From positions 29,896 through 93,895 of the forward strand of contig CAYMED010000006.1 in NCBI GenBank assembly GCA_964389655.1: a stretch of DNA of 64,000 bases. Direction: 5' to 3'. The DNA comes from an uncultured Candidatus Poseidoniales archaeon. Its GTDB lineage: Archaea; Thermoplasmatota; Poseidoniia; Poseidoniales; CAYMED01. Both the position numbers and the translations under genes were made by a program. The notes beneath the pieces were generated by a model. That model worked only from the letters and a program-made list of their open reading frames with translations, was not told where the DNA came from and ran no database searches. Shown here piece by piece: positions 1-64,000 of the stretch (positions are counted from its first letter, which is position 1; the number at the start of each line of letters is the position of its first letter).

Positions 1-1
1 T

Positions 2-163
2 CTTGTATTGGGCGATGATGAAATCGAGAATAAAACAGTATCTGTTCGAAACCGGTTGGGCAAGCAAGAGAGTGGAATACCTTTAGATCGGTTTGTTGAA
101 CTACTAGAGGAAGAAATCAAGTCAAAAGAAATAAATCAAACATTAGTACAAAGTCAAGAATGA
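2..163 (+). CDS. thrS: Threonine--tRNA ligase, C-terminal fragment (5'-truncated by window edge)
   Basis: Frame 2 reads LVLGDDEIENKTVSVRNRLGKQESGIPLDRFVELLEEEIKSK...*, the class IIa anticodon-binding domain end typical of ThrRS; stop TGA at 161-163. Confidence 0.75.
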   Translation, partial: LVLGDDEIENKTVSVRNRLGKQESGIPLDRFVELLEEEIKSKEINQTLVQSQE

Positions 164-175
164 AACGGTTGCGTA

Positions 176-1921
176 TCATATTCGCCGGCGCAGGCGTTCC
201 ATCTTTTGGTCGAGATCGCCTAATGCATGCAAACCACCATCTAAATCCCCTTGCTCAATTGCTTTCGTGGCATCAGAGAGAACTTTCTGAGCATTTAGGC
301 GTTCATCATCATCGAGTTCAAAACCTGCTGATTGAAAACGGCGGTCTAATTGGCCCCATTCTCCAGTGGCAAAAGTTAGCAATTCTACAGCCTCATTTAA
401 TTCAGACCCTGCGAGATCTAAATCAGATAGCAAAGAGTCTATTGAGGAAGAGGCTTCGATCCAGCGCCCCTCATCGGCAGATTCCCTGATGCCATCAAAC
501 CGAGATTCCCAAGATGCTGCATCAGACATATTAGACCAACGGCTTGCATATTTGCGGCGTTGCTTAAGGCTCCGCAATGTTCGATCTCTTGCTTCACGTG
601 TAAAACGAACATCTCGTTCAATGCTTGAGGCAATTCCTTTTGCCAGACTTGGATCATCGGCAACAAGAGCATTGTGTGCTCTTTCAATGCCCTTCAACCA
701 CATTGACGTGTCAATCCCTTCCGTATCATCCACTACCTTCTGTGCAATTGAAATTGCTTCAATCGCCTCTTCACTACGTGCACCAATTGATGAGACATGA
801 ATTGGAATCGGTGAGGATAATTCATATGCGCGCTTGGGCTTTTCACGGGATAATTCCTTGCGCGCTTGCGAAAGTGAAGCGCGCAAGGAATCGGCTTCTG
901 ACCCCGTTATTGAACCAAGAGACGCGGCTGCTTCAGAAATGGAGGATTCTGCTTTTTTCCACCAAGTTGCAATTTCAAGTGCTTGTTTTTTGGCTTGCCG
1001 GAAAAGCATCTCTGCTTCGCGGAGACTTCCCAAACTCAATTCACGTTCAGCTGTGTGGAAGGTTTTTCCCGGTTTTTTCACAGGATATAGATCTTGAGCA
1101 ATTTGAATCGCAAATAATGCTGCTTGTTGCACTGCAAAAACATCCTCACTAAAACGGAGAGACCTATCAAGTTCATCGATTGCGTGAGAAATAATTTCCA
1201 ACCCAACTAGTGGATCTCGAAAACCCTCTTCCTTAGCACGTTGCATCAGTGATGATGCTTGATCAACAGGGGCGTCTGTTTGGCGAAGAGTGAGTAATTG
1301 ATCTTCCAATGAGTCGATTTTTTGCCTGAATTCTCTGCGTAAAGAGCGTGTCTTCGGGTCACCCCGCCAATCTTGGGAAGACAATAGAATTGCAACAAGG
1401 ATTGGTGCAGTTCCAAATAATAGGCTAAAGGATGTTGGTCCCATAGCAAGTAGTATGGATACACTAATTGCAGCACCGGACCCAGTCATGATGCCCCGGT
1501 ATCGAATAACTTCTGTCCGTCCAGATAGCATTCGACGAGAAGTGAGAAATAACATAAATGCTACAAATAAACAAGCCAGAACACCACAAATAACCCAAAT
1601 GTCAGATATCGGTTGGGAAAGTGAAACTGCTGCAATGCAGGGCCAAATTAATGATGAGGCACCCGCGATTCTTGATCTAGTCACAGGAGTGAATATCGTT
1701 AAATCTTGAAGTAGAATTGCCCAAGCAATGAGCACCAATGGTGGGCCAAATTCTGCCACAGTAACTACTTCAAGACCAGTAAAAGATGGCCACGCAACCC
1801 AAACTGCTGAAAATACTAGAAATAAGGCGCCCAACAATGCCATGTTCTCAACTGGACGTATTTGTTCGGTTGACACATCATCAAGAGCATAATCTGCCCC
1901 TTTTACATCTTGAGGAGGCAT
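176..1921 (-). CDS. Membrane protein (about 6 N-terminal TM helices) with long alpha-helical repeat C-terminus
   Basis: 581-aa ORF; hydrophobic aa ~27-180, then helical repeats with ~62-aa period. Confidence 0.8.
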   Translation of the reverse strand: MPPQDVKGADYALDDVSTEQIRPVENMALLGALFLVFSAVWVAWPSFTGLEVVTVAEFGPPLVLIAWAILLQDLTIFTPVTRSRIAGASSLIWPCIAAVSLSQPISDIWVICGVLACLFVAFMLFLTSRRMLSGRTEVIRYRGIMTGSGAAISVSILLAMGPTSFSLLFGTAPILVAILLSSQDWRGDPKTRSLRREFRQKIDSLEDQLLTLRQTDAPVDQASSLMQRAKEEGFRDPLVGLEIISHAIDELDRSLRFSEDVFAVQQAALFAIQIAQDLYPVKKPGKTFHTAERELSLGSLREAEMLFRQAKKQALEIATWWKKAESSISEAAASLGSITGSEADSLRASLSQARKELSREKPKRAYELSSPIPIHVSSIGARSEEAIEAISIAQKVVDDTEGIDTSMWLKGIERAHNALVADDPSLAKGIASSIERDVRFTREARDRTLRSLKQRRKYASRWSNMSDAASWESRFDGIRESADEGRWIEASSSIDSLLSDLDLAGSELNEAVELLTFATGEWGQLDRRFQSAGFELDDDERLNAQKVLSDATKAIEQGDLDGGLHALGDLDQKMERLRRRI

Positions 1922-1923
1922 AA

Positions 1924-4900
1924 TTAACGATCACTCCCCTTGCGCACAACTATACTGAATCCAGCTACCAAAGTAATCACTGCTATCAAGGCAAATAAAT
2001 TCGCCCAAGTAATCACCGAAGTGGATGGTGAATCCAGTGCTTTGCCGAATGGGGCAGTCAAAGTTGCAGTCCGATTGGAGGAAAATGAGTCATCAATAGT
2101 GATTACAACATCCCCTGTGGACACATTGGAGGAAAATGTGTGATTCCAAGATACTTCACCCAATCCCCATGGCGATGCGCCATCTCCATCAAACGAAGGA
2201 GCACAAAGATCTCCAATACAAACCGTTATTCGTCCCAAACTCCGACCATAGTTAACCAAATCCAATTCCACAAAAGAATGGCCCTCTACATCAGTCACAT
2301 TAAGGGAGTGGATGTAGTAGTCAGCCTCCAATGGGGGCTGTATTTCAATTGGAATATTTCTTGAACTTGTGAACGAATTTGAATCAGAGGCATAGATGTG
2401 AAGAATTCGCACGCCAGAACCGCTAGGCTGATCAGTATGTGGAGAAAGGCATTCATCATTTTTCCAAGAAGAGGAATTCCCTAATGACAAGTATCTGATG
2501 TATTCCCAATTTCTAATGAGATAGTAGCCTTCGCTCCAACTGCCATTAGTGTCGAGGTAGCAACCATCCAAATCAATGGTCCATGTCAAATTAGCAATCG
2601 CATCAAAATCATCGAATGAGTCATTTAGACTGAGATATAGGTTCTCGTCTAAGGAATAGACCCCGTCATTTCCTTCGTCAACAAGGAGATGGTCAATTAC
2701 TGGAGCGGCGGCATCACCAACAATGATCTTCCATGACCGTTCAACTGAATATCCTGCCTCATCCTCGATGCGTACCGAAAAGGACCATGTGGTTGGGTTT
2801 TTTGCTTCATGACGGCTGGGGAATGGGTCATCCCAGCCATTTACATGACTATCATGGACAAAAGTTACTTCGGTGACTGGCCCTGTTCGTGTCCAACCAG
2901 TGCTCTTATTTGAAGTCCAAATCACAGTAGGGAGGGGTGTTTGATCATCATTTGCTTGAACGCGCGCTGTCAGAACACGTGATGGGCGAATTTCAAATTG
3001 TGAAGCATTTGAATCAAGAATGCGGGTCGACATGTCATCTTGAGTAGGTAACATTGCAATATCAATAGAATGTATGGTAGGGGGATTACCATCAAGACTG
3101 TAATATCCAACCCATGCCCCTTCTAGCCCCTGATCATCAATGCAATTTAACCGCGCACTTAGATTGGTTTCTGGAGAAAGGCCATGTGATTTCGGAGAAA
3201 ATATGGCATTCTTACTTGCTATGTCAATCGACCAATTTTCATTTTCACCCACGGACCTGAGCCTCCAAGAACACACAACGGTTGCTGAATGAGCATCATT
3301 GATCCCAGTTAGATTTAGTTGCAAATCACCTGTAAGCCTGATGGGACCCGATGTCCGCCCGTCAATGGCACCTTGGGGGACTGGAGCTTGATTTCTTAGA
3401 ATTTGCAAGGTCTTAGAATGCCCTGTTTCAAGGTTCAATTGAAGACTTCCTGCATTCCAAATGAGGTTTTGCCCTATGAGGGAGGCATCTAGAGTGTGAT
3501 TTGGACCTAACTCCAAATTGAAGATAGAGCGACCAAAGTAGTTAGGGGCCGTTACTTCTAGAATGTGTAAAGACGTTGATGATAAATCCCATGATATATT
3601 CCCTGAAAAGGAGATATTCCAACGAATTTCAGACCAATTTTGCGTATCTGAAACAATTGAAATATTGTGCTGGATTTTTGATAGTGATTCAGTCAGCGGG
3701 CGTTGTTCGCGGTCAATGATGCAGCAAGGCAGTATAGGGTCTTTCGATGAAATTCCCAGATATTGGGTCCAAGTGTTAAAGCGAGCGATTTCACTGGCGT
3801 TCAAGTTGTGGTCAAAATTCCCAAAGAAAAAGTCTATTTGAGCTGGAAGGCCGCCAAAAACAGGAGGGAGTATTGGCAATTCATCCCACATGCCGCCTGA
3901 AAAATACGCAGTAGTTGACCCATTCCATTGGTCCTCACTCGCGGGTTGGTCAAAGAATGAAATAGATTGTGAAAGAACTGATGAATTTGCACGATTACTA
4001 TTGAGGTCTGAAGCATTGACCTCAAGTGACCCGCTGTTATGATCTAAAAGAATCCCATCACCTAAGAGTCTTGAATAATTATCAGAAGGGTATATCCACC
4101 AAGTGCCAATCAAGGGAAATGGAATTGTTTGTGCTGGGTTTCTAAACACATCAAAATATGAATGTATGCCACTTGGTTTGTGGATCAAAAGTGCGGAATA
4201 AAATTTCGCATCAGATGTGTTAAACGGGTGGAGAACGCGCAGCAAGAGGTCCGATTCTGGGACGTGATGGATATGTTCACCAGATGACCAAAGCATAATC
4301 GATGAACCATTTATTCCAGTTATCTGAAGCCAACCAGTTGAATTCGCTGGCACGTAAAAGTTGGCACTCCCATTTTCATCAGCAAATGTCGAAGATAGAG
4401 AATTTCCATTGGATAGCCACGCATCTATTTCTGCATTGGCATCTGTTGTGAGCGTAACTAAATCTGTTAGAGTAATAAGTTCTATTCGGCAGACCACAAA
4501 AGTAAGATTGGTTGCACAATCATCATCTATTTGCTGATCAAAATTACTTTTTGGCATGTTAGATAATGGTAAAGAGGGGCCATCTTTCAGCAGAATTGGG
4601 AGGGCACTTAATGGGGCATAACCTTCAGCATTCGCTTCAATTCTTAGAGGCATGTCAATTTCAATATACCACCAATGCTGCAAACTCGTTGATGATGAAA
4701 GGAGAGGAATCTCAACACCCATCCAACCAGCATATGCATTAGCCTCCACGCCATCAATTAATGCCCCATTTGAATCCTCAAATACTACTTCAAGAAGAAG
4801 GGATGTGGTTACTGTTCGTTGCGGATTGTTTTGAGCAAAAGTTTCGTCCTTCTGAAAATGGGTGAAATCAGCAAAAAGGGGGCACAGGATGAGCAAAGCA

Positions 4901-4929
4901 CTGGCTACGATCAAAATATTGATTTTCAC
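1924..4929 (-). CDS. Large secreted/surface protein with C-terminal TM anchor (Ig-like beta-rich domains)
   Basis: 1001 aa; signal peptide MKINILIVASALLILCPLFA; many N-x-S/T sequons; C-terminal TM plus RKGSDR; start overlaps the kinase stop by 4 nt. Confidence 0.8.
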   Translation of the reverse strand: MKINILIVASALLILCPLFADFTHFQKDETFAQNNPQRTVTTSLLLEVVFEDSNGALIDGVEANAYAGWMGVEIPLLSSSTSLQHWWYIEIDMPLRIEANAEGYAPLSALPILLKDGPSLPLSNMPKSNFDQQIDDDCATNLTFVVCRIELITLTDLVTLTTDANAEIDAWLSNGNSLSSTFADENGSANFYVPANSTGWLQITGINGSSIMLWSSGEHIHHVPESDLLLRVLHPFNTSDAKFYSALLIHKPSGIHSYFDVFRNPAQTIPFPLIGTWWIYPSDNYSRLLGDGILLDHNSGSLEVNASDLNSNRANSSVLSQSISFFDQPASEDQWNGSTTAYFSGGMWDELPILPPVFGGLPAQIDFFFGNFDHNLNASEIARFNTWTQYLGISSKDPILPCCIIDREQRPLTESLSKIQHNISIVSDTQNWSEIRWNISFSGNISWDLSSTSLHILEVTAPNYFGRSIFNLELGPNHTLDASLIGQNLIWNAGSLQLNLETGHSKTLQILRNQAPVPQGAIDGRTSGPIRLTGDLQLNLTGINDAHSATVVCSWRLRSVGENENWSIDIASKNAIFSPKSHGLSPETNLSARLNCIDDQGLEGAWVGYYSLDGNPPTIHSIDIAMLPTQDDMSTRILDSNASQFEIRPSRVLTARVQANDDQTPLPTVIWTSNKSTGWTRTGPVTEVTFVHDSHVNGWDDPFPSRHEAKNPTTWSFSVRIEDEAGYSVERSWKIIVGDAAAPVIDHLLVDEGNDGVYSLDENLYLSLNDSFDDFDAIANLTWTIDLDGCYLDTNGSWSEGYYLIRNWEYIRYLSLGNSSSWKNDECLSPHTDQPSGSGVRILHIYASDSNSFTSSRNIPIEIQPPLEADYYIHSLNVTDVEGHSFVELDLVNYGRSLGRITVCIGDLCAPSFDGDGASPWGLGEVSWNHTFSSNVSTGDVVITIDDSFSSNRTATLTAPFGKALDSPSTSVITWANLFALIAVITLVAGFSIVVRKGSDR

Positions 4930-5921
4930 GTGGATTCCAACCTTCTATTTGTATGGATCATGCGAGAACCCGAAGCGTCTACATCAAGAGAGAGCATTTT
5001 CATGGATGGATATGCTGAATGGATGCGTGTGCGCATGCCTTCGTTGCCATGAATGAGGATGAAGCCACCACCACCTGCACCGAGGAGCTTTCCCCCCGTC
5101 GCACCAAGTGATAGAAGAGATTCGTAGAGGTCGTCGATTTCCTGGTTCGTGATATTTGGGGCGAGTGCACGCTTAAGGTTCCAGGCGTCATTGAGGAGGG
5201 AACCTATTGCTGAAAGGTCCCCTTTCTCAAGGTGCTTTCGCACTTCAAATGCTTGGTCTCTCATTTTTTGAAGACGAGGGATTTCATCGACAGTCCGCTT
5301 CTTTTGCTCTTCAAGAACAGAGTTTGCAGAGCGGGTGAGACCAGTGTAGACTAGTGTGAATTCATTAGAAATACGCAATTGCGTGGCTGCATCAATACGC
5401 ACTGGTTCAACTACAACAGTCCCATCATTTTGGAAATGAATGGTATTTATTCCACCAAAAGCAGCAGCATATTGATCTTGCATACCTATTGGTTCACCCA
5501 GCCGCTCAATCTCAAGTTCACAGGCACTGGAAGCAAGTTCGGCTGCATCCGTCCATCTTCCCTCATAGACGTGTAGTGCATGCAAAAGGCCCACAGCAAG
5601 TGCTGATGAAGAACCAAGGCCAGTCCCCCGAGAAGGAATATCAGCAATAGTCGTAATTTCAATACCTTTACTAATTCCTGTCATTTTCAGTGCTTCTTGA
5701 ACAATGGCATGTTGAAGATCATCAACATGGTCTACAATTTCTGTTTTACTATAGGATAACCGGATCTGATTGTCAAAGCGGCGGTTGGCAGTTACGTAAA
5801 TATATCTAGAAATTGCCATTGACGTAACTGCACCACCATTCGGGTCTTCCCCCCAAAAAGCCTCAAGGTCTGTGCCTCCGCCACATAATGAGACGCGCAC
5901 CGGTGTACGACTAATGATCAC
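4926..5921 (-). CDS. GHMP-family sugar kinase (HddA/heptose-7-phosphate kinase-like)
   Basis: Motifs SRTPVRVSLCGGGTD, PSRGTGLGSSS, GMQDQYAAAFGG, GGKLLGAGGGGF; likely GTG start at 5921 (ORF track 5975). Confidence 0.85.
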   Translation of the reverse strand: MIISRTPVRVSLCGGGTDLEAFWGEDPNGGAVTSMAISRYIYVTANRRFDNQIRLSYSKTEIVDHVDDLQHAIVQEALKMTGISKGIEITTIADIPSRGTGLGSSSALAVGLLHALHVYEGRWTDAAELASSACELEIERLGEPIGMQDQYAAAFGGINTIHFQNDGTVVVEPVRIDAATQLRISNEFTLVYTGLTRSANSVLEEQKKRTVDEIPRLQKMRDQAFEVRKHLEKGDLSAIGSLLNDAWNLKRALAPNITNQEIDDLYESLLSLGATGGKLLGAGGGGFILIHGNEGMRTRIHSAYPSMKMLSLDVDASGSRMIHTNRRLEST

Positions 5922-6017
5922 ACTTCGCCGATTCGTATAACCCTCATGAACCCCGCGGGGGGGTGACGTCCCCATACGCCCGAAGGAATATCATCCGTGC
6001 GCGGCCGGGCAGGAATA

Positions 6018-6944
6018 ATGGCCGAGGGAATGATCCAGCTAGATGACTTCTCAGATGAGGAAATAATTCAATTGCTTGATGATGCTGCCGCATTGCAAGA
6101 TGTAGCAAGGGGTGAAAGAGTTACTCGCCCACTTGAAGGGCGTATTCTTGCTAATGTATTCTTTGAGCCATCTACCCGTACAAGAATGTCATTTGAAGCC
6201 GCAATGAAGCGTTTGGGGGGTTCTGTGATTAATATGGCAGAATTGAGTTCCACGTCCATAGCTAAGGGAGAGACGCTTCATGACACAATTCGTGTGCTAG
6301 ATGGTTATGCCGACATAATCGTATTGCGCCACCCACGCGAGGGTGCTGCAAGATTTGCTGATGACCTATCAATACGCCCAATAATCAATGCAGGAGATGG
6401 TGCTGGAAGACACCCAACACAAACATTGTTGGATCTATCAACAATACGCTCCTCTCATGGGACATTGGATGTCCAAATTGCGTTAGTGGGTGATCTCAGA
6501 TATGGACGAACCGCCCACAGTTTGGCAAAAGCCATGTCGAGGTTTGGAGCATCCATCATGCTCTGTAACCCTAAAGGGCTATCCATGCCCGATGAAGTCC
6601 TTCAAGACCTACGCAAAGATGGTACGACTGTCAAAACATATGATACATTAGATCATGTCATCGCAAATGCCGATGTCCTCTATATGACAAGAATTCAGCG
6701 TGAGCGTTTTCCCGACGAAGATGAATACTCAAGAGTTGCTGGGTCTTTCCGGTTAACTCAAGCAGACCTTGACAGTGCTCGAGAAGGGATGATCGTATTG
6801 CACCCATTACCTCGCGTGGATGAAATTGATGCAAATGTTGACGGAACCGAGCATGCCCAATATTTTGAGCAGGCATTTCATGGTGTAAGCACAAGAATGG
6901 CCATACTGTGCCATTTACTAAGTGTAAAAGGGGTGAATAAATGA
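6018..6944 (+). CDS. pyrB: Aspartate carbamoyltransferase catalytic subunit
   Basis: FFEPSTRTRMSF, KGETLHDT, NAGDG..HPTQ, GDLRYGRT, YMTRIQRER, HPLPR; alternative GTG start 5997. Confidence 0.97.
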   Translation: MAEGMIQLDDFSDEEIIQLLDDAAALQDVARGERVTRPLEGRILANVFFEPSTRTRMSFEAAMKRLGGSVINMAELSSTSIAKGETLHDTIRVLDGYADIIVLRHPREGAARFADDLSIRPIINAGDGAGRHPTQTLLDLSTIRSSHGTLDVQIALVGDLRYGRTAHSLAKAMSRFGASIMLCNPKGLSMPDEVLQDLRKDGTTVKTYDTLDHVIANADVLYMTRIQRERFPDEDEYSRVAGSFRLTQADLDSAREGMIVLHPLPRVDEIDANVDGTEHAQYFEQAFHGVSTRMAILCHLLSVKGVNK

Positions 6945-7411
6945 GTTTGCCAGTGCGCCGCGTTGCTGCAATTAGAGATGGAACGGTAATTGACCATGTG
7001 CCTGCTGGAATATCGATGATGGTGCTAAAAATGCTTGAAATTGATGGGAGAAGGTCAAACCCAGTTAGTTTATTGATGAATGTTCCATCTGATAAATTGG
7101 GTATGAAAGACATCATCAAAATTGAGGATCGTGAACTTTCACAACATGATTTAGATCGGTTAGCACTTATCGCAGGGGAAGCATCAGTCTCGATTATACG
7201 AAACTTTGAGGTATCTGGAAAAAGGACGATTAGAATGCCAGATGAGTTTGTCAATGTCGCCAGTTGTGCATTCACGAATTGCATCACCTTTTCTGGCAAA
7301 GAGCCCCTAACCCATCGGCTAAGGGTGATTTCAAGAGATCCCACTGAAATTCGATGCCACTATTGTGGCCGAATACAGCCATCTGAAGGAATAACAGAAC
7401 GGCTTGGATGA
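6941..7411 (+). CDS. pyrI: Aspartate carbamoyltransferase regulatory subunit
   Basis: V..IRDGTVIDHVPAG, NVPS.KLG.KDIIKIE, Zn ligands C-x4-C and CHYC; overlaps the pyrB stop by 4 nt. Confidence 0.96.
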   Translation: MSLPVRRVAAIRDGTVIDHVPAGISMMVLKMLEIDGRRSNPVSLLMNVPSDKLGMKDIIKIEDRELSQHDLDRLALIAGEASVSIIRNFEVSGKRTIRMPDEFVNVASCAFTNCITFSGKEPLTHRLRVISRDPTEIRCHYCGRIQPSEGITERLG

Positions 7412-7463
7412 TTTACACACCATGCTTCTTTACTTAGAATGCAAATTGTACTTTGATGCAGCA

Positions 7464-8447
7464 TCATTGGGTCCAAGTTACCATCTTACACGGCATACAA
7501 AGGCCTGGCAAAGAAATCGGAGATTGACACGAATCACAGTGGTGGTCCAACAAGCGGGGTTCTGAAAGGTTCATCACCTCCATGAGCCTATTTCGAATTT
7601 CATCTGACGCGCGAATTAATCCGTTTCTTGTCCCTGGTGTCGATGACTCTAGTCGGTCAATGGCTTGCCGGTGTTGTTCGCGCATGGCGCCTATTGAATG
7701 TGGGCAATCACCTAAATGTACTGGCAACCCTAATTCAGATACAGTAACATGAACTTCAATTTCAGGAATCCAGCGCATCGGCGTTATTCGAGGAGTCATT
7801 CCTTCAATTGGTCGTGAGGTGTGTGGGGCCATTCGCAAAAGGCGATTCACATCACCCCGTTGGAGGTTCATCAGTACCGTCTGAGCTGTGTCATCTAAAT
7901 TGTGACCTAAAGCAATAACACCAGCCCCTACGTTGTTTGCTAAGTATTCAAGTGCTCTGCGCCTAAATACGCCACAGAAACTGCAAGGGCCGAGGCCTGA
8001 AGTTTCAGGGTGTCGGTTTCTAATGGAATGAATATCCGAAACAATATCATCGATCCCAACTAACCCGATTTCATGGAATCCAATATAATGATGTTCCACC
8101 CCATATTTACGGCATAATTCGGCGGATGTATCAAGACCCTCTTGACGATAACCATCAATTGATTCATCGATTGTTCCTGCAATTAGGCGCACATCAGGGC
8201 GCCTTTTGAGAATTGAATGTAATGCCCAAAGAAGCAATGTGGAATCTTTTCCTCCACTCAATGCCACTAAAATTACCAACCCATCAGGGCCTGCTAGTTT
8301 TCGAATTGGTAATTGTTGGCGAAGCTCCTTGGAAATTCTCTTTCGGACCGATTCACGGAGATGAAGTGAACAGACATCAAGACCAGACATAGATTGGTGC
8401 ATCACAGATTCTCGTGAGCAACGCGAGCATGATGGTGTCTGAATCAT
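7464..8447 (-). CDS. tRNA 2-thiolation protein, Ncs6/TtuA (TIGR00269-like) family
   Basis: N-terminal CxxC..C..H zinc finger, PP-loop SGGKDS, CSFCGVFRR, GHNLDD, CPH, C-terminal CxxC..CxxC. Confidence 0.92.
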   Translation of the reverse strand: MIQTPSCSRCSRESVMHQSMSGLDVCSLHLRESVRKRISKELRQQLPIRKLAGPDGLVILVALSGGKDSTLLLWALHSILKRRPDVRLIAGTIDESIDGYRQEGLDTSAELCRKYGVEHHYIGFHEIGLVGIDDIVSDIHSIRNRHPETSGLGPCSFCGVFRRRALEYLANNVGAGVIALGHNLDDTAQTVLMNLQRGDVNRLLRMAPHTSRPIEGMTPRITPMRWIPEIEVHVTVSELGLPVHLGDCPHSIGAMREQHRQAIDRLESSTPGTRNGLIRASDEIRNRLMEVMNLSEPRLLDHHCDSCQSPISLPGLCMPCKMVTWTQ

Positions 8448-8479
8448 GTCAACCCTTGCTTAACCGAGAATCATTCACC

Positions 8480-9160
8480 TCATGATATCTCTTCATCCAT
8501 GGAGGACCAAACCATAACCTGATTTTGCCCAATAATTGATGACTCAACCAACTGCAAGCCACTAGAGTTCCATGTGCTGAGGCGGCGCTCAAGATCAACT
8601 AGGACATGGTATCGCTCTGCAAGAGTACCATTGGGTAATTGCCATGTAACCCAAGCCACGTCACCATCCCAACGCACGTTTTTAGGGGAATTTGGAGCCC
8701 AACAAGTAACATATATTCTTCCCCTTGGACGTAACAACCTTTTAGCTTCTGAAAGAGCAATAACTCCCTCATTCAAAGGAAGGTGGTGTAATGTCGCTAC
8801 ACAAAGAATTGCGTCGAAGGAAGAATCATCCCAAGGCATATTTCGTATATCACACACAAGTGGAGTAACTGAGGGGTGGGCAAGTTGCGCAAGCGCCACC
8901 ATTTTGGGGCTCAAATCACATGCTTCAACGCGATGCCCTGCACTCAATCCAATTCCAATATGCCTGCCACTTCCACACCCTGCAATCAAAAGGTCGACTG
9001 ATTTTGGAAGTTGATGGAGCCAGTCTACTACATGCGACCAAGGCTTGTTTCTTCGTTGGCTAAAATCATCCGCTATTTGGTCCCAAGTACGCTGCACGCT
9101 CTCAATGCCCGGAAATGATTGGTCTCCGGAGTCACGGGCCCGGGGCTCCAAATTGCTCAC
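8480..9160 (-). CDS. Class I SAM methyltransferase, Trm9/ALKBH8-like tRNA (carboxymethyluridine) methyltransferase
   Basis: WDQIADDFSQRRNKPW resembles the Trm9 Y..IA.HFS.TR.KPW signature; GCGSGR motif I; ATLHHL; RYH near the C-terminus. Confidence 0.8.
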   Translation of the reverse strand: MSNLEPRARDSGDQSFPGIESVQRTWDQIADDFSQRRNKPWSHVVDWLHQLPKSVDLLIAGCGSGRHIGIGLSAGHRVEACDLSPKMVALAQLAHPSVTPLVCDIRNMPWDDSSFDAILCVATLHHLPLNEGVIALSEAKRLLRPRGRIYVTCWAPNSPKNVRWDGDVAWVTWQLPNGTLAERYHVLVDLERRLSTWNSSGLQLVESSIIGQNQVMVWSSMDEEIS

Positions 9161-9221
9161 AGCATTGCCTTATCGTGCGAAGGTTGATCAAGCCGTCGGA
9201 CCGCCTCCGAAGAGGTTCGGC

Positions 9222-9524
9222 ATGATTGAACGAGTGATTCACTCCTTGACGCGACTTGAAGGCGTTCTAGATGCACGTGTTGTAAATATGCATGAAGTCA
9301 ATGAATTGAGTACTCAAACGGCCATCTGCGCTGAAGACCTAGTCAAATCCTCCACAGATAGTGAATGGGTTGATGGCTGGATTGAAACAAAGGAAAAGAA
9401 AATCAGCATGCGAAGAATACACGGTGGCCGCACATTGTGGATTGAAAGCACAACGGCACTAGCAACTGGACGGATACTCCACCACCTTCAGCGCTCTGCT
9501 GCATTAATTGAAGAAATCATATGA
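9222..9524 (+). CDS. Roadblock/LC7 (MglB-like) domain protein
   Basis: MIERVIHSLTRLEGVLDARVV...WIETKEKKISMRRI...TLWIES..LATGRILHHLQRSAALI fits the Roadblock pattern; ATG 9222 lies inside ORF 9045..9524; abuts the next gene. Confidence 0.7.
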   Translation: MIERVIHSLTRLEGVLDARVVNMHEVNELSTQTAICAEDLVKSSTDSEWVDGWIETKEKKISMRRIHGGRTLWIESTTALATGRILHHLQRSAALIEEII

Positions 9525-12500
9525 GTGAGTGATATGTTTAGCATGCCAACTGGCAAAATTGTCCCACGAGACACTGATTTGTCGATTGAAGTAACACAAA
9601 TGCCATTTGACCACGGAGCAATTACTCATACAACCAATAGGGGGAGGAAGATAATTGCGCATCGGATTATTGCTGATGGAAAAGTTGTTGCTTGTATTGC
9701 AAATAGCGATTCAAAGACTGAAAATGTATATCTTGTTGGCGAGAGGGCAATAAGAAGGCTAACCCACATTGCACGTGATGGTAAACTTAATTCACGCGGT
9801 GTTATATGGACCCAAGCACAAGTTGAACTCGTACTTCGTAGGTTTCCCGACGCAATTATCGATAGAAGGAGGGTTCGGGGACTTGTCCTTGAAGATGACC
9901 CATTTTCGCACATAGAAGCAAGAGACCTAGCAGCACTAACGCGTGAAATCGCTGATAGGCCTGCGGTAATTGCTGCATTATCAGTAGAGTCAGGAATTGT
10001 AATCGAACATGCAGGAAGCCTCCCTCAATCCCCTGATGAAGCCGCTTCTGGGATTCAAGCCATGGTTGATGCATTTGATTCAGGGGTGGAAAAGGCACCC
10101 ATTGATGTTCCACGCACATATATAATTGGAGGTAATGAGGCCACAATTGCCTTATTACGCGAAGGAAGTGCTAGCCTCGTACTATGGGTTCAACCGGGAA
10201 TGGATCCATCTGCAATTCTAGCAAATGCGTCAGCAGTATTGAGAATGACCCCCCCACCAGTTGAAGATTTAGTAGAGTTGGAAAGTTTGCCAAAAGGGAT
10301 TGAAGTTACGAGGAAAAAAGGAGGTGTTGAATCACTTATCCGCCTTCTAGATCAAGCTGCAGAAATCGAGGTTTCAGGAGCAATTGTTGCAAGAACGCCA
10401 GAACGTAATGCTGTCAGCCTTCTACTCGTTGGAGGGGTCCCAAGGGCACTCCATGGAGCACAAGACCTAGAGACTGGGTTACAAAAAATGACGGATTCTG
10501 CTGCAAATTTGGTTATTGAAAGAATTGATGGGGTGGCACGTCTCGCACTAGTTGCAGAAACAAGTGAAAACTTTGATTTACAAAATCTTCTCGAAATGCT
10601 CCCCTCTACACGAACAAAACGTGAAGACAAGATTAAACTGAGGCGGGCTTTACTAGAAGAAATCATTGGTTTCCATGTAGGAATTGAGCGCCTTGATCGT
10701 GCCCGAACAAGTTGGAAACAAGCAGAATTGTCGGGATTGCCAGTAATGGTCCCAATGGAGCAAAATGATGGGGAAAAATCGCTTTTGATCGCTGATAAAA
10801 CCGAAGAAAAAGTGCGGCTGGAAGAAGAATTAGTTGGCCTAGAACGCACAGTAGCTCGCAAAGACCGGCGCCTGAACGAGGCATCTGCAACTCATACTCG
10901 TTTACGAGAGGAAACCGATGTCCTGCGAGATGAAATGGCATCATCTAAAGATAGAGCAATTCAATTAGAGCAAGAATTAGAATTAAGCAGGGCTGCTACA
11001 AAGCAGGCTGAAAGCGCTGAAGAAGAAGCACAAAAACGTAATGAGCGCTTGGCAAGGCGTGTTTCTGAGTTAGAATTAGCTGTCGCTGAACGTGTTGAAG
11101 AAGTCGCGAAGGCAATTGCTGGTGCGGGATCTGCCGAAGAATTGGGTCGGACAATTGACCGTATGGCGCGAGAGGAAGCAGAATTGCGAGCCGACGTTCG
11201 TGGACTTGAAGAAAACCTCAGAGACCTAACCTTAGCAAATGATTCTGCTGAGCGCCTGCATAGGGTGCTTGATGAACAAATAGAAAGTACAAGAAATCGG
11301 TTACGCGTATCTGGTGCCGAACTTGATGAAGCACTAGCCCGTTCGGATGGGGCAAGAGGAGATCTAGAAGTTCTAGAAGCAGAGATTGTAGCACTTCGAC
11401 GGAGACACGGGGATGAAATAAATGCAATACGTGACCTTGAAATAAGGTCCGCGCACATTCAGAATGATTTGCGCGATTTACTTGAACAAAGACGAGTACT
11501 CCTACGTGAAATCGGTGATATTGAAGCGAGGCGCAGTAGAGAGGGGGCTGAATTACGAAGCCTTATTGAAGAAAGTAAAAACATTACAGATGCTCATGAA
11601 GAAGCCTTGCGAGATATTTCAGAGGCTGAGAGGCTTCGAAGCAAACTTCTTGATGAGCCTTTGGGGCAAGCACTGCTTGGAGCAGATCATGGCTTTGCAG
11701 CACTATCTCCCGTCCTTCAGCGGATTGATGAGTCGCGTCAACGAGGATACAGCATTGTTTTGCTAGATAGAGCAGTAGAAAGAGGGCTTCGTGTAATTCA
11801 AGCAACAGTGGATGAGGTAGCAAGCACCCCCCGCAACCTTTTGGCACGTGAAGTGCTAGAACTTCTAGAAACGCAGGCGCCTGAAACTGCTGGTGCAGTA
11901 CGCGGCCTTACGCGATGGTCGGTGCAAAATAGGTTACAATATCGTCTAGGAGAATGTGTGCAGTTAGTTGTCCTAGAAATTGAGGCAATTCTGGATGAAT
12001 ATGACGAAGCAATCACGATGTTACGAAGATTGAATGGAGTTATTGCTGAATTAGCACGCCTCGGAACATCTGAAGATATTCTTCACCCCCTAGAAGGAGC
12101 AACACATCGCCCAGAAGTGCTACCCATTATCGCGCGTCGTGTCCGAGAGCATGTGCAACGTGCATTGGATCGAATATATCTCGACGCTGATCGACAAGAT
12201 CGAGGAGAATTGGCATTAGACCAAACAGCTGATGCACTTGAAGCATTAATCGATCTGATGGATGCCAGTGGATTAACTGGTGAAATTCCCCCAGGCAGAC
12301 TATGGTCATTTCAGAGGTCTGGAATCCTGTCCTTCGAAGAATTATCACTCACTGAGCGAGAAAGACCACCAGTAGACATAGACATGGTAGAAGACATGCG
12401 TCCATTTATCGAAGGATTAGATGAATCATCACTTGAAGGCGTACGTGAACGTGCTAATGATGTTGGTCAACAAGAAACACCACGCATTGTGAGTGAAAAT

Positions 12501-12812
12501 GAGGATTTGACGACACAGATTGATGACAATCACTTAAACGGATGGGATGACCTAGGCCCACCAGATGATCGATTAGGCGTCGATGATGCATCTATTGCTA
12601 TGCCAAAAGCACCTGTCTCAGCAATTGCATCTGCTGAAGAACTAGATGAACTTGCACAACTCGACTCTGAAATAGATCGGCTTGATCGTGAAGCAAAAGA
12701 TAGAGTTCAAGAAGCATTAATGATTGACGAGTTTGAAGAATTACAGGAGGAAGAGGATGCGGATGAAGCAGTTGAGAACCTACGTTCTGACCTTGAGGAC
12801 ATCGATCTCTAA
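9525..12812 (+). CDS. Multidomain protein: DUF2226-like, Roadblock/LC7, DUF2226-like, long coiled coil, helical domain, acidic tail
   Basis: 1095 aa; MPTG..GKVVAC..GERAI..QVELV..FPDA and LPKG..SGAI..LLVGGVP are DUF2226-like; aa ~135-240 Roadblock-like; heptad-rich aa ~420-710; no Walker A. Confidence 0.8.
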   Translation: MSDMFSMPTGKIVPRDTDLSIEVTQMPFDHGAITHTTNRGRKIIAHRIIADGKVVACIANSDSKTENVYLVGERAIRRLTHIARDGKLNSRGVIWTQAQVELVLRRFPDAIIDRRRVRGLVLEDDPFSHIEARDLAALTREIADRPAVIAALSVESGIVIEHAGSLPQSPDEAASGIQAMVDAFDSGVEKAPIDVPRTYIIGGNEATIALLREGSASLVLWVQPGMDPSAILANASAVLRMTPPPVEDLVELESLPKGIEVTRKKGGVESLIRLLDQAAEIEVSGAIVARTPERNAVSLLLVGGVPRALHGAQDLETGLQKMTDSAANLVIERIDGVARLALVAETSENFDLQNLLEMLPSTRTKREDKIKLRRALLEEIIGFHVGIERLDRARTSWKQAELSGLPVMVPMEQNDGEKSLLIADKTEEKVRLEEELVGLERTVARKDRRLNEASATHTRLREETDVLRDEMASSKDRAIQLEQELELSRAATKQAESAEEEAQKRNERLARRVSELELAVAERVEEVAKAIAGAGSAEELGRTIDRMAREEAELRADVRGLEENLRDLTLANDSAERLHRVLDEQIESTRNRLRVSGAELDEALARSDGARGDLEVLEAEIVALRRRHGDEINAIRDLEIRSAHIQNDLRDLLEQRRVLLREIGDIEARRSREGAELRSLIEESKNITDAHEEALRDISEAERLRSKLLDEPLGQALLGADHGFAALSPVLQRIDESRQRGYSIVLLDRAVERGLRVIQATVDEVASTPRNLLAREVLELLETQAPETAGAVRGLTRWSVQNRLQYRLGECVQLVVLEIEAILDEYDEAITMLRRLNGVIAELARLGTSEDILHPLEGATHRPEVLPIIARRVREHVQRALDRIYLDADRQDRGELALDQTADALEALIDLMDASGLTGEIPPGRLWSFQRSGILSFEELSLTERERPPVDIDMVEDMRPFIEGLDESSLEGVRERANDVGQQETPRIVSENEDLTTQIDDNHLNGWDDLGPPDDRLGVDDASIAMPKAPVSAIASAEELDELAQLDSEIDRLDREAKDRVQEALMIDEFEELQEEEDADEAVENLRSDLEDIDL

Positions 12813-14109
12813 CAGGACGAGGAAATGGATCATCCCCCCATTGCTAGTTGTTCTAGCGATCAATTCTGTTTCCGCAATTGATGCAGATCTTGATGGATTT
12901 GAGTCTAACCGTGATATGAATGATATGAAAGATATGATACATTCAATGCCAAAAAAAGGATGGGATTCATCAATTTGGGCCGGTTCTTATGAGCAAATTT
13001 CCTCGTTTAATTCGAGTATAAATTCCATCGAAATCGGTGATATAAATGAAGATGGATTTATGGATTTAGCTCTTGCAATGGATGGTTATGATGTTATCCT
13101 ACCTGGCAAAAAAGATGGTTTTACATCCACCCCAATTTGGATTTCAAAAGATGATTCCATCACCGCTGATTTATCTATTGGAGACATAAATGGGGATGGT
13201 TATTTGGACCTTGTCCGTACTCGATACAATGCACCAGTGGTTGCTCATTTATCGAATAATGGAAACCTGCCAATAGAGCCGTCTTGGACAGACCAGAGTG
13301 GAGGGAACATGGGAACATTTGTAGATCTCGTAGATGTGGACGGGGATCTAGACCTAGATCTGCTGCTCGGCTTTGACCTCCAGTTAGACCGCCTAGTTCT
13401 AAATGAGAACGGGACATTATCTAATGAGATAAGTTGGAGTTCTACCGATTCAATACGTACCCGCGCAATGGCTGTTGCGGATTTGGATGGCGATGGGGAC
13501 TTGGAATTGGCAATCGCGCATGAAGATGGACCATTGCGGGTATACACGATGAATGCGAGGGGTGAGTGGAATCTCTCATGGTCTTCAGAGATCAAACACC
13601 ATGCCAGGGACCTCGCTTTTGTACCTAAAAAGACAAATGAGGAAATTTACCTTTTTGCTGCCATTTCAGGAATTACGCACGGGTACCGGGTTGATCAAAA
13701 ACTAGGGCTTGCCTATGATGATAAATTCCATGCTCCCTCATCGGACACGTTGGCATTTAGCGTAGTGGACCTTGATGGTGATGGGATGTTGGAAATTATT
13801 GAAGCAAATGCGGGAGGCATGAGCATATTAGAAGTCAGAGACGAGGGACTGAGAATGGAGTGGCACAGCAATGACTTCCCTGCAAATGACATTGAATTGT
13901 TCGATTTAGGAAATGATGGGGACCTTGACCTCATTTGGGCCTCTGATGAAAGAATAATGCTGATGGAACAAAAGCCGAGGTATGTCGAGCGATTTATTGC
14001 AGCATCCCCTGTAATAATTATTCTAGGTTTAACAATCACAATGGCCTTCATCCTACACAAGCGGGAAACGAATAAACTGGTTAAGTACACAAAAACGAAA
14101 GAGAAATGA
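12793..14109 (+). CDS. FG-GAP/VCBS repeat beta-propeller membrane protein
   Basis: Six DxxxDGxxD/E-type repeats (GDINEDGFMDL, GDINGDGYLDL, VDVDGDLDLDL, ADLDGDGDLEL, VDLDGDGMLEI, FDLGNDGDLDL); TTG 12793 gives a good signal peptide; C-terminal TM plus basic tail. Confidence 0.88.
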   Translation: MRTSISNRTRKWIIPPLLVVLAINSVSAIDADLDGFESNRDMNDMKDMIHSMPKKGWDSSIWAGSYEQISSFNSSINSIEIGDINEDGFMDLALAMDGYDVILPGKKDGFTSTPIWISKDDSITADLSIGDINGDGYLDLVRTRYNAPVVAHLSNNGNLPIEPSWTDQSGGNMGTFVDLVDVDGDLDLDLLLGFDLQLDRLVLNENGTLSNEISWSSTDSIRTRAMAVADLDGDGDLELAIAHEDGPLRVYTMNARGEWNLSWSSEIKHHARDLAFVPKKTNEEIYLFAAISGITHGYRVDQKLGLAYDDKFHAPSSDTLAFSVVDLDGDGMLEIIEANAGGMSILEVRDEGLRMEWHSNDFPANDIELFDLGNDGDLDLIWASDERIMLMEQKPRYVERFIAASPVIIILGLTITMAFILHKRETNKLVKYTKTKEK

Positions 14110-14119
14110 ATGGCGTGAT

Positions 14120-14401
14120 TTGATGAAAAAGTACCCTTTGTGGATTGAAAGGTCGGTCCTATTAACATTGTTAGCAATGACTGCATTTGCTGTTGGCAAA
14201 GCAGGCACCATCTTTGCATCAATTGCAACTGGATGCGGGGGGGTTCTAGTATCTCTAGTCATCACCGAAGCGATTGGAAGAAGAATTTACTCCAATTCAG
14301 CGGCGCCGAATGGGATTCATTTTCTCGAGGAATCCAAAGACACTTTGCCAAGGAACAACGAAGCGGAGAAGTGCAGCGGCTGCGAAGAAGAGGAGGGCTG
14401 A
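14120..14401 (+). CDS. Possible small two-TM membrane protein
   Basis: Follows the FG-GAP gene by 10 nt and has two hydrophobic segments, but its 3' end overlaps the opposite-strand gene by 105 nt. Confidence 0.4.
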   Translation: MMKKYPLWIERSVLLTLLAMTAFAVGKAGTIFASIATGCGGVLVSLVITEAIGRRIYSNSAAPNGIHFLEESKDTLPRNNEAEKCSGCEEEEG

Positions 14402-15526
14402 AATCACTAGGCCATAAGTCAATTCCAATTCAAGCGACTCTCCAAGTTGCAATGACCATTGACTCATAGGTAAACTCGATTGAACAAGATCAAGAAGAAT
14501 TTCATTGAAGCGCATGGAGATCATAGCAGCAATGGCTGCTATTGAGAAAAATCCTACTGTGTGCCAAAGATGGCCTGTGATCAAATTATCAAATTGACGA
14601 ACATATTCTGGATCCTTCTTGCATGCTTCAGGAAGCTTAAATGCATAATCAAGATAGCGAACTGCGCCATATCCGGATTCAATATATATCAAAAAGAATA
14701 CTGCAAATAGAACTAACTTAAACTGCTGTTCCCCGGCTAATCCAAGGCCAAACAAGGATATGTGGCTTGGATTATCAACTTGGCTATTCAAAGGCTGAAT
14801 GGGGAGTGATTGCCCGTTTTGAGATATAAGTGCAGTGATGAAATCCCAAGTAATTAAGGCATGAATTGTAAGAAGAAGAAGAAGAATGATGAAAGCTGAG
14901 CGAATTGATGAGCGACGAAGGCCCCAGATCCCCCTTGTGCCCAACCATACAGGAAGTGTGTACACCAATAAAACAATGAATTGCACAAATAATAAGAGGG
15001 GCCAAATCAAAGTGAGAGCCTCTTCTTCGGTTGGAGGGCGAAAGTTAGCATTCCCAAACGGCCATTGAATCAATTCCCATAGCATCACAAGCCCATATCC
15101 CATCAACAAACGACCAAGTAACAATAATAGGATTGTTATCGCAGTTATCATTCGAATTCGGCGCTTCCTTTTTTCTGTTTGAAAGCCTTTGACAGCAAGT
15201 GCATACCCATATATGGCAGCAAAAATAACTGGTCCAAGAAAAACTCCTTTGCCAACACCATTCATGCCAGAAAGCCATGCTGGAAGGGGAAGGCTTCTCT
15301 CACTCCCATCAATTGTATCTGCTTGATCATCAATTGTTTGGAGAAGGGTTGTATGCCCCATGAGGTCTGCTTGAGGAATGATATAAAGATCAACAAATAT
15401 GACAAACATCCAAATTAGTGATGCGGTCGCTACGCCCTGCAAAAGGAGAATTTGCCATGCTCTTCGCGTTTTATTGATGTGGAGGGTACGAGTTCCCTCT
15501 TGTTGAAGTGAGACCTCCTCTGCCAT
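14297..15526 (-). CDS. Polytopic membrane protein associated with the DUF58/DUF4350 cluster
   Basis: 409 aa with about 8 hydrophobic helices; 1-nt gap to the DUF58 gene. Confidence 0.82.
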   Translation of the reverse strand: MAEEVSLQQEGTRTLHINKTRRAWQILLLQGVATASLIWMFVIFVDLYIIPQADLMGHTTLLQTIDDQADTIDGSERSLPLPAWLSGMNGVGKGVFLGPVIFAAIYGYALAVKGFQTEKRKRRIRMITAITILLLLLGRLLMGYGLVMLWELIQWPFGNANFRPPTEEEALTLIWPLLLFVQFIVLLVYTLPVWLGTRGIWGLRRSSIRSAFIILLLLLTIHALITWDFITALISQNGQSLPIQPLNSQVDNPSHISLFGLGLAGEQQFKLVLFAVFFLIYIESGYGAVRYLDYAFKLPEACKKDPEYVRQFDNLITGHLWHTVGFFSIAAIAAMISMRFNEILLDLVQSSLPMSQWSLQLGESLELELTYGLVISALLFFAAAALLRFVVPWQSVFGFLEKMNPIRRR

Positions 15527-15527
15527 A

Positions 15528-16793
15528 TCAATAACCCCTCACTTGAAGCAATGCCTGAGAAAGATCCATGTCGGGATGCCAATCAATTACATGAGCACCA
15601 AATCCCGAAAGTGCAGTGAGGCGGTTATCGCGTTCTACCTTCATGACTTCATAGGACATTCGGGGAATACGGCTAACAAGACGTTCAAGATCCATGCTAG
15701 AAGGAGAAAGAATTGTGATGTCATGTTCCCTACCCGCCAAATCACGAACAGCATGGGGTACGGTTCCATCACCCTCAAGGCTGCTAATTAGGAAAATAGG
15801 AGATCCTCGGCTAAATCTCGCAGCCAGTGCGTTGGTAACTGCTTGAAGAGGCATGTTACCGCGCGGAGCAACGCCTGCAAGGCTGGATAATATCTTGAAA
15901 TATTGCTTATCCCCTGTATCTGGAGGAAGATAAGATAAATGATCATCATATATTGCCATAGCAACACTATCCCTTCTTTTCACAAAAAATGAGGCAAGTG
16001 ATGCCGCTGCAACACTCCCCATTTCAAGAGGGTTCTTCAATACAGTTCCAATTCGAGTCACGTCTCGACTATCAAGGATTATGAACACGTCTGTAACTGC
16101 GTCTCGACATTTTTCATTCACCATTAATTTCCCTGCACGGGCATAGGCTTTCCAATTGATGTTCTTAAATGGGTCTCCTGGCACATATTCCCGTAATGCA
16201 TAGAATTCAGTCCCTGGGCCAGGGGAACGAAGAACTGTAGCACCAGTATACATTTTTGGAACGTTACTCTTCACTAGGGCTTCTTCAACATCCCGTACTT
16301 TAGGAAAGACAATCAAATCAGAGCGGTGGTCGATAAAGCGCTCACTGGTAAACAAATGAAATGTATTTCTAAAGCGAAGACTCGTTGGCCCAATGCTATA
16401 GTGCCCGCGCAAAGGACATCGCACAGCATAACGAATGGAAGCGGTTTCACCTGGCCCAAGGTTTAGGCGCATTTGATTCAAGCCACTTTTCAATTTCATC
16501 TCATGTGGTATATTATCATACAATTCTAGATGGTGGGTTCGACGAAGGGACCGGTTGGTAATGCGAAGTTCAATGTATAAGTCATCTCCCTTGTACAGAT
16601 TATCTGCGGAAAGTGAACGGAGAACTTCTACATCGCCATGTCCCGAAAGCCACGAATTAACTACAAGAAATGAAATAAGCATTAAACCAATGATCATGAA
16701 TTGCTGATTTGAAATCATCATCCCGATTAAAAGCAATGCAATGCCGGATGTAAGATAGAAAGATGCTTTACGGGTCCACATTGCTTCCACCAC
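15528..16793 (-). CDS. DUF58 (vWA-like, MoxR-associated) protein
   Basis: N-terminal TM pair; RGHYSIGP; G.EFYALREYVPGDPFKNINWKAYAR.GKLMVNE; vWA-like ILD strand. Confidence 0.93.
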   Translation of the reverse strand: MVEAMWTRKASFYLTSGIALLLIGMMISNQQFMIIGLMLISFLVVNSWLSGHGDVEVLRSLSADNLYKGDDLYIELRITNRSLRRTHHLELYDNIPHEMKLKSGLNQMRLNLGPGETASIRYAVRCPLRGHYSIGPTSLRFRNTFHLFTSERFIDHRSDLIVFPKVRDVEEALVKSNVPKMYTGATVLRSPGPGTEFYALREYVPGDPFKNINWKAYARAGKLMVNEKCRDAVTDVFIILDSRDVTRIGTVLKNPLEMGSVAAASLASFFVKRRDSVAMAIYDDHLSYLPPDTGDKQYFKILSSLAGVAPRGNMPLQAVTNALAARFSRGSPIFLISSLEGDGTVPHAVRDLAGREHDITILSPSSMDLERLVSRIPRMSYEVMKVERDNRLTALSGFGAHVIDWHPDMDLSQALLQVRGY

Positions 16794-16794
16794 C

Positions 16795-18390
16795 TCAGGT
16801 TTTTCCCCATGCTTTGATGCGTTTGACTATAGCTACTGTTTGTTCAATCGAATAATCTCGATCCTCAAATACGAATTTCGTCAGAATTGGGTCTTCAATC
16901 ATCGTCGCTAAATCACGTGCAGGGAGAAGGTCAAACTCATCTCTAGTCAGACCGTTATTGTTTCGGACTTTTGAAAGAAATGTCGCACGTATTTTGGGAG
17001 TTTTGGCATAATATCCATATCGGTGTGAGTCACCAAATCCGTAGTAAATCACACTGAAAACATGCCGCCAATCCTCGGGGTCTCGTTTACGAATCATGAC
17101 GGCTTCAAGTGCAACAAAAAGGGCAAGGAAAAGTAATAGCATGGCCGTTTTATCTGAAGTAAAATAGACCATCAAATAATAGATGAAATTATACGAGTCT
17201 GCTAAGCCAAGTGGTGCTGGTTGGGCGTGCCTACTTTCTTCAAAAATGACTTGAGCGCCTTCTGGAACTGCTAAAACATCAAGATGGGCACTTCCAACAT
17301 CTAATTGCGAGATATTACGCCCCTCGACCAAAAGAGATTCGGCGATGAAGTCTAAAGCCCATATTCGATTGTCATTCACGGGTATTTGGCCCCCGTATTT
17401 ACCGCTATTTTGGCCATAAATTGCGTTAATGAGGAGGGATCCATCTGAAAGGAAAAAGATGCGGCCGGCGTTAGGTTGACTGCAATTACCATCGCAGCCT
17501 TCTATATAAAGGTCAAAAGGACCTTGTTTGTCGACAACTTGGCCGGGAAGTTCTGATTCCAAGACCAATTGCCCATCACCATTTACATCAAGATATGATT
17601 CCTGAGATGATTGTCCAATTGGTTCCATCGTCAGGGCAGCTGTTGGTTCAGTAGGTAGAAAACCAGAGGGTGTATTGAGAAGGATGTGAAATTCAGCATT
17701 ATACTCAATTTCGTTTGTTGTCGAATTCCATCGGTGTCGGCATAAGCCAGCATCCTCGGCAGACGTGACTGAAACATTGCTCCATTTCACACATGGATGA
17801 CTGCCATGCCACCTTTCGTGACCCACGAGGCCATCTGTTCCCGAAATATTCTCTGTGAGGTTCATCCAAGTAAAATTTGAATCTAATTCATGGGCCCATT
17901 CTTCATCGAATAAGCGCTGGCCCGAATAATCTACTCCAAATGCCACACCTAAGCTTGAAGCAAAACCATAATCTTCCATAACCAGCACGCTCCCACCCCT
18001 AGCAACAAAGCCAATTATTGCATTTATCTCAGAAGTTGAGTAACCCTGTCCCCCAGACAATGAAGAAGTACTAATTCCTGTGCTCCCAAAAGAAGGGATG
18101 TCAACGGCATCTCGTTCAAGTCCTGCAATAATCACAACAGTATGGGATGGGTCATCCACATCTTCCAATAATAACGGACTTGAAACAAGAGATTTTGTGG
18201 GTATTCCAAGGTCATTTAGTTCTTCTCTAAATTCAGATAGATCATCCCAATCATCACCATAAGCAGAGAGTTGACTAGGAATCGGGCGAAGATAAGTACT
18301 CAGCAAGGAGCCAAGCAGTAAGAGGAGAGATGCATAAAACGCACCTACTATGATTATGCGTCGAAATCGGCGCCTTGAACGTCGAGCCAT
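16795..18390 (-). CDS. DUF4350-like (GATase/ABC-uncharacterised fold) membrane protein
   Basis: N-terminal TM; QLSAYGDDWDDLSEF; YSTSEINAIIGFVARGGSVLVMEDYG; GRIFFLSDGSLLIN; C-terminal TM. Confidence 0.8.
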   Translation of the reverse strand: MARRSRRRFRRIIIVGAFYASLLLLLGSLLSTYLRPIPSQLSAYGDDWDDLSEFREELNDLGIPTKSLVSSPLLLEDVDDPSHTVVIIAGLERDAVDIPSFGSTGISTSSLSGGQGYSTSEINAIIGFVARGGSVLVMEDYGFASSLGVAFGVDYSGQRLFDEEWAHELDSNFTWMNLTENISGTDGLVGHERWHGSHPCVKWSNVSVTSAEDAGLCRHRWNSTTNEIEYNAEFHILLNTPSGFLPTEPTAALTMEPIGQSSQESYLDVNGDGQLVLESELPGQVVDKQGPFDLYIEGCDGNCSQPNAGRIFFLSDGSLLINAIYGQNSGKYGGQIPVNDNRIWALDFIAESLLVEGRNISQLDVGSAHLDVLAVPEGAQVIFEESRHAQPAPLGLADSYNFIYYLMVYFTSDKTAMLLLFLALFVALEAVMIRKRDPEDWRHVFSVIYYGFGDSHRYGYYAKTPKIRATFLSKVRNNNGLTRDEFDLLPARDLATMIEDPILTKFVFEDRDYSIEQTVAIVKRIKAWGKT

Positions 18391-18457
18391 AGGATACCCT
18401 GCGTGAATGGTATTCTGCTCAGCAACTCGTTATCTTATCACCGTTCCGAGCGCGAGT

Positions 18458-18703
18458 TCATATGGAAAGATGGACATCTGTCTCTATTCGATCCACTTCT
18501 GCGGCTGGAACATGCGTTCTTCCGCCTTCAAACGGCCAGGGAAGCCTTTCAGGATCAATATCACCTGCAGGCAAGACTAGCAAGTCCACCACATGGCCGG
18601 TAGCCGGGTCGATACTGAAATCTTCAATCCGGCCCAATTCATCACCTGCAGCGTCAAGAACGCGGCGGCCAACGATCTCGGAACCAAATGTTGCTCGAAC
18701 CAA
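18458..18703 (-). CDS. PRC-barrel domain protein (CdpB-like)
   Basis: FGSEIVGRRVLDAAGDELGRIEDFSIDPATGHVVDLLV...VPAAEVDRIETDV; TTG start with GAGGGG upstream. Confidence 0.88.
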   Translation of the reverse strand: MVRATFGSEIVGRRVLDAAGDELGRIEDFSIDPATGHVVDLLVLPAGDIDPERLPWPFEGGRTHVPAAEVDRIETDVHLSI

Positions 18704-18712
18704 AGGTGCCCC

Positions 18713-20935
18713 TCACATTGTTTCCATTCCTCTATTCGAATCTGAACGACGAACTGAAGAAAGTCCAGAGGTCAATTTTGTTTCGAGTTTTGTGTAATAT
18801 TCAATCATATCAGGGGTAATTGTTGGGCGTACTGAACGCATTGCATCGATGAAATGAGATTTCTTCACATTCTTTGACTCGTCTCGCATAGCCCTTAGTG
18901 CTGCTTCTCGACAAATCGCTTCGACATCCGCACCAGTAAACCCACCCATCTGGTTTGTTAAATCAACCATCTTAAAACGGCCAAGGGGCATACTTTCCGA
19001 ATGTATCTGAAGAATATCAACTAGAGCCTTTTTATCAGGGGGGGGAATATGGAGGATGCGTTCAAACCTACCTGATCGAAGCAACGCTGGATCAATTAAT
19101 TCCGGCCTATTTGTTGCCGCGATTACAATGACGTCTTCAAGTAATTCCACTCCATCCATGCTCGACAACAACTGGTTTACGATTCGATTTCCAACTAAAC
19201 TACTCTCGCCATCGCCCCCCGAACGAAAAGAAGCAATGGCTTCAAATTCATCAAAGAAAATGATCGAAGGAGATGCCTGTTTTGCTTTCTTGAAGATTTC
19301 GCGAACTCCGCGTTCAGACTCACCAACCCATTTTGAGATTAATTCGGGGCCTTTTACAGTTATGAAATTAGCAGACGCCTCATTTGCCACGGCCTTCGCA
19401 ATGAGGGTCTTTCCAGTCCCGGGTGCACCAAATAAAAGAATGCCACGTGGTGGTTTAATCCCAAATTTATCGAAGAGGTGTGGTTTAGTTAGTGGCCATT
19501 CGACAGATTCTTTCAGACGTTCTTTTACTTCATCTAACCCACCAACTTGGTCCCATGTCACTTCAGGGACTTCAACCCAAATTTCCCTCAATGCAGATGG
19601 TTCAATATCCTTAATCGCTAATCTAAAATCTTCCATTCGAACTTCCATTATTTCTAGAACTTCAGGGGGTATTGTTTCTTCTTCCAAATCAATATCTGGA
19701 AGATATCTTCTAAGCGCTTTCATTGCTGATTCACGGACAAGCGCAGAGATATCTGCACCTACAAAACCATACGTATTTTCAAGAATCCAATCTTCCTCAA
19801 AATCATCAGCAATGGGCATTCCGCGTATATGAACCTCGAGAATCTCTGCTCTTCCTTCACGGTCGGGGACGCCGATCTCAATTTCACGATCAAATCGGCC
19901 CGGGCGACGGAGGGCAGGGTCAATTGCATCACGGCGGTTTGTTGCACCGATAACAATGACATTGTCCCTCCCCTGCATTCCATCCATCAAAGTGAGTAAT
20001 TGTGCGACAACTCTGCGTTCAACTTCACCATGAACATCTTCTCGTTTCGGGGCAATACTATCCAATTCATCGATGAATATGATCGAAGGACTCTTTGAAG
20101 CCGCTTCTTCAAAGACTTCACGCAATTGTTTTTCCGATTCACCATAGTATTTACTAATGATTTCAGGCCCATTAATCGAAGTGAAGTCTGCATTTGTTTC
20201 TGCAGCCACTGCACGAGCAATCATTGTTTTCCCTGTACCTGGGGGTCCGTGTAGTAACACGCCTTTTGGAGGGTCAATACCCAAACGGTGAAATAACTCG
20301 GGATGTTTGAGGGGTAACTCGATCATTTCACGAACCTTGAGCAATTGCTCCCCAATACCTCCAATATCCTCGTACGTTATTTCATTGACTTCAAATTCAC
20401 TATCGGCATCAACAATTTCCTCACGAATCACAATTTCTGTATCTGTTGAGACACGAACAATGCCTTTAGGAGTTGTTTGAACAATCGCAAATGGCAAGGC
20501 TTCTGCAAAGAGCGTCATTCCAGGGATAAACACTCTATCGCCAGCAACAACAGGTCGCTTAATTAATCCACGACGGGCAAAGCCCTCAATTCCAGGTCCG
20601 AATTTAACATTGTGTTTGTGCTGCATTACTGGGCTGATCACAAGTTTTTGGCATGGATGCGCTTCTGCTTTGCGTATCGTGACACGATCAGTAAGACTCA
20701 CGCCTGCATTTTTACGAATAATACCATCAACTCTAATGATGTCTGAAGAGGCATCTTCAGGGCGGCATCTCCAAACAACTGCTGCTGTTTTCTTTTTCCC
20801 CTCTATCTCAATGATGTCTCCGGGGGATAAATCAAGGTCGTTTTCGAACGGAACGCGTGCGCGGCCGTGCCCCACATCACTGGGAATTGCTTTGTGCACG
20901 CGCAACTCAATTGAGGGGGCTGACGTCTCACTCAT
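18713..20935 (-). CDS. cdc48: CDC48/VCP (VAT) family AAA+ ATPase
   Basis: N domain plus two AAA modules ([30 protein letters not shown]), [11 protein letters not shown]; alternative start 20971. Confidence 0.97.
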
Positions 20936-21056
20936 CTGGCTCGACCGGATGACGACCTCCGGCGGGGTCATTTAAACAGTCAAGGGTGGAAATGCCAAAA
21001 CGGGCGGAACTGAGAGGGTGGAAGGGGCTATCAGGAGTGTTCATGTCGCGGGGACA

Positions 21057-22676
21057 ATGTCCTTCCTGAGCCAGCCATTAGAGATCCTCCAAAACGAAGT
21101 GGGGCGGCAAACACTCCGCGCACGTAACATTATTGATGGAAAGCATGCTGATTCCTCAAATAACGAGGTTTTTGAGTCTCGAAATCCCGCATATCTCTCA
21201 GATGTCGTCTGTGTTGCTCCAAGAAGTTCGAGTAACGATGTTAAGAGCGCCCTTAGAGCTGCACGAGCCGCACAACCTGCATGGGCAGCAACACCATCAC
21301 CAATCAGGGGGAACATTATTGCAGAGATGGGGCATCAACTGACAAAGCACCTAGATGACCTTGTACAACTTGAAACACGAGAAATTGGAAAGACCCTGAA
21401 AGAGGCAAGAGGATCCATACAAGAGGCAATTGACACATGCCATTTTTTCCATTCAGAGGGGAGGAGGTTGTATGGACAAACAGTGCCAAGTGAATTGCGA
21501 AACAAGGAATTGATGACTTATCGGCGGCCGCTTGGTGTTTGTGGAATTATCAATGCTTGCAATTTCCCCGCTGCAGTCCCATTTTGGAAAATAATTCCAG
21601 CAATACTGTGTGGAAATACTGTTGTTTGGAAGTCCCCGCAAGATGCGCCAGCACTATCATATGCCCTTTGCCGAATAATGCATATTTCAGGCATACCATC
21701 TGGTGTTGTAAATCTAATTCATGGAACAGGTTCTGAAGCGGGTCAAGCGATAATTGATGCTGTAGATGACGGCCTTATCAACAAAATATCCTTTACCGGA
21801 AGCACATCAGTGGGTAAGAAAATAGGCGAGGTATGTGGAAGAAACCTTGTATCTTGCTCTCTTGAATTAGGTGGTAAAAATCCATTGGTCGTCATGCCGT
21901 CTGCAAATATTGAAAATGCCGTTGAAGGGGCTTACTGGGCTGCTTTTGGAACTGCAGGACAACGCTGTACAAGCCTTGGGAACTTGATAATCCATGCAGA
22001 CATCTACGATCAATTTCTAGAATTATTCATGGAAAAAGTAAGAGATACTAAAATAGGGGATAGTCAACGTACTGAAAACGTACTCTATGGACCCATGCTC
22101 TCCCAACGATATGCAAATGAATTCCTCGCACGAATTAATTCCATATCGAAAGAAGGAGCGACATTGGCTTGGGGCAAGGGTCGCATAACTAGTGATTCAA
22201 AGCCGAGTGGTTTTGAGGGAGATGCGGAAGAAGGAGTCTACATGTGGCCACACGTATTTACAGAAGTGACTGAAGACATGCCGTGCTTCCATGACGAAAT
22301 ATTTGGGCCCGCAGTAACTATTGCTACGGCGACTGATTTTGATCATGCATTGCATCTTGCAAATGCAAGTCCATATGGATTATCAAGTGGAATTTACACA
22401 AATGATCGCCTAGAGGCATATCGCTTCAAAACTGAAATTAAGGCAGGAATGACTGGTATAAATAATTCGACAACAGGGGCTGAAGCACACCTCCCATTTG
22501 GGGGAGTAAAGGGGAGTGGAAATGGCACGCGTGAATCCGGAATCTGGGTTATAGAGGCCTACACATACTGGCACGCAGTGAATGATGAAATGTCAGGACA
22601 ACTGCAACTAGCTCAAATGGATGTTGAATCGATAGACAATGCCCCCATTGAGATCGATTTTTCAGTTCTATCATGA
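21057..22676 (+). CDS. NAD(P)+-dependent aldehyde dehydrogenase
   Basis: NFP, FTGSTSVG, catalytic LELGGKN and GQRCTS, EIFGP, PFGGVKGSG. Confidence 0.95.
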   Translation: MSFLSQPLEILQNEVGRQTLRARNIIDGKHADSSNNEVFESRNPAYLSDVVCVAPRSSSNDVKSALRAARAAQPAWAATPSPIRGNIIAEMGHQLTKHLDDLVQLETREIGKTLKEARGSIQEAIDTCHFFHSEGRRLYGQTVPSELRNKELMTYRRPLGVCGIINACNFPAAVPFWKIIPAILCGNTVVWKSPQDAPALSYALCRIMHISGIPSGVVNLIHGTGSEAGQAIIDAVDDGLINKISFTGSTSVGKKIGEVCGRNLVSCSLELGGKNPLVVMPSANIENAVEGAYWAAFGTAGQRCTSLGNLIIHADIYDQFLELFMEKVRDTKIGDSQRTENVLYGPMLSQRYANEFLARINSISKEGATLAWGKGRITSDSKPSGFEGDAEEGVYMWPHVFTEVTEDMPCFHDEIFGPAVTIATATDFDHALHLANASPYGLSSGIYTNDRLEAYRFKTEIKAGMTGINNSTTGAEAHLPFGGVKGSGNGTRESGIWVIEAYTYWHAVNDEMSGQLQLAQMDVESIDNAPIEIDFSVLS

Positions 22677-22683
22677 CCAAAAA

Positions 22684-23718
22684 TCACCCTAATATTTGGT
22701 GAAGAACACTTCCGACAAGGAGAGGGAAGAGAATTGTAGCCTCACCCCAAACCATCACCTCATCAAAATCGTGAGCATTTTTTCCCCAACTAATTGCCTC
22801 ACGAAGAGTTGACCCTGACAAGCCACCATCTCGCGTGTCTGCGACAGAAATTTGGATACCAAAGCGATGGCGGGAAACCACATGGCCTAGCATTTCTGCA
22901 AGGACAACTGAATCTTGAGCATAATTTTTGGGTACACCACCACCACAAATAACAAGACCCGTATCTCCTACTTGTGCTTTCCATTCTGCCAATTCAGCAA
23001 AGTCAGATATTGAATCAATTCGTACTGCCTTTTCTGCTCCACCAAGGCGTTGTTGTGCCATTGCAAGGCCGACGCCAACTGATGAATCATTGAGGGCGGG
23101 AACAAAAATTGGAACATCATGAAGTGAAGCCACTGACATCACAGATTCTTCCACCCCATCAATTGCAGAAAGCCACGCACCGCATTGCGAAAGGAAAGAA
23201 CGACTTGACAATGTTGATGGAGATATCTGTTCAGCAAATGAGGCAAAAGTCAGGTCAACTTGCCGAATCGCCAATTCATCCAGAAGATGGTCCCAAACGC
23301 GATCGATGAGCAAGTCATTCAATTCGTCATCATCCGGAATCTCAGGTGGAATATAGTGCTGGTGACCTAATGCTTCAAGCATGTCTTGCTCAATCAGTGC
23401 GCCTGTGCAGACAATTGCATCAACCAGCCCAAATTTAATTGCCTGAATTGTCATCTTTCTTAGACCTGCACTAAAAATGGAGCCTGCCAAGGACCAAATT
23501 ACACGAACATCGCGCTTTGCCCAGCGAATCCAACAATCAGATGCGGCCGAAAGTTGACCTGCTTGAAATGGAAGGGATCTCCAAGATTCCATTAACGAAG
23601 AGGAAACCGTAAATTTCTCTATATCGAGTTGTTTGATCGGATTAGAAAGAAGTTCAGAGCGGCGCTTTTTCTCATCTGGAGACCATACATGTGAGGGGTA
23701 TTCGGGAATTATATTCAT
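22684..23718 (-). CDS. Deoxyhypusine synthase-like protein (bacterial SpeY/homospermidine-synthesis type)
   Basis: SLAGSIFSAG, TGALIEQD.LEALG..HY, DRVWD, PALNDSSVG, GGGVPKN, ADTRDGGLSGSTLREAISWGK (active-site Lys retained), EATI..PL. Confidence 0.9.
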   Translation of the reverse strand: MNIIPEYPSHVWSPDEKKRRSELLSNPIKQLDIEKFTVSSSLMESWRSLPFQAGQLSAASDCWIRWAKRDVRVIWSLAGSIFSAGLRKMTIQAIKFGLVDAIVCTGALIEQDMLEALGHQHYIPPEIPDDDELNDLLIDRVWDHLLDELAIRQVDLTFASFAEQISPSTLSSRSFLSQCGAWLSAIDGVEESVMSVASLHDVPIFVPALNDSSVGVGLAMAQQRLGGAEKAVRIDSISDFAELAEWKAQVGDTGLVICGGGVPKNYAQDSVVLAEMLGHVVSRHRFGIQISVADTRDGGLSGSTLREAISWGKNAHDFDEVMVWGEATILFPLLVGSVLHQILG

Positions 23719-24722
23719 TCAATCATCTCCCATAATGCATGAAGGCGGAAGCACGGATTCGTTAGAGGGGGTTGTTCAATTTTAGTCACTCCTTTTTGTT
23801 GCACACAAGCAACTATTTTTACAGCCAATAGTGCCGCAGAAAATGGTGTTAACCGATCAGAAGATGTTCCAACAATCTCATTGATATCTGCTGAAATAAC
23901 TTCATTATTGGATGATGAAAAAAGTGTCTCAATGATTTCAATCACGTGCCAATATTGCAACCCACCCGGAACCGGCGTCCCAGTAGATGGAACCAAAGGG
24001 CCATCAAGACCATCAATATCTATACTAAGATGAACAGGACCATTCAATTCATCGAGCAATTGTAACATGGACTCCCAACCGTTATCCTTGACTGGGCAAA
24101 TCAAATTGCGGGCTTTGAAACAAGTTACCCTAGAATCATTATCGATTATCGTACGTTCTTCTTTGCTCAAGGCCCGAACACCAATTTGTATTAAACGGCC
24201 AACGCCCAAATCTAGAGAACGGCGCGCTGCACATGCATGACTCATTTTTTCACCTAAAAGAGAATCTCTGAGGTCAGCATGTGCATCAATTTGAATGACT
24301 GTTAATTTAGAAAGATCTCCTGAAATTTTAGGATGGTCGGCAACCCCGGCTAATATGGCAGGTAACAGACCATGTTCACCACCCAAAACAAGAGGAAAGC
24401 TTGAGCCAATCAGATCTGGCGAGAGGGTTTCAGCAATCTCCAATAATTGGCCCTTTAAGTTTGGAGACTTAGGTATAAGCAATGGGCGTGTCGCAATTTC
24501 CACTTGCCCTTCTAACTCAATTTTGAGGTCGTCATCCCAAGTTTCAACTTGAGAACTGGCTTCTAAGCATGCGAATGGGCCATTTGCAGTCCCTTCACCC
24601 CATGACGTGGTTAATTCATATGCGACTGGGAGCACCACTACATCAACATCTTGTGATTGAGACTCGTTGCCGAGAAAGGGGGGCGTGTCTGTCAATGCGC
24701 CGTTCACGGCTTGTCCATTCAT
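23715..24722 (-). CDS. speB: Agmatinase (ureohydrolase family)
   Basis: GGEH, DAHAD, SHAC, SIDIDGLD, TGTPVPGG metal-binding motifs; overlaps the DHS-like gene by 4 nt. Confidence 0.9.
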   Translation of the reverse strand: MNGQAVNGALTDTPPFLGNESQSQDVDVVVLPVAYELTTSWGEGTANGPFACLEASSQVETWDDDLKIELEGQVEIATRPLLIPKSPNLKGQLLEIAETLSPDLIGSSFPLVLGGEHGLLPAILAGVADHPKISGDLSKLTVIQIDAHADLRDSLLGEKMSHACAARRSLDLGVGRLIQIGVRALSKEERTIIDNDSRVTCFKARNLICPVKDNGWESMLQLLDELNGPVHLSIDIDGLDGPLVPSTGTPVPGGLQYWHVIEIIETLFSSSNNEVISADINEIVGTSSDRLTPFSAALLAVKIVACVQQKGVTKIEQPPLTNPCFRLHALWEMIE

Positions 24723-24837
24723 CTAGTGCGGAAGGGCTTTTCGACAGTAATCACGTTTCATGAATAGAAAATGATACATATTTAGCACCGCATTTATCTA
24801 TGAGGAGTCACACAATATCTTATCGGGTTGAGTACGC

Positions 24838-25233
24838 ATGGGGATGTCGCTGAGAGAATTAACGATCGCAATCCAACGCCATATCGACACACAAATGGAG
24901 TACAATGTCGCTGAAGGAATGGCCGAACATGCACTTGGATTCTTCGGATATTACGATCGAATCATTGATAATGCACTTGAACCCACGGATCGAAATCTAT
25001 TCTACATGTTCCAAGATTACGAGTTGCTAACGACTGAATCTGAAGAAACTACATTGTGGGATGGAAGAGACTGGCGCATACACTATTGGAAGTTCAAACC
25101 AGATTTGAGAAGCAAGGTGCAGAAATATGCTGAAGAAGAAGAAAAAGACGAAGGCGATCCGTTTGCTGACATCTATTCCGAGATTCCTGAATCAGTATGG
25201 GGCTTGCGGTCGGATGATGAAGACGAATCCTGA
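24838..25233 (+). CDS. Conserved Thermoplasmatota protein (DUF6015-like)
   Basis: FFGYYDRIIDNALEPTDRNLFYMFQD..LLTTE.EE..L.DGRDWRIHYW pattern recalled from a Thermoplasmata-specific family. Confidence 0.7.
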   Translation: MGMSLRELTIAIQRHIDTQMEYNVAEGMAEHALGFFGYYDRIIDNALEPTDRNLFYMFQDYELLTTESEETTLWDGRDWRIHYWKFKPDLRSKVQKYAEEEEKDEGDPFADIYSEIPESVWGLRSDDEDES

Positions 25234-28200
25234 AGTTCTACGTGTCCGTTCTGGAGCATTGCTGGGAATACTATTGCTGGCAACCGTTTCTGCTGGATCT
25301 ACTGAAAATAGTTCATCTAACCCCACGCTAGACATTCTTGTCGACTGGAGCATCGCTGCTAATGGGAGTCTAGATCCAGGAATTATAATCGAGAGTAGTT
25401 CACAAATCGAGGGGAATTTATCAAATTGGATGCTCTCTGTTATTCGTTCTGGCGCTAATAATGAGGTCATATCATTCAATTCCAGTGATTCGAGCATTAG
25501 TGGTTATCGTTTCTCCCTATCCGAGCCACCTATTTATGGAGAAATCATCTCAATCCAAGTTCTTGAGAGTGGGATGAAAATTGCAGAGCGAGCATTCTCT
25601 GTTTCTCGATGGAATGAGCCAATTGGAGAACATGAAGTTGCTCTGCGAAGCGTTTGGGAGACAAAACAATCAGAGGCAATAAATATTGAATCGTTTGCAC
25701 TCTCCTTTGATGGACAAGGATGGCAAAAGCGCCATTCTAATGGTAAATTGACATTAGAAGAAAGGGGAATTGGATCTCTTCAGTTGAATGAAATAATTGA
25801 TGGGCAAAATATCAGAGTAGATTTAGACCTAGATCGCGTGTGGAGAAACCTTAGCCTTTCCGAATCCGTTTTTGATTCTGAAATCTTTGAAATGCATGGT
25901 AATGGGACAATCACATCTAGCCTATCAACTGTCGACCAACAGGAAGGGGCATTTGATGCAACAATATCTACTGCATCTTGGATTCGAGAAACTTATCCCA
26001 ATAGTACGCGTGAATGGGCACATCTCTCGGCATCTGGTGATTTAAGAATCACACCTTCATCGAATAATGAGGATAGACAGAACGAGAAAGAGAGTTCTGA
26101 AAAAGAAGAGGATACCCAGAGAGGGTTAGATGTGAATGGGACAATTCATCGTTTTGCTGTTGAATTTGAAGATGTGAATGGCGAGCGCATATTTGATCGC
26201 TCTGCCCTTGAAGCTACAGCACAAGTCATATTCATAGACGGGGATCTCCGTTTTGTCTATGACCTTGAAGATATGACAATAATTGAAGAGTGGAAAAATG
26301 GAGTTCGTGTAGAGCAAATTGATAGACAAACAGGGCAGGGCGTCTTTGGTGCAGTCATAGATGATGAAAATTCATCCATCATTGTGAATGGAACTATCGT
26401 GAATTTTCATCAGGAAAAAATCAATGGAAATACAACAGGGGACATATTACATGTTGATGGAACATTTTCAGGAGATATAAGTGGTTCATTTGGGACTCTC
26501 CGGGAACTTGAACGCCAAGGTCAAATGCAAAATAGCACCGGGGAACTTTTTGATGTCAACATTATTCGACATCAGGAATGGCTCAATTTATCAGGGGCAG
26601 GAGGGCTTCCTTCTCTTTTCGGTTCAATGGGGACCAGCCACAATGAAACTCTTTTCTGGGATGTTCGATCAACAGCATATGATAATCGAACAATCCACCT
26701 AGAATGGGAAGAAACTGGTTCTGACCCGTCTTCAGGATCTGAATGGCCTGAACGGTCCCCCATACCATTTGATGAAAATCCACCGAGAAGTGATTCTATT
26801 TTCGGATCGAGTAATACCACGCGAGAAAGAGGAATAATGCCCCTCCCCCTTCTACCCAAAGACAAAATATGCGTGATGGAAGATTTAGTTGTCCGCCTTT
26901 GTATCACTGCAGAAGAAACTGATGAAGCCGACCTTGCAGGCCTCTCTGGGTTCAATGTGATTAAATGGAATGGGTCTTATGTTCAAGGAGGATCTGCTAC
27001 CGGAGCGACAATCACATCTGGCCCATTAGCGGGGCTAATTGGATGGGTGGAACGTAATTTAGAAACTAGTTTTGGGGATATGCAAGAAACGATCACAGAA
27101 AATCAATCATTGATCAAGATTGTATACCCCCCTGTAGTAACTGCAGAAGAGAATGAGCCTCCAATCATTAGAAAAATTAGCTTGTCCGAAGGTGTTCTAC
27201 TGAATGAGGGGGGATCTGCAGTGCTTGAAGTTCAAGTTGATGATCCAAATCATAATGTAATCGCTGTTGAGGTTGTAGTTGATGGGAATAATTCAATTTC
27301 TCTTTCAGATAATGGATTAGATGGGGATCGTAATCCCGCAGATGATGTTTGGTCAATGAAGATTCATGCTGAAGGAATTAGAACAGAACCCATTGAAATT
27401 ACAGCCACTGCACGAGATGGATTTGCATTGAGTACACCACTGACAAAAATGATCCAAATCACCGATAGAGCACCTCGGTTAGTCTCAGCAACATTCATGC
27501 CAGTTCAGGCAGTTCGAGGTGAAAATATCAATACAACTATAATTGCAGAAGATGGACATGGAATCAGTGCCATCCAATTGGATCTCAGATTATATGGTGG
27601 AGAATTGATTAATTTAAGTGATCATAAAAATACAGGAATGTGGATTGCTGAATTTACAATACCTTCAGGCATGCGCCCTGGTGTGCGCGATATATATTTG
27701 ATAATGAGGGATGGCTTCGGCACAGAGGCTGCAACAACTGTATTTGGAGCATTAACAATTGACAATGAAGGGCCCCTCGTCAACGCATCCCTCAACCCAT
27801 ATTCTGCAAAAAAAGAGAGGCAGGCAATGACGACGCTGCTAAGTGCGAGCCCAATTGATAAAGATGAAATTGTTTTAGTTGAAGCTCGCCTAGGTGTTTT
27901 TGATCCAAATGGCGATGAAACGAGATGGACACAATTGCATGATGATGGGCTCAACGGTGATTTGATTGCGAACGATGGTATTTGGACATTTGAAATAAAT
28001 GTCAGGGAAGGAATTCCAGCGGGGAAATACCAAATTTGGATTCGAGCAACAGATGTATACGGGGGCACCGATTCAGAAGCGCTCGACTACATCCTAATTG
28101 AGGAAGATGCAAACCATACCACTGTCGAAGGAGCATTAGCGGGGATCACACCCATTATTGTTGGAGGGATATTGGTCACTGGAATCATTGCAGCCACTAT

Positions 28201-28258
28201 TGCAGCAGTCATAGCACTACCAAAATTGCGAAATGCCGTTAAAGATGACGATGTATAA
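25214..28258 (+). CDS. Large surface protein with two choice-of-anchor-X-like (LxDDG..GD..A.DG.W) Ig modules and C-terminal TM
   Basis: Signal peptide after ATG 25214; SLSDNGLDGDRNPADDVWS and QLHDDGLNGDLIANDGIWT; C-terminal TM followed by KLRNAVKDDDV. Confidence 0.85.
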   Translation: MMKTNPEVLRVRSGALLGILLLATVSAGSTENSSSNPTLDILVDWSIAANGSLDPGIIIESSSQIEGNLSNWMLSVIRSGANNEVISFNSSDSSISGYRFSLSEPPIYGEIISIQVLESGMKIAERAFSVSRWNEPIGEHEVALRSVWETKQSEAINIESFALSFDGQGWQKRHSNGKLTLEERGIGSLQLNEIIDGQNIRVDLDLDRVWRNLSLSESVFDSEIFEMHGNGTITSSLSTVDQQEGAFDATISTASWIRETYPNSTREWAHLSASGDLRITPSSNNEDRQNEKESSEKEEDTQRGLDVNGTIHRFAVEFEDVNGERIFDRSALEATAQVIFIDGDLRFVYDLEDMTIIEEWKNGVRVEQIDRQTGQGVFGAVIDDENSSIIVNGTIVNFHQEKINGNTTGDILHVDGTFSGDISGSFGTLRELERQGQMQNSTGELFDVNIIRHQEWLNLSGAGGLPSLFGSMGTSHNETLFWDVRSTAYDNRTIHLEWEETGSDPSSGSEWPERSPIPFDENPPRSDSIFGSSNTTRERGIMPLPLLPKDKICVMEDLVVRLCITAEETDEADLAGLSGFNVIKWNGSYVQGGSATGATITSGPLAGLIGWVERNLETSFGDMQETITENQSLIKIVYPPVVTAEENEPPIIRKISLSEGVLLNEGGSAVLEVQVDDPNHNVIAVEVVVDGNNSISLSDNGLDGDRNPADDVWSMKIHAEGIRTEPIEITATARDGFALSTPLTKMIQITDRAPRLVSATFMPVQAVRGENINTTIIAEDGHGISAIQLDLRLYGGELINLSDHKNTGMWIAEFTIPSGMRPGVRDIYLIMRDGFGTEAATTVFGALTIDNEGPLVNASLNPYSAKKERQAMTTLLSASPIDKDEIVLVEARLGVFDPNGDETRWTQLHDDGLNGDLIANDGIWTFEINVREGIPAGKYQIWIRATDVYGGTDSEALDYILIEEDANHTTVEGALAGITPIIVGGILVTGIIAATIAAVIALPKLRNAVKDDDV

Positions 28259-28259
28259 A

Positions 28260-30410
28260 TCAAAAGCCAACGCCACTAGGTATGAGCGCCATTGGGCCAA
28301 TGACAATTATTGCAAATATGAGATGGCCAATGATCGATCCGCCATTTAGCAGGGGGAGACCTGGTTGTGGACGACCCATTGCAACTGAAACCATGAGAAA
28401 AGAATAGCCAATTAAGCCACCAATGAGTGTTCCAATTGCAACCCACATGCCGGCACTTAAGCCGGCAGTGGGATCACTTGATATCCAAGTAAGGGATGAA
28501 ATCACCAACATCCCTGGAAATATAACATCACCCAACCCCATGAAAAGGGCATCTCGGTTTGAAGAAGAAGTGGATTCGGCTTGGTCAGTAGTGGGCTCAG
28601 TCCCTGCACGTTCTCTTAGATCTGAAGGGGATTTTGCATCACGGAAGGAATATCCTTTCTCTTGTGGAGATACCAATAATATAGGCAATTTGAGATCAAT
28701 CATCGTGTCTGCAAGTTCAAGCATGTGTTTTGAACGGTGTACTGCCCAAAAATCATACACTGCTGCTAAAATCATAAACAATATTACCAACCATGGAACA
28801 AAACTTACTCCAAGAATTGTCACAACTCCTGAACCGACAAGAATACCAACTGTATTCACAACCCACCACTCTGGATAAAATATCAATGCCACCATCAAAC
28901 TAACACATATGCCAAGTGCAATGATGTCCACAAGATAAACGCCCGCATCCCAAAGGAGAAAGACGGGTTTTTCAGTAGGAAGGTGAAGGCTTGCTGAGGT
29001 CCAATTCCCATTGAATACCAAAAACACATCTGAATCGTAAAGGCCCTCCTCTGACCACAATTCGTTAACATCATGACGCAATGAAAGTTGAGATTGATGT
29101 GAAGCGCCAAAATCATGCTTTAATGTCAAATGTTCTGTGAAAGAAGTACCTGAAAGCATTCGAAGGTGGGTCGAATCGGTCACGAAAAGATCATTCCATC
29201 CACCCTGATTCCAATCGGCAAGTTTGAGCCCTAGAATCGGTGCATCAAATTCGTTTTTCACATTGAGGAGAGGTTTTTCTCCAAGAGAAAAATTTGAAAA
29301 TACTTCAAAGCCAGTGACTGAGCCAGTACTATCTCCAAGAACAAGAATATTCGTCCCATCATCATCCACATGTGAGGACATTTCAGTGGTGGGTGAACGG
29401 CCAAATTCAATTGCAGTAAGAGAAATTGATTCACTCATATTTAATTGCCAATTTGTCTCAAATGGGACTCCACGTGACGCACCTTGGGGTCCAACCCCAC
29501 AACGTGCACTCCACTGATCTGCAGGTGGGAGGTCAACAAGTGCTACCGATCCCGAATCTGCAATCATGAGATCTCCATTGTTTAAGAGTACTGCAGAAAC
29601 CCAGGGTGCTCGCGTTGCCACACTTGATGGAAGACTACAAACAGTGTCTCCGTGTTCGTATTTTGGATCGAGCAGGGATATGCGCCGATGGTCAATTAAC
29701 ACGACTTGGCCTTCAAGTTCTAACGCATAATCGCAAGAAAATCGGCTTAGATCCCTGTCATCTCGATCTGCGTGCCCTTCAGATCGCAAAGTTCCATTCT
29801 TTGCGTCAAGGATAGCCCAAGCATCTTCAGTACAGACTCCAATATAGCCATCACCCTGTGCGAGTAGTGGGGGTGCTTCGGGAGTCAAATTTGAAAGATT
29901 GTATGACCAGATAGTCTCTTTCTCTACCCCAATTGATGTTTTTGTTGGATTTCTTACTGCCTCAAGAGTGCTCCCATTCCACAACAACATACCACTTCCA
30001 TCGATTAAATCATCAAGGTATAGGTCTCCCTTGACTGGTTCATCAAAAGAGGGAGGATCTGTTGAATCTGATATCAAGAGAAAGGTGATTGGAGCAACTG
30101 AAGTCAGGAGAGCAAAGAAAAGAATGCCAAAAATCCCCCAGCGAATGATCCATTTGTGCCCTTTTTTAGCTAGCCAAATGATGAGCGCCGTAAATGCAAA
30201 AATAAGGAGTAATTCAAACCCAATCCACCTCACTTGTGAGGCGCCTTCTGTGCCAAATGCTCGGCTACTCTCGTTGTTGTGATATGGCTGTATCCAAATA
30301 CCTAGTAGTATTGTTATGACAAACATGGTTGCCATACCAGCCATTGACACCCATTGTTCGCGTAGTAAAGCAAGCCGGTTGAGCGGGCCTCCTTCGGTTT
30401 GATTCTCGCT
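28260..30410 (-). CDS. Presenilin-family (A22/PSH) intramembrane aspartyl protease with large extracellular insertion
   Basis: AVYDFWAV (YD), MGLGDVIFP (GxGD), QPGLPLL (PAL-like); probable GTG start at 30410. Confidence 0.9.
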   Translation of the reverse strand, partial: SENQTEGGPLNRLALLREQWVSMAGMATMFVITILLGIWIQPYHNNESSRAFGTEGASQVRWIGFELLLIFAFTALIIWLAKKGHKWIIRWGIFGILFFALLTSVAPITFLLISDSTDPPSFDEPVKGDLYLDDLIDGSGMLLWNGSTLEAVRNPTKTSIGVEKETIWSYNLSNLTPEAPPLLAQGDGYIGVCTEDAWAILDAKNGTLRSEGHADRDDRDLSRFSCDYALELEGQVVLIDHRRISLLDPKYEHGDTVCSLPSSVATRAPWVSAVLLNNGDLMIADSGSVALVDLPPADQWSARCGVGPQGASRGVPFETNWQLNMSESISLTAIEFGRSPTTEMSSHVDDDGTNILVLGDSTGSVTGFEVFSNFSLGEKPLLNVKNEFDAPILGLKLADWNQGGWNDLFVTDSTHLRMLSGTSFTEHLTLKHDFGASHQSQLSLRHDVNELWSEEGLYDSDVFLVFNGNWTSASLHLPTEKPVFLLWDAGVYLVDIIALGICVSLMVALIFYPEWWVVNTVGILVGSGVVTILGVSFVPWLVILFMILAAVYDFWAVHRSKHMLELADTMIDLKLPILLVSPQEKGYSFRDAKSPSDLRERAGTEPTTDQAESTSSSNRDALFMGLGDVIFPGMLVISSLTWISSDPTAGLSAGMWVAIGTLIGGLIGYSFLMVSVAMGRPQPGLPLLNGGSIIGHLIFAIIVIGPMALIPSGVGF

Positions 30411-30498
30411 CACAGAACTGCACGGTGGACACTTCCCCTTTGAGACCTCGCCTGACAAACAAGGCGAGGTGTTGAAGCGAACATGCTCATGCCAGCCC

Positions 30499-31749
30499 GT
30501 GAGCATTCGTGAGTGGCTCGAGTCACTGAAGGCGAAGGGAATGCGAAATAATCTAGACGCTGTAGAAAAAATCTACAGTGCTTTGGGAAGTCCGAGCAAA
30601 TCATTGCCATCAATTCTTGTTATTGGAAGCAATGGAAAAGGTACTACTGCCGCCCTCATCGCTGCGGGACTTGAAATGGCGGGGATATCCTCAGGTCTTT
30701 ACACATCACCACACCTAATTCATGTTGAAGAAAGAATACACATCAATGGCTATCAAATCAATTATAGTAAATTTGATTGGGCATTAGAGAAAATCAGAGA
30801 AACCGTAGAAAAGGAAAAACTCGGAAAACCCACCTACTTTGAGGCAACATATCTTGCTGCAATGTTGCTCTTTAAGCACGAAAAAATAGCAAGTTTTGTT
30901 ACTGAAGCCGGACTTGGGGGACGGTTAGATGCCACTCGGTTGAGTGACCCAAGAACTTCTGTTCTAACCAGCCTTTCACTTGAGCATACACAGATACTAG
31001 GTTCATCGCTAGAAGAAATTGCTCATGAAAAAATTTCTGCAGTGCCTAGCAAATCTGCACTAATTTATTTTGAAGAATATGGTACTATGAATGCGATAAG
31101 AAGTGCTGGGCAGAGAGGAGTCACATTGGTTCCCGCACAGAAAATCATTAGTCAATATTGTCAAAATCAAATTAAGGGGATTGCTGCTGATTTAGCATAT
31201 TCTGCACTCTGCATCGATTATCCTGAGATCGAATGGAAGAGTTACATAATGGATGCTGTTAAGCGACTCTATTGGCCAGCACGACTAGAAAAAAGAGAGT
31301 TAATTGCTAATAATGGAGCTGCTTGTCCATGGTGGATCGACGCTGCGCATAATCCTGCGGGAATGAAGATGGCAGCAGCATGGATTCATGATTCCACATT
31401 CAAACGGAGATGCTTCATCATCGGGTCTTCTTTGCGCAATGATATACATGAACATCTCAAACCAATTTCAGAATGTTTTTGTGACAAGGACATAGTCATC
31501 ATAGTTGAGCCAAAGAGCGGAAGAAATGCACCGACCTCGATAAAAGATATCAAAGATATATTCACCCAACAATGTAAAGGCAGAGAAATTAATTATGTCA
31601 GTGCAAAATGTCCAAATGATGCACTTGAAATCGCAAAGAAATTGATTGAAAAAGCGGAAATTGATCTTGTTGCCAGTTTGGGAAGCCTATACTTGCAGGG
31701 CGACCTTCTAGCTGCTGCTAAAATCAAGATCGAAGGCCGGCTTTGGTGA
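30499..31749 (+). CDS. folC: Folylpolyglutamate synthase/dihydrofolate synthase
   Basis: GSNGKGTT, YTSPHL...ERI, TYFE, EAGLGGRLDAT, LEH..ILG, EK, WPARLE, DAAHN, GSLYL. Confidence 0.92.
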   Translation: MSIREWLESLKAKGMRNNLDAVEKIYSALGSPSKSLPSILVIGSNGKGTTAALIAAGLEMAGISSGLYTSPHLIHVEERIHINGYQINYSKFDWALEKIRETVEKEKLGKPTYFEATYLAAMLLFKHEKIASFVTEAGLGGRLDATRLSDPRTSVLTSLSLEHTQILGSSLEEIAHEKISAVPSKSALIYFEEYGTMNAIRSAGQRGVTLVPAQKIISQYCQNQIKGIAADLAYSALCIDYPEIEWKSYIMDAVKRLYWPARLEKRELIANNGAACPWWIDAAHNPAGMKMAAAWIHDSTFKRRCFIIGSSLRNDIHEHLKPISECFCDKDIVIIVEPKSGRNAPTSIKDIKDIFTQQCKGREINYVSAKCPNDALEIAKKLIEKAEIDLVASLGSLYLQGDLLAAAKIKIEGRLW

Positions 31750-31789
31750 AGCCGGCAAACCTATGCACTCTCCTTGGGCTTCAAGGTAC

Positions 31790-32509
31790 ATGTCAAATCA
31801 TGGCGACGGGCCAACGCGATACAGCCTCCTTTCAGATCGTGCAATAAATCACCGAATTAAACAGGGATCCATCGTCATAGAGCCATATCATTCAGCACAA
31901 CTCGGCACCGCATCATATGATGTTACTTTAGGGCCCCATTACTTCCGAGAACAACAACCGGAAGTAGGACAAGGAGTGTATAACCCCTATGATGAAAAGA
32001 TGGTTCGGCGCGTTTGGGGCGAGTCACGTATAGCGCAGTCTGCTTCTGAATGGATGGAAAGTAACACAAAAAAACTCAACGGCATATTTCAAAATGATCT
32101 AATTATATGGGTCGAACCTGGTGAAACGATCCTAGGTCACACGATGGAATTTCTTGGGGGAAGAGATACTGTAAATACAATGATGAAAGCAAGGTCATCA
32201 ATGGGTCGTAATTTTATTGAAACCTGCAAATGTGCTGGATGGGGAGATATTGGATATGTCAATAGATGGACAATGGAAATTACAAACAATAGTAGACACT
32301 ATTCCATCCCTCTCATTGTAGGGAGGAGAATTGCGCAGATTGTTTTTTTTGAAACTGATGGTCCTACAAAAGGGAGGTCTTATGCAGATGAAGGAAAATA
32401 TCAAGTTACACCAAATGTAGAGGAATTGAAATCTGCATGGGTACCTGAATCCATGCTACCAAAAATGTACCTTGACCGGGAAGTTCAAGATATGAAAAGC
32501 AATTCCTAA
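31790..32509 (+). CDS. dcd: dCTP deaminase
   Basis: LLSD..I, ASYDVTLG, PGETILGHT.E, ARSSMGR, GWGDIGY, MEITN, RIAQIVF, GKYQ. Confidence 0.9.
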   Translation: MSNHGDGPTRYSLLSDRAINHRIKQGSIVIEPYHSAQLGTASYDVTLGPHYFREQQPEVGQGVYNPYDEKMVRRVWGESRIAQSASEWMESNTKKLNGIFQNDLIIWVEPGETILGHTMEFLGGRDTVNTMMKARSSMGRNFIETCKCAGWGDIGYVNRWTMEITNNSRHYSIPLIVGRRIAQIVFFETDGPTKGRSYADEGKYQVTPNVEELKSAWVPESMLPKMYLDREVQDMKSNS

Positions 32510-35487
32510 GACCAGTATCGCCTTGTTCTAGCATATTCAAGTTCTGCACGGTGAATTGCTTCAAGCAAGGACCGTTCATCAGAACCTTCAATCGATCGCA
32601 AAACACGCTGAGCTGTTGTTTCACCAATGCCTCTTCCCATCATTGTTAGAATTGCAATTCGGCCATGTCGTTTGACCAGTTCTGCATTGCGGGTCATGCG
32701 GTCACTATGTTCTGGATCATTCAGCCATTTTTTGAGCATGTCACAGAGATTTTCACGAACAGATACAAGCATTTTCCCTTTGCACCCGTTACAAGAAAGA
32801 GGACCACCCTCAATTTTTGCCACTCGTTGACTGCGAACTCTTTCGCAATTCATGCAAATCATTACTGCACGCTCATTCTCCAAACGACTACGTAATTGAC
32901 TGATGACTTCATCATTGGTAAATTCAGGGAGGCGAAGCCCTTTACGATTTTTTGTTGAAAAGCCCAATGGGCCGGCTGGTGTTTTGAATACGCGTATTTT
33001 CCCTGATTGAATATCTAGGAGAATTTGCTCAGCAGTGATCAAATCAAGACGTTCGTGAATCACTTTATTCATGGATTCTTTCCATAACGGGGTACCACGC
33101 ATCGCTCGCATCATTCCCCCAATCTCTATGCGCCGAGGGTCTTTTACTGTACGAAGGTGACCAAATCCCCGCGCTACTTGCACAAAGCGATGTCTCATTG
33201 CACGGCTATTGGGCAATACTGTTTCCAAAATAGGCCTTAGCGCGCTTGGAGGAATTGTATTCAACCATCCCTCGACGTCAGAGGTCGAACAGCCGGGGAC
33301 ATCTAGGTTAATTCTGACGGCATCACTAGACATTGATCCCATGCGTCCCTCACGCGTTGAAGCCATAGCTTGAAGGGCAAGGCCAAGAGTCTCATTAGCC
33401 CCATTACCAGCACAACAAAGTATGGATAATCCACTTTTTCGCCTCTCAATTGTTATTGTGCGGTCATCAGGGATGATTCCTCCTGTCAAATCTGCGTGCT
33501 CAGCGATCCGGGAAAGGATCACCCCTCGTGCTGAAGCATCAATTGGAAGGTCTTTCCAATATCTCATGGCCAGTTGGGAATTTAAATTCGATTCATCTTG
33601 AATTCCAATTTCGATTCCTGCAGCCCTCCTAATGGCTCCAATCTCAAAAGCCACCTCTGCTGGAACAAGGGGGACTTCGCCTGACCAAACTGGCGCGTCT
33701 GCAAAACTTGTTCCGGGACTGACAACTAATTCACCTTCCTCAAGGTCAGCATCAATCACGGACCACACTCGACCTGCCATGACAAATGCGCGTGAATCTG
33801 GGTCTGATTCATCTGGAAGGCTAAGAACAAATGATTCATCTACAACCCCAAGAATGCGGCGGCTGACGACATCTCGAACTCGAACACGACGCTCATTATG
33901 GATCATTGAAAGAGAATGGATCGCTGTTCTCCACCCCCTCCCCGTAGCCTTAAACCAACCATTTTTCCAGCGAGGGGGGATTGCGCTATTTTCCATCAAT
34001 TGTTCATCTGATTGGTTCAGATCTTTAGAAATCCATGGCCAATTAGATCGGTCTGCTGCCATTGGATCAGGAAATACATCTACCAACCATCGTTCCTGCA
34101 TTTGCTTAAGAATCTCGATAAGGTATCCACGATCTAAATATTCAAATTGCCCACTAGATCGTAAAAGAGAAACCATGCGCGGAAGAGGTACAGCACCCTC
34201 TGAACGTGAAACAAGTAAACATTGATTCAGAATTACAAGAGTGGGATTGGGACGTGGTGAGACTGGGTCGAGGTCCCCACACATTGCTCGACGAGAAATC
34301 ACTGATGATTCTAAGAGGTCATCAAAATCCCAGCAATAAATTGAACCAATTGCTGTTCCATTCACACAGTGATTAGACCTCCCAATGCGCTGGACTAGGC
34401 GACTAGCAGTTTTGGGTGAACGGAGTTGAACCACAGAACCAATTGTTCCGACATCCAAGCCGAGTTCAAGTGAACTTGTACAGATCAGCGCATCTATTTC
34501 CCCATTCCGCAAGCGGTTTTCAGCATCTTCTCTAGTTTCATATGCCAAACTACCATGGTGAACATCAACTGTGTGATTAAGCGATATTTTATCCAACCTC
34601 TGGCCTACTGTTTCTGCTTCTGACCGAGAGGTACAAAATACAAGAGACGGGCCATGATTCGAAATATGTTCTGAAAGTGCGAATAAAGCAGCAGTTGCTT
34701 CCTTTGATGTTCGAAGTTCATGAGAAGACACTTCAGCCATCTCTGACGCTTCAATCCAACGAGTGGAGATTTGAATTGGGCGGGGTTTGGGGTCAATCCA
34801 TACTTTGGCACCATTAGCTACCCAATTTGCAAGTTCTTTCGGATTTCCAACTGTTGCAGAAAGACCAATTCGTTGTAGAGAATGACCTGCTAAATCTTCT
34901 AAACGAGAAAGGGCAACAGATAGTTGTGATCCTCGCTCTGAAGATGCAATTTCATGTACCTCATCCAAAATCACTGCTTGTACTTTGGATATCATCGCAC
35001 GAACCTTGGGGCCAAGGAAAAGTGCCTGCAATGTCTCAGGAGTTGTTACTAGAAGGTCAGGGGGATTTTTTGTTTGGCGTTGCCTTTGATAGGGAGATGT
35101 ATCCCCATGACGGACTGATGTGCTAATATCCAGCACTTTGGCCATTTTGTCTAAGCGAAAACCTAAATCGCGGTTGAGAGACCTTAGGGGAGTAATATGG
35201 ATAATTGAGCACGGCGCCCAATTATGGTCCATACGGCGCTGTAAAAGTGGTAACAATGCTGCTTCAGTCTTACCAGAACCCGTTGGAGCAATCAGTAAGG
35301 CATCATCACCATGAATTATTGATTTCATGGATATTTGCTGGATGCCTGTTGGTTTCCAATCCGAAACAATGGGGGAAAAGGCAGCATTTAACTGCTTGAA
35401 AGAGTCGATGATACGACCTCTGCAGGATTTACTGATAAGATTCTGTGACTTCTTCTTCGCTATCCTCATCAAAGAAATCTTCTTCAT
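32506..35487 (-). CDS. lhr: Lhr-family SF2 DEAD/H helicase with C-terminal Cys4 zinc ribbon
   Basis: APTGSGKT, TPETL, DEVH, SAT, HHGSL, CTSSLELGLDVG, QRIGRS; CMNC..CNGC; start codon uncertain (35487, 35469 or ATC 35409). Confidence 0.92.
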   Translation of the reverse strand: MKKISLMRIAKKKSQNLISKSCRGRIIDSFKQLNAAFSPIVSDWKPTGIQQISMKSIIHGDDALLIAPTGSGKTEAALLPLLQRRMDHNWAPCSIIHITPLRSLNRDLGFRLDKMAKVLDISTSVRHGDTSPYQRQRQTKNPPDLLVTTPETLQALFLGPKVRAMISKVQAVILDEVHEIASSERGSQLSVALSRLEDLAGHSLQRIGLSATVGNPKELANWVANGAKVWIDPKPRPIQISTRWIEASEMAEVSSHELRTSKEATAALFALSEHISNHGPSLVFCTSRSEAETVGQRLDKISLNHTVDVHHGSLAYETREDAENRLRNGEIDALICTSSLELGLDVGTIGSVVQLRSPKTASRLVQRIGRSNHCVNGTAIGSIYCWDFDDLLESSVISRRAMCGDLDPVSPRPNPTLVILNQCLLVSRSEGAVPLPRMVSLLRSSGQFEYLDRGYLIEILKQMQERWLVDVFPDPMAADRSNWPWISKDLNQSDEQLMENSAIPPRWKNGWFKATGRGWRTAIHSLSMIHNERRVRVRDVVSRRILGVVDESFVLSLPDESDPDSRAFVMAGRVWSVIDADLEEGELVVSPGTSFADAPVWSGEVPLVPAEVAFEIGAIRRAAGIEIGIQDESNLNSQLAMRYWKDLPIDASARGVILSRIAEHADLTGGIIPDDRTITIERRKSGLSILCCAGNGANETLGLALQAMASTREGRMGSMSSDAVRINLDVPGCSTSDVEGWLNTIPPSALRPILETVLPNSRAMRHRFVQVARGFGHLRTVKDPRRIEIGGMMRAMRGTPLWKESMNKVIHERLDLITAEQILLDIQSGKIRVFKTPAGPLGFSTKNRKGLRLPEFTNDEVISQLRSRLENERAVMICMNCERVRSQRVAKIEGGPLSCNGCKGKMLVSVRENLCDMLKKWLNDPEHSDRMTRNAELVKRHGRIAILTMMGRGIGETTAQRVLRSIEGSDERSLLEAIHRAELEYARTRRYWS

Positions 35488-38400
35488 CGTGGTAATACCC
35501 TGTTAAATCATCAGGGGAAGTGCGGTTTGCGATAATGGCGACGAGGAAAAGGACAGAAATCATGCCTACAATGGCAAAAATCGGCAATGGACTTGAGCGG
35601 GCTGAGTCAACCCAACCAAATCCACGAGCATACGCAACATCAATTGTGACACAGCCACTATTGTCACCCACATCTTCATTGACTTCTGGAATGTCATTTT
35701 GGCTATCAATCAGAACAAATACCCGGTCATGCCCTTCTTTGGCATTCCAAGTTGCAGAAATTTCAATCACCTCACCACTATCTAAACCATTAACAATCGG
35801 TCTTGAAGAAAATCGTTCAGTTTCTGTACAAGTCATCCCTGAAGAAAAGTCAACTTGGAACGTTGAATTTGTTTGACCACCCCGGTTGGTCAGTGTCGCT
35901 CGCACTTCAATCTCACTTCCTTCAGAAACAACTGAATCTTCAATCCACAAATTCACCACAGCTAATTCCGCAGACCCTCCTTTTTCATCTGAGTCCATGC
36001 GAGTACCTAATTTAATCCAAGCAGGGTCATTATCCCCCGCTAACGAGAGGGGAAGGCGAATAGGATCTGCCTCTGTATTCTGTAAACTTGGAAAGGGGTT
36101 TCCTGCATGATCTGTTCCCGTCACCCATATGCCAATCGTATTTCCAGAATTAATTTTCTCAACCCCGCATTCTGTGAGGTCAATAGAACCTCCCCACTCT
36201 AATTCGTCATCAATCTGAGTAATAGACAAAGGAGATAATCCAGCACAAACCGGAAAAATTCCATCCCTCATAATCCAATGTACATTATGGCTTGCATCAA
36301 TCATTGGAGCATCTTCCCACCCCATGATGCGCACTGGGACCGCTGTGAGGTCTGAAGGATTACTCACATCTAATACTGGAGGTGGTTCAATGCGATGAGA
36401 AACTTGAGGGGGGGAACGATCAACTTCCAACCGTAAAGTCGTTGCAACAAGCCCACCCGTCATATCTTCACCATTTTTAGGAATTCCTGAAATTCTGCTG
36501 ATAAATGTACGAATGGGCGCCCCTGCTTGCGATTCAGATGCATCTAGCGGAACTTCAACTAGAAATGTTCCATCTAAATCAAGGCTTGAGTCAAGCCAAT
36601 TCTGTTCCCCATCAAAGATAGATACACGAATCCCTAAGCCAATAGGGGGGGCGATCGAAGTACCTTGGTAAAGAACGCGCCCTCGAAAGCGCAGACGATC
36701 ATCTGTGCGAATTCGGTCTCCATCTTTGACAGGACCTATTCGCGGAGTTGAGACGTCTTCGACTAAATGGTCAACTGCAGAAAAAACAAGGTCATTTTCA
36801 ACAGAAAATGTATGATCTTCCCAAATCATGACTCTAGGTTGTATTGAGCCCAACTCATGAATCGTAAGAGAAAGGTCTCCGAGATCCTCATCGGGCCAAT
36901 CCCATCCAAATTCAAAACGGAAATCAACAGTTATTAGAGGAAGGCCAGATTCATTCGTTGCAAGATTGATTGTGCTGCTTTGTAGTAAGCGTATCACTGA
37001 ACTTTCAGACCAAAACGTCTGGTTGACACCGCTAAAGGCAATTTGTTGCGCATCTCTTTCGGGGTCTGGACCTTCAAAATCAAATGTTAGGCCAATCTCC
37101 CTAAAGTCTCGCAATCCATTCGCATCTACTAAAGTAACCCGGACTGATTGTTCAATCCCTGAATGAAGGGCTTCGCCATCCACGTGAGGAAGCCATCCAT
37201 CTTTGGAGCATGTCAACATAGATATTTGATCTGGCACCATACACTCTAGCCATTCTAAGCCAAGGACCACGGTGGGGCTATCTTGTCGTGAACGATAAGT
37301 TACTAAGGGAGAATCAATGATGGGGTTTCCGGCCTGATCAGTACCAACAATGCGGTATACCACTCGTGCATTATTTGGGTTACGGGAATCATCAATTATA
37401 GTTTCAAAGACTTTCTTTTCCGCTGATGTTGAATTGACCATTGTCTTATTGATAAATTCATTCTCTTCAGAAATTCCATTGCGGTTGATGTCATGTACTG
37501 ACTCTACCCAGTACTCTAATTTCAGCTGATTTGGATCACCAACTGAATCTAAAATTACATGCTCTATCGTTTGGTCGGAACGTGCCTCAACGTAATCATT
37601 TTGACTAGGACTGGAATAAATCACACTCGGTGGTGTTGCATCGATAAGAAGTGTCCGGCTATGCTGGGGAGTTGGTGGCAAAATCCATCTTGGATCTTGT
37701 TCATTATAGGTCATCACACTAAGGTCAATTCCCCCCGGCACATCTTGTTTTGGCATTTCCACACTGATGAAGAATGAGCCACCATAATTTGAGCGGTCCC
37801 TCCAAGATGGATCTGCAATTCCATTTAGTGCAACTTGAACGTCATATACCGCATCTAATGGTGCATCATTGGTCCCATAAAAAGCAACGTCTCCTGCAAA
37901 ATGAATCGTTTCACCGGCCATGACCCATTCACCATCCAATACATTCTCTCGTTGTACAAGACCTGAATCATCGATTACTTTCACATCAGAGATTCCGTAT
38001 GAATGATTGACCGATAGGCTTGTGGGGCCAGAAGATAATTCTGCTGGGATACGACCAATAGAGTCTTCACACGCTACTGCAAATGCAATTCCGCTTTGCT
38101 GAGGAAAGGATTGTTTAACACGAAATGCCCAATGGATCTCAAGGATACCACCGATTTCTTCGGTTGAACTTTGATCGGGTACGACTTCTATCCAATCTTG
38201 CCCATCTTCATATTCAGTGAATGAACTTGGTGAAGACCATTTCAACTTAGGCGAGTCTGGAAGCGGATTGGCAATAAAACGAAGATCTGCTTCTACGATC
38301 CCACCCGTTGCATCCTCGCCAATCACATGTCGGCTTGTTACAATGTATGGTTGTTCTCTAGCGTGTAGAGTTTCGTTAGATGGTACATTGATGTCAAGGT

Positions 38401-40435
38401 TGACAGTACTCATTACATATTTCATGTTAAATGAAGCAATAGATACCTTTCCGGCAGATTGAGAACCAACTGAAAAAGGAATTGTAACTACTCCTGTTCC
38501 AGTCCCAGGTATTGCTTTGTTTAAAGCAGAAATTAGGGTACTACTCTTTGCTTGTACTGTCCCAACAAGATTTCCTGACCGAGACCAATCTTTGGTACCA
38601 TCATCCCCTATATCTATCGAGACATCGCTTGGGGCATTTGAATATAAAGCAACATGAAAATCGTCAAGAATTGGGGTTGCAACACCAGAAGTTCCGCTTC
38701 GCAATTCAAAACATATACGAAGTGTTGTTGATGCCCATGTTGAAAGATCATGGTATTGTCCATTCGAAAGAGGGGTTGATGGAGAATTTGTGGGACAAGC
38801 AAAACTGGTTGTCATGAAGGCCACTACGGTTGTACCGACGGGAGCCGTTGAATTCCAAAATACGCGAAGGCCTAGGGGTATGGGTTGCTGCCAATAATAT
38901 TGGTAGAACTCAAAGTAACCGCTGGAAGCATATTTTGAAGTAATTGAAAATTCAATTTCACCAAGTATGGGAGTCGTTGAAGTTGTTCCATTGAGAAATG
39001 CACGCCAGTCAAGCGTTGTCGAAGTCCCCCCATACTTGATTTTCCCCCCAATACTAAGGGCTTTCCAAGTCAGCCCACCGTCACTAGATATCTCGAGGTC
39101 TATGCTGTCCCCACTAGGAATAAACGTGTCAACATCGAGTAATTCAACTTCCTGAAGCGGGCCACCTGTTGAAATCTGTGTACCACGAACTATGCTCTGA
39201 GTTTTTGAATATGGATTGTGCCAATTGAATGGGGTACTCGATCCTTCAAACCTTACTTGATACCCATATGTAGCGTAATTTGGTGCCCAAGATAGAAGAC
39301 CATCAGATTGGTGAACCAAACCATAGTGCCCATACGAAACCTGGTTTCTAGTGCCTTGTGATACCAATAATCCATTTACAGTGAATGGATAATGATATGA
39401 TGCAGATGTATGGTAGTATGTGGCTATTTGGAACCGAGGTAACTGTACCATCAATCCCGCAACAGTGCCCATGAAAGACGTTCGGTATCCAACTGCAAAA
39501 GAGGTATTAGAAGACGTTAATGATGTGCGATCAACCTCATACAAATAGAGATAGTTTGACGAATCTGAAGTCAAAACCCAAAGTAGATCTGTACTAGGGT
39601 CGACTGCAATGCCATGAGGGCGCCCTAGAACTGAGTTTATCGAAGTACTGCTTGAACATGTCCACTTGGTCTCTGACACATTCCAATGTGCAATGCGCGA
39701 GTTTGAATACGAAATCGTCCAAACGCTTCCATCGCCATCAATTGCAGCATCATACATTCCAGCAAGGTCATTCATTGAGCAAGAATTGGTCGAAAGAGTG
39801 ACTGATGAAGAACCACCAGTAGAGGCATTGTAATATCGTACACTTCCGGTCGATCCAACATTTTGGATAATGAACCACCCCGATCCAAATTTGACTGACG
39901 GGCCTGCCGACGACCACCCGGTTGATTTTGTGAATTGCTGAGGCGAAATGGATTTTGAGCGGGGAATTATATCGACAACCCCGTTTGCTAAATATCCTGT
40001 TGTTGAGTTGTGATATGCGGTGGTGGATGCAGAATTAATATCTAAATTTCCAATGAAATCAAGTGAATTTGTCGTTGGTTGAATCACTAACTTTGCATCA
40101 TTATTTGCAATATCCAAACGCTCACGCCTTGCATAAAACCCATTCAAATTCCATGATGTGCTGGTGGATCCCACACCTCCAAAATCCTGATTTGCAGTTC
40201 CATTAAGCCATTGAGTTGTTGAGGCCTCTCCTGTAAGATTGAATTCGGCATCTGTTATTAATGCCCCAATTGGTAATGTTACTCCAGGAGTAGACGCACC
40301 TCCTGCTGCCGTGTAAATGTGAGACCAAGTTGAATTCCCATCATCGAATTTTGTTTCAGAAGTAGCGGCATGCGCAAATGGAAGAAAAATCATGGCCAGC
40401 ATCAACCCAGTGAGGGTAATTGATATGCGCGCCAC
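35429..40435 (-). CDS. Giant surface protein (propeller-like, Ig-like and CARDB domains; C-terminal TM with acidic tail)
   Basis: 1668 aa; signal peptide; Asp-box SSDGGLTWK; CARDB-like LTNRGG..LIDSQNDIPEVNE; TM followed by DEEDFFDEDSEEE. Confidence 0.88.
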   Translation of the reverse strand: MARISITLTGLMLAMIFLPFAHAATSETKFDDGNSTWSHIYTAAGGASTPGVTLPIGALITDAEFNLTGEASTTQWLNGTANQDFGGVGSTSTSWNLNGFYARRERLDIANNDAKLVIQPTTNSLDFIGNLDINSASTTAYHNSTTGYLANGVVDIIPRSKSISPQQFTKSTGWSSAGPSVKFGSGWFIIQNVGSTGSVRYYNASTGGSSSVTLSTNSCSMNDLAGMYDAAIDGDGSVWTISYSNSRIAHWNVSETKWTCSSSTSINSVLGRPHGIAVDPSTDLLWVLTSDSSNYLYLYEVDRTSLTSSNTSFAVGYRTSFMGTVAGLMVQLPRFQIATYYHTSASYHYPFTVNGLLVSQGTRNQVSYGHYGLVHQSDGLLSWAPNYATYGYQVRFEGSSTPFNWHNPYSKTQSIVRGTQISTGGPLQEVELLDVDTFIPSGDSIDLEISSDGGLTWKALSIGGKIKYGGTSTTLDWRAFLNGTTSTTPILGEIEFSITSKYASSGYFEFYQYYWQQPIPLGLRVFWNSTAPVGTTVVAFMTTSFACPTNSPSTPLSNGQYHDLSTWASTTLRICFELRSGTSGVATPILDDFHVALYSNAPSDVSIDIGDDGTKDWSRSGNLVGTVQAKSSTLISALNKAIPGTGTGVVTIPFSVGSQSAGKVSIASFNMKYVMSTVNLDINVPSNETLHAREQPYIVTSRHVIGEDATGGIVEADLRFIANPLPDSPKLKWSSPSSFTEYEDGQDWIEVVPDQSSTEEIGGILEIHWAFRVKQSFPQQSGIAFAVACEDSIGRIPAELSSGPTSLSVNHSYGISDVKVIDDSGLVQRENVLDGEWVMAGETIHFAGDVAFYGTNDAPLDAVYDVQVALNGIADPSWRDRSNYGGSFFISVEMPKQDVPGGIDLSVMTYNEQDPRWILPPTPQHSRTLLIDATPPSVIYSSPSQNDYVEARSDQTIEHVILDSVGDPNQLKLEYWVESVHDINRNGISEENEFINKTMVNSTSAEKKVFETIIDDSRNPNNARVVYRIVGTDQAGNPIIDSPLVTYRSRQDSPTVVLGLEWLECMVPDQISMLTCSKDGWLPHVDGEALHSGIEQSVRVTLVDANGLRDFREIGLTFDFEGPDPERDAQQIAFSGVNQTFWSESSVIRLLQSSTINLATNESGLPLITVDFRFEFGWDWPDEDLGDLSLTIHELGSIQPRVMIWEDHTFSVENDLVFSAVDHLVEDVSTPRIGPVKDGDRIRTDDRLRFRGRVLYQGTSIAPPIGLGIRVSIFDGEQNWLDSSLDLDGTFLVEVPLDASESQAGAPIRTFISRISGIPKNGEDMTGGLVATTLRLEVDRSPPQVSHRIEPPPVLDVSNPSDLTAVPVRIMGWEDAPMIDASHNVHWIMRDGIFPVCAGLSPLSITQIDDELEWGGSIDLTECGVEKINSGNTIGIWVTGTDHAGNPFPSLQNTEADPIRLPLSLAGDNDPAWIKLGTRMDSDEKGGSAELAVVNLWIEDSVVSEGSEIEVRATLTNRGGQTNSTFQVDFSSGMTCTETERFSSRPIVNGLDSGEVIEISATWNAKEGHDRVFVLIDSQNDIPEVNEDVGDNSGCVTIDVAYARGFGWVDSARSSPLPIFAIVGMISVLFLVAIIANRTSPDDLTGYYHDEEDFFDEDSEEEVTESYQ

Positions 40436-40563
40436 AACTCACCCATAATGGAAGACGTTTTCAATAATCCGTGTCAATGTAACTCCAGTATATGCTAATT
40501 CATGGACAACCCTCAGCAGGGAAAGGATGAAGCGAGTGAGGTCGAGGCGAGAACGGCGTTGAT

Positions 40564-41064
40564 ATGGCTTCGGATGCAAACACGCAAGGCTGGGGCGTTC
40601 GTCGGGTGCTGGGAATTCCTTTTGCACCGTTTCGCGCAATCAACAGATGGTGGAAAGAAAATTTAGACTTACATTTGACAATTACGCGCACAACTGTTAT
40701 CGCGAGTTTGGGCCTTCTCGGATGGGCCTTGTATTTTTTTATCATCGCTCAAGGATATAACACAGAGACGGGAGATGGGACAGATACACGAACTGCACTT
40801 TCATGGTTGGCACTAATAACTGGAGGAATTGGTTTGTTTTGGGGAGGACCTGAATTCTTTTTCTATAAACAAAATTGGGATATTCTATCAGGTGCGCTTG
40901 AAATTGAAGAAGTGGCTGAATTAAGACAAATCCGAACAGATGTTCAAGAAGCAGCAAAAAATTTGGGCCCAAGATACGAAAAAGTATTCAATGATCATCT
41001 TGAAGCAACTGGCGTTACCCCAAAAAAAGGTCGAAGGTCGAAAACTACTTCGAAAACAGAATGA
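40564..41064 (+). CDS. Two-TM membrane protein (DUF3198-like)
   Basis: Two TM helices followed by a helical cytoplasmic tail; abuts the signal peptidase gene. Confidence 0.75.
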   Translation: MASDANTQGWGVRRVLGIPFAPFRAINRWWKENLDLHLTITRTTVIASLGLLGWALYFFIIAQGYNTETGDGTDTRTALSWLALITGGIGLFWGGPEFFFYKQNWDILSGALEIEEVAELRQIRTDVQEAAKNLGPRYEKVFNDHLEATGVTPKKGRRSKTTSKTE

Positions 41065-42018
41065 TTGGGATCAAGGATGCTTGCACTGCGTGAAATCGCC
41101 AAAGAAGTGCTTGCTGCTGGTTTGTTAATCGCATTGGTTGTATCATCACTTTGGATTGCCACTGGATCAATGCCCCCTCTTGTTGTAGTTGAATCAAATT
41201 CGATGATGCATAATGAGCAAGGAGAGATTGGAGCGATTGATCCGGGTGACCTCATTCTTTTGCTAGATAAATCACGTCATGGGGAGATTATGACTTATGT
41301 AGAGGCATTAGAAAAGAATGATGGGGAAAAACATGGAAAATTTGGGGACGTTATTATTTACAAAAAAAATGGTCTTGATGGTACACCAATAATCCATCGC
41401 TCGATCTTGAAAGTTGTTGCACATACGGCTGTTAATCCAACTGAAGAGGGAGTCTGTGAAGACGGTGCTTTCGACGAACATGTTCAACGAAATGATGGAA
41501 CAAAGGGGGGATGTATTGTATCTTGGTCAGTGCCTGGCACCAATTTGAAAGGAGTATCAAATATTACCCTAGACCTGCCTGGGATCAAATGTATCCCCGA
41601 AGGCCATGTAACTGTTCAACAAGCAACTTTGAGAATTGAAAATTGGGTGCCAAAGCATGAAGGTTATCTCACGCTTGGAGATCACAATGGTTGTAGGGTT
41701 GATCAAAGAGGGGCAGCCATAGGTGCTGCGGGGTTGACTGACTCTGAAGGGAAGGGTGTTGAATCTGTTCGGGAAGAGTGGGTTGTAGGGGTGGCCGGAG
41801 GAGAGATCCCTTGGCTTGGATCTCTCAAACTTCTTACTCTTGATCAAGGCGAGGGTGCATCTCAAGTACCAAAATCATCATGGGTGAAACTTGCAATTTC
41901 AATTGCTTCCTTGATGTTACTTATGCAGGTGGATGGAATTGCCAACAGGTGGTTGAAAAAGTCTCCCGAAATTGACCAGGCTAAAATTGAATCAGATGCA
42001 TGGGGAGAAGAAGAATAA
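41065..42018 (+). CDS. Signal peptidase I, archaeal Sec11/S26B type
   Basis: PPLVVVESNSM (catalytic Ser), DPGDL, GDVIIY, PIIHR (His), TLGDHN, EIPWLG. Confidence 0.93.
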   Translation: MGSRMLALREIAKEVLAAGLLIALVVSSLWIATGSMPPLVVVESNSMMHNEQGEIGAIDPGDLILLLDKSRHGEIMTYVEALEKNDGEKHGKFGDVIIYKKNGLDGTPIIHRSILKVVAHTAVNPTEEGVCEDGAFDEHVQRNDGTKGGCIVSWSVPGTNLKGVSNITLDLPGIKCIPEGHVTVQQATLRIENWVPKHEGYLTLGDHNGCRVDQRGAAIGAAGLTDSEGKGVESVREEWVVGVAGGEIPWLGSLKLLTLDQGEGASQVPKSSWVKLAISIASLMLLMQVDGIANRWLKKSPEIDQAKIESDAWGEEE

Positions 42019-42023
42019 TTTAT

Positions 42024-43460
42024 TTACCCAACATATAATACAAAAATGGGCACGATCAACGAGATGGCAATTACTACACCTATCCATTTCACTCCACTTT
42101 TCACGATTCTTTCTGAACGAAGAGCGTGCCAATCCCACCATCCTGTTTTCTTCCCAATCCTGCGTAGGCGTTCGATAAAATCGTGTAAGCCATCTTTGAA
42201 CATGTGTCCACCATCAAAAGGTATCAATGGAATCAAATTGAACAGGCCAAGAACTAGGTTGGTCCATATCAGCCAAAATAATGCATGAATGGAGATGATA
42301 AGTGCTGTTGTGCCCATAAACGATAGTGGGCCTGAACCAGCCTGTAACATCTCTTCCTCTTGTGGAAGCAGTGCATGGCCATCATTGGCCCAAGGGTTGG
42401 GAGTCACTAGGATTGTGAGTGGTTGGGCTGAAAAAAGTGCCAGTCTTTGACCAAATGTTGCGTTTTCCATTGTGAAAGCATAAGCAAGCCGATCGACCCC
42501 CGCTGTTGGGTTCGATAAACCACTGACCCCAAGAAATGCGTCCCCTTCATGGATATCTAATGAGGATAATTCGTCATCAGATACACCATTCTCGAGGCTC
42601 CATTCATATCGATCAACCAATGTTGTTTTGATTGTATCTGATGAGCCATTACTTCGCTCAACCTGTAATATTATAGAATCCCCTGCACGCTTTTCGTGTA
42701 GAATACTTCGAAATGTGGAAAGATCAGGGGTTGAATTCTCATCAATTGCTATAATCAAGTCAAAGGGCTGCAAACCAGCTTCATGAGCGGGTTGATTTTC
42801 AATAACCCCTCGAGCATATACGCCTTCAACAGTTGGTTCAAGGCTAAGAGCAACCACACCGAGCAATATGATGCAAAGAAAGGCCATTTGCAAATTAATG
42901 CCCGGACCTGCCGCGAAAAGGCGCTGCCGTTCGCGCCTAGGGGCATGAATGAGTTCATTTGTTTCTGGTTCTGCAAACGCGCCGAGTGGAACTGGGCCAA
43001 GCATTAACAAACCAAATGACCGTATGCGCATACCATGTGCCCTAGCTTGAATCCCATGGGCAAATTCATGCATGACTAGGGCCACAATAAATGCCAACAG
43101 ACCCCATCCTAGCGGAATCAGTGGATTAAGACCTGGTAAAGCTACTAGAGTTAGGGGGTTAGGAGATTCAAGAACGGGGGGTTGCGTGATGCTAGCATAC
43201 AAAGATAAGAGGAGAAGGGCCACAATAAATAGTGAAGCAAAGCGGCACATCCACAGACAAACTTCTCCCCATAATTGCCAAAAGCGGCGGGGTCTGGATA
43301 TTTTTTCTAACAAGCCAAGACCACGGTGACTTCGGAGCATGATAATTGCCCCAAGAACGCGTGTCGCATTCCAGCGGTCTAAACGACCTGTACGCTGAAA
43401 ATATATGATTAAAAATAACCACGCGCTGAACAATGCGAGAGCAATAAGAAGTGCACTCAC
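42024..43460 (-). CDS. Site-2 protease (M50) with PDZ domain
   Basis: HEFAH, GAFAEP, AAGP..N, PDZ-like PAHEAGLQPFDLIIAID, NLIPLIPFDGG; probable GTG start at 43460. Confidence 0.95.
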   Translation of the reverse strand: MSALLIALALFSAWLFLIIYFQRTGRLDRWNATRVLGAIIMLRSHRGLGLLEKISRPRRFWQLWGEVCLWMCRFASLFIVALLLLSLYASITQPPVLESPNPLTLVALPGLNPLIPLGWGLLAFIVALVMHEFAHGIQARAHGMRIRSFGLLMLGPVPLGAFAEPETNELIHAPRRERQRLFAAGPGINLQMAFLCIILLGVVALSLEPTVEGVYARGVIENQPAHEAGLQPFDLIIAIDENSTPDLSTFRSILHEKRAGDSIILQVERSNGSSDTIKTTLVDRYEWSLENGVSDDELSSLDIHEGDAFLGVSGLSNPTAGVDRLAYAFTMENATFGQRLALFSAQPLTILVTPNPWANDGHALLPQEEEMLQAGSGPLSFMGTTALIISIHALFWLIWTNLVLGLFNLIPLIPFDGGHMFKDGLHDFIERLRRIGKKTGWWDWHALRSERIVKSGVKWIGVVIAISLIVPIFVLYVG

Positions 43461-43513
43461 GGACACTCGGTAGAGGCACAGGATTTGAACGTCTGTACCC
43501 ATTCACCTTGCTG

Positions 43514-44047
43514 ATGAAGGGTGGAGGGGTTGATCCTGATGACCTAATTCATTGGGCTAGAAGAGCAATTGGCCGGCATCCTGAAGAAGTTCTAATTTGG
43601 AATCAGTTCGACAACACAATTGAAGCTATTCTCCGCCTTCCGAGAGGTGTGTTACTCATCACAATATGCGATTTAGATTCATCCGACGAACGTATTGAAG
43701 AAGAACTAAGTCTCGAAATTCCGATATGGGATTCACAATTATTGGAAGTTGGTGGGGAAGCAAGTGGGATCACATCTATTCGATTTGGCGTCGAGCGTAT
43801 TATTTGGAGTCGCCCGGAAGAAGAAATTCTAGATTTGGAAATGATGATTTTAACTTGGATGGAACTTGCATGCAGAAATGAGGGAATCAAAGCACCAACA
43901 AAAAAGATATCCCACGTGCGCCAAGACATAGAAACGATTGGGAGGTGGCTTGATCAAGCAGGTTTTGAGCAGACATTAGAGGAGATTAAGGAACTGAAGG
44001 AAAAGATGAAATTTGTTGAAACTGGATTGGGGAACAAGGAGCACTAA
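43514..44047 (+). CDS. Hypothetical protein
   Basis: Uninterrupted ORF filling the gap between the S2P gene and hjc, with a coiled C-terminus; start uncertain. Confidence 0.65.
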   Translation: MKGGGVDPDDLIHWARRAIGRHPEEVLIWNQFDNTIEAILRLPRGVLLITICDLDSSDERIEEELSLEIPIWDSQLLEVGGEASGITSIRFGVERIIWSRPEEEILDLEMMILTWMELACRNEGIKAPTKKISHVRQDIETIGRWLDQAGFEQTLEEIKELKEKMKFVETGLGNKEH

Positions 44048-44565
44048 AGTGTGCGGTCAGCACATACTAAGCCAATAAATTGGTGAAGGGGCATACCTTT
44101 GTTCCAGTCCAGATAAGGATTTCCACGCCCTGTAAGTGGGAGGACGGGGATACGGCGTGCTAGAGTTCGCAAACGCCCAGTGAAACTATTGGAGTCGATT
44201 CTAAACATCCTCCATGAATCACCCCGCACCCCTTTAAGGCGGAAAGCGTATAGCCCAACAATACCACACCGATCTGCATGTGAAAGCATAGCGTCGAGTT
44301 GTTCCTTGGTACGGCCACTGAGATAGATCAACTCATTCTTGCTCGATTTTACCTCAATAGGGAAGGAGAGATCCCCCCTAATTGCTAAAATATCGCCCAC
44401 ACCCGCAGCACCACTTCCCGCCGCTCTAATAACCAAAAATGGGCGCTCAATGACACGGAGGGCCATTGACCTCTCAACCGCTGAGCAACTCCGTGTAACT
44501 ACGCGAACACCTTCGGGGTCACCTGAGAGAACACTGCGCAACTCCCTTTCCCATTGCTGCCCCAT
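44044..44565 (-). CDS. hjc: Holliday junction resolvase Hjc
   Basis: G..WEREL..L, RAAGSG, GDILA, PIEVKS (PD-(D/E)xK nuclease). Confidence 0.9.
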   Translation of the reverse strand: MGQQWERELRSVLSGDPEGVRVVTRSCSAVERSMALRVIERPFLVIRAAGSGAAGVGDILAIRGDLSFPIEVKSSKNELIYLSGRTKEQLDAMLSHADRCGIVGLYAFRLKGVRGDSWRMFRIDSNSFTGRLRTLARRIPVLPLTGRGNPYLDWNKGMPLHQFIGLVCADRTL

Positions 44566-44608
44566 GATTTGACGAGATTGGGGGGGGTGATGACTTTGTG
44601 GGAGAAAT

Positions 44609-44635
44609 ATTGCTTATTACTATCAATTGCTTATT
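44609..44635. repeat. 10-bp direct repeat ATTGCTTATT x2 (17-bp period)
   Basis: Exact copies at 44609-44618 and 44626-44635 in the hjc/tRNA divergent intergenic region. Confidence 0.6.
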
Positions 44636-44659
44636 CGGTCTAGATCATTGAGATGGTCA

Positions 44660-44670
44660 TGATTATAGCA
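44660..44670 (+). promoter_or_regulatory. Putative TATA box of the tRNA-Gly gene
   Basis: TTATAG at 44663-44668, 24-29 nt upstream of the mature tRNA 5' end. Confidence 0.5.
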
Positions 44671-44691
44671 ATCAGGACAACCGCCCTAGCA

Positions 44692-44763
44692 GCGGACATG
44701 GTCTAGGGGTTATGACAGTAGGTTCCCAACCTGCCGACCCGGGTTCAATTCCCGGTGTTCGCA
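44692..44763 (+). tRNA. tRNA-Gly (anticodon CCC), no intron, CCA not encoded
   Basis: Acceptor GCGGACA/TGTTCGC, anticodon arm GTAGG-TTCCCAA-CCTGC, T arm CCGGG-TTCAATT-CCCGG, discriminator A. Confidence 0.96.
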
Positions 44764-44768
44764 TTAGA

Positions 44769-45338
44769 TCAATGCACGTGATTTCCAGGGAATTGATCTT
44801 CTTCTTCGCGGTAAATTGTTCTCATATTGCTGATGAAATTTTGATCCTTGACCCATAGGTCCCATCTCTCAAAATCATCAGGTGCATCTCGGTCAAGCCA
44901 CCCCATGATGATCTCAAACGTCATTCGAGCACCTTCCCGATGGGGATATGAAAACACACCCATGGAAAGTGGGGGAGAACAAACTGTTTTTGCACCTAAT
45001 CTCTTAATTTCGGCGAAAAGTGCCTCGTATGCAGTTGGCAGTAGATCTCTTCGTATCTCATCCTGACTGGGCCTGCGACAGTCTGGACCCACAACATGTA
45101 TGACATGGTCCGCCCTTAACTCAAACGCATCAGTTACACAAGCTTCTCCAACCAAGCACGGGGGAAGATTGAGTTTGCGGCGTTCTGCTGCAATTTCCTG
45201 ACATGCTTTCATCAGTTCAGGGCCAGCAACATCATGGATTCGGGCGTCGACGCCTTCACGACCGCTTAGCCGATTATTAGCCGGAGCGACAATCACTTCA
45301 GCTTCTGTTGTGGCAACATCGCCAATATAGACCCGCAT
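44769..45338 (-). CDS. Macro domain protein (MacroD/YmdB-like ADP-ribose binding/hydrolase)
   Basis: GDVA..EAEVIVAPAN.RL...GVDARIH.VAG, GEACVTDA..L.A.HVIHVVGP, PPLSMGVFSYP; start ATG 45338. Confidence 0.9.
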   Translation of the reverse strand: MRVYIGDVATTEAEVIVAPANNRLSGREGVDARIHDVAGPELMKACQEIAAERRKLNLPPCLVGEACVTDAFELRADHVIHVVGPDCRRPSQDEIRRDLLPTAYEALFAEIKRLGAKTVCSPPLSMGVFSYPHREGARMTFEIIMGWLDRDAPDDFERWDLWVKDQNFISNMRTIYREEEDQFPGNHVH

Positions 45339-45504
45339 GGTGCCTTTTCGGCATTCTCGGACTGCCAATGGTTCGCTCAACAGCGCACGGCGAGCGGTCA
45401 CCCCCTCATATCGGATTCGGATCAATGATCAGAAAATACCCAGCCTACTCTGCATCGAACAGAGGTGGGAGAAGTTCATGCAGGAATCTTATCTCAGAGG
45501 TATC

Positions 45505-48500
45505 ATGGAGTGTGGTCAACCAAAGCGGAGGGTACTGCTTCTGCTACTGTTATTCATCGTAATTCCTAGTCAAACCTCTGCTTCAGACTTACAAGAAAGT
45601 AATGAGCAAGGTCATGGACAAGATTACTGGAACTTAACTTCTGAACCAGTACTGGGAGAAAGCCAGATGCAGTCAAATCTTGTTAACTACAGTGATGTTG
45701 CAATATTGGTCAATAATCAATCCCCCACCAGTCGGGAAATTGCGGCTGCATTTATCACTGCTAGAAATATCAGTTCAGACCGAGTATTCAGATTTACTGC
45801 ACTAGAAACACCATCTTCTGAGACAATCTCATTGGGGCAGTTTGAGACATATTACCTTGAACCATTGGAACAAATGCTAGGTGATCGAAATTTGACAATG
45901 GAAATCAACTATTTAGTTACAACCAAAGGCATACCACTTCGCGTTAATGGGGGTACGAATGCCCGTTCATCATTTGACAGTGAAATTGGATTAGCAGGAA
46001 CATCTTGGCGGACTGCAATCGGGCAAGATTACTGGATTGACCACAATTATGGCCCTTTAGCCGGGGAGGAATGGAAACCATTCACTAGAGCAGAACAAGG
46101 ATTTTATCTCGTGAGTAGATTAACTGCATATGATCGCGAGACTGCAATGGCACTAATCGACAAGGCCAGCAATAGTTTAGGGCAGCGAGGAACTGCAGTA
46201 CTTGATCTAGCAACGAACCGTAATGACTCGGGCTATAAATCATGGAACGATATGCTATATGCTGCTGATAATGCTCTTTCGAGCGAGCACGGAATACCTG
46301 TCTTTTTCAACCAAAATGAGACGTTTGAAACGAACCATTCCGATGTAATGATGTACGCATCTTGGGGATCAAATGATGGTGCTTGGAACAAGAATTGGCT
46401 TCCAAATTCTGGGTTTGACATAATAGATGCGGGATACAGCAGTGGGGTAAAATATTGGAATGCTTCATCCCCCCCCATCTCCCTTAACGAATCTTTCAAA
46501 TGGGCACATCAAGACACGAAGAAGTACAACGGAAATGGAGCAATGGAGGCCTCATTATCAGCATCATGTTCTCAAAAGAGGGGGATTGGAACACAAGGTA
46601 TCCTTGCAGAGTACTTCGATAATGAAGGGCTCATTTTTAACACAGGTTCAATGCCGTCATTGATTGAACGCGCTCCAGACTATGTACGTCTTGAGAGTGA
46701 TTTGGCTTATGGATCCAGTAGTTCATCCTACCCGGGATTGGATGACCGCTTCAAGAACGACTGGGGTGGGCGGTTTAGTGGCCTCATCAACATCCCTGAA
46801 AGCGGAAATTGGACGTTCTATCTGCGCACAGATGATGGTTCAGAACTTTGGGTTGATGACTTGAGTATTGTAACCAATTATGGATCTCATGGGATGGTTG
46901 AGAAAACAGGGTCCATTTCACTTAATGCCGGACTTCATGATTTCCGCATAGAATTTTTTCAAGGGGGGGGTCCACATGGATTGCAATTCTCATGGGAAGG
47001 CCCAAACCATCCCAAGACCTATGTCCCGAGTTCTGCATTCTATGTTTCTGGCGATTATATCCCTTCAAAGGATACATTGCGACATCGCTGGTCATTTGAA
47101 GACGGAGGGGGTTCGGAGGCAAATGATTCAAGTTCGAATAATGCAAGCCTCATACTCAAAAATATGGACACTAGCAATTGGAAAAATTGTGTTGACGGAG
47201 GTTGTTTGTGGTTTGATGGTACCAATGATTATGCTGAAGTTGAGATCGATGACTGGACAGGAAACTTCACTGTGAGTCAGTGGGTATGGGCAAATGCATC
47301 AATCCAACCGGACTATGCTAGTACATTCGCTAGCTCAAACAATGCCGGCTCCAACACTTCGTTTCAGCATGCTATTTATGGTGGCGAATGGCAACTACAA
47401 AATCACCACTCAGGGGGTTTTGGAATGGTCCAACCTGAGCAGTGGGTGCACCTTGTCACTGTATTTAATCAGGGAACTGTGCACCAATATCTTGATGGGA
47501 TTAGGGTAAATACAACTACATACCCCACGAACTCATTCAATACCTTTGAGTTGTATAAAATTGGAGTTAATCGAGGTGGTTCGGTTCATTTTGAGGGAAT
47601 GATCGATGAAGTAATTGTTTGGGAGAGTGCATTAAGTGCTGGAGAAGTAACTGCATTGCATCGCGCCATCTACAAGGAATGTTTTTCCTATTCAACAAGT
47701 GGACAAAAAGTAGCATATATTGAGCAATTGTACCCTATTCCGGCTGATCTCAAAGACCATGTTTGGGTCACTTATGCGCATGGGGCTAGGGAGGGCGCCA
47801 TATATGGTTCATTCACAATTGAGGTTAAAGGATTAGATCAGTATGGTAATATTATTTCAACTAATGAATCATCTAAGCGTACACTTAAGGAATCGTGGGG
47901 TACTTCAGTAATGCGCTTTCGGCCACATGAAAATGCCGTGAACCTTCGTATCCGGGTCCATCTTGATATTGCCCCTAATTCGATAAATGGTTCATATTTT
48001 ATTGATAATGTCGTACTTCGAGCAATCCAACCACACATGAATTGGGTGAACGGATCCATTGCAGAGACTGCAGTATCTACAGGTGGACGATCATTCGTTT
48101 GGGGGACAAGTTATGGGCAATCCCTCATTGCAGATCTACTAGAAGACGGGGTTAGTTCTGCAAAAGGATATGTGTATGAACCATATATTGGGGCAATCGG
48201 GCATCCAGATCAATTATTTTCTGCTTATTCAATGGGGCTTGGTGCTGCTGAATCTCATTATGCGGCAAACCGGATGTTGTCGTGGATGGGGACAGTCATT
48301 GGTGATCCAAAAATGGCACCCTATCTTGATCGAATTGAGGACCTTCGAATTATCGACGGAAGGAATCTCGATTACATAAGTACAGAAAGTGGCGGAATTG
48401 TAGAAATATTGATTGAAAATCATGGATTAGGGTCTTGGAAAGGAAATATTACGGTACTTGATAGAATTGAAAATCAGGTATTAGATTCCACGCAAGTCGA

Positions 48501-50505
48501 AGTATTGGCTTCAACTGAAATCGGAAGTAGAACTATTTTGCAATTCTCACTGCCGGCACTACGTGAAGGCGCAGTAGATATTTTGATCGAGGCAATATCT
48601 GAACGAGAAGGCCATAGAATTGCGAGACCTACTAGCATTGAGGAATATCAATGGACAATCTATGTTGACGCACCCCCCGAAGAACCCTCTTTGAACTGTC
48701 AGAGCCTAACCCTACTGGCGGGAGAGGCAACGACTTGCGAAGTTTGGGCAAGTGATGAACTTGGATTAGAGTCCGCCTATCTTATTTGGTGGCCAAGAAC
48801 ATCCCAAAGCACACCCACAAGGAGCAATGCGAGCTGGATCAATGGAATGCTAATTATTGAAGTAAATACGTCAAAAGAAATTCAACTGGGCCACATAGAT
48901 GGGCAACTTACAGTTTTTGATTTGGCTGGGCACAGAAATGAGACTGGTATTGCATCTCTAATAGAAATTGTTGATGCGCCTGCACGATGGTTTGGCCCCC
49001 ATCTCGAAGGGTATGACCGAGATAACTGGGATGGAATGGGCCCACCAGAATCGGGTGGACCAATTCCTCTTACATCAGGATCAATTTACAATACCTCGGT
49101 TTGTATTTATGATGCAGATGGACTTGGATCAATCCAACCACCTTTCATCGAAATTGGCAATGAGCAATGGGGAACTGAGATTATTGAAAATGAAAATCCT
49201 TTTTTGGATTGTTATCGAACAAAGATTGACTTAATCGGGATTTCTCCAAGAGAAATTCTAGTCAAAGTTGTTTCAAAAGAGGGAATCATATTTGCTAGTC
49301 GCACCTTATCAATCATTGATAGACCAGCCTGGATCAACACAGATGTTGTTGGTACAAATGGAGAATCTACGGCAAAAATAGAATTCAAAAATGAAATGAT
49401 AAGGATAGAGGTAGGAGATCAAGATGGGACCTTACTCAGTGGAGATGCCGTAATCAAAATTACTTGGCCAACTGGCGAAGTTGAGGTGTTCTCAGCTAAA
49501 GTAGATTCAAGCAGAAGACACGACATTCCAATTCCAATTCCAAAATCTGGTTTGCGCTCCGGTGATGTAGTCATAGAAATTGATGTTGCACTGATGGATG
49601 GAACGATATTAGAAAGCAAAGAAGATGTTACTTTGTCATTACGACGACCAATTATCCATTTCATATCAATATGCCAAGATGGTGAAGAAGTTGAGTTGAT
49701 TAATGTAGAACGAAATTACATCATTATTTCAGAAATTCTATCATCTAGGCCCATAGAAAAAACAATGATCCATTTGTCAAGTCTGGGTGAAGTTGTTGGA
49801 ACAGGACCCAATAGCCAAGAAGCCCTAGATTGTGTAAATAACAGCAGTGCAGAAATGTGGTCTTATAGAATCCCTGCCGGCCTCCCATTGCTTGAAGATT
49901 TGAAAACGCAAGAGTTAGAGATTGAAGCAATTGATGTAGATCAGCGGAGGGGAAAACTATCCATTGAGATCGGAATTGGTGACTTTTCCCCTATCAACAT
50001 CGAGTTGATTAGTTCAAAACAAAATATTGGTTCTAAGACATTTTTACATGTTGAAATATATGTCGGTCTAGACCTGCCGGATAATGACTCATGCCAATAT
50101 GACATTATCAAAAACAATAGCATAGAGCATAATGACACACTCATCATTAATGATGAAGGAAAGTCATCCATTGATTATTTACTCATTCAATCAGATAACG
50201 AGATTTACATCTCAGTTTATTGCAAAAAAAATGGACGGGTTGGTCTGCAAACAATTGGTCCGTTTGCTGATGATGCGGAGGAAAGGGACAAAAGTGAGGT
50301 AAAAGAAAAGGATGTATCTATTCTTTTGGGGAAGGAAAGAACTAGGATCGTGATCGTTGGCTCTTCAGTATTATTGATAATCTCATGTATTTCGATCCTT
50401 TGGATGATTAGAGGGTCAAGAAATAAGGTTTCACCTTGGCCTAACGAAAATTTGGATGATGACTTGTACGCAGCCGACATCCTTTTTGGAACAGATAAAA
50501 CCTAA
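45505..50505 (+). CDS. TIGR03790-family surface protein with inserted CBM-like, PA14 and LamG domains; C-terminal TM anchor
   Basis: LVNNQS..S.EIA..F...R.I, YLVTTKGIPLRV, SFDSE, YLVSRL, SWGSND ... GYVYEPY, LSWM..VIGDP; PA14 TDDGSELWVD/EFFQGGG; LamG WVHLVTV/FEGMIDEV. Confidence 0.85.
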   Translation: MECGQPKRRVLLLLLLFIVIPSQTSASDLQESNEQGHGQDYWNLTSEPVLGESQMQSNLVNYSDVAILVNNQSPTSREIAAAFITARNISSDRVFRFTALETPSSETISLGQFETYYLEPLEQMLGDRNLTMEINYLVTTKGIPLRVNGGTNARSSFDSEIGLAGTSWRTAIGQDYWIDHNYGPLAGEEWKPFTRAEQGFYLVSRLTAYDRETAMALIDKASNSLGQRGTAVLDLATNRNDSGYKSWNDMLYAADNALSSEHGIPVFFNQNETFETNHSDVMMYASWGSNDGAWNKNWLPNSGFDIIDAGYSSGVKYWNASSPPISLNESFKWAHQDTKKYNGNGAMEASLSASCSQKRGIGTQGILAEYFDNEGLIFNTGSMPSLIERAPDYVRLESDLAYGSSSSSYPGLDDRFKNDWGGRFSGLINIPESGNWTFYLRTDDGSELWVDDLSIVTNYGSHGMVEKTGSISLNAGLHDFRIEFFQGGGPHGLQFSWEGPNHPKTYVPSSAFYVSGDYIPSKDTLRHRWSFEDGGGSEANDSSSNNASLILKNMDTSNWKNCVDGGCLWFDGTNDYAEVEIDDWTGNFTVSQWVWANASIQPDYASTFASSNNAGSNTSFQHAIYGGEWQLQNHHSGGFGMVQPEQWVHLVTVFNQGTVHQYLDGIRVNTTTYPTNSFNTFELYKIGVNRGGSVHFEGMIDEVIVWESALSAGEVTALHRAIYKECFSYSTSGQKVAYIEQLYPIPADLKDHVWVTYAHGAREGAIYGSFTIEVKGLDQYGNIISTNESSKRTLKESWGTSVMRFRPHENAVNLRIRVHLDIAPNSINGSYFIDNVVLRAIQPHMNWVNGSIAETAVSTGGRSFVWGTSYGQSLIADLLEDGVSSAKGYVYEPYIGAIGHPDQLFSAYSMGLGAAESHYAANRMLSWMGTVIGDPKMAPYLDRIEDLRIIDGRNLDYISTESGGIVEILIENHGLGSWKGNITVLDRIENQVLDSTQVEVLASTEIGSRTILQFSLPALREGAVDILIEAISEREGHRIARPTSIEEYQWTIYVDAPPEEPSLNCQSLTLLAGEATTCEVWASDELGLESAYLIWWPRTSQSTPTRSNASWINGMLIIEVNTSKEIQLGHIDGQLTVFDLAGHRNETGIASLIEIVDAPARWFGPHLEGYDRDNWDGMGPPESGGPIPLTSGSIYNTSVCIYDADGLGSIQPPFIEIGNEQWGTEIIENENPFLDCYRTKIDLIGISPREILVKVVSKEGIIFASRTLSIIDRPAWINTDVVGTNGESTAKIEFKNEMIRIEVGDQDGTLLSGDAVIKITWPTGEVEVFSAKVDSSRRHDIPIPIPKSGLRSGDVVIEIDVALMDGTILESKEDVTLSLRRPIIHFISICQDGEEVELINVERNYIIISEILSSRPIEKTMIHLSSLGEVVGTGPNSQEALDCVNNSSAEMWSYRIPAGLPLLEDLKTQELEIEAIDVDQRRGKLSIEIGIGDFSPINIELISSKQNIGSKTFLHVEIYVGLDLPDNDSCQYDIIKNNSIEHNDTLIINDEGKSSIDYLLIQSDNEIYISVYCKKNGRVGLQTIGPFADDAEERDKSEVKEKDVSILLGKERTRIVIVGSSVLLIISCISILWMIRGSRNKVSPWPNENLDDDLYAADILFGTDKT

Positions 50506-50530
50506 TCCGCAGAGCCCCTGCGCATCTCCA

Positions 50531-50764
50531 ATGGCTGTTGGCTATGTATTGATCAATGTCGAACCGGGAACTGAATTCTCAGTTCATTCAACCGCGAGTA
50601 ACATGGATGGAATCGAAGATGCCACACTGTTGTTCGGCGAATATGATATTTTAGTGAAGATTATCGCAGAACAATTACATGATATTGCAGCACTTGTTGT
50701 GGAGCAAATAAGGCAGATACCTGGGGTAACCAATACAAAAACTCTAGCTGGCGCTGAATACTAA
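50531..50764 (+). CDS. Stand-alone Lrp/AsnC ligand-binding (RAM) domain protein
   Basis: MAVGYVLINVEPG..FGEYDILVKI..IRQIPGVTNTKTL; no HTH. Confidence 0.9.
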   Translation: MAVGYVLINVEPGTEFSVHSTASNMDGIEDATLLFGEYDILVKIIAEQLHDIAALVVEQIRQIPGVTNTKTLAGAEY

Positions 50765-50778
50765 CCGCATTCGCATGA

Positions 50779-50811
50779 GCGTAGTACAATGGATTGCAGT
50801 ACGCCTTTTTT
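50779..50811 (+). terminator. Imperfect hairpin followed by T6 (possible terminator of the Lrp-domain gene)
   Basis: GCGTAgtaCAAT..ATTGcagTACGC then cTTTTTT, 15 nt after the stop. Confidence 0.35.
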
Positions 50812-50819
50812 GAAGGAAA

Positions 50820-50844
50820 AATATAAGTAATATTGTTTTATATT
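50820..50844 (+). promoter_or_regulatory. AT-rich promoter of the MC1 gene, with TATA box in an inverted repeat
   Basis: TTTTATAT about 22-29 nt before ATG 50865; AATATAA-N11-TTATATT palindrome; GAGGT SD-like sequence before the start. Confidence 0.5.
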
Positions 50845-50864
50845 ATCTGATTGAGGTTAAAAAT

Positions 50865-51134
50865 ATGGCTAAGCCAAAGAAGAATTTCGTCCTATTAGAC
50901 GCAAACAATGGAGACACAAATCATGTGTTCAAATCTGCCCAACCACGTGGTGCTGCGCTAAAAGCAGCAAACCAGGGAAATAAGAGCATTCGCCTGCGCG
51001 AACGTGGAACAAATAGAGTCCATGTGTTTAATGGTTGGACTCAAATGGTCGACAAGCCCGCAAACGGGCCTGCTTGGTTACCAGACAGAATCAAGAAGGC
51101 AAATGTCAAGAAAATTGGCGTTGAAAGAATCTAG
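50865..51134 (+). CDS. Non-histone chromosomal protein MC1
   Basis: FVL.D..G...HVF...QPR.AALKAA..G..IRLRERGT.RVHVF.GW....KP...P.WLP..I.K.NVKK.G. Confidence 0.95.
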   Translation: MAKPKKNFVLLDANNGDTNHVFKSAQPRGAALKAANQGNKSIRLRERGTNRVHVFNGWTQMVDKPANGPAWLPDRIKKANVKKIGVERI

Positions 51135-51179
51135 ATATCAGCCGAAGATGCCTAGAAAATTCAAAGTCGAATGCCGTCA

Positions 51180-51929
51180 TCATGCATTTCCACGAATTTT
51201 GTCCCATAACATCATTAGTGGATCATAGTGCTTTGAAATAACCCTCTCCTTGAGAGGAATTATCGCATTATCGGTGATATTTATTCCCGCTGGACATACG
51301 TCTGTGCAACATTTTGTGATGTTACAATACCCAATCCCAAAAAGATCCTTGGTATCAGATATCCGACCCCCAAGATCCATTGGATGCATTTCAAAATTCG
51401 CAATTCGGACAAAAGTCCTAGGACCTCCAAATTCTTCAAATTTATTGTATTCTCGCAGAACATGGCAGGTGTTTTGGCAAATGAAACATTCAATACAAGT
51501 TCGAAACTCTTGAGGACGAGCTGCCTCAAATTGCTGGAATTTCCAATCAAATTTATTAGGGCCTTGAATCGGTTTGACTTTCTCTGCCATTTCATAATTC
51601 CACGACACATCACAAACAAGATCTTTGATGTGAGGAAAAGCTCTCAATGGCCGCACTTCAATTGGTCTTTCAGAGGACATTTCACTTTCTAAATCAGACA
51701 TTCTAGTCATGCACATTAATCGTGGCTTTCCATTAATTTCAGCGCTACAGGAACCACATTTCCCAGCCTTGCAATTCCATCGGCTGGAAAGGTCTGGCTC
51801 TTGTTTATACTGCACTTGGTGAATACAATCAAGCAAGACCATCCCCTCATCTAGTTCCAAATTGTATTCAACAAGTTCACCAATTCCAAATTCTCCTCGA
51901 AAAATTCGAAGGGTGATGAGGTCTTTCAT
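51180..51929 (-). CDS. sdhB: Succinate dehydrogenase/fumarate reductase iron-sulfur subunit (actinobacterial Sdh1 type)
   Basis: RWNCKAGKCGSCSAEING.PRLMC, CIECFICQNTC, CNITKCCTDVCP. Confidence 0.95.
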   Translation of the reverse strand: MKDLITLRIFRGEFGIGELVEYNLELDEGMVLLDCIHQVQYKQEPDLSSRWNCKAGKCGSCSAEINGKPRLMCMTRMSDLESEMSSERPIEVRPLRAFPHIKDLVCDVSWNYEMAEKVKPIQGPNKFDWKFQQFEAARPQEFRTCIECFICQNTCHVLREYNKFEEFGGPRTFVRIANFEMHPMDLGGRISDTKDLFGIGYCNITKCCTDVCPAGINITDNAIIPLKERVISKHYDPLMMLWDKIRGNA

Positions 51930-51932
51930 GCT

Positions 51933-53756
51933 TCATTCCTCCTCCAGAAAACGGTCAAGAAGTTTTTCAAGTTCATGTGGGGGTTGCTGCAATTCTTCTT
52001 GCCGAATTTTCATCTCACCATTAATCATCCAAATGACATTTGTTGTATGGCTCCACATACCCGCATCAGGGACTGGGTAATCTAAGCGCGTGTGGCCACC
52101 CCGGCTCTCAGTCCTAGCATTAGCAGCAAGCGTACAAGCACGTGATATGTCGATCATATTATACAAGTCAAGTGATTGATGCCAGCCTGAATTATATGCC
52201 CTAGTCGACCCTGGGGATGCTTTTTTGATGCGCTCTGAAAATGAATCTAATTCAATTAAGGCCTCATCTAACTGTTTTCCCTCACGAATGATTCCTACTT
52301 TCTGTTGCATCATTTCACGTAATTCAGTGTAAATTTTGCCTGGGTTTTCGCCATTTTCCCGTGAAAGTGGTTCAAGCATGTTTGAAATTGAATTTGAAAT
52401 TTCAACATCATTTAGAGTTGGTTGAGGATGACCTTCTGCACGCTTGGCTGCATGCTCACCAGCCCGCTTTCCAAAGACAACTAAATCCGATAGAGAATTG
52501 CCACCGAGCCTGTTTGCACCATGGAGCCCACTTGCAACTTCTCCAGCCGCATAAAGCCCTGATATTGTTGATTCCTGTGTGTCTGCATTTACTCGAACAC
52601 CACCCATCACATAATGCGCTGTTGGACCAACTTCCATTGGCTCTTTTGTGATGTCTACGCCTGCAAGTTCCTTGAATTGGTGATGCATGCTGGGTAATTT
52701 CGCAATGATCTCTGCTTCGCTTCGCTGACTGGCAATATCAAGAAATGCGCCGCCATGAGGAGACCCTCGGCCTTCTTCCACTTCTTTATTGATTGCTTTG
52801 GCAACTACATCTCGAGTAAGTAATTCTGGAGGGCGGCGTGCTGTGGATTTTTCCCCTGCAACAACTTGGCGGACCCATTCTGCTGCCTCATCCTCTGTTT
52901 CAGCATGATCTCCTTGGAACATCTCAGGCACATTATCAAACATGAATCGTCTGCCTTCACTATTCTTCAATACTCCACCTTCACCCCTAACGCCTTCCGT
53001 AACCAAAATGCCACGCACACTTGGAGGCCAAACCATTCCAGTTGGGTGAAATTGAACAAATTCCATATCGATAAGTTCTGCACCTGCCCATAGTGCAAGA
53101 GCATGTCCATCCCCTGTATATTCCCAAGAACCAGAACAAACAGACCAACATCTTGTGATCCCACCTGTCGCAAGAATTGTCGATTTTGCGCTAAATGTGT
53201 GAATAGACCCATCAACACGCGCATAGGCAATACAACCAATGCATGTTCCATTATCATCTGTAAATAACTCTCTCACCGTGAATTCCATGTGTATGTCTAT
53301 ACCTGAATGAATCCCTTTTTCTTGTAATGTTCGAATAATTTCAAGCCCTGTTGAATCCCCAACATGTGCTAATCTAGGGTAAGTGTGTCCTCCAAAATTG
53401 CGTTGGTTGATAAGACCATTTTTTGTTCGGTCGAATACCGCCCCCCATTGTTCAAGTTCTCGAATCCGGTCAGCGGATTCTTGTGCATGAATTTGTGCCA
53501 TCCGCCAATTATTGAGATATTTTCCCCCCTTCATTGTATCTTTAAAATGAGTTTCCCACTTGTCCCTATCATCCGCATTTGCTAATGCTGCTGCAGCGCC
53601 ACCTTCTGCCATTACTGTATGCGCTTTTCCTAAAAGGGACTTGCAAATGATCGCTGTATGTGCACCTTCACGACTTGCTTCAATCGCTGCCCTCAATCCA
53701 GCCCCACCTGCTCCGATTACTACAACATCATATTCATGATGGGTCCAATCGTCCAT
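51933..53756 (-). CDS. sdhA: Succinate dehydrogenase/fumarate reductase flavoprotein subunit
   Basis: GAGGAG, KAHTVMAEGG (covalent FAD His), QFHPTG, EGVRGEGG, RD, HYVMGG, HGANRLGGNSL, ESRGGH. Confidence 0.97.
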   Translation of the reverse strand: MDDWTHHEYDVVVIGAGGAGLRAAIEASREGAHTAIICKSLLGKAHTVMAEGGAAAALANADDRDKWETHFKDTMKGGKYLNNWRMAQIHAQESADRIRELEQWGAVFDRTKNGLINQRNFGGHTYPRLAHVGDSTGLEIIRTLQEKGIHSGIDIHMEFTVRELFTDDNGTCIGCIAYARVDGSIHTFSAKSTILATGGITRCWSVCSGSWEYTGDGHALALWAGAELIDMEFVQFHPTGMVWPPSVRGILVTEGVRGEGGVLKNSEGRRFMFDNVPEMFQGDHAETEDEAAEWVRQVVAGEKSTARRPPELLTRDVVAKAINKEVEEGRGSPHGGAFLDIASQRSEAEIIAKLPSMHHQFKELAGVDITKEPMEVGPTAHYVMGGVRVNADTQESTISGLYAAGEVASGLHGANRLGGNSLSDLVVFGKRAGEHAAKRAEGHPQPTLNDVEISNSISNMLEPLSRENGENPGKIYTELREMMQQKVGIIREGKQLDEALIELDSFSERIKKASPGSTRAYNSGWHQSLDLYNMIDISRACTLAANARTESRGGHTRLDYPVPDAGMWSHTTNVIWMINGEMKIRQEELQQPPHELEKLLDRFLEEE

Positions 53757-54623
53757 TCAGATTCCTCCCAGCAGCACGAAATCTTGCCAGCCATATGATG
53801 TGCACATCAAAACATAAAAATCGCTGAACATGACCCAAATGAGAGAACCCCATGCAAAAGCCATGTGCTTCTTATTCAATTTACTACAACCCTTCCAACA
53901 TGCTTCTTGAACGCGCCCCGCAGTTCCACGAAATCGGTTTTTTCTCCCACCAATCATATGTCTGAATGAATGACATCCAAAAGTATAGCCACCCAACAAC
54001 AGCACATTGATCAATAGCACAAGAGTTCCCACTGATATTCCATAACTGTGGTGGGTACCGTCATGAAACTGCATTGAATAGTATACATCTAAAGATAAAA
54101 CAACTAGATATACAACTGCAAGGTACATGAAATATCGATGCATGTTTTGGAAAATAAATAGTCGCCTTTCACCATTGTAATCCCCAAAAGGAGTGCTTAC
54201 GGCACAAGCGGGGGGACTAGTAAAAAAAGATCGGTAGTAGGCTTTACGATAATAGTAACAAGTCATCCGAAATCCCGCTGGAATCGCCAAGATAAACATG
54301 GCGGGAGAAACCCAATACAATGATTCTGGCACGAATGTTCCAAGTCCCGATTCACCTGGAATAATCAAGGGGCTAAACAAAGGAGAGAGAACGTGACTTC
54401 CCTCACTTTCAATTGCCATTGTACCTGCAGTACCGCCTTGACCTCCTGAAAGACCAAAATCCGAAAATATCCAAAAGTTGGCCTCCACAAGGCCCCTCCA
54501 ACTAGCATACAATATTGCTGCACTAAGACCGAGAAATGTAGCAAGTGGACCTTTCCACCATTGATCTATTCGATCGGTTTTTCCAAATCCTCGCAACATG
54601 GGGAGGCGAATCAAGTCTGCCAT
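53757..54623 (-). CDS. Succinate dehydrogenase membrane anchor, Rv0249c/Sdh1C type
   Basis: LSPLFSP, GFRMTCYYYRKAYYRSF..SPPACAV, FQNMHRYF, YTFGCHSFRH, LNKKHMAFAW.SL; abuts sdhA. Confidence 0.88.
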   Translation of the reverse strand: MADLIRLPMLRGFGKTDRIDQWWKGPLATFLGLSAAILYASWRGLVEANFWIFSDFGLSGGQGGTAGTMAIESEGSHVLSPLFSPLIIPGESGLGTFVPESLYWVSPAMFILAIPAGFRMTCYYYRKAYYRSFFTSPPACAVSTPFGDYNGERRLFIFQNMHRYFMYLAVVYLVVLSLDVYYSMQFHDGTHHSYGISVGTLVLLINVLLLGGYTFGCHSFRHMIGGRKNRFRGTAGRVQEACWKGCSKLNKKHMAFAWGSLIWVMFSDFYVLMCTSYGWQDFVLLGGI

Positions 54624-54718
54624 TTTATTACACGCACCACGCCTATGCCCAACAACAGATGAATGGGAACAAAGATGCCGAGACCAATGGGAGGCTTAGA
54701 TATTAGCCCCAACAACAT

Positions 54719-56125
54719 CTATTGATTCGATTCGAAAAGAGTTCGCCTATGAATCGAAGAATGATCTGCAACAGTACCTACAAATTCTGCAATTGTACCT
54801 GCAATTGGGACTTCTGCTGAAACTGGAAGGCGAACTGCAACGGGGAGATTCGTCCCTTCCAAATTTCCGACCACAGTTGTTCCATTTCGAAAGTGTTCGG
54901 CTAAGCCAAGCCCCCTAGTTCGTTCAATACTAATTACTTGTAAACGGAAAGCATAAGATACGCCACTATTTTCTGAGATTATGGCCTCCCGCTCACTAGA
55001 TAAGTGTGCAGAGGACAAAAGATTAATTTTCTCAATTACGGGATTCATGTCAAAAGAAGAGGGGGAGGGTTCTTCAATAGCCTCATGGTCATCACCATTA
55101 CCTTGATCGTCTACTTCTGCTGATTCAGGAAGGGAAGTTGAATCTATCACTGGAAATTCAACAGGTGCGCTTTCATTCAGTGATGTTGCTGAAATACCAG
55201 CTAGAGAAGGTATCGAACTATCAGTCAAAATTGGTTTTGAAGCAATCGCAGAGCCTGAAAATCCTGTTGAGACAAGAAGGCTAATTCCTATAAAACAGAT
55301 TAATGGACTGAAACAGCAAATCGTTGCAATACCCCCGCCTAAAAGGCCGGGATCGGGAGAGCCACCGTGTGCGCGCAAAAGTACAGCGCCCGAACCACTG
55401 TATGAAACCGTAGCAAAGGGACCATCGATCTGTAGGGTCCCAATGTAGTCGCCAGAAGCGAAAGGTACGCTACCACATGCTAAAGTTCGTTCTGTTCCGC
55501 AGTTGAGAAATACAGCATCTGTTTCAGACCCAGGATTCACCAAAATTTGAGCAGTGGGGTCATCTATGGCCATAACCATCCAATAAGTAGACCAACCACT
55601 GGGTGAATCTATGCGTGAATCATTACCTGATTCAAGAAGAACAGATGCTTGAACAGTGGATACATGATGCCAATCCCGGCCAATTTCACCAGTAATCCCT
55701 GTTGCAATCCAAGCGCCAGTATCTAGGGCAGTAATGTTTACGTGGTTTTGATTTGCTAAAGCAGCTAATGTATAAACCACCCCATTTGAAGATATATTTG
55801 ATCCCTGTAACTCAATTGGAATCGGGAGGTTTAGTACTTGGTCGTGTTCGTTAATGTAGTCAGTGAGCTCAACAGTTCCATTTTCATAATCTGCAACCCA
55901 AATTCCGATTGTATCATAGTACTCTATGTCAATTCCAGTTTTGATCGTGGGGCCCCCAGATATTGAAATCGTTTGACCTGACTCTCCGAGAAGGGATACT
56001 TTCTGGGGTTCAGTGGGTGAAGAAAATGTATCTGCAACCCCAAAGCCAATCGATATCCCTCCTAATATAAACACGATTGCAGCGATTCCAATTAGGCCTG
56101 CGCCTAAGCCTTGGCGAGGAAGCAT
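54719..56125 (-). CDS. Membrane protein: extracellular beta domain, Cys-containing TM, acidic linker, C-terminal OB-fold-like domain
   Basis: 468-aa ORF with an N-terminal hydrophobic segment and a second TM (ICCFSPLICFIG). Confidence 0.75.
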   Translation of the reverse strand: MLPRQGLGAGLIGIAAIVFILGGISIGFGVADTFSSPTEPQKVSLLGESGQTISISGGPTIKTGIDIEYYDTIGIWVADYENGTVELTDYINEHDQVLNLPIPIELQGSNISSNGVVYTLAALANQNHVNITALDTGAWIATGITGEIGRDWHHVSTVQASVLLESGNDSRIDSPSGWSTYWMVMAIDDPTAQILVNPGSETDAVFLNCGTERTLACGSVPFASGDYIGTLQIDGPFATVSYSGSGAVLLRAHGGSPDPGLLGGGIATICCFSPLICFIGISLLVSTGFSGSAIASKPILTDSSIPSLAGISATSLNESAPVEFPVIDSTSLPESAEVDDQGNGDDHEAIEEPSPSSFDMNPVIEKINLLSSAHLSSEREAIISENSGVSYAFRLQVISIERTRGLGLAEHFRNGTTVVGNLEGTNLPVAVRLPVSAEVPIAGTIAEFVGTVADHSSIHRRTLFESNQ

Positions 56126-56177
56126 ACCTAAGTGCTGAAACAGGTGTTTGATCAGCCTTCCGACTCAAAAGGTCAAT

Positions 56178-56363
56178 CTAAGAATTCTTTTTCTTCAGCC
56201 GCTTCAAAATTTTTTTCGGACCACGCCATTCACGGGCAGGAGATACACTTTGCCCACTGTGACCAACAATTGGGCAGAATTTTCCAGATCGACAGCGACT
56301 GCAATTCTCAACGGGCGGAAGTTCGACGTTTTTGCGTAAACGCCCATACTTCCGTCGTGGCAT
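56178..56363 (-). CDS. Small very basic CCCH zinc-finger protein
   Basis: 61 aa, MPRRKYGRLRK...CSRC.....C....H...KKILKRLKKKNS; fills the gap between neighbours on the same strand. Confidence 0.6.
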   Translation of the reverse strand: MPRRKYGRLRKNVELPPVENCSRCRSGKFCPIVGHSGQSVSPAREWRGPKKILKRLKKKNS

Positions 56364-56404
56364 GTTGACTGATATAGGAGGGAGGTCCATCAACGCTCTC
56401 ATTG

Positions 56405-56806
56405 TTATCGAAGAAATTCTCGTACCCATTTATACTCTTCATGTGAGGATGCGTTTTCACCGGCTTCCCAACGGGTTCGAAACTCTGCTTTCCTTTTCAT
56501 CTCTGATCCTTTTCCTGTTTTCGAGGAAATCCCGCCACTCATGATCGAGCTACGTTCTTTTGAAGAGCCATGGTGGCGCGGTGCTGTATCTGGTTCCAAA
56601 TGTGATGTCTCTGGGCCCACGATCTCGGTCGCTGATGCATGTATTTTCGCAGCATCAGAGGTGCGTAGCCCCGCCCTACTAACCAACTGATCAACCGATG
56701 CACGTGCCACTAATTTTGGATTTTTGAAACCAGCAGAAGAAAGTGCTTTTGCCTTCGCCGGCCCTACTCCTGAAATATCTGTCAATTCATTCTTGCCTGT
56801 CGACAT
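56405..56806 (-). CDS. Helix-hairpin-helix (HHH_5-like) domain protein
   Basis: LTDISGVGPAKAKAL..AGF....VARASVDQL...GL....A.KI. Confidence 0.8.
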   Translation of the reverse strand: MSTGKNELTDISGVGPAKAKALSSAGFKNPKLVARASVDQLVSRAGLRTSDAAKIHASATEIVGPETSHLEPDTAPRHHGSSKERSSIMSGGISSKTGKGSEMKRKAEFRTRWEAGENASSHEEYKWVREFLR

Positions 56807-56872
56807 ACTCTCACCGCTTAGCGCGATGCGCTACTTGGATATCAATAGTCCGCCCGTAAACGATGGGATCTC

Positions 56873-57844
56873 TTGTTCCGAGATGGTCATCAACTTCCAC
56901 CTCATCGGCGCGATGTGGCTATCGAACGTGACTTGCAGGCGCCACCTCATGCTGATGTTGATGGTTCTACAATATTATGGGCACAAATTCGAAAGGCAAA
57001 TCCACATATGGGTATTGATGGTGAAGGCCTTCTTCGCCCAAAAATACATCCAAATGCCAAGGGAAAATTGTATCTTGGGGATGTCGGAGATGCTGTAATC
57101 CGAAGTTTGGGCGCAGTTGACCCACCTGAAGTCACTGAAGCTCCTTCATATGATGAACAAAAGTGGCGAATAGATGCAAAAAAGGGGGACCTTTTGCTGT
57201 CGATTATTTCACGCTCGTACTGGGGATTTGGAATGTTCTCATCCTGCTTTTTATTGCGTATCGAGTTAAAAGGGCCAAGGAGTGAACGGTTTCGCCTTGT
57301 GTATGATGTTTGGACTGCGTTGAAACGAAATCCGTGGGAACCTGTCTTCAGGTTTATGTGGGTTCGCGCTACAGGAGCAAGTCTTGCAGCGCACCAAGAT
57401 GCTTGGATGAAAACAATAGATTTAGCAAAAGAAGACATGAAAGAAGACATCGCAATTGCTGCAGAAGCTGTAGGAACCGCGCAGGACAAATTTGACAAAA
57501 ATGATGATGATATTGAAGGATATAATCGAGAAGAAGCTGAGCTGGCACTCAAGAATTCATCACGAGAAATAGAAATTGCACATGCTGCATTATTAGACCG
57601 GAATGCCCCTGCAGTTGAGCGGGCACTTGGAAGAGTAGAGGGATTACTCCATTTTGTTGACCCAGTAAAACAAGTCGCACTGCACGCATTTGATGAAGAA
57701 GAAGGAGAGTCATATCCCTTAGATGGGTTATTAGATCAGATGGACGTAAATTCAATGCCATTATTTTTGCATCAACCATTGGATTTTGAATCACATGCTC
57801 ATAATGATGACCTTGTCGTGATCGATCTAACGCAACAAGAATGA
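56873..57844 (+). CDS. Hypothetical protein with helical C-terminus and acidic tail
   Basis: 323-aa ORF, TTG start, natural amino-acid composition. Confidence 0.75.
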   Translation: MFRDGHQLPPHRRDVAIERDLQAPPHADVDGSTILWAQIRKANPHMGIDGEGLLRPKIHPNAKGKLYLGDVGDAVIRSLGAVDPPEVTEAPSYDEQKWRIDAKKGDLLLSIISRSYWGFGMFSSCFLLRIELKGPRSERFRLVYDVWTALKRNPWEPVFRFMWVRATGASLAAHQDAWMKTIDLAKEDMKEDIAIAAEAVGTAQDKFDKNDDDIEGYNREEAELALKNSSREIEIAHAALLDRNAPAVERALGRVEGLLHFVDPVKQVALHAFDEEEGESYPLDGLLDQMDVNSMPLFLHQPLDFESHAHNDDLVVIDLTQQE

Positions 57845-57886
57845 TTAGGGTGTTGTTGAAATACGCGAGACGAGCCGCAGTGCTGA

Positions 57887-58111
57887 ATGGCTCAGAAGAA
57901 GAAGGAAAAGGGATCGGGCATTCAGCAAGCTGCTGGCTTAATTCGCTACTTTGATGAAGAGTCTGATGACGCTTGGAAAATTTCCAAAGGACAAGTCTAT
58001 TTTGCCTGCATCGCTCTATCGGGGGTTATATACCTTTTAGCACCAATTGGGGGAAATGAATACGGGGTTTTGGGGTGGATGTGGGATAAAGTCATGCAAT
58101 TATTCCGCTAG
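57887..58111 (+). CDS. secG: Preprotein translocase subunit Sec61-beta (archaeal SecG)
   Basis: SGIQQAAGLIRYFDEE...KI...V signature followed by a TM helix. Confidence 0.9.
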   Translation: MAQKKKEKGSGIQQAAGLIRYFDEESDDAWKISKGQVYFACIALSGVIYLLAPIGGNEYGVLGWMWDKVMQLFR

Positions 58112-58112
58112 A

Positions 58113-59804
58113 TTATTCCTCTGAATCAGTTAACACACCACCTAATGTCCGTGTTGGCCTCCATGGTAATAATGGGGCAAGGAAGAAAGCAAATAGTATC
58201 GATGATGAAAGAAAGGCAAGAGAAAGTAAGAACATCGCTAGTCGCTCAAACCAATTAGGAGCGCGGCGTAGCCAACTCATCTCTAACCTTGGCCACAGAA
58301 GCCAAAGTAAAGGGGGGAAAAAGAAAAATGATGGGGGGAATACAGACGGGAGACCCATTAGGGCAATACCCATTACACCGGATATGCTAATGAAAATCAG
58401 AAATTGTAACAACCGGCGGCGCTCTGTAGAAATCGTATCAATTCGTTCAATCATGAGAGGAAACATCATCGAAGAGATTAGACAAATTGCTATTCCTGGA
58501 AAGAGAAGTAAGCCAATGGGGTGCCAGACGAGACTAACACCCCATGCAAACCACAGACCTAAACGCCAGCCCCATGCTTCGGGGCGACCTCGTTGATCAA
58601 AACCAAGAAGTGGGATTAAGGCACCAATGAAAGATCCTGCAAATATAATTGTGAAACGCCGAGAAGTAAAATCCCAAGCGGCATTTCCGCTGGCAATTCC
58701 CGGCATACTATGGATAAATTGCGCACTCACACAAACCGCCAATATCCCCGCCAATGTCGAACCAAGTCCAAACCCGAGCCATCTTGGTTTACCTAAGCCA
58801 ATCCTCTTCTCCAACTGATCTCCTTCAGAGGACACAAAGGGAGATAGGAGGATCAAACTAAGAAAGCCACATGATCCTGCAATCCGGCTGGCCAACAATG
58901 GGTCACTCAATGTTATTACAAAACGCTCTCCAAACTGCCCAATAGGAGGAATCCCTAAACTCGCAACAGGCCATAATGGTGCCAAGGAACGGGTGGATAG
59001 AGAAAAAGCGCCTGCTAAAGCCGTAAACCAAAGAAGAGAATTAGTCTTCAATTTGTGGAGGTAGAAAAGAACTAATGAAGTGCTGATAATGATGCACGAG
59101 ATAATGCCCCCAAGAAGAATTGCTGCATCACCTGTTGAACCTGAAGTGAGAAACAATACCAAACTACCGGATGACAAGAAAATCATGCCAAGAATATTTC
59201 TGCCGAATGGGGGCTTTTCTTGGGGGCGTGCTTCTTCAAACCCTGCTGTAAGTAAAAGCACCTCATGAAAGAAAGAAAGACACCAGCCACTTCCAAATGC
59301 AATTAGCAAATGGGAAATACTGTGAAATAATTTAGGGGGGGATTGAATAAGGCCGGATGGTAGTGATTCTTTACCTAATTCAAAAGAATTTTGGGGGGCT
59401 AGGAAAAGAAGAGAAATCGCCCACGTTATGGACAAAAGCCACTGGTTGATCAAACGTTGATCTCTATGAGATATGTAAGACCATGATAATGAAAGTGCCA
59501 GCCCATTTAGTGCTAAAAGAGCGGCCATATCTGGTCGCGAGAATGCCCACAAAAGACGCTGAAATCCCCCATCAAAATTTAGCATCGTAGAAGTTACTAT
59601 GCCAAGTCTTCCATCTCCCCCAACAATTGCATTAGATGCAACAGAAAATGCCATCAAAAGAAAGCAAAAGGGTAGTAACCCTAGATAATGAAACCAGTAC
59701 GAAAAGCGCTCTGATTCAATTTTTTTTGAAAATAAATGGACTAATGCTGGCATAGGGGATGCGATGAATGAGAGAGACAACCATACCCCTGGGTCGAACG
59801 CCAT
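58113..59804 (-). CDS. Polytopic membrane protein (about 15 TM)
   Basis: Long, very hydrophobic ORF; probable ATG start at 59804. Confidence 0.75.
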   Translation of the reverse strand: MAFDPGVWLSLSFIASPMPALVHLFSKKIESERFSYWFHYLGLLPFCFLLMAFSVASNAIVGGDGRLGIVTSTMLNFDGGFQRLLWAFSRPDMAALLALNGLALSLSWSYISHRDQRLINQWLLSITWAISLLFLAPQNSFELGKESLPSGLIQSPPKLFHSISHLLIAFGSGWCLSFFHEVLLLTAGFEEARPQEKPPFGRNILGMIFLSSGSLVLFLTSGSTGDAAILLGGIISCIIISTSLVLFYLHKLKTNSLLWFTALAGAFSLSTRSLAPLWPVASLGIPPIGQFGERFVITLSDPLLASRIAGSCGFLSLILLSPFVSSEGDQLEKRIGLGKPRWLGFGLGSTLAGILAVCVSAQFIHSMPGIASGNAAWDFTSRRFTIIFAGSFIGALIPLLGFDQRGRPEAWGWRLGLWFAWGVSLVWHPIGLLLFPGIAICLISSMMFPLMIERIDTISTERRRLLQFLIFISISGVMGIALMGLPSVFPPSFFFFPPLLWLLWPRLEMSWLRRAPNWFERLAMFLLSLAFLSSSILFAFFLAPLLPWRPTRTLGGVLTDSEE

Positions 59805-59878
59805 CTCTGATCGCGAGAAGGAGGGGGCCCATGACGGCTGCGGAAGAGGCAAACTCATTCATGATGAACAATTCGAAG

Positions 59879-61681
59879 ATGAATGTGGATGGACGTGAAC
59901 CCCTCGCTGAGCGCATACGTTCAGACCCAAAGGTGGTCCTGAAAAAATATATTCAGGAGATCTTTCCAAAAGAGTTTGAGGCGTGGTTTGATGTGGCCAC
60001 CATTCCACTTAATGAATCAATACGTGTTAATGCATGCCATCCCGATGCAGAATGGGTTCGAATTGTTCTCAAACATCTCGGAGGCACAGAACTTGATTGG
60101 TTTACAGATGGTTGGATGTTTTCATGTCAAAAGCGAGAAATGCCCCCTTACATCTCAAAATGGCTCAAAATACTGCACACAACTGGCAGGATAACCAGCC
60201 AAGAAATTGTATCAATGATGCCCGTATTAATTCTCAACCCACAACCTGATGAATTAGTCCTTGATTTGTGTGCTGCACCAGGATCCAAAGCCACTCAAAT
60301 CGCCGAACACACTCAAAATAGAGCGGCGATTATTGCAAATGATCCTATAAAAAAAAGATTAAACACGTTGGCTACAAATCGTGCCCGCCTAGCTCATTCA
60401 AGCCTCGTACTCACTTCTTCAGATGGGCGGTATTTTCCTAGGGTACCTCAGCCAGGATTTAACAAAATCTTGGTAGATGTACCATGCTCTGGAACCGGGA
60501 CTGTACGAAAAAACCCCGATATATGGTGGAATTGGTCGCCAGATGTCTCCAAAAAAATGCACATGCTACAGATTCGTTTGGCACAAAGATCCGCGAAGTT
60601 ATTGTCTGGGGGAGGACGGATGGTTTACAGCACATGCTCGCTTGATCCACTTGAAAATGAGGCGGTGGTTGCTGATCTACTTCGGACGTGTCCATGGTTG
60701 GAGGTAGAAGAGATTCCGAAACAGTATTGGGATGCGGGAATGAAAAATGGAATGCAAAATTGGGATCTATATTCAGCAGACATTTGTGCACTGAAAGAAC
60801 AAGAGGTCATTAGCAGGTTTCCCCCATCAATGTGGCCACCAACCATTGGAACATCTCAGAGTGAATTACGCACTAATGAAAAAGAGGAATGGATTCAAGA
60901 ACAATTAAAAAAATGTGGACGTATTTGGAATCAGGATATAGAAGGAGGGGGATTTTTTATTGCTTCACTTCGTTCAACTGAACCACTTGACAACATTGCA
61001 GTCGGACTTGGTCATGAGGTCGGTCAAGATTCAGAAATCATAGCAAAAAAAGAGTTACAGGACCATCACATCTCTAAAATGGGTTCAAATCATGGAAAGG
61101 AAGTCCTAGATGCATGGGGTTTTGATCCATTCAGTGACCAAGAGCATGATTGGTGGATACGAGGGAGACGCATGCATAGTACGCCATCCATTATATCTGA
61201 GCGATTATGGGAACCTGAAGTTGTCAATGCCGAGGGAAAAGTGCATGCGGGAAAGCAATGGCATCCATTACGAATAGAACATGTTGGTTCACTTGGGTTT
61301 TATCGTGAAAAAAATGGATGCCCGCGGCCTGCACGCCAGTTTTTGGACAAAATAAGGGAAAAATTGTTACTGCGGCACTTCACCTTAGGAAGAGAAGCAC
61401 TAGAACTCCTATTGAAAAATGGATCCATTCTTGTTGAGAAGATTGAAGAAAATGTAGACAAAATAACAAGCATTGAGCGAGGTTCGATTTTACTTTCTTT
61501 CAGCATACGAGGAAATGAGAGATCAATTCCGGGATTTCTTGGGGAAAGAATTACTCCCTTAATTAATTCTGACGAGAGAATGATGCTTCTTGCTTTATTG
61601 GAAGAGGAGTGTAATATTGATCGGGATTATCTGGAATCTGTTGTGAACGATCATAAATCTCCCGGAGAGCTGTATCTGTGA
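59879..61681 (+). CDS. RsmB/NOL1/NSUN family RNA m5C methyltransferase
   Basis: QE.VSM.P, LDLCAAPGSK, DVPCSGTG (motif IV Cys), YSTCS (motif VI Cys), GGGFFIA. Confidence 0.93.
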   Translation: MNVDGREPLAERIRSDPKVVLKKYIQEIFPKEFEAWFDVATIPLNESIRVNACHPDAEWVRIVLKHLGGTELDWFTDGWMFSCQKREMPPYISKWLKILHTTGRITSQEIVSMMPVLILNPQPDELVLDLCAAPGSKATQIAEHTQNRAAIIANDPIKKRLNTLATNRARLAHSSLVLTSSDGRYFPRVPQPGFNKILVDVPCSGTGTVRKNPDIWWNWSPDVSKKMHMLQIRLAQRSAKLLSGGGRMVYSTCSLDPLENEAVVADLLRTCPWLEVEEIPKQYWDAGMKNGMQNWDLYSADICALKEQEVISRFPPSMWPPTIGTSQSELRTNEKEEWIQEQLKKCGRIWNQDIEGGGFFIASLRSTEPLDNIAVGLGHEVGQDSEIIAKKELQDHHISKMGSNHGKEVLDAWGFDPFSDQEHDWWIRGRRMHSTPSIISERLWEPEVVNAEGKVHAGKQWHPLRIEHVGSLGFYREKNGCPRPARQFLDKIREKLLLRHFTLGREALELLLKNGSILVEKIEENVDKITSIERGSILLSFSIRGNERSIPGFLGERITPLINSDERMMLLALLEEECNIDRDYLESVVNDHKSPGELYL

Positions 61682-62573
61682 TGTCAAGATAAACCCTCGT
61701 GGTGGTTAAATCCGCATGGCCGAGTAAACGTTGGATGGAGACAATATCAGCGCCCCTACGTAAAAGGCCAGTTGCAAAAGTATGGCGTAGCACATGAGGT
61801 GTAAGGCGGCGTGTGTCAATAGAGGCTCGACGTGCCAAACGGTCCATTGTTCGTTGAACTCCGCGAGGATGGATTCTTGCCCCCCGTGAATTTAGCAAGA
61901 GCGCGGCCGGATCAGATGGATTTGTCGGTTTTGGCCGGTGTTGGTTAATCCATTCAACGATTTCTTGTGCACACTTAACTGTGAAGAGAACCGTTCTGTC
62001 CTTGTCTCCTTTACCCCCTCGCACGCGTAAGTTCCTCGCTGAGATATCAACATCATATATGTCTAAATCACATACTTCAGATACACGTAATCCCGTATCT
62101 AACAATAAGCGGATGAGTATTTTATCGAGCCGGTTTGAAGAACCATCACTGGCCAAAACAAGTGCTGCTACTTCGCCATCAGATAGGGTTTTGGGCAACC
62201 GACGTTCTGCTTTGGGGCGGCGTATATGACCGGGAAGATCAAGGCCAATCCAGCGAAGAAAAGCACTTATCGCTGCTAAATGTGCACGAATCGTGGATGG
62301 GGCACACATATTCATTCCATTCATCCAATCATCGAAGTTCTCCAATATTGCACCCGCATAATGGTGTATTTGCTTTAGTGTCACAGAATCGATGTCCTGC
62401 TCAGAAAAGGAATTCAGATTTCCAAGTCCGCTCATGACCCATCTTCGGACAGCTCTTTGATAGAGGGATATGGTGTTTGAACTACGTGTGCGGTTTTTCA
62501 GATGCCGACTCCATGCTTCAAACCAAGGAATATTTGAGGATGAAGAGAGGTGTGTTGGAAATTCAGATGACAT
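61563..62573 (-). CDS. xerA: Tyrosine recombinase XerA-like
   Basis: RLPKTL, TGLRVSE (R), GKGDKDR (K), PHVLRH (HxxR), LGH, TTRVY (Y); no mobile-element context. Confidence 0.88.
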   Translation of the reverse strand: MSSEFPTHLSSSSNIPWFEAWSRHLKNRTRSSNTISLYQRAVRRWVMSGLGNLNSFSEQDIDSVTLKQIHHYAGAILENFDDWMNGMNMCAPSTIRAHLAAISAFLRWIGLDLPGHIRRPKAERRLPKTLSDGEVAALVLASDGSSNRLDKILIRLLLDTGLRVSEVCDLDIYDVDISARNLRVRGGKGDKDRTVLFTVKCAQEIVEWINQHRPKPTNPSDPAALLLNSRGARIHPRGVQRTMDRLARRASIDTRRLTPHVLRHTFATGLLRRGADIVSIQRLLGHADLTTTRVYLDITDTALREIYDRSQQIPDNPDQYYTPLPIKQEASFSRQN

Positions 62574-62681
62574 TGTTAGAACACATCGCCGCTGCATCGT
62601 CTGCCGTGGTCCCATCCCCGGCAACACTAGCGAATAATGTTCTTGGCTATGAATTCTTGGATTTTTATTCGAGTGAGGTAA

Positions 62682-63869
62682 TCATTGACGCCATTCTTGG
62701 CCTATGTCAAGCGATGATTCAACACTATTCTCTATGAGGAAGGAAAGGCGCTCTCGTAAACTTCGAAGTGGGCCGAAGCAGAGTATTTCATCGCCGGGCC
62801 CTATGATGGTTTCATTCGAAGGTAACCACAACAGTTCCCCTGCTCGGACAAGTGCAAATACAGGGTTTTGTTCCATTGATTCGAAAATTAATTCGAGAGA
62901 TTTACCTATCAAATTTGATGTGGACCGTATAGGCAATCGAAGCACACCATGGCCTTTCCGAGTACGCATTAGAGGATCTAGATTTACATTTGCAAAAAGA
63001 GCATTGTCGGAAATTTGTTTAACAATGTGTGAGGCAACATTCACCCCAGTTGCTTTTTCAATCCCCTGTAAGCCAGGGGAAGAATTCACTTCAAGTAACA
63101 TTGGACCATCCCTGCCCTCCAACAGATCAACACCTGCAATATTGAGGCCAAGGATTCGGCATGATTCAAGAGCTACTCTAGCATATTCAGCAGGTAAATC
63201 AATGGGTTCAATCATCCCATTTAGATGATAATTTGAGCGAAACTCATCGCCTCTGGCTCTTCTCCGCATTGATGCAACAACAGATTCACCAACTACCAAG
63301 ACACGCACGTCAACACCATGGCTCTCACGCACATACTGTTGCAAAATCACATTCACTCCTGCTCGGAGCATCGCCTCAACTATTCTTCGAGCCTCATCAC
63401 GGTTATGACAAAGAAGCACTCCATTTCCTTGCGTTCCTTCTGTCACTTTGACAACAACAGCCCCACTTCCGATATGATCTATTGCTGAATCGATATCGCG
63501 TGGATCCCTAACATATACCGTTCGTGGCATTGGAATTCCGTGTCTTGACAATGCTTGAGTTGCATGCAATTTATCGCGACTACGAATAACGGATCTGCTG
63601 GAATTCGCACAATATGTACCCCGCCGCTCAAAATGCCGGAGAACCGCAACGCCATGCTGAGTTATGGAATATCCAATGCGGGGCAATACTGCATCAAATT
63701 CTAAAGGACGGCCCCGCATCATAACTTGAACTTCATCATCGGCAACTGAAAGACTGACCAATAACGGATCAAGAACTGTTGGCTCATGTCCTGCTAAACG
63801 AGCTTCTTCAGCAATCCGTTTTGTACTGTATAATCGAGGCCCTCGACTGAGAATGGCTAATCTCATCAT
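62682..63869 (-). CDS. rimK: RimK-family alpha-L-glutamate ligase fused to a C-terminal RCK_C/TrkA-C domain
   Basis: AILSR...YSTKR, DAVLPRIG, RDKL, EGTQGNGV, DVRVLVVG, FRSNYH, GVDLL, EVNSSPGL; C-terminal LIGKSL..VFALVRAG....P...I.PGDEILCFG. Confidence 0.88.
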   Translation of the reverse strand: MMRLAILSRGPRLYSTKRIAEEARLAGHEPTVLDPLLVSLSVADDEVQVMMRGRPLEFDAVLPRIGYSITQHGVAVLRHFERRGTYCANSSRSVIRSRDKLHATQALSRHGIPMPRTVYVRDPRDIDSAIDHIGSGAVVVKVTEGTQGNGVLLCHNRDEARRIVEAMLRAGVNVILQQYVRESHGVDVRVLVVGESVVASMRRRARGDEFRSNYHLNGMIEPIDLPAEYARVALESCRILGLNIAGVDLLEGRDGPMLLEVNSSPGLQGIEKATGVNVASHIVKQISDNALFANVNLDPLMRTRKGHGVLRLPIRSTSNLIGKSLELIFESMEQNPVFALVRAGELLWLPSNETIIGPGDEILCFGPLRSLRERLSFLIENSVESSLDIGQEWRQ

Positions 63870-64000
63870 TCTGCGACAAGAGCAGTATCATTTGGAAACT
63901 TCGACGCTGTATTTACAAAAAAAAGAAGATTAAGAAACAATTTATCACTTAAATGACAATGAGTTCTTTGTAGGGTGTGCTAGTGGGCGTCTTGTGAAAG

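Follow-up and report, generated by a model that had tools for sequence, protein, structure and literature searches.

The stretch of DNA analyzed here (the window, 64,000 nucleotides in all) carries a module that is specific to Poseidoniales (Marine Group II) and whose core is two co-inherited genes, one encoding a Roadblock/LC7 protein of ~100–115 aa and the other a cytoplasmic scaffold protein of ~1,050–1,100 aa. Every public copy of this gene pair carries the name "hypothetical protein". In the surface ocean, few archaea are more abundant than Marine Group II, which is still uncultured; therefore, to our knowledge, almost nothing is known about their cell biology. By analogy, we tentatively propose that the pair may form a GTPase-independent Roadblock platform on a Poseidoniales coiled-coil scaffold, with the motor of type IV filaments as the best-guess client. 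The genes and the domains of the large protein are the following:

9222..9524, + strand: stand-alone Roadblock/LC7 protein P0001, 100 aa (ATG 9222, with GAGG ahead of it)
9525/9534-12812, + strand: large scaffold protein P0002, 1095 aa from GTG 9525 (likely true start ATG 9534)
9525..9899, + strand: head domain D1 of P0002, aa 1-125 (AF2: 3-4 beta-strands, helix, strand, then helices; pLDDT mostly 83-94)
9915..10262, + strand: embedded Roadblock/LC7 domain D2, aa 131-246 (Roadblock fold and sequence relation)
10278..10724, + strand: head domain D3, aa 252-400 (AF2: beta-alpha-beta-beta-beta-alpha-beta, then a long helix into the coiled coil)
10785..11666, + strand: coiled-coil stalk, aa ~421-714 (composition, heptad periodicity, AF2 long helix)
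11625..12419, + strand: all-helical C-terminal domain, aa ~700-965 (conserved)
12420..12809, + strand: acidic disordered linker, aa ~966-1036, then amphipathic C-terminal helix (charge count, pLDDT, motif)
12757..14109, + strand: FG-GAP beta-propeller surface protein P0003 (FG-GAP_3 at 8e-27)
14123..14401, + strand: small 2-TM protein P0004, third conserved operon gene (motifs 'YPLWIER' and 'TEAIGR')

Gene order, distribution and loss

The four co-oriented + strand ORFs that an earlier note on this DNA had described between 9222 and 14401 are real and lie where it placed them. Its claim that the first two genes abut with a 0-nt gap holds if the large gene starts at GTG 9525; the orthologues, however, share an invariant N-terminus, 'MF.(L/M)P.G', and because this begins at ATG 9534 in P0002, the latter is likely the true start, which leaves a 9-nt gap. 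At orthologous loci, genes are separated by gaps of 0–20 nt or overlap by 4 nt.

Orthologues of P0002 (1,040–1,105 aa, 33–51% identity) were found in 28 of 40 relatives, the pair being present in 29 of 41 genomes. Among Poseidoniales genomes at least 90% complete, 50 of 69 encode the large protein, which is single-copy in all genomes except G190. The species-level genomes hold 287 loci, and the 80 listed belong to Poseidoniales or unplaced archaeal MAGs, bar one record labelled Verrucomicrobiales. At these further Poseidoniales loci (80 listed of 287), the small Roadblock gene lies immediately 5′ of the large gene in 72 of 73 cases and the 2-TM gene immediately 3′ in 73 of 75, so that the tight coupling of the pair, as proposed earlier, extends across the order. 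The conserved unit is thus the stand-alone Roadblock gene, the gene for the ~1,090-aa protein and the 2-TM gene. The proposed four-gene operon stands for these three members, which are kept together, but not for the FG-GAP gene.

Four genera without the large gene keep the flanking genes intact and lack just two genes, the small Roadblock gene and the large one. The genera devoid of the pair all fall into a single clade (100/99 support) with streamlined genomes, and the wider sample of 69 near-complete genomes revealed no independent loss of the pair.

The fourth gene, for which the earlier note had suggested only a possible 2-TM product, is real and conserved: the motifs 'YPLWIER' and 'TEAIGR' of P0004 are common to the downstream genes of 24+ loci. 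Genomes that lack the pair retain its homologue (E 7e-11 to 4e-7) and, since it survives in that clade, the 2-TM gene is independent of the pair; a role of its product as dedicated membrane anchor becomes less likely. In the local copy, the usual N-terminal 'TTL.GREE' motif is missing and the C-terminus is extended; we read the loss of the motif as remodelling by insertion of the FG-GAP gene.

The identity of P0003 as an FG-GAP propeller protein is solid: it matches FG-GAP_3 (PF13517, 8e-27) in six stretches and FG-GAP (PF01839, 2.2e-13) in four, with a signal-like N-terminus and a TM segment at the C-terminus, just as described before. A candidate ATG at 12757, with GGAGG ahead of it, is an alternative to TTG 12793 as its start. 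One could suppose that a Roadblock scaffold is coupled to this integrin-like surface protein in a four-gene adhesion–cytoskeleton system, since the operon of this genome includes the FG-GAP gene, which overlaps the large gene at its 3′ end and stops 10–13 nt ahead of the 2-TM gene. However, no FG-GAP homologue occurs at any of 27 orthologous loci or at any of the 80 further Poseidoniales loci listed (of 287), the 2-TM gene comes straight after the large gene in other genomes, and we take the altered N-terminus of the local 2-TM copy as a mark of the same insertion. Because it is absent from all other loci examined, the FG-GAP gene is a later, lineage-specific insertion outside the conserved module. 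As a general system, adhesion coupling is largely refuted already, and we regard it as very improbable. The annotation is corrected accordingly: the FG-GAP protein is an unrelated insertion and not a component of the system.

Roadblock domains and the architecture of the scaffold

The small protein belongs to the Roadblock/LC7 family, as had been suspected, although P0001 alone has no Pfam match at E ≤ 1. Within the orthologous family A1 it is divergent and slightly short, and it matches the profile of its orthologues, built without it, at E 6.8e-8. Robl_LC7 (PF03259) is matched by 16 of 24 of these orthologues (best 4.8e-7). Against solved structures, the family profile finds the Thorarchaeota Roadblock 7f8m at 1.3e-7, over positions 3–106 of its 112, and MglC structures are matched as well.

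The earlier note had also placed a Roadblock domain inside the scaffold-like protein, and several observations on D2 bear this out. Its model (aa 131–246) shows the Roadblock fold in the fold test; D2 of 4 of 24 orthologues matches PF03259 (best 1.9e-5); its profile matches CvnB5 (3leq) at 0.0024 and retrieves three proteins that are Robl_LC7 themselves. By structure, the best match is MglB, and the top Foldseek matches are the Roadblock heterodimers of Ragulator (LAMTOR2/3, LAMTOR4/5) and MP1-p14 (E 5.6e-6). Roadblock domains function as dimers; a pairing of the small protein with the embedded domain, or a stacking on it, is therefore what we would expect. A complex prediction for the head (aa 1–410) with the small protein scored 0.22 against a mark of 0.32, a score that is uninformative on binding either way.

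D2 sits in the middle of a three-domain head (alpha/beta, Roadblock, alpha/beta), which is followed by a coiled coil of ~290 residues, a helical domain, an acidic disordered linker and a terminal helix. Two AF2 models of the large protein reached pLDDT 83.8 and 78.6. The coiled coil, the helical C-terminal domain, the acidic tail and the absence of a Walker A motif from P0002 all agree with the earlier description. The stalk has few P/G, 60–71% E/R/K/Q/L/A and heptad periodicity with z up to 3.6. The C-terminal domain is the best-conserved region of P0002, and its searches returned no relative: the best E was 0.0059 against Pfam, only FliS at 0.064 against PDB sequences, and 0.24 against structures by Foldseek. 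Residues 956–1095 hold 46 D/E versus 11 K/R; AF2 gives the linker a pLDDT < 50 and the terminal helix (1037–1092) 74–91. The terminal motif '...L..LE..LS.LD(L/F)' is kept in 24 of 24 aligned orthologues. A MIM1-like reading of this helix ('D..L..LE..LS.LD(L/F)') was rejected, as the heptad spacing suits any amphipathic helix and the MIM1 Arg/Leu core is unmatched.

A part of the proposed architecture that the analysis did not bear out is the pair of "DUF2226/PATAN-like modules" flanking the Roadblock domain, for which every HMM test was negative. D1 and D3 have no Pfam match, either in the whole protein or in 24 heads, a six-frame genome search with PATAN/DUF2226 HMMs found none, and the PatA_N (PF14332) and DUF2226 (PF09987) HMMs gave nothing above cut-off in 151 genomes of the phylum. 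Among 40 isolated D1/D3 segments, one matches DUF2226 (E 0.11) and none PatA_N. Outside its own family, D1 has no homologue among 1.84 billion representatives, and hhalign sees no likeness between D1 and D3 at default or permissive settings (E 0.11 and 0.23). A language-model search draws the same clusters with both domains, PatA_N and DUF2226 at 0.84–0.85 for D1, DUF2226 (0.83) and PatA_N (0.82) for D3; such leads (0.82–0.88) are weak, lying under the 0.9 level and in the range where shuffled proteins score. By shape, D3 finds a PatA_N cluster, its row giving TM 0.52, and the order of its secondary structure resembles what we take to be that of PATAN. PATAN genes adjoin mglB homologues (PMC4316618), and PATAN domains bind PilB1/PilC (bioRxiv 10.1101/2021.06.11.447907).

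The long coiled coil invites another interpretation, namely a cytoskeletal or chromosome-organizing protein with an SMC-, EzrA- or CdvA-like role in division, shape or segregation, in which the Roadblock head would be a dimerization or regulatory module only. The order-wide conservation, single-copy but for G190, would suit such a role, and the acidic tail with its terminal helix may resemble the partner-binding tails of division proteins. There is also weak SMC similarity (TIGR02168, E 5.7e-4); however, this amounts to 17.7 bits against a cut-off of 567 and is confined to the coiled-coil region. In SMC, an ABC-type ATPase head with Walker A/B flanks the coiled coil, whereas P0002 has no ATPase head. 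Since a whole free-living Poseidoniales clade does without the large protein, an essential role in division or segregation is disfavored, and we consider this interpretation improbable.

Small GTPases and the proposed function

The partnership of Roadblock/LC7 domains with small GTPases and motors is ancient. Small GTPases are the usual targets of Roadblock dimers, as in MglB–MglA, Ragulator–Rag and the conservon (PMC4316618). A classical MglB-like GAP/GEF platform is therefore the obvious reading, with its GTPase encoded elsewhere and either too divergent to detect or on unassembled DNA; MglB being the best structural match of D2 points the same way. The searches argue against it. The Ras (PF00071) and Arf (PF00025) HMMs, which gave a match in 14 of 14 control genomes, found nothing at E ≤ 0.1 in this genome, and in the 40 relatives, most of them > 90% complete, none was convincing: only weak, marginal matches appeared, in ~370-aa ORFs and one 677-aa ORF, in 7 of 41 genomes. 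The earlier statement that the window has no cognate GTPase is thus matched by the genome, where none was found, and by its relatives, where none was convincing. In addition, orphan homologues of MglB are known in large numbers (328; PMC4316618). This genome is only 93% complete, which leaves a residual possibility that a GTPase lies on the missing DNA; on balance, we judge the GAP/GEF reading unlikely.

We hypothesize instead a Ragulator- or MglB/MglC-like Roadblock platform that tops a coiled-coil dimer, whose conserved C-terminal domain and terminal helix would bind a partner or anchor the assembly. Since the searches of these genomes yielded no Ras-like GTPase, the platform probably acts GTPase-free, as a positioning or regulatory scaffold. 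Its client may be the motor that drives type IV filaments, encoded here by two pilus-like loci besides the archaellum; this is a speculation from analogy, drawing on the binding of PilB1/PilC by PATAN domains and on the vicinity of PATAN genes to mglB homologues. In a more specific version, which seems to us rather unlikely, a Roadblock heterodimer without any small GTPase would be mounted as a platform on the coiled-coil scaffold with its new helical output domain, and would serve as a landmark by which type IV filament motors (pili, archaellum) or some other membrane machine are positioned or gated.

This genome has three T2SSE ATPase loci, and the 29 of 41 genomes with a T2SSE class of ~415 aa are precisely those with the pair. 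We do not use this phyletic link as evidence: the pair-lacking genera being one clade, the co-distribution reflects a single loss event and has no statistical weight, which leaves it as a lead only. A strict link to the archaellum was also rejected, as archaellin (PF01917) does not track the pair; four genomes (g2, g4, g15 and G001) carry the pair without an archaellin match, and in one (g13) it is the other way round.

In prokaryotes, "orphan" Roadblock genes have been counted by the hundreds, none of them characterized as of 2014 (PMC4316618). The Poseidoniales pair is a clean case of this kind: order-wide, co-inherited and co-lost, with one domain inside a scaffold of ~1,090 residues and no Ras-like GTPase found. 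If it acts without a GTPase, the known range of the Roadblock fold would be widened and a handle would be gained on the control of polarity or surface filaments in an ecologically dominant group. If the proposal is true, this would be the first characterized "orphan" Roadblock system and a GTPase-free mode for an ancient fold.

Comparison with known systems

The general plan of P0002 has a counterpart in FrzS and AglZ of Myxococcus, in which a globular regulatory head and a long coiled coil organize motility machines at the pole. Their head is a receiver domain and not a Roadblock, and they have no sequence relation to P0002. MglB/MglC of Myxococcus xanthus (PDB 6hjm, 6h5b, 7ct3) share the Roadblock fold at an identity of only 14–18%; Poseidoniales differ in that no MglA-like GTPase was found and one Roadblock is buried in a coiled-coil protein of 1,090 aa. 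Ragulator (LAMTOR2/3, LAMTOR4/5) and MP1-p14 provide the precedent for two different Roadblock proteins paired as a scaffold-held platform. These are eukaryotic and act on Rag GTPases with LAMTOR1 as anchor, whereas in Poseidoniales no Rag-like proteins were found, the scaffold is a coiled-coil protein and the heterodimer is putative. The closest relatives by sequence profile are the archaeal stand-alone Roadblocks of Thorarchaeota (7f8m) and Prometheoarchaeum (7yh1, 9jue), which are the best matches of the small protein (1.3e-7, 7.3e-5) and of similar size. They stem from Asgard genomes, in which small GTPases abound, whereas the Poseidoniales protein is bound in an operon with a giant scaffold.

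Gene order and conservation across Poseidoniales

The locus lies on contig 6 of an archaeal MAG of 2.1 Mb, with 93% completeness. The four co-oriented genes described in the earlier note are confirmed by ORF listing and translation.

Genes of the locus (window positions)
9222-9524, plus strand: small gene, 100 aa (ORF listing and translation)
9525-12812, plus strand: large gene, 1095 aa from the GTG start
ATG 12757 or TTG 12793 to 14109, plus strand: FG-GAP gene (ORF listing)
14120/14123-14401, plus strand: 2-TM gene, encoding a small 2-TM protein

The tight coupling of these genes stands as far as adjacency is concerned, but the 0-nt gap between the first two probably does not: all large-protein orthologues have an invariant N-terminus, MF.(L/M)P.G, which matches the ATG at 9534, so the gap is probably 9 nt. 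The candidate FG-GAP start at ATG 12757 has GGAGG just upstream, TTG 12793 being the alternative, and for the 2-TM gene ATG 14123 is the most likely start. Its 3′ end overlaps that of the convergent 8-TM gene by 105 nt (14297-14401), because the 2-TM protein has a Cys/Glu-rich C-terminal extension, absent in other genomes.

Orthologues of the large protein were found in 28 of 40 relatives, at 33-51% identity. Counting genomes of the order at least 90% complete, the protein is present in 50 of 69, with 42/42 genomes in one family and 7/26 in the other. Among the matches listed, the species-level genomes with relatives of it are titled Poseidoniales, Poseidoniaceae, Poseidonia or Thalassarchaeaceae, which makes the source organism a Marine Group II archaeon. 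Every public copy bears the name "hypothetical protein". In the 26-27 loci read in detail, the upstream neighbour is a 100-125-aa gene ending within a few bases of the large-gene start, and the downstream neighbour is a 66-116-aa gene starting 0-20 nt past its stop. Of 80 further loci at species level, 73 could be scored for the small gene, which lies immediately upstream in 72, and the 2-TM gene lies immediately downstream in 73 of 75; in the exceptional loci (one and two, respectively) a profile match is still nearby, slightly beyond the distance window used.

The proposed four-gene operon is therefore retained in its small, large and 2-TM order, but not in its FG-GAP member, a homologue of which is absent from every other locus examined (the 26-27 read in detail and the 80 further ones). 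Since, moreover, the FG-GAP gene of the source genome (G000) sits between the large and 2-TM genes, and the local 2-TM copy is altered (the otherwise conserved N-terminal TTL.GREE motif is lost and the C-terminal extension gained), we conclude that it is a lineage-specific insertion. Coupling of the system to this FG-GAP surface protein appears highly improbable. In the other loci searched, same-genus locus L002 included, no counterpart at this position was found for the methyltransferase gene (8480-9160, minus strand) that here separates Ncs6 from the Roadblock gene; it is a second local insertion beside the module.

Some irregular copies were also observed. In each of two relatives the large gene has one in-frame TGA (G003:C1:1853104-1855983 and G004:C27:10666-13872, locus L005), and one of these genomes consists of a single contig; sequencing error, pseudogene formation and recoding are all conceivable. 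Genome G190 has two near-identical large-gene copies on separate contigs (G190:C8:10080-11285 and G190:C4:2355-3560), which may reflect duplication or an assembly/binning duplicate. Locus L110 (NZEQ01000033.1), filed as a "Verrucomicrobiales bacterium" MAG, encodes a Poseidoniales large protein at 45% identity, likely through binning contamination.

Architecture of the two proteins

The small protein of the window (P0001) alone has no Pfam match; against a profile of its positional orthologues from which it was left out, it scores E 6.8e-8 among all window frames. Robl_LC7 is matched by 16 of 24 small-protein orthologues (best 4.8e-7), and the family profile matches, over almost its full length, the solved Roadblocks of Thorarchaeota (7f8m, 1.3e-7) and Prometheoarchaeum (7yh1, 7.3e-5) as well as MglC (7ct3, 3.9e-4). 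Judged by sequence, it is a Roadblock/LC7 protein, as first proposed; in P0001 itself the stretch from first strand to second helix is shortened by a small deletion.

An AlphaFold2 model of residues 1-410 of the large protein (24 orthologues; mean pLDDT 83.8, pTM 0.76) contains three domains: D1 (1-125), D2 (131-246) and D3 (252-400). In D2 the elements follow the Roadblock order, and its model matches MP1/p14, MglB, LAMTOR and Asgard Roadblocks with Foldseek probability 1.0. At the sequence level, Robl_LC7 is matched by 4 of 24 orthologues, and the D2 profile matches CvnB5 at 0.0024. Among 1.84 billion representatives, searched exhaustively, the only matches beyond the family were three proteins, all of them Robl_LC7. 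The modelled fold and the sequence thus both bear out the embedded Roadblock domain.

The DUF2226/PATAN labels given earlier to D1 and D3 are unproven. The same exhaustive search returned no detectable relatives of either domain outside Poseidoniales; neither DUF2226 nor PatA_N was matched by the whole protein, the head segment or isolated segments, and hhalign found no relation between D1 and D3. Three weak leads speak for these labels, all of them below the level where chance hits stop. Both domains draw the same ESM-Atlas clusters, with scores of 0.82-0.88, and in some of these clusters 31-51% of members carry PatA_N or DUF2226; one PatA_N cluster is alike by shape at TM 0.52; and both domains begin with LP.G and have a common G..VG..A strand pattern.

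Residues ~421-714 are poor in P/G and rich in E/R/K/Q/L/A, with heptad periodicity. The best conserved region (~700-965) is a confident helical domain in the model, for which neither a Pfam family nor a solved relative was found; an acidic, disordered stretch and a conserved terminal helix follow. No Walker A motif was found in the large protein. Composition, heptad analysis and model agree with the coiled coil, helical domain and acidic tail reported before. A coiled-coil protein of division or segregation is an unlikely alternative reading of this architecture. In genus g98 of Poseidoniaceae (G180, G181, G182), the C-terminal profile is matched at positions 1-280/299 of 402 only, and one ORF reaches 1231 aa, which indicates that the tail and terminal helix are remodelled there.

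Loss of the pair

Four genera lack the large gene while their flanks are intact, with DUF4350, DUF58 and the 8-TM protein on one side and Ncs6 on the other, where three of these genera also keep PyrI/PyrB. What is missing is precisely the Roadblock gene and the large gene, and a diverged 2-TM gene persists within the ~400-bp interval. These genera form one well-supported clade in trees of Ncs6 (100/99) and of the 8-TM protein (99), and therefore the pair was lost once, both genes together, in a lineage with small genomes (1.3-1.6 Mb). This joint loss identifies the small and large genes as a unit, and the retained 2-TM gene as independent of both. A further consequence is that whatever else this lineage has lost will automatically share the distribution of the pair.

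The cluster convergent to the module (14297-18390, minus strand) encodes the 8-TM protein (409 aa, no Pfam match), DUF58 and DUF4350, and its synteny holds at all loci that extend far enough (L013-L029, L037-L040). Branches of the 8-TM protein are much longer in the pair-less clade (0.49-1.57 versus a median of 0.08), which could be relaxed constraint or merely faster evolution in streamlined genomes.

GTPases, a candidate client and known systems

The lack of a cognate GTPase, noted earlier for the window, extends to the genome as assembled: Ras and Arf HMMs find nothing in G000 at E <= 0.1 and match in 14/14 control genomes. Over 41 genomes they give marginal matches only, in 7 genomes, to ~370-aa ORFs and one 677-aa ORF. 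Between these marginal matches and the empty search of G000, we consider it improbable that the pair regulates a hidden GTPase. With no GTPase found, the small and embedded Roadblocks are orphans as Wuichet and Sogaard-Andersen use the term; those authors counted 328 uncoupled MglB homologues and reported none as characterised (PMC4316618).

G000 has a second stand-alone Roadblock-like ORF on contig 18 (L030:1309-1740, minus strand, 143 aa, "...LLQDLAAVDGIIATLITDQEGLI..."), with a weak Pfam Robl_LC7 match (E 0.02). By eye, its neighbours are an acetyltransferase-like ORF and a 276-aa coiled-coil-like ORF, with no GTPase-like ORF beside it.

Two Roadblock domains are encoded adjacently and co-inherited, one of them heading a protein that combines a long coiled coil with a conserved helical output domain. 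Elsewhere, Roadblock domains form platforms by dimerising (MglB, MglB-MglC, LAMTOR2/3). By analogy, the small protein may pair with or stack on the embedded domain, the coiled coil would dimerise, and the assembly would serve as a scaffold to position or regulate a client without a Ras-like GTPase.

Our guess for this client would be a type IV filament motor, since PATAN domains bind PilB1 and PilC (bioRxiv 10.1101/2021.06.11.447907) and PATAN genes adjoin mglB homologues (PMC4316618), since T2SSE ATPases are encoded at three loci of G000 (two of them type IV pilus-like, the third the archaellum, with its ATPase on contig 12), and since both pilus-type ATPase classes (414-aa and 509-aa) are absent from the clade that lost the pair.

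Type IV pilus-like loci of G000
L045:6599-9190 (contig 8): locus 1, 414-aa T2SSE ATPase (G000:C8:27945-29189) and two T2SSF proteins
L046:8024-12151 (contig 1): locus 2, 509-aa T2SSE ATPase (G000:C1:68023-69552), two T2SSF proteins and two small ORFs

All these grounds are weak: the PATAN identity is unproven, the co-loss is one event, and archaellin presence does not track the pair. A GTPase-free scaffold with a filament motor as client is a tentative reading, plausible but somewhat short of an even chance.

The earlier observation largely holds, except for the system boundary, which had included FG-GAP, and for the D1 and D3 labels, which are unproven. The literature searched makes no mention of DUF2226, and the papers in it that name both Roadblock and Poseidoniales appear to be general reviews. 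Neither the fold nor the existence of orphan Roadblock genes is novel, but no description was found in the literature searched for the ~1,090-residue architecture, for its confinement to Poseidoniales, for the new C-terminal domain or for the GTPase-free setting.
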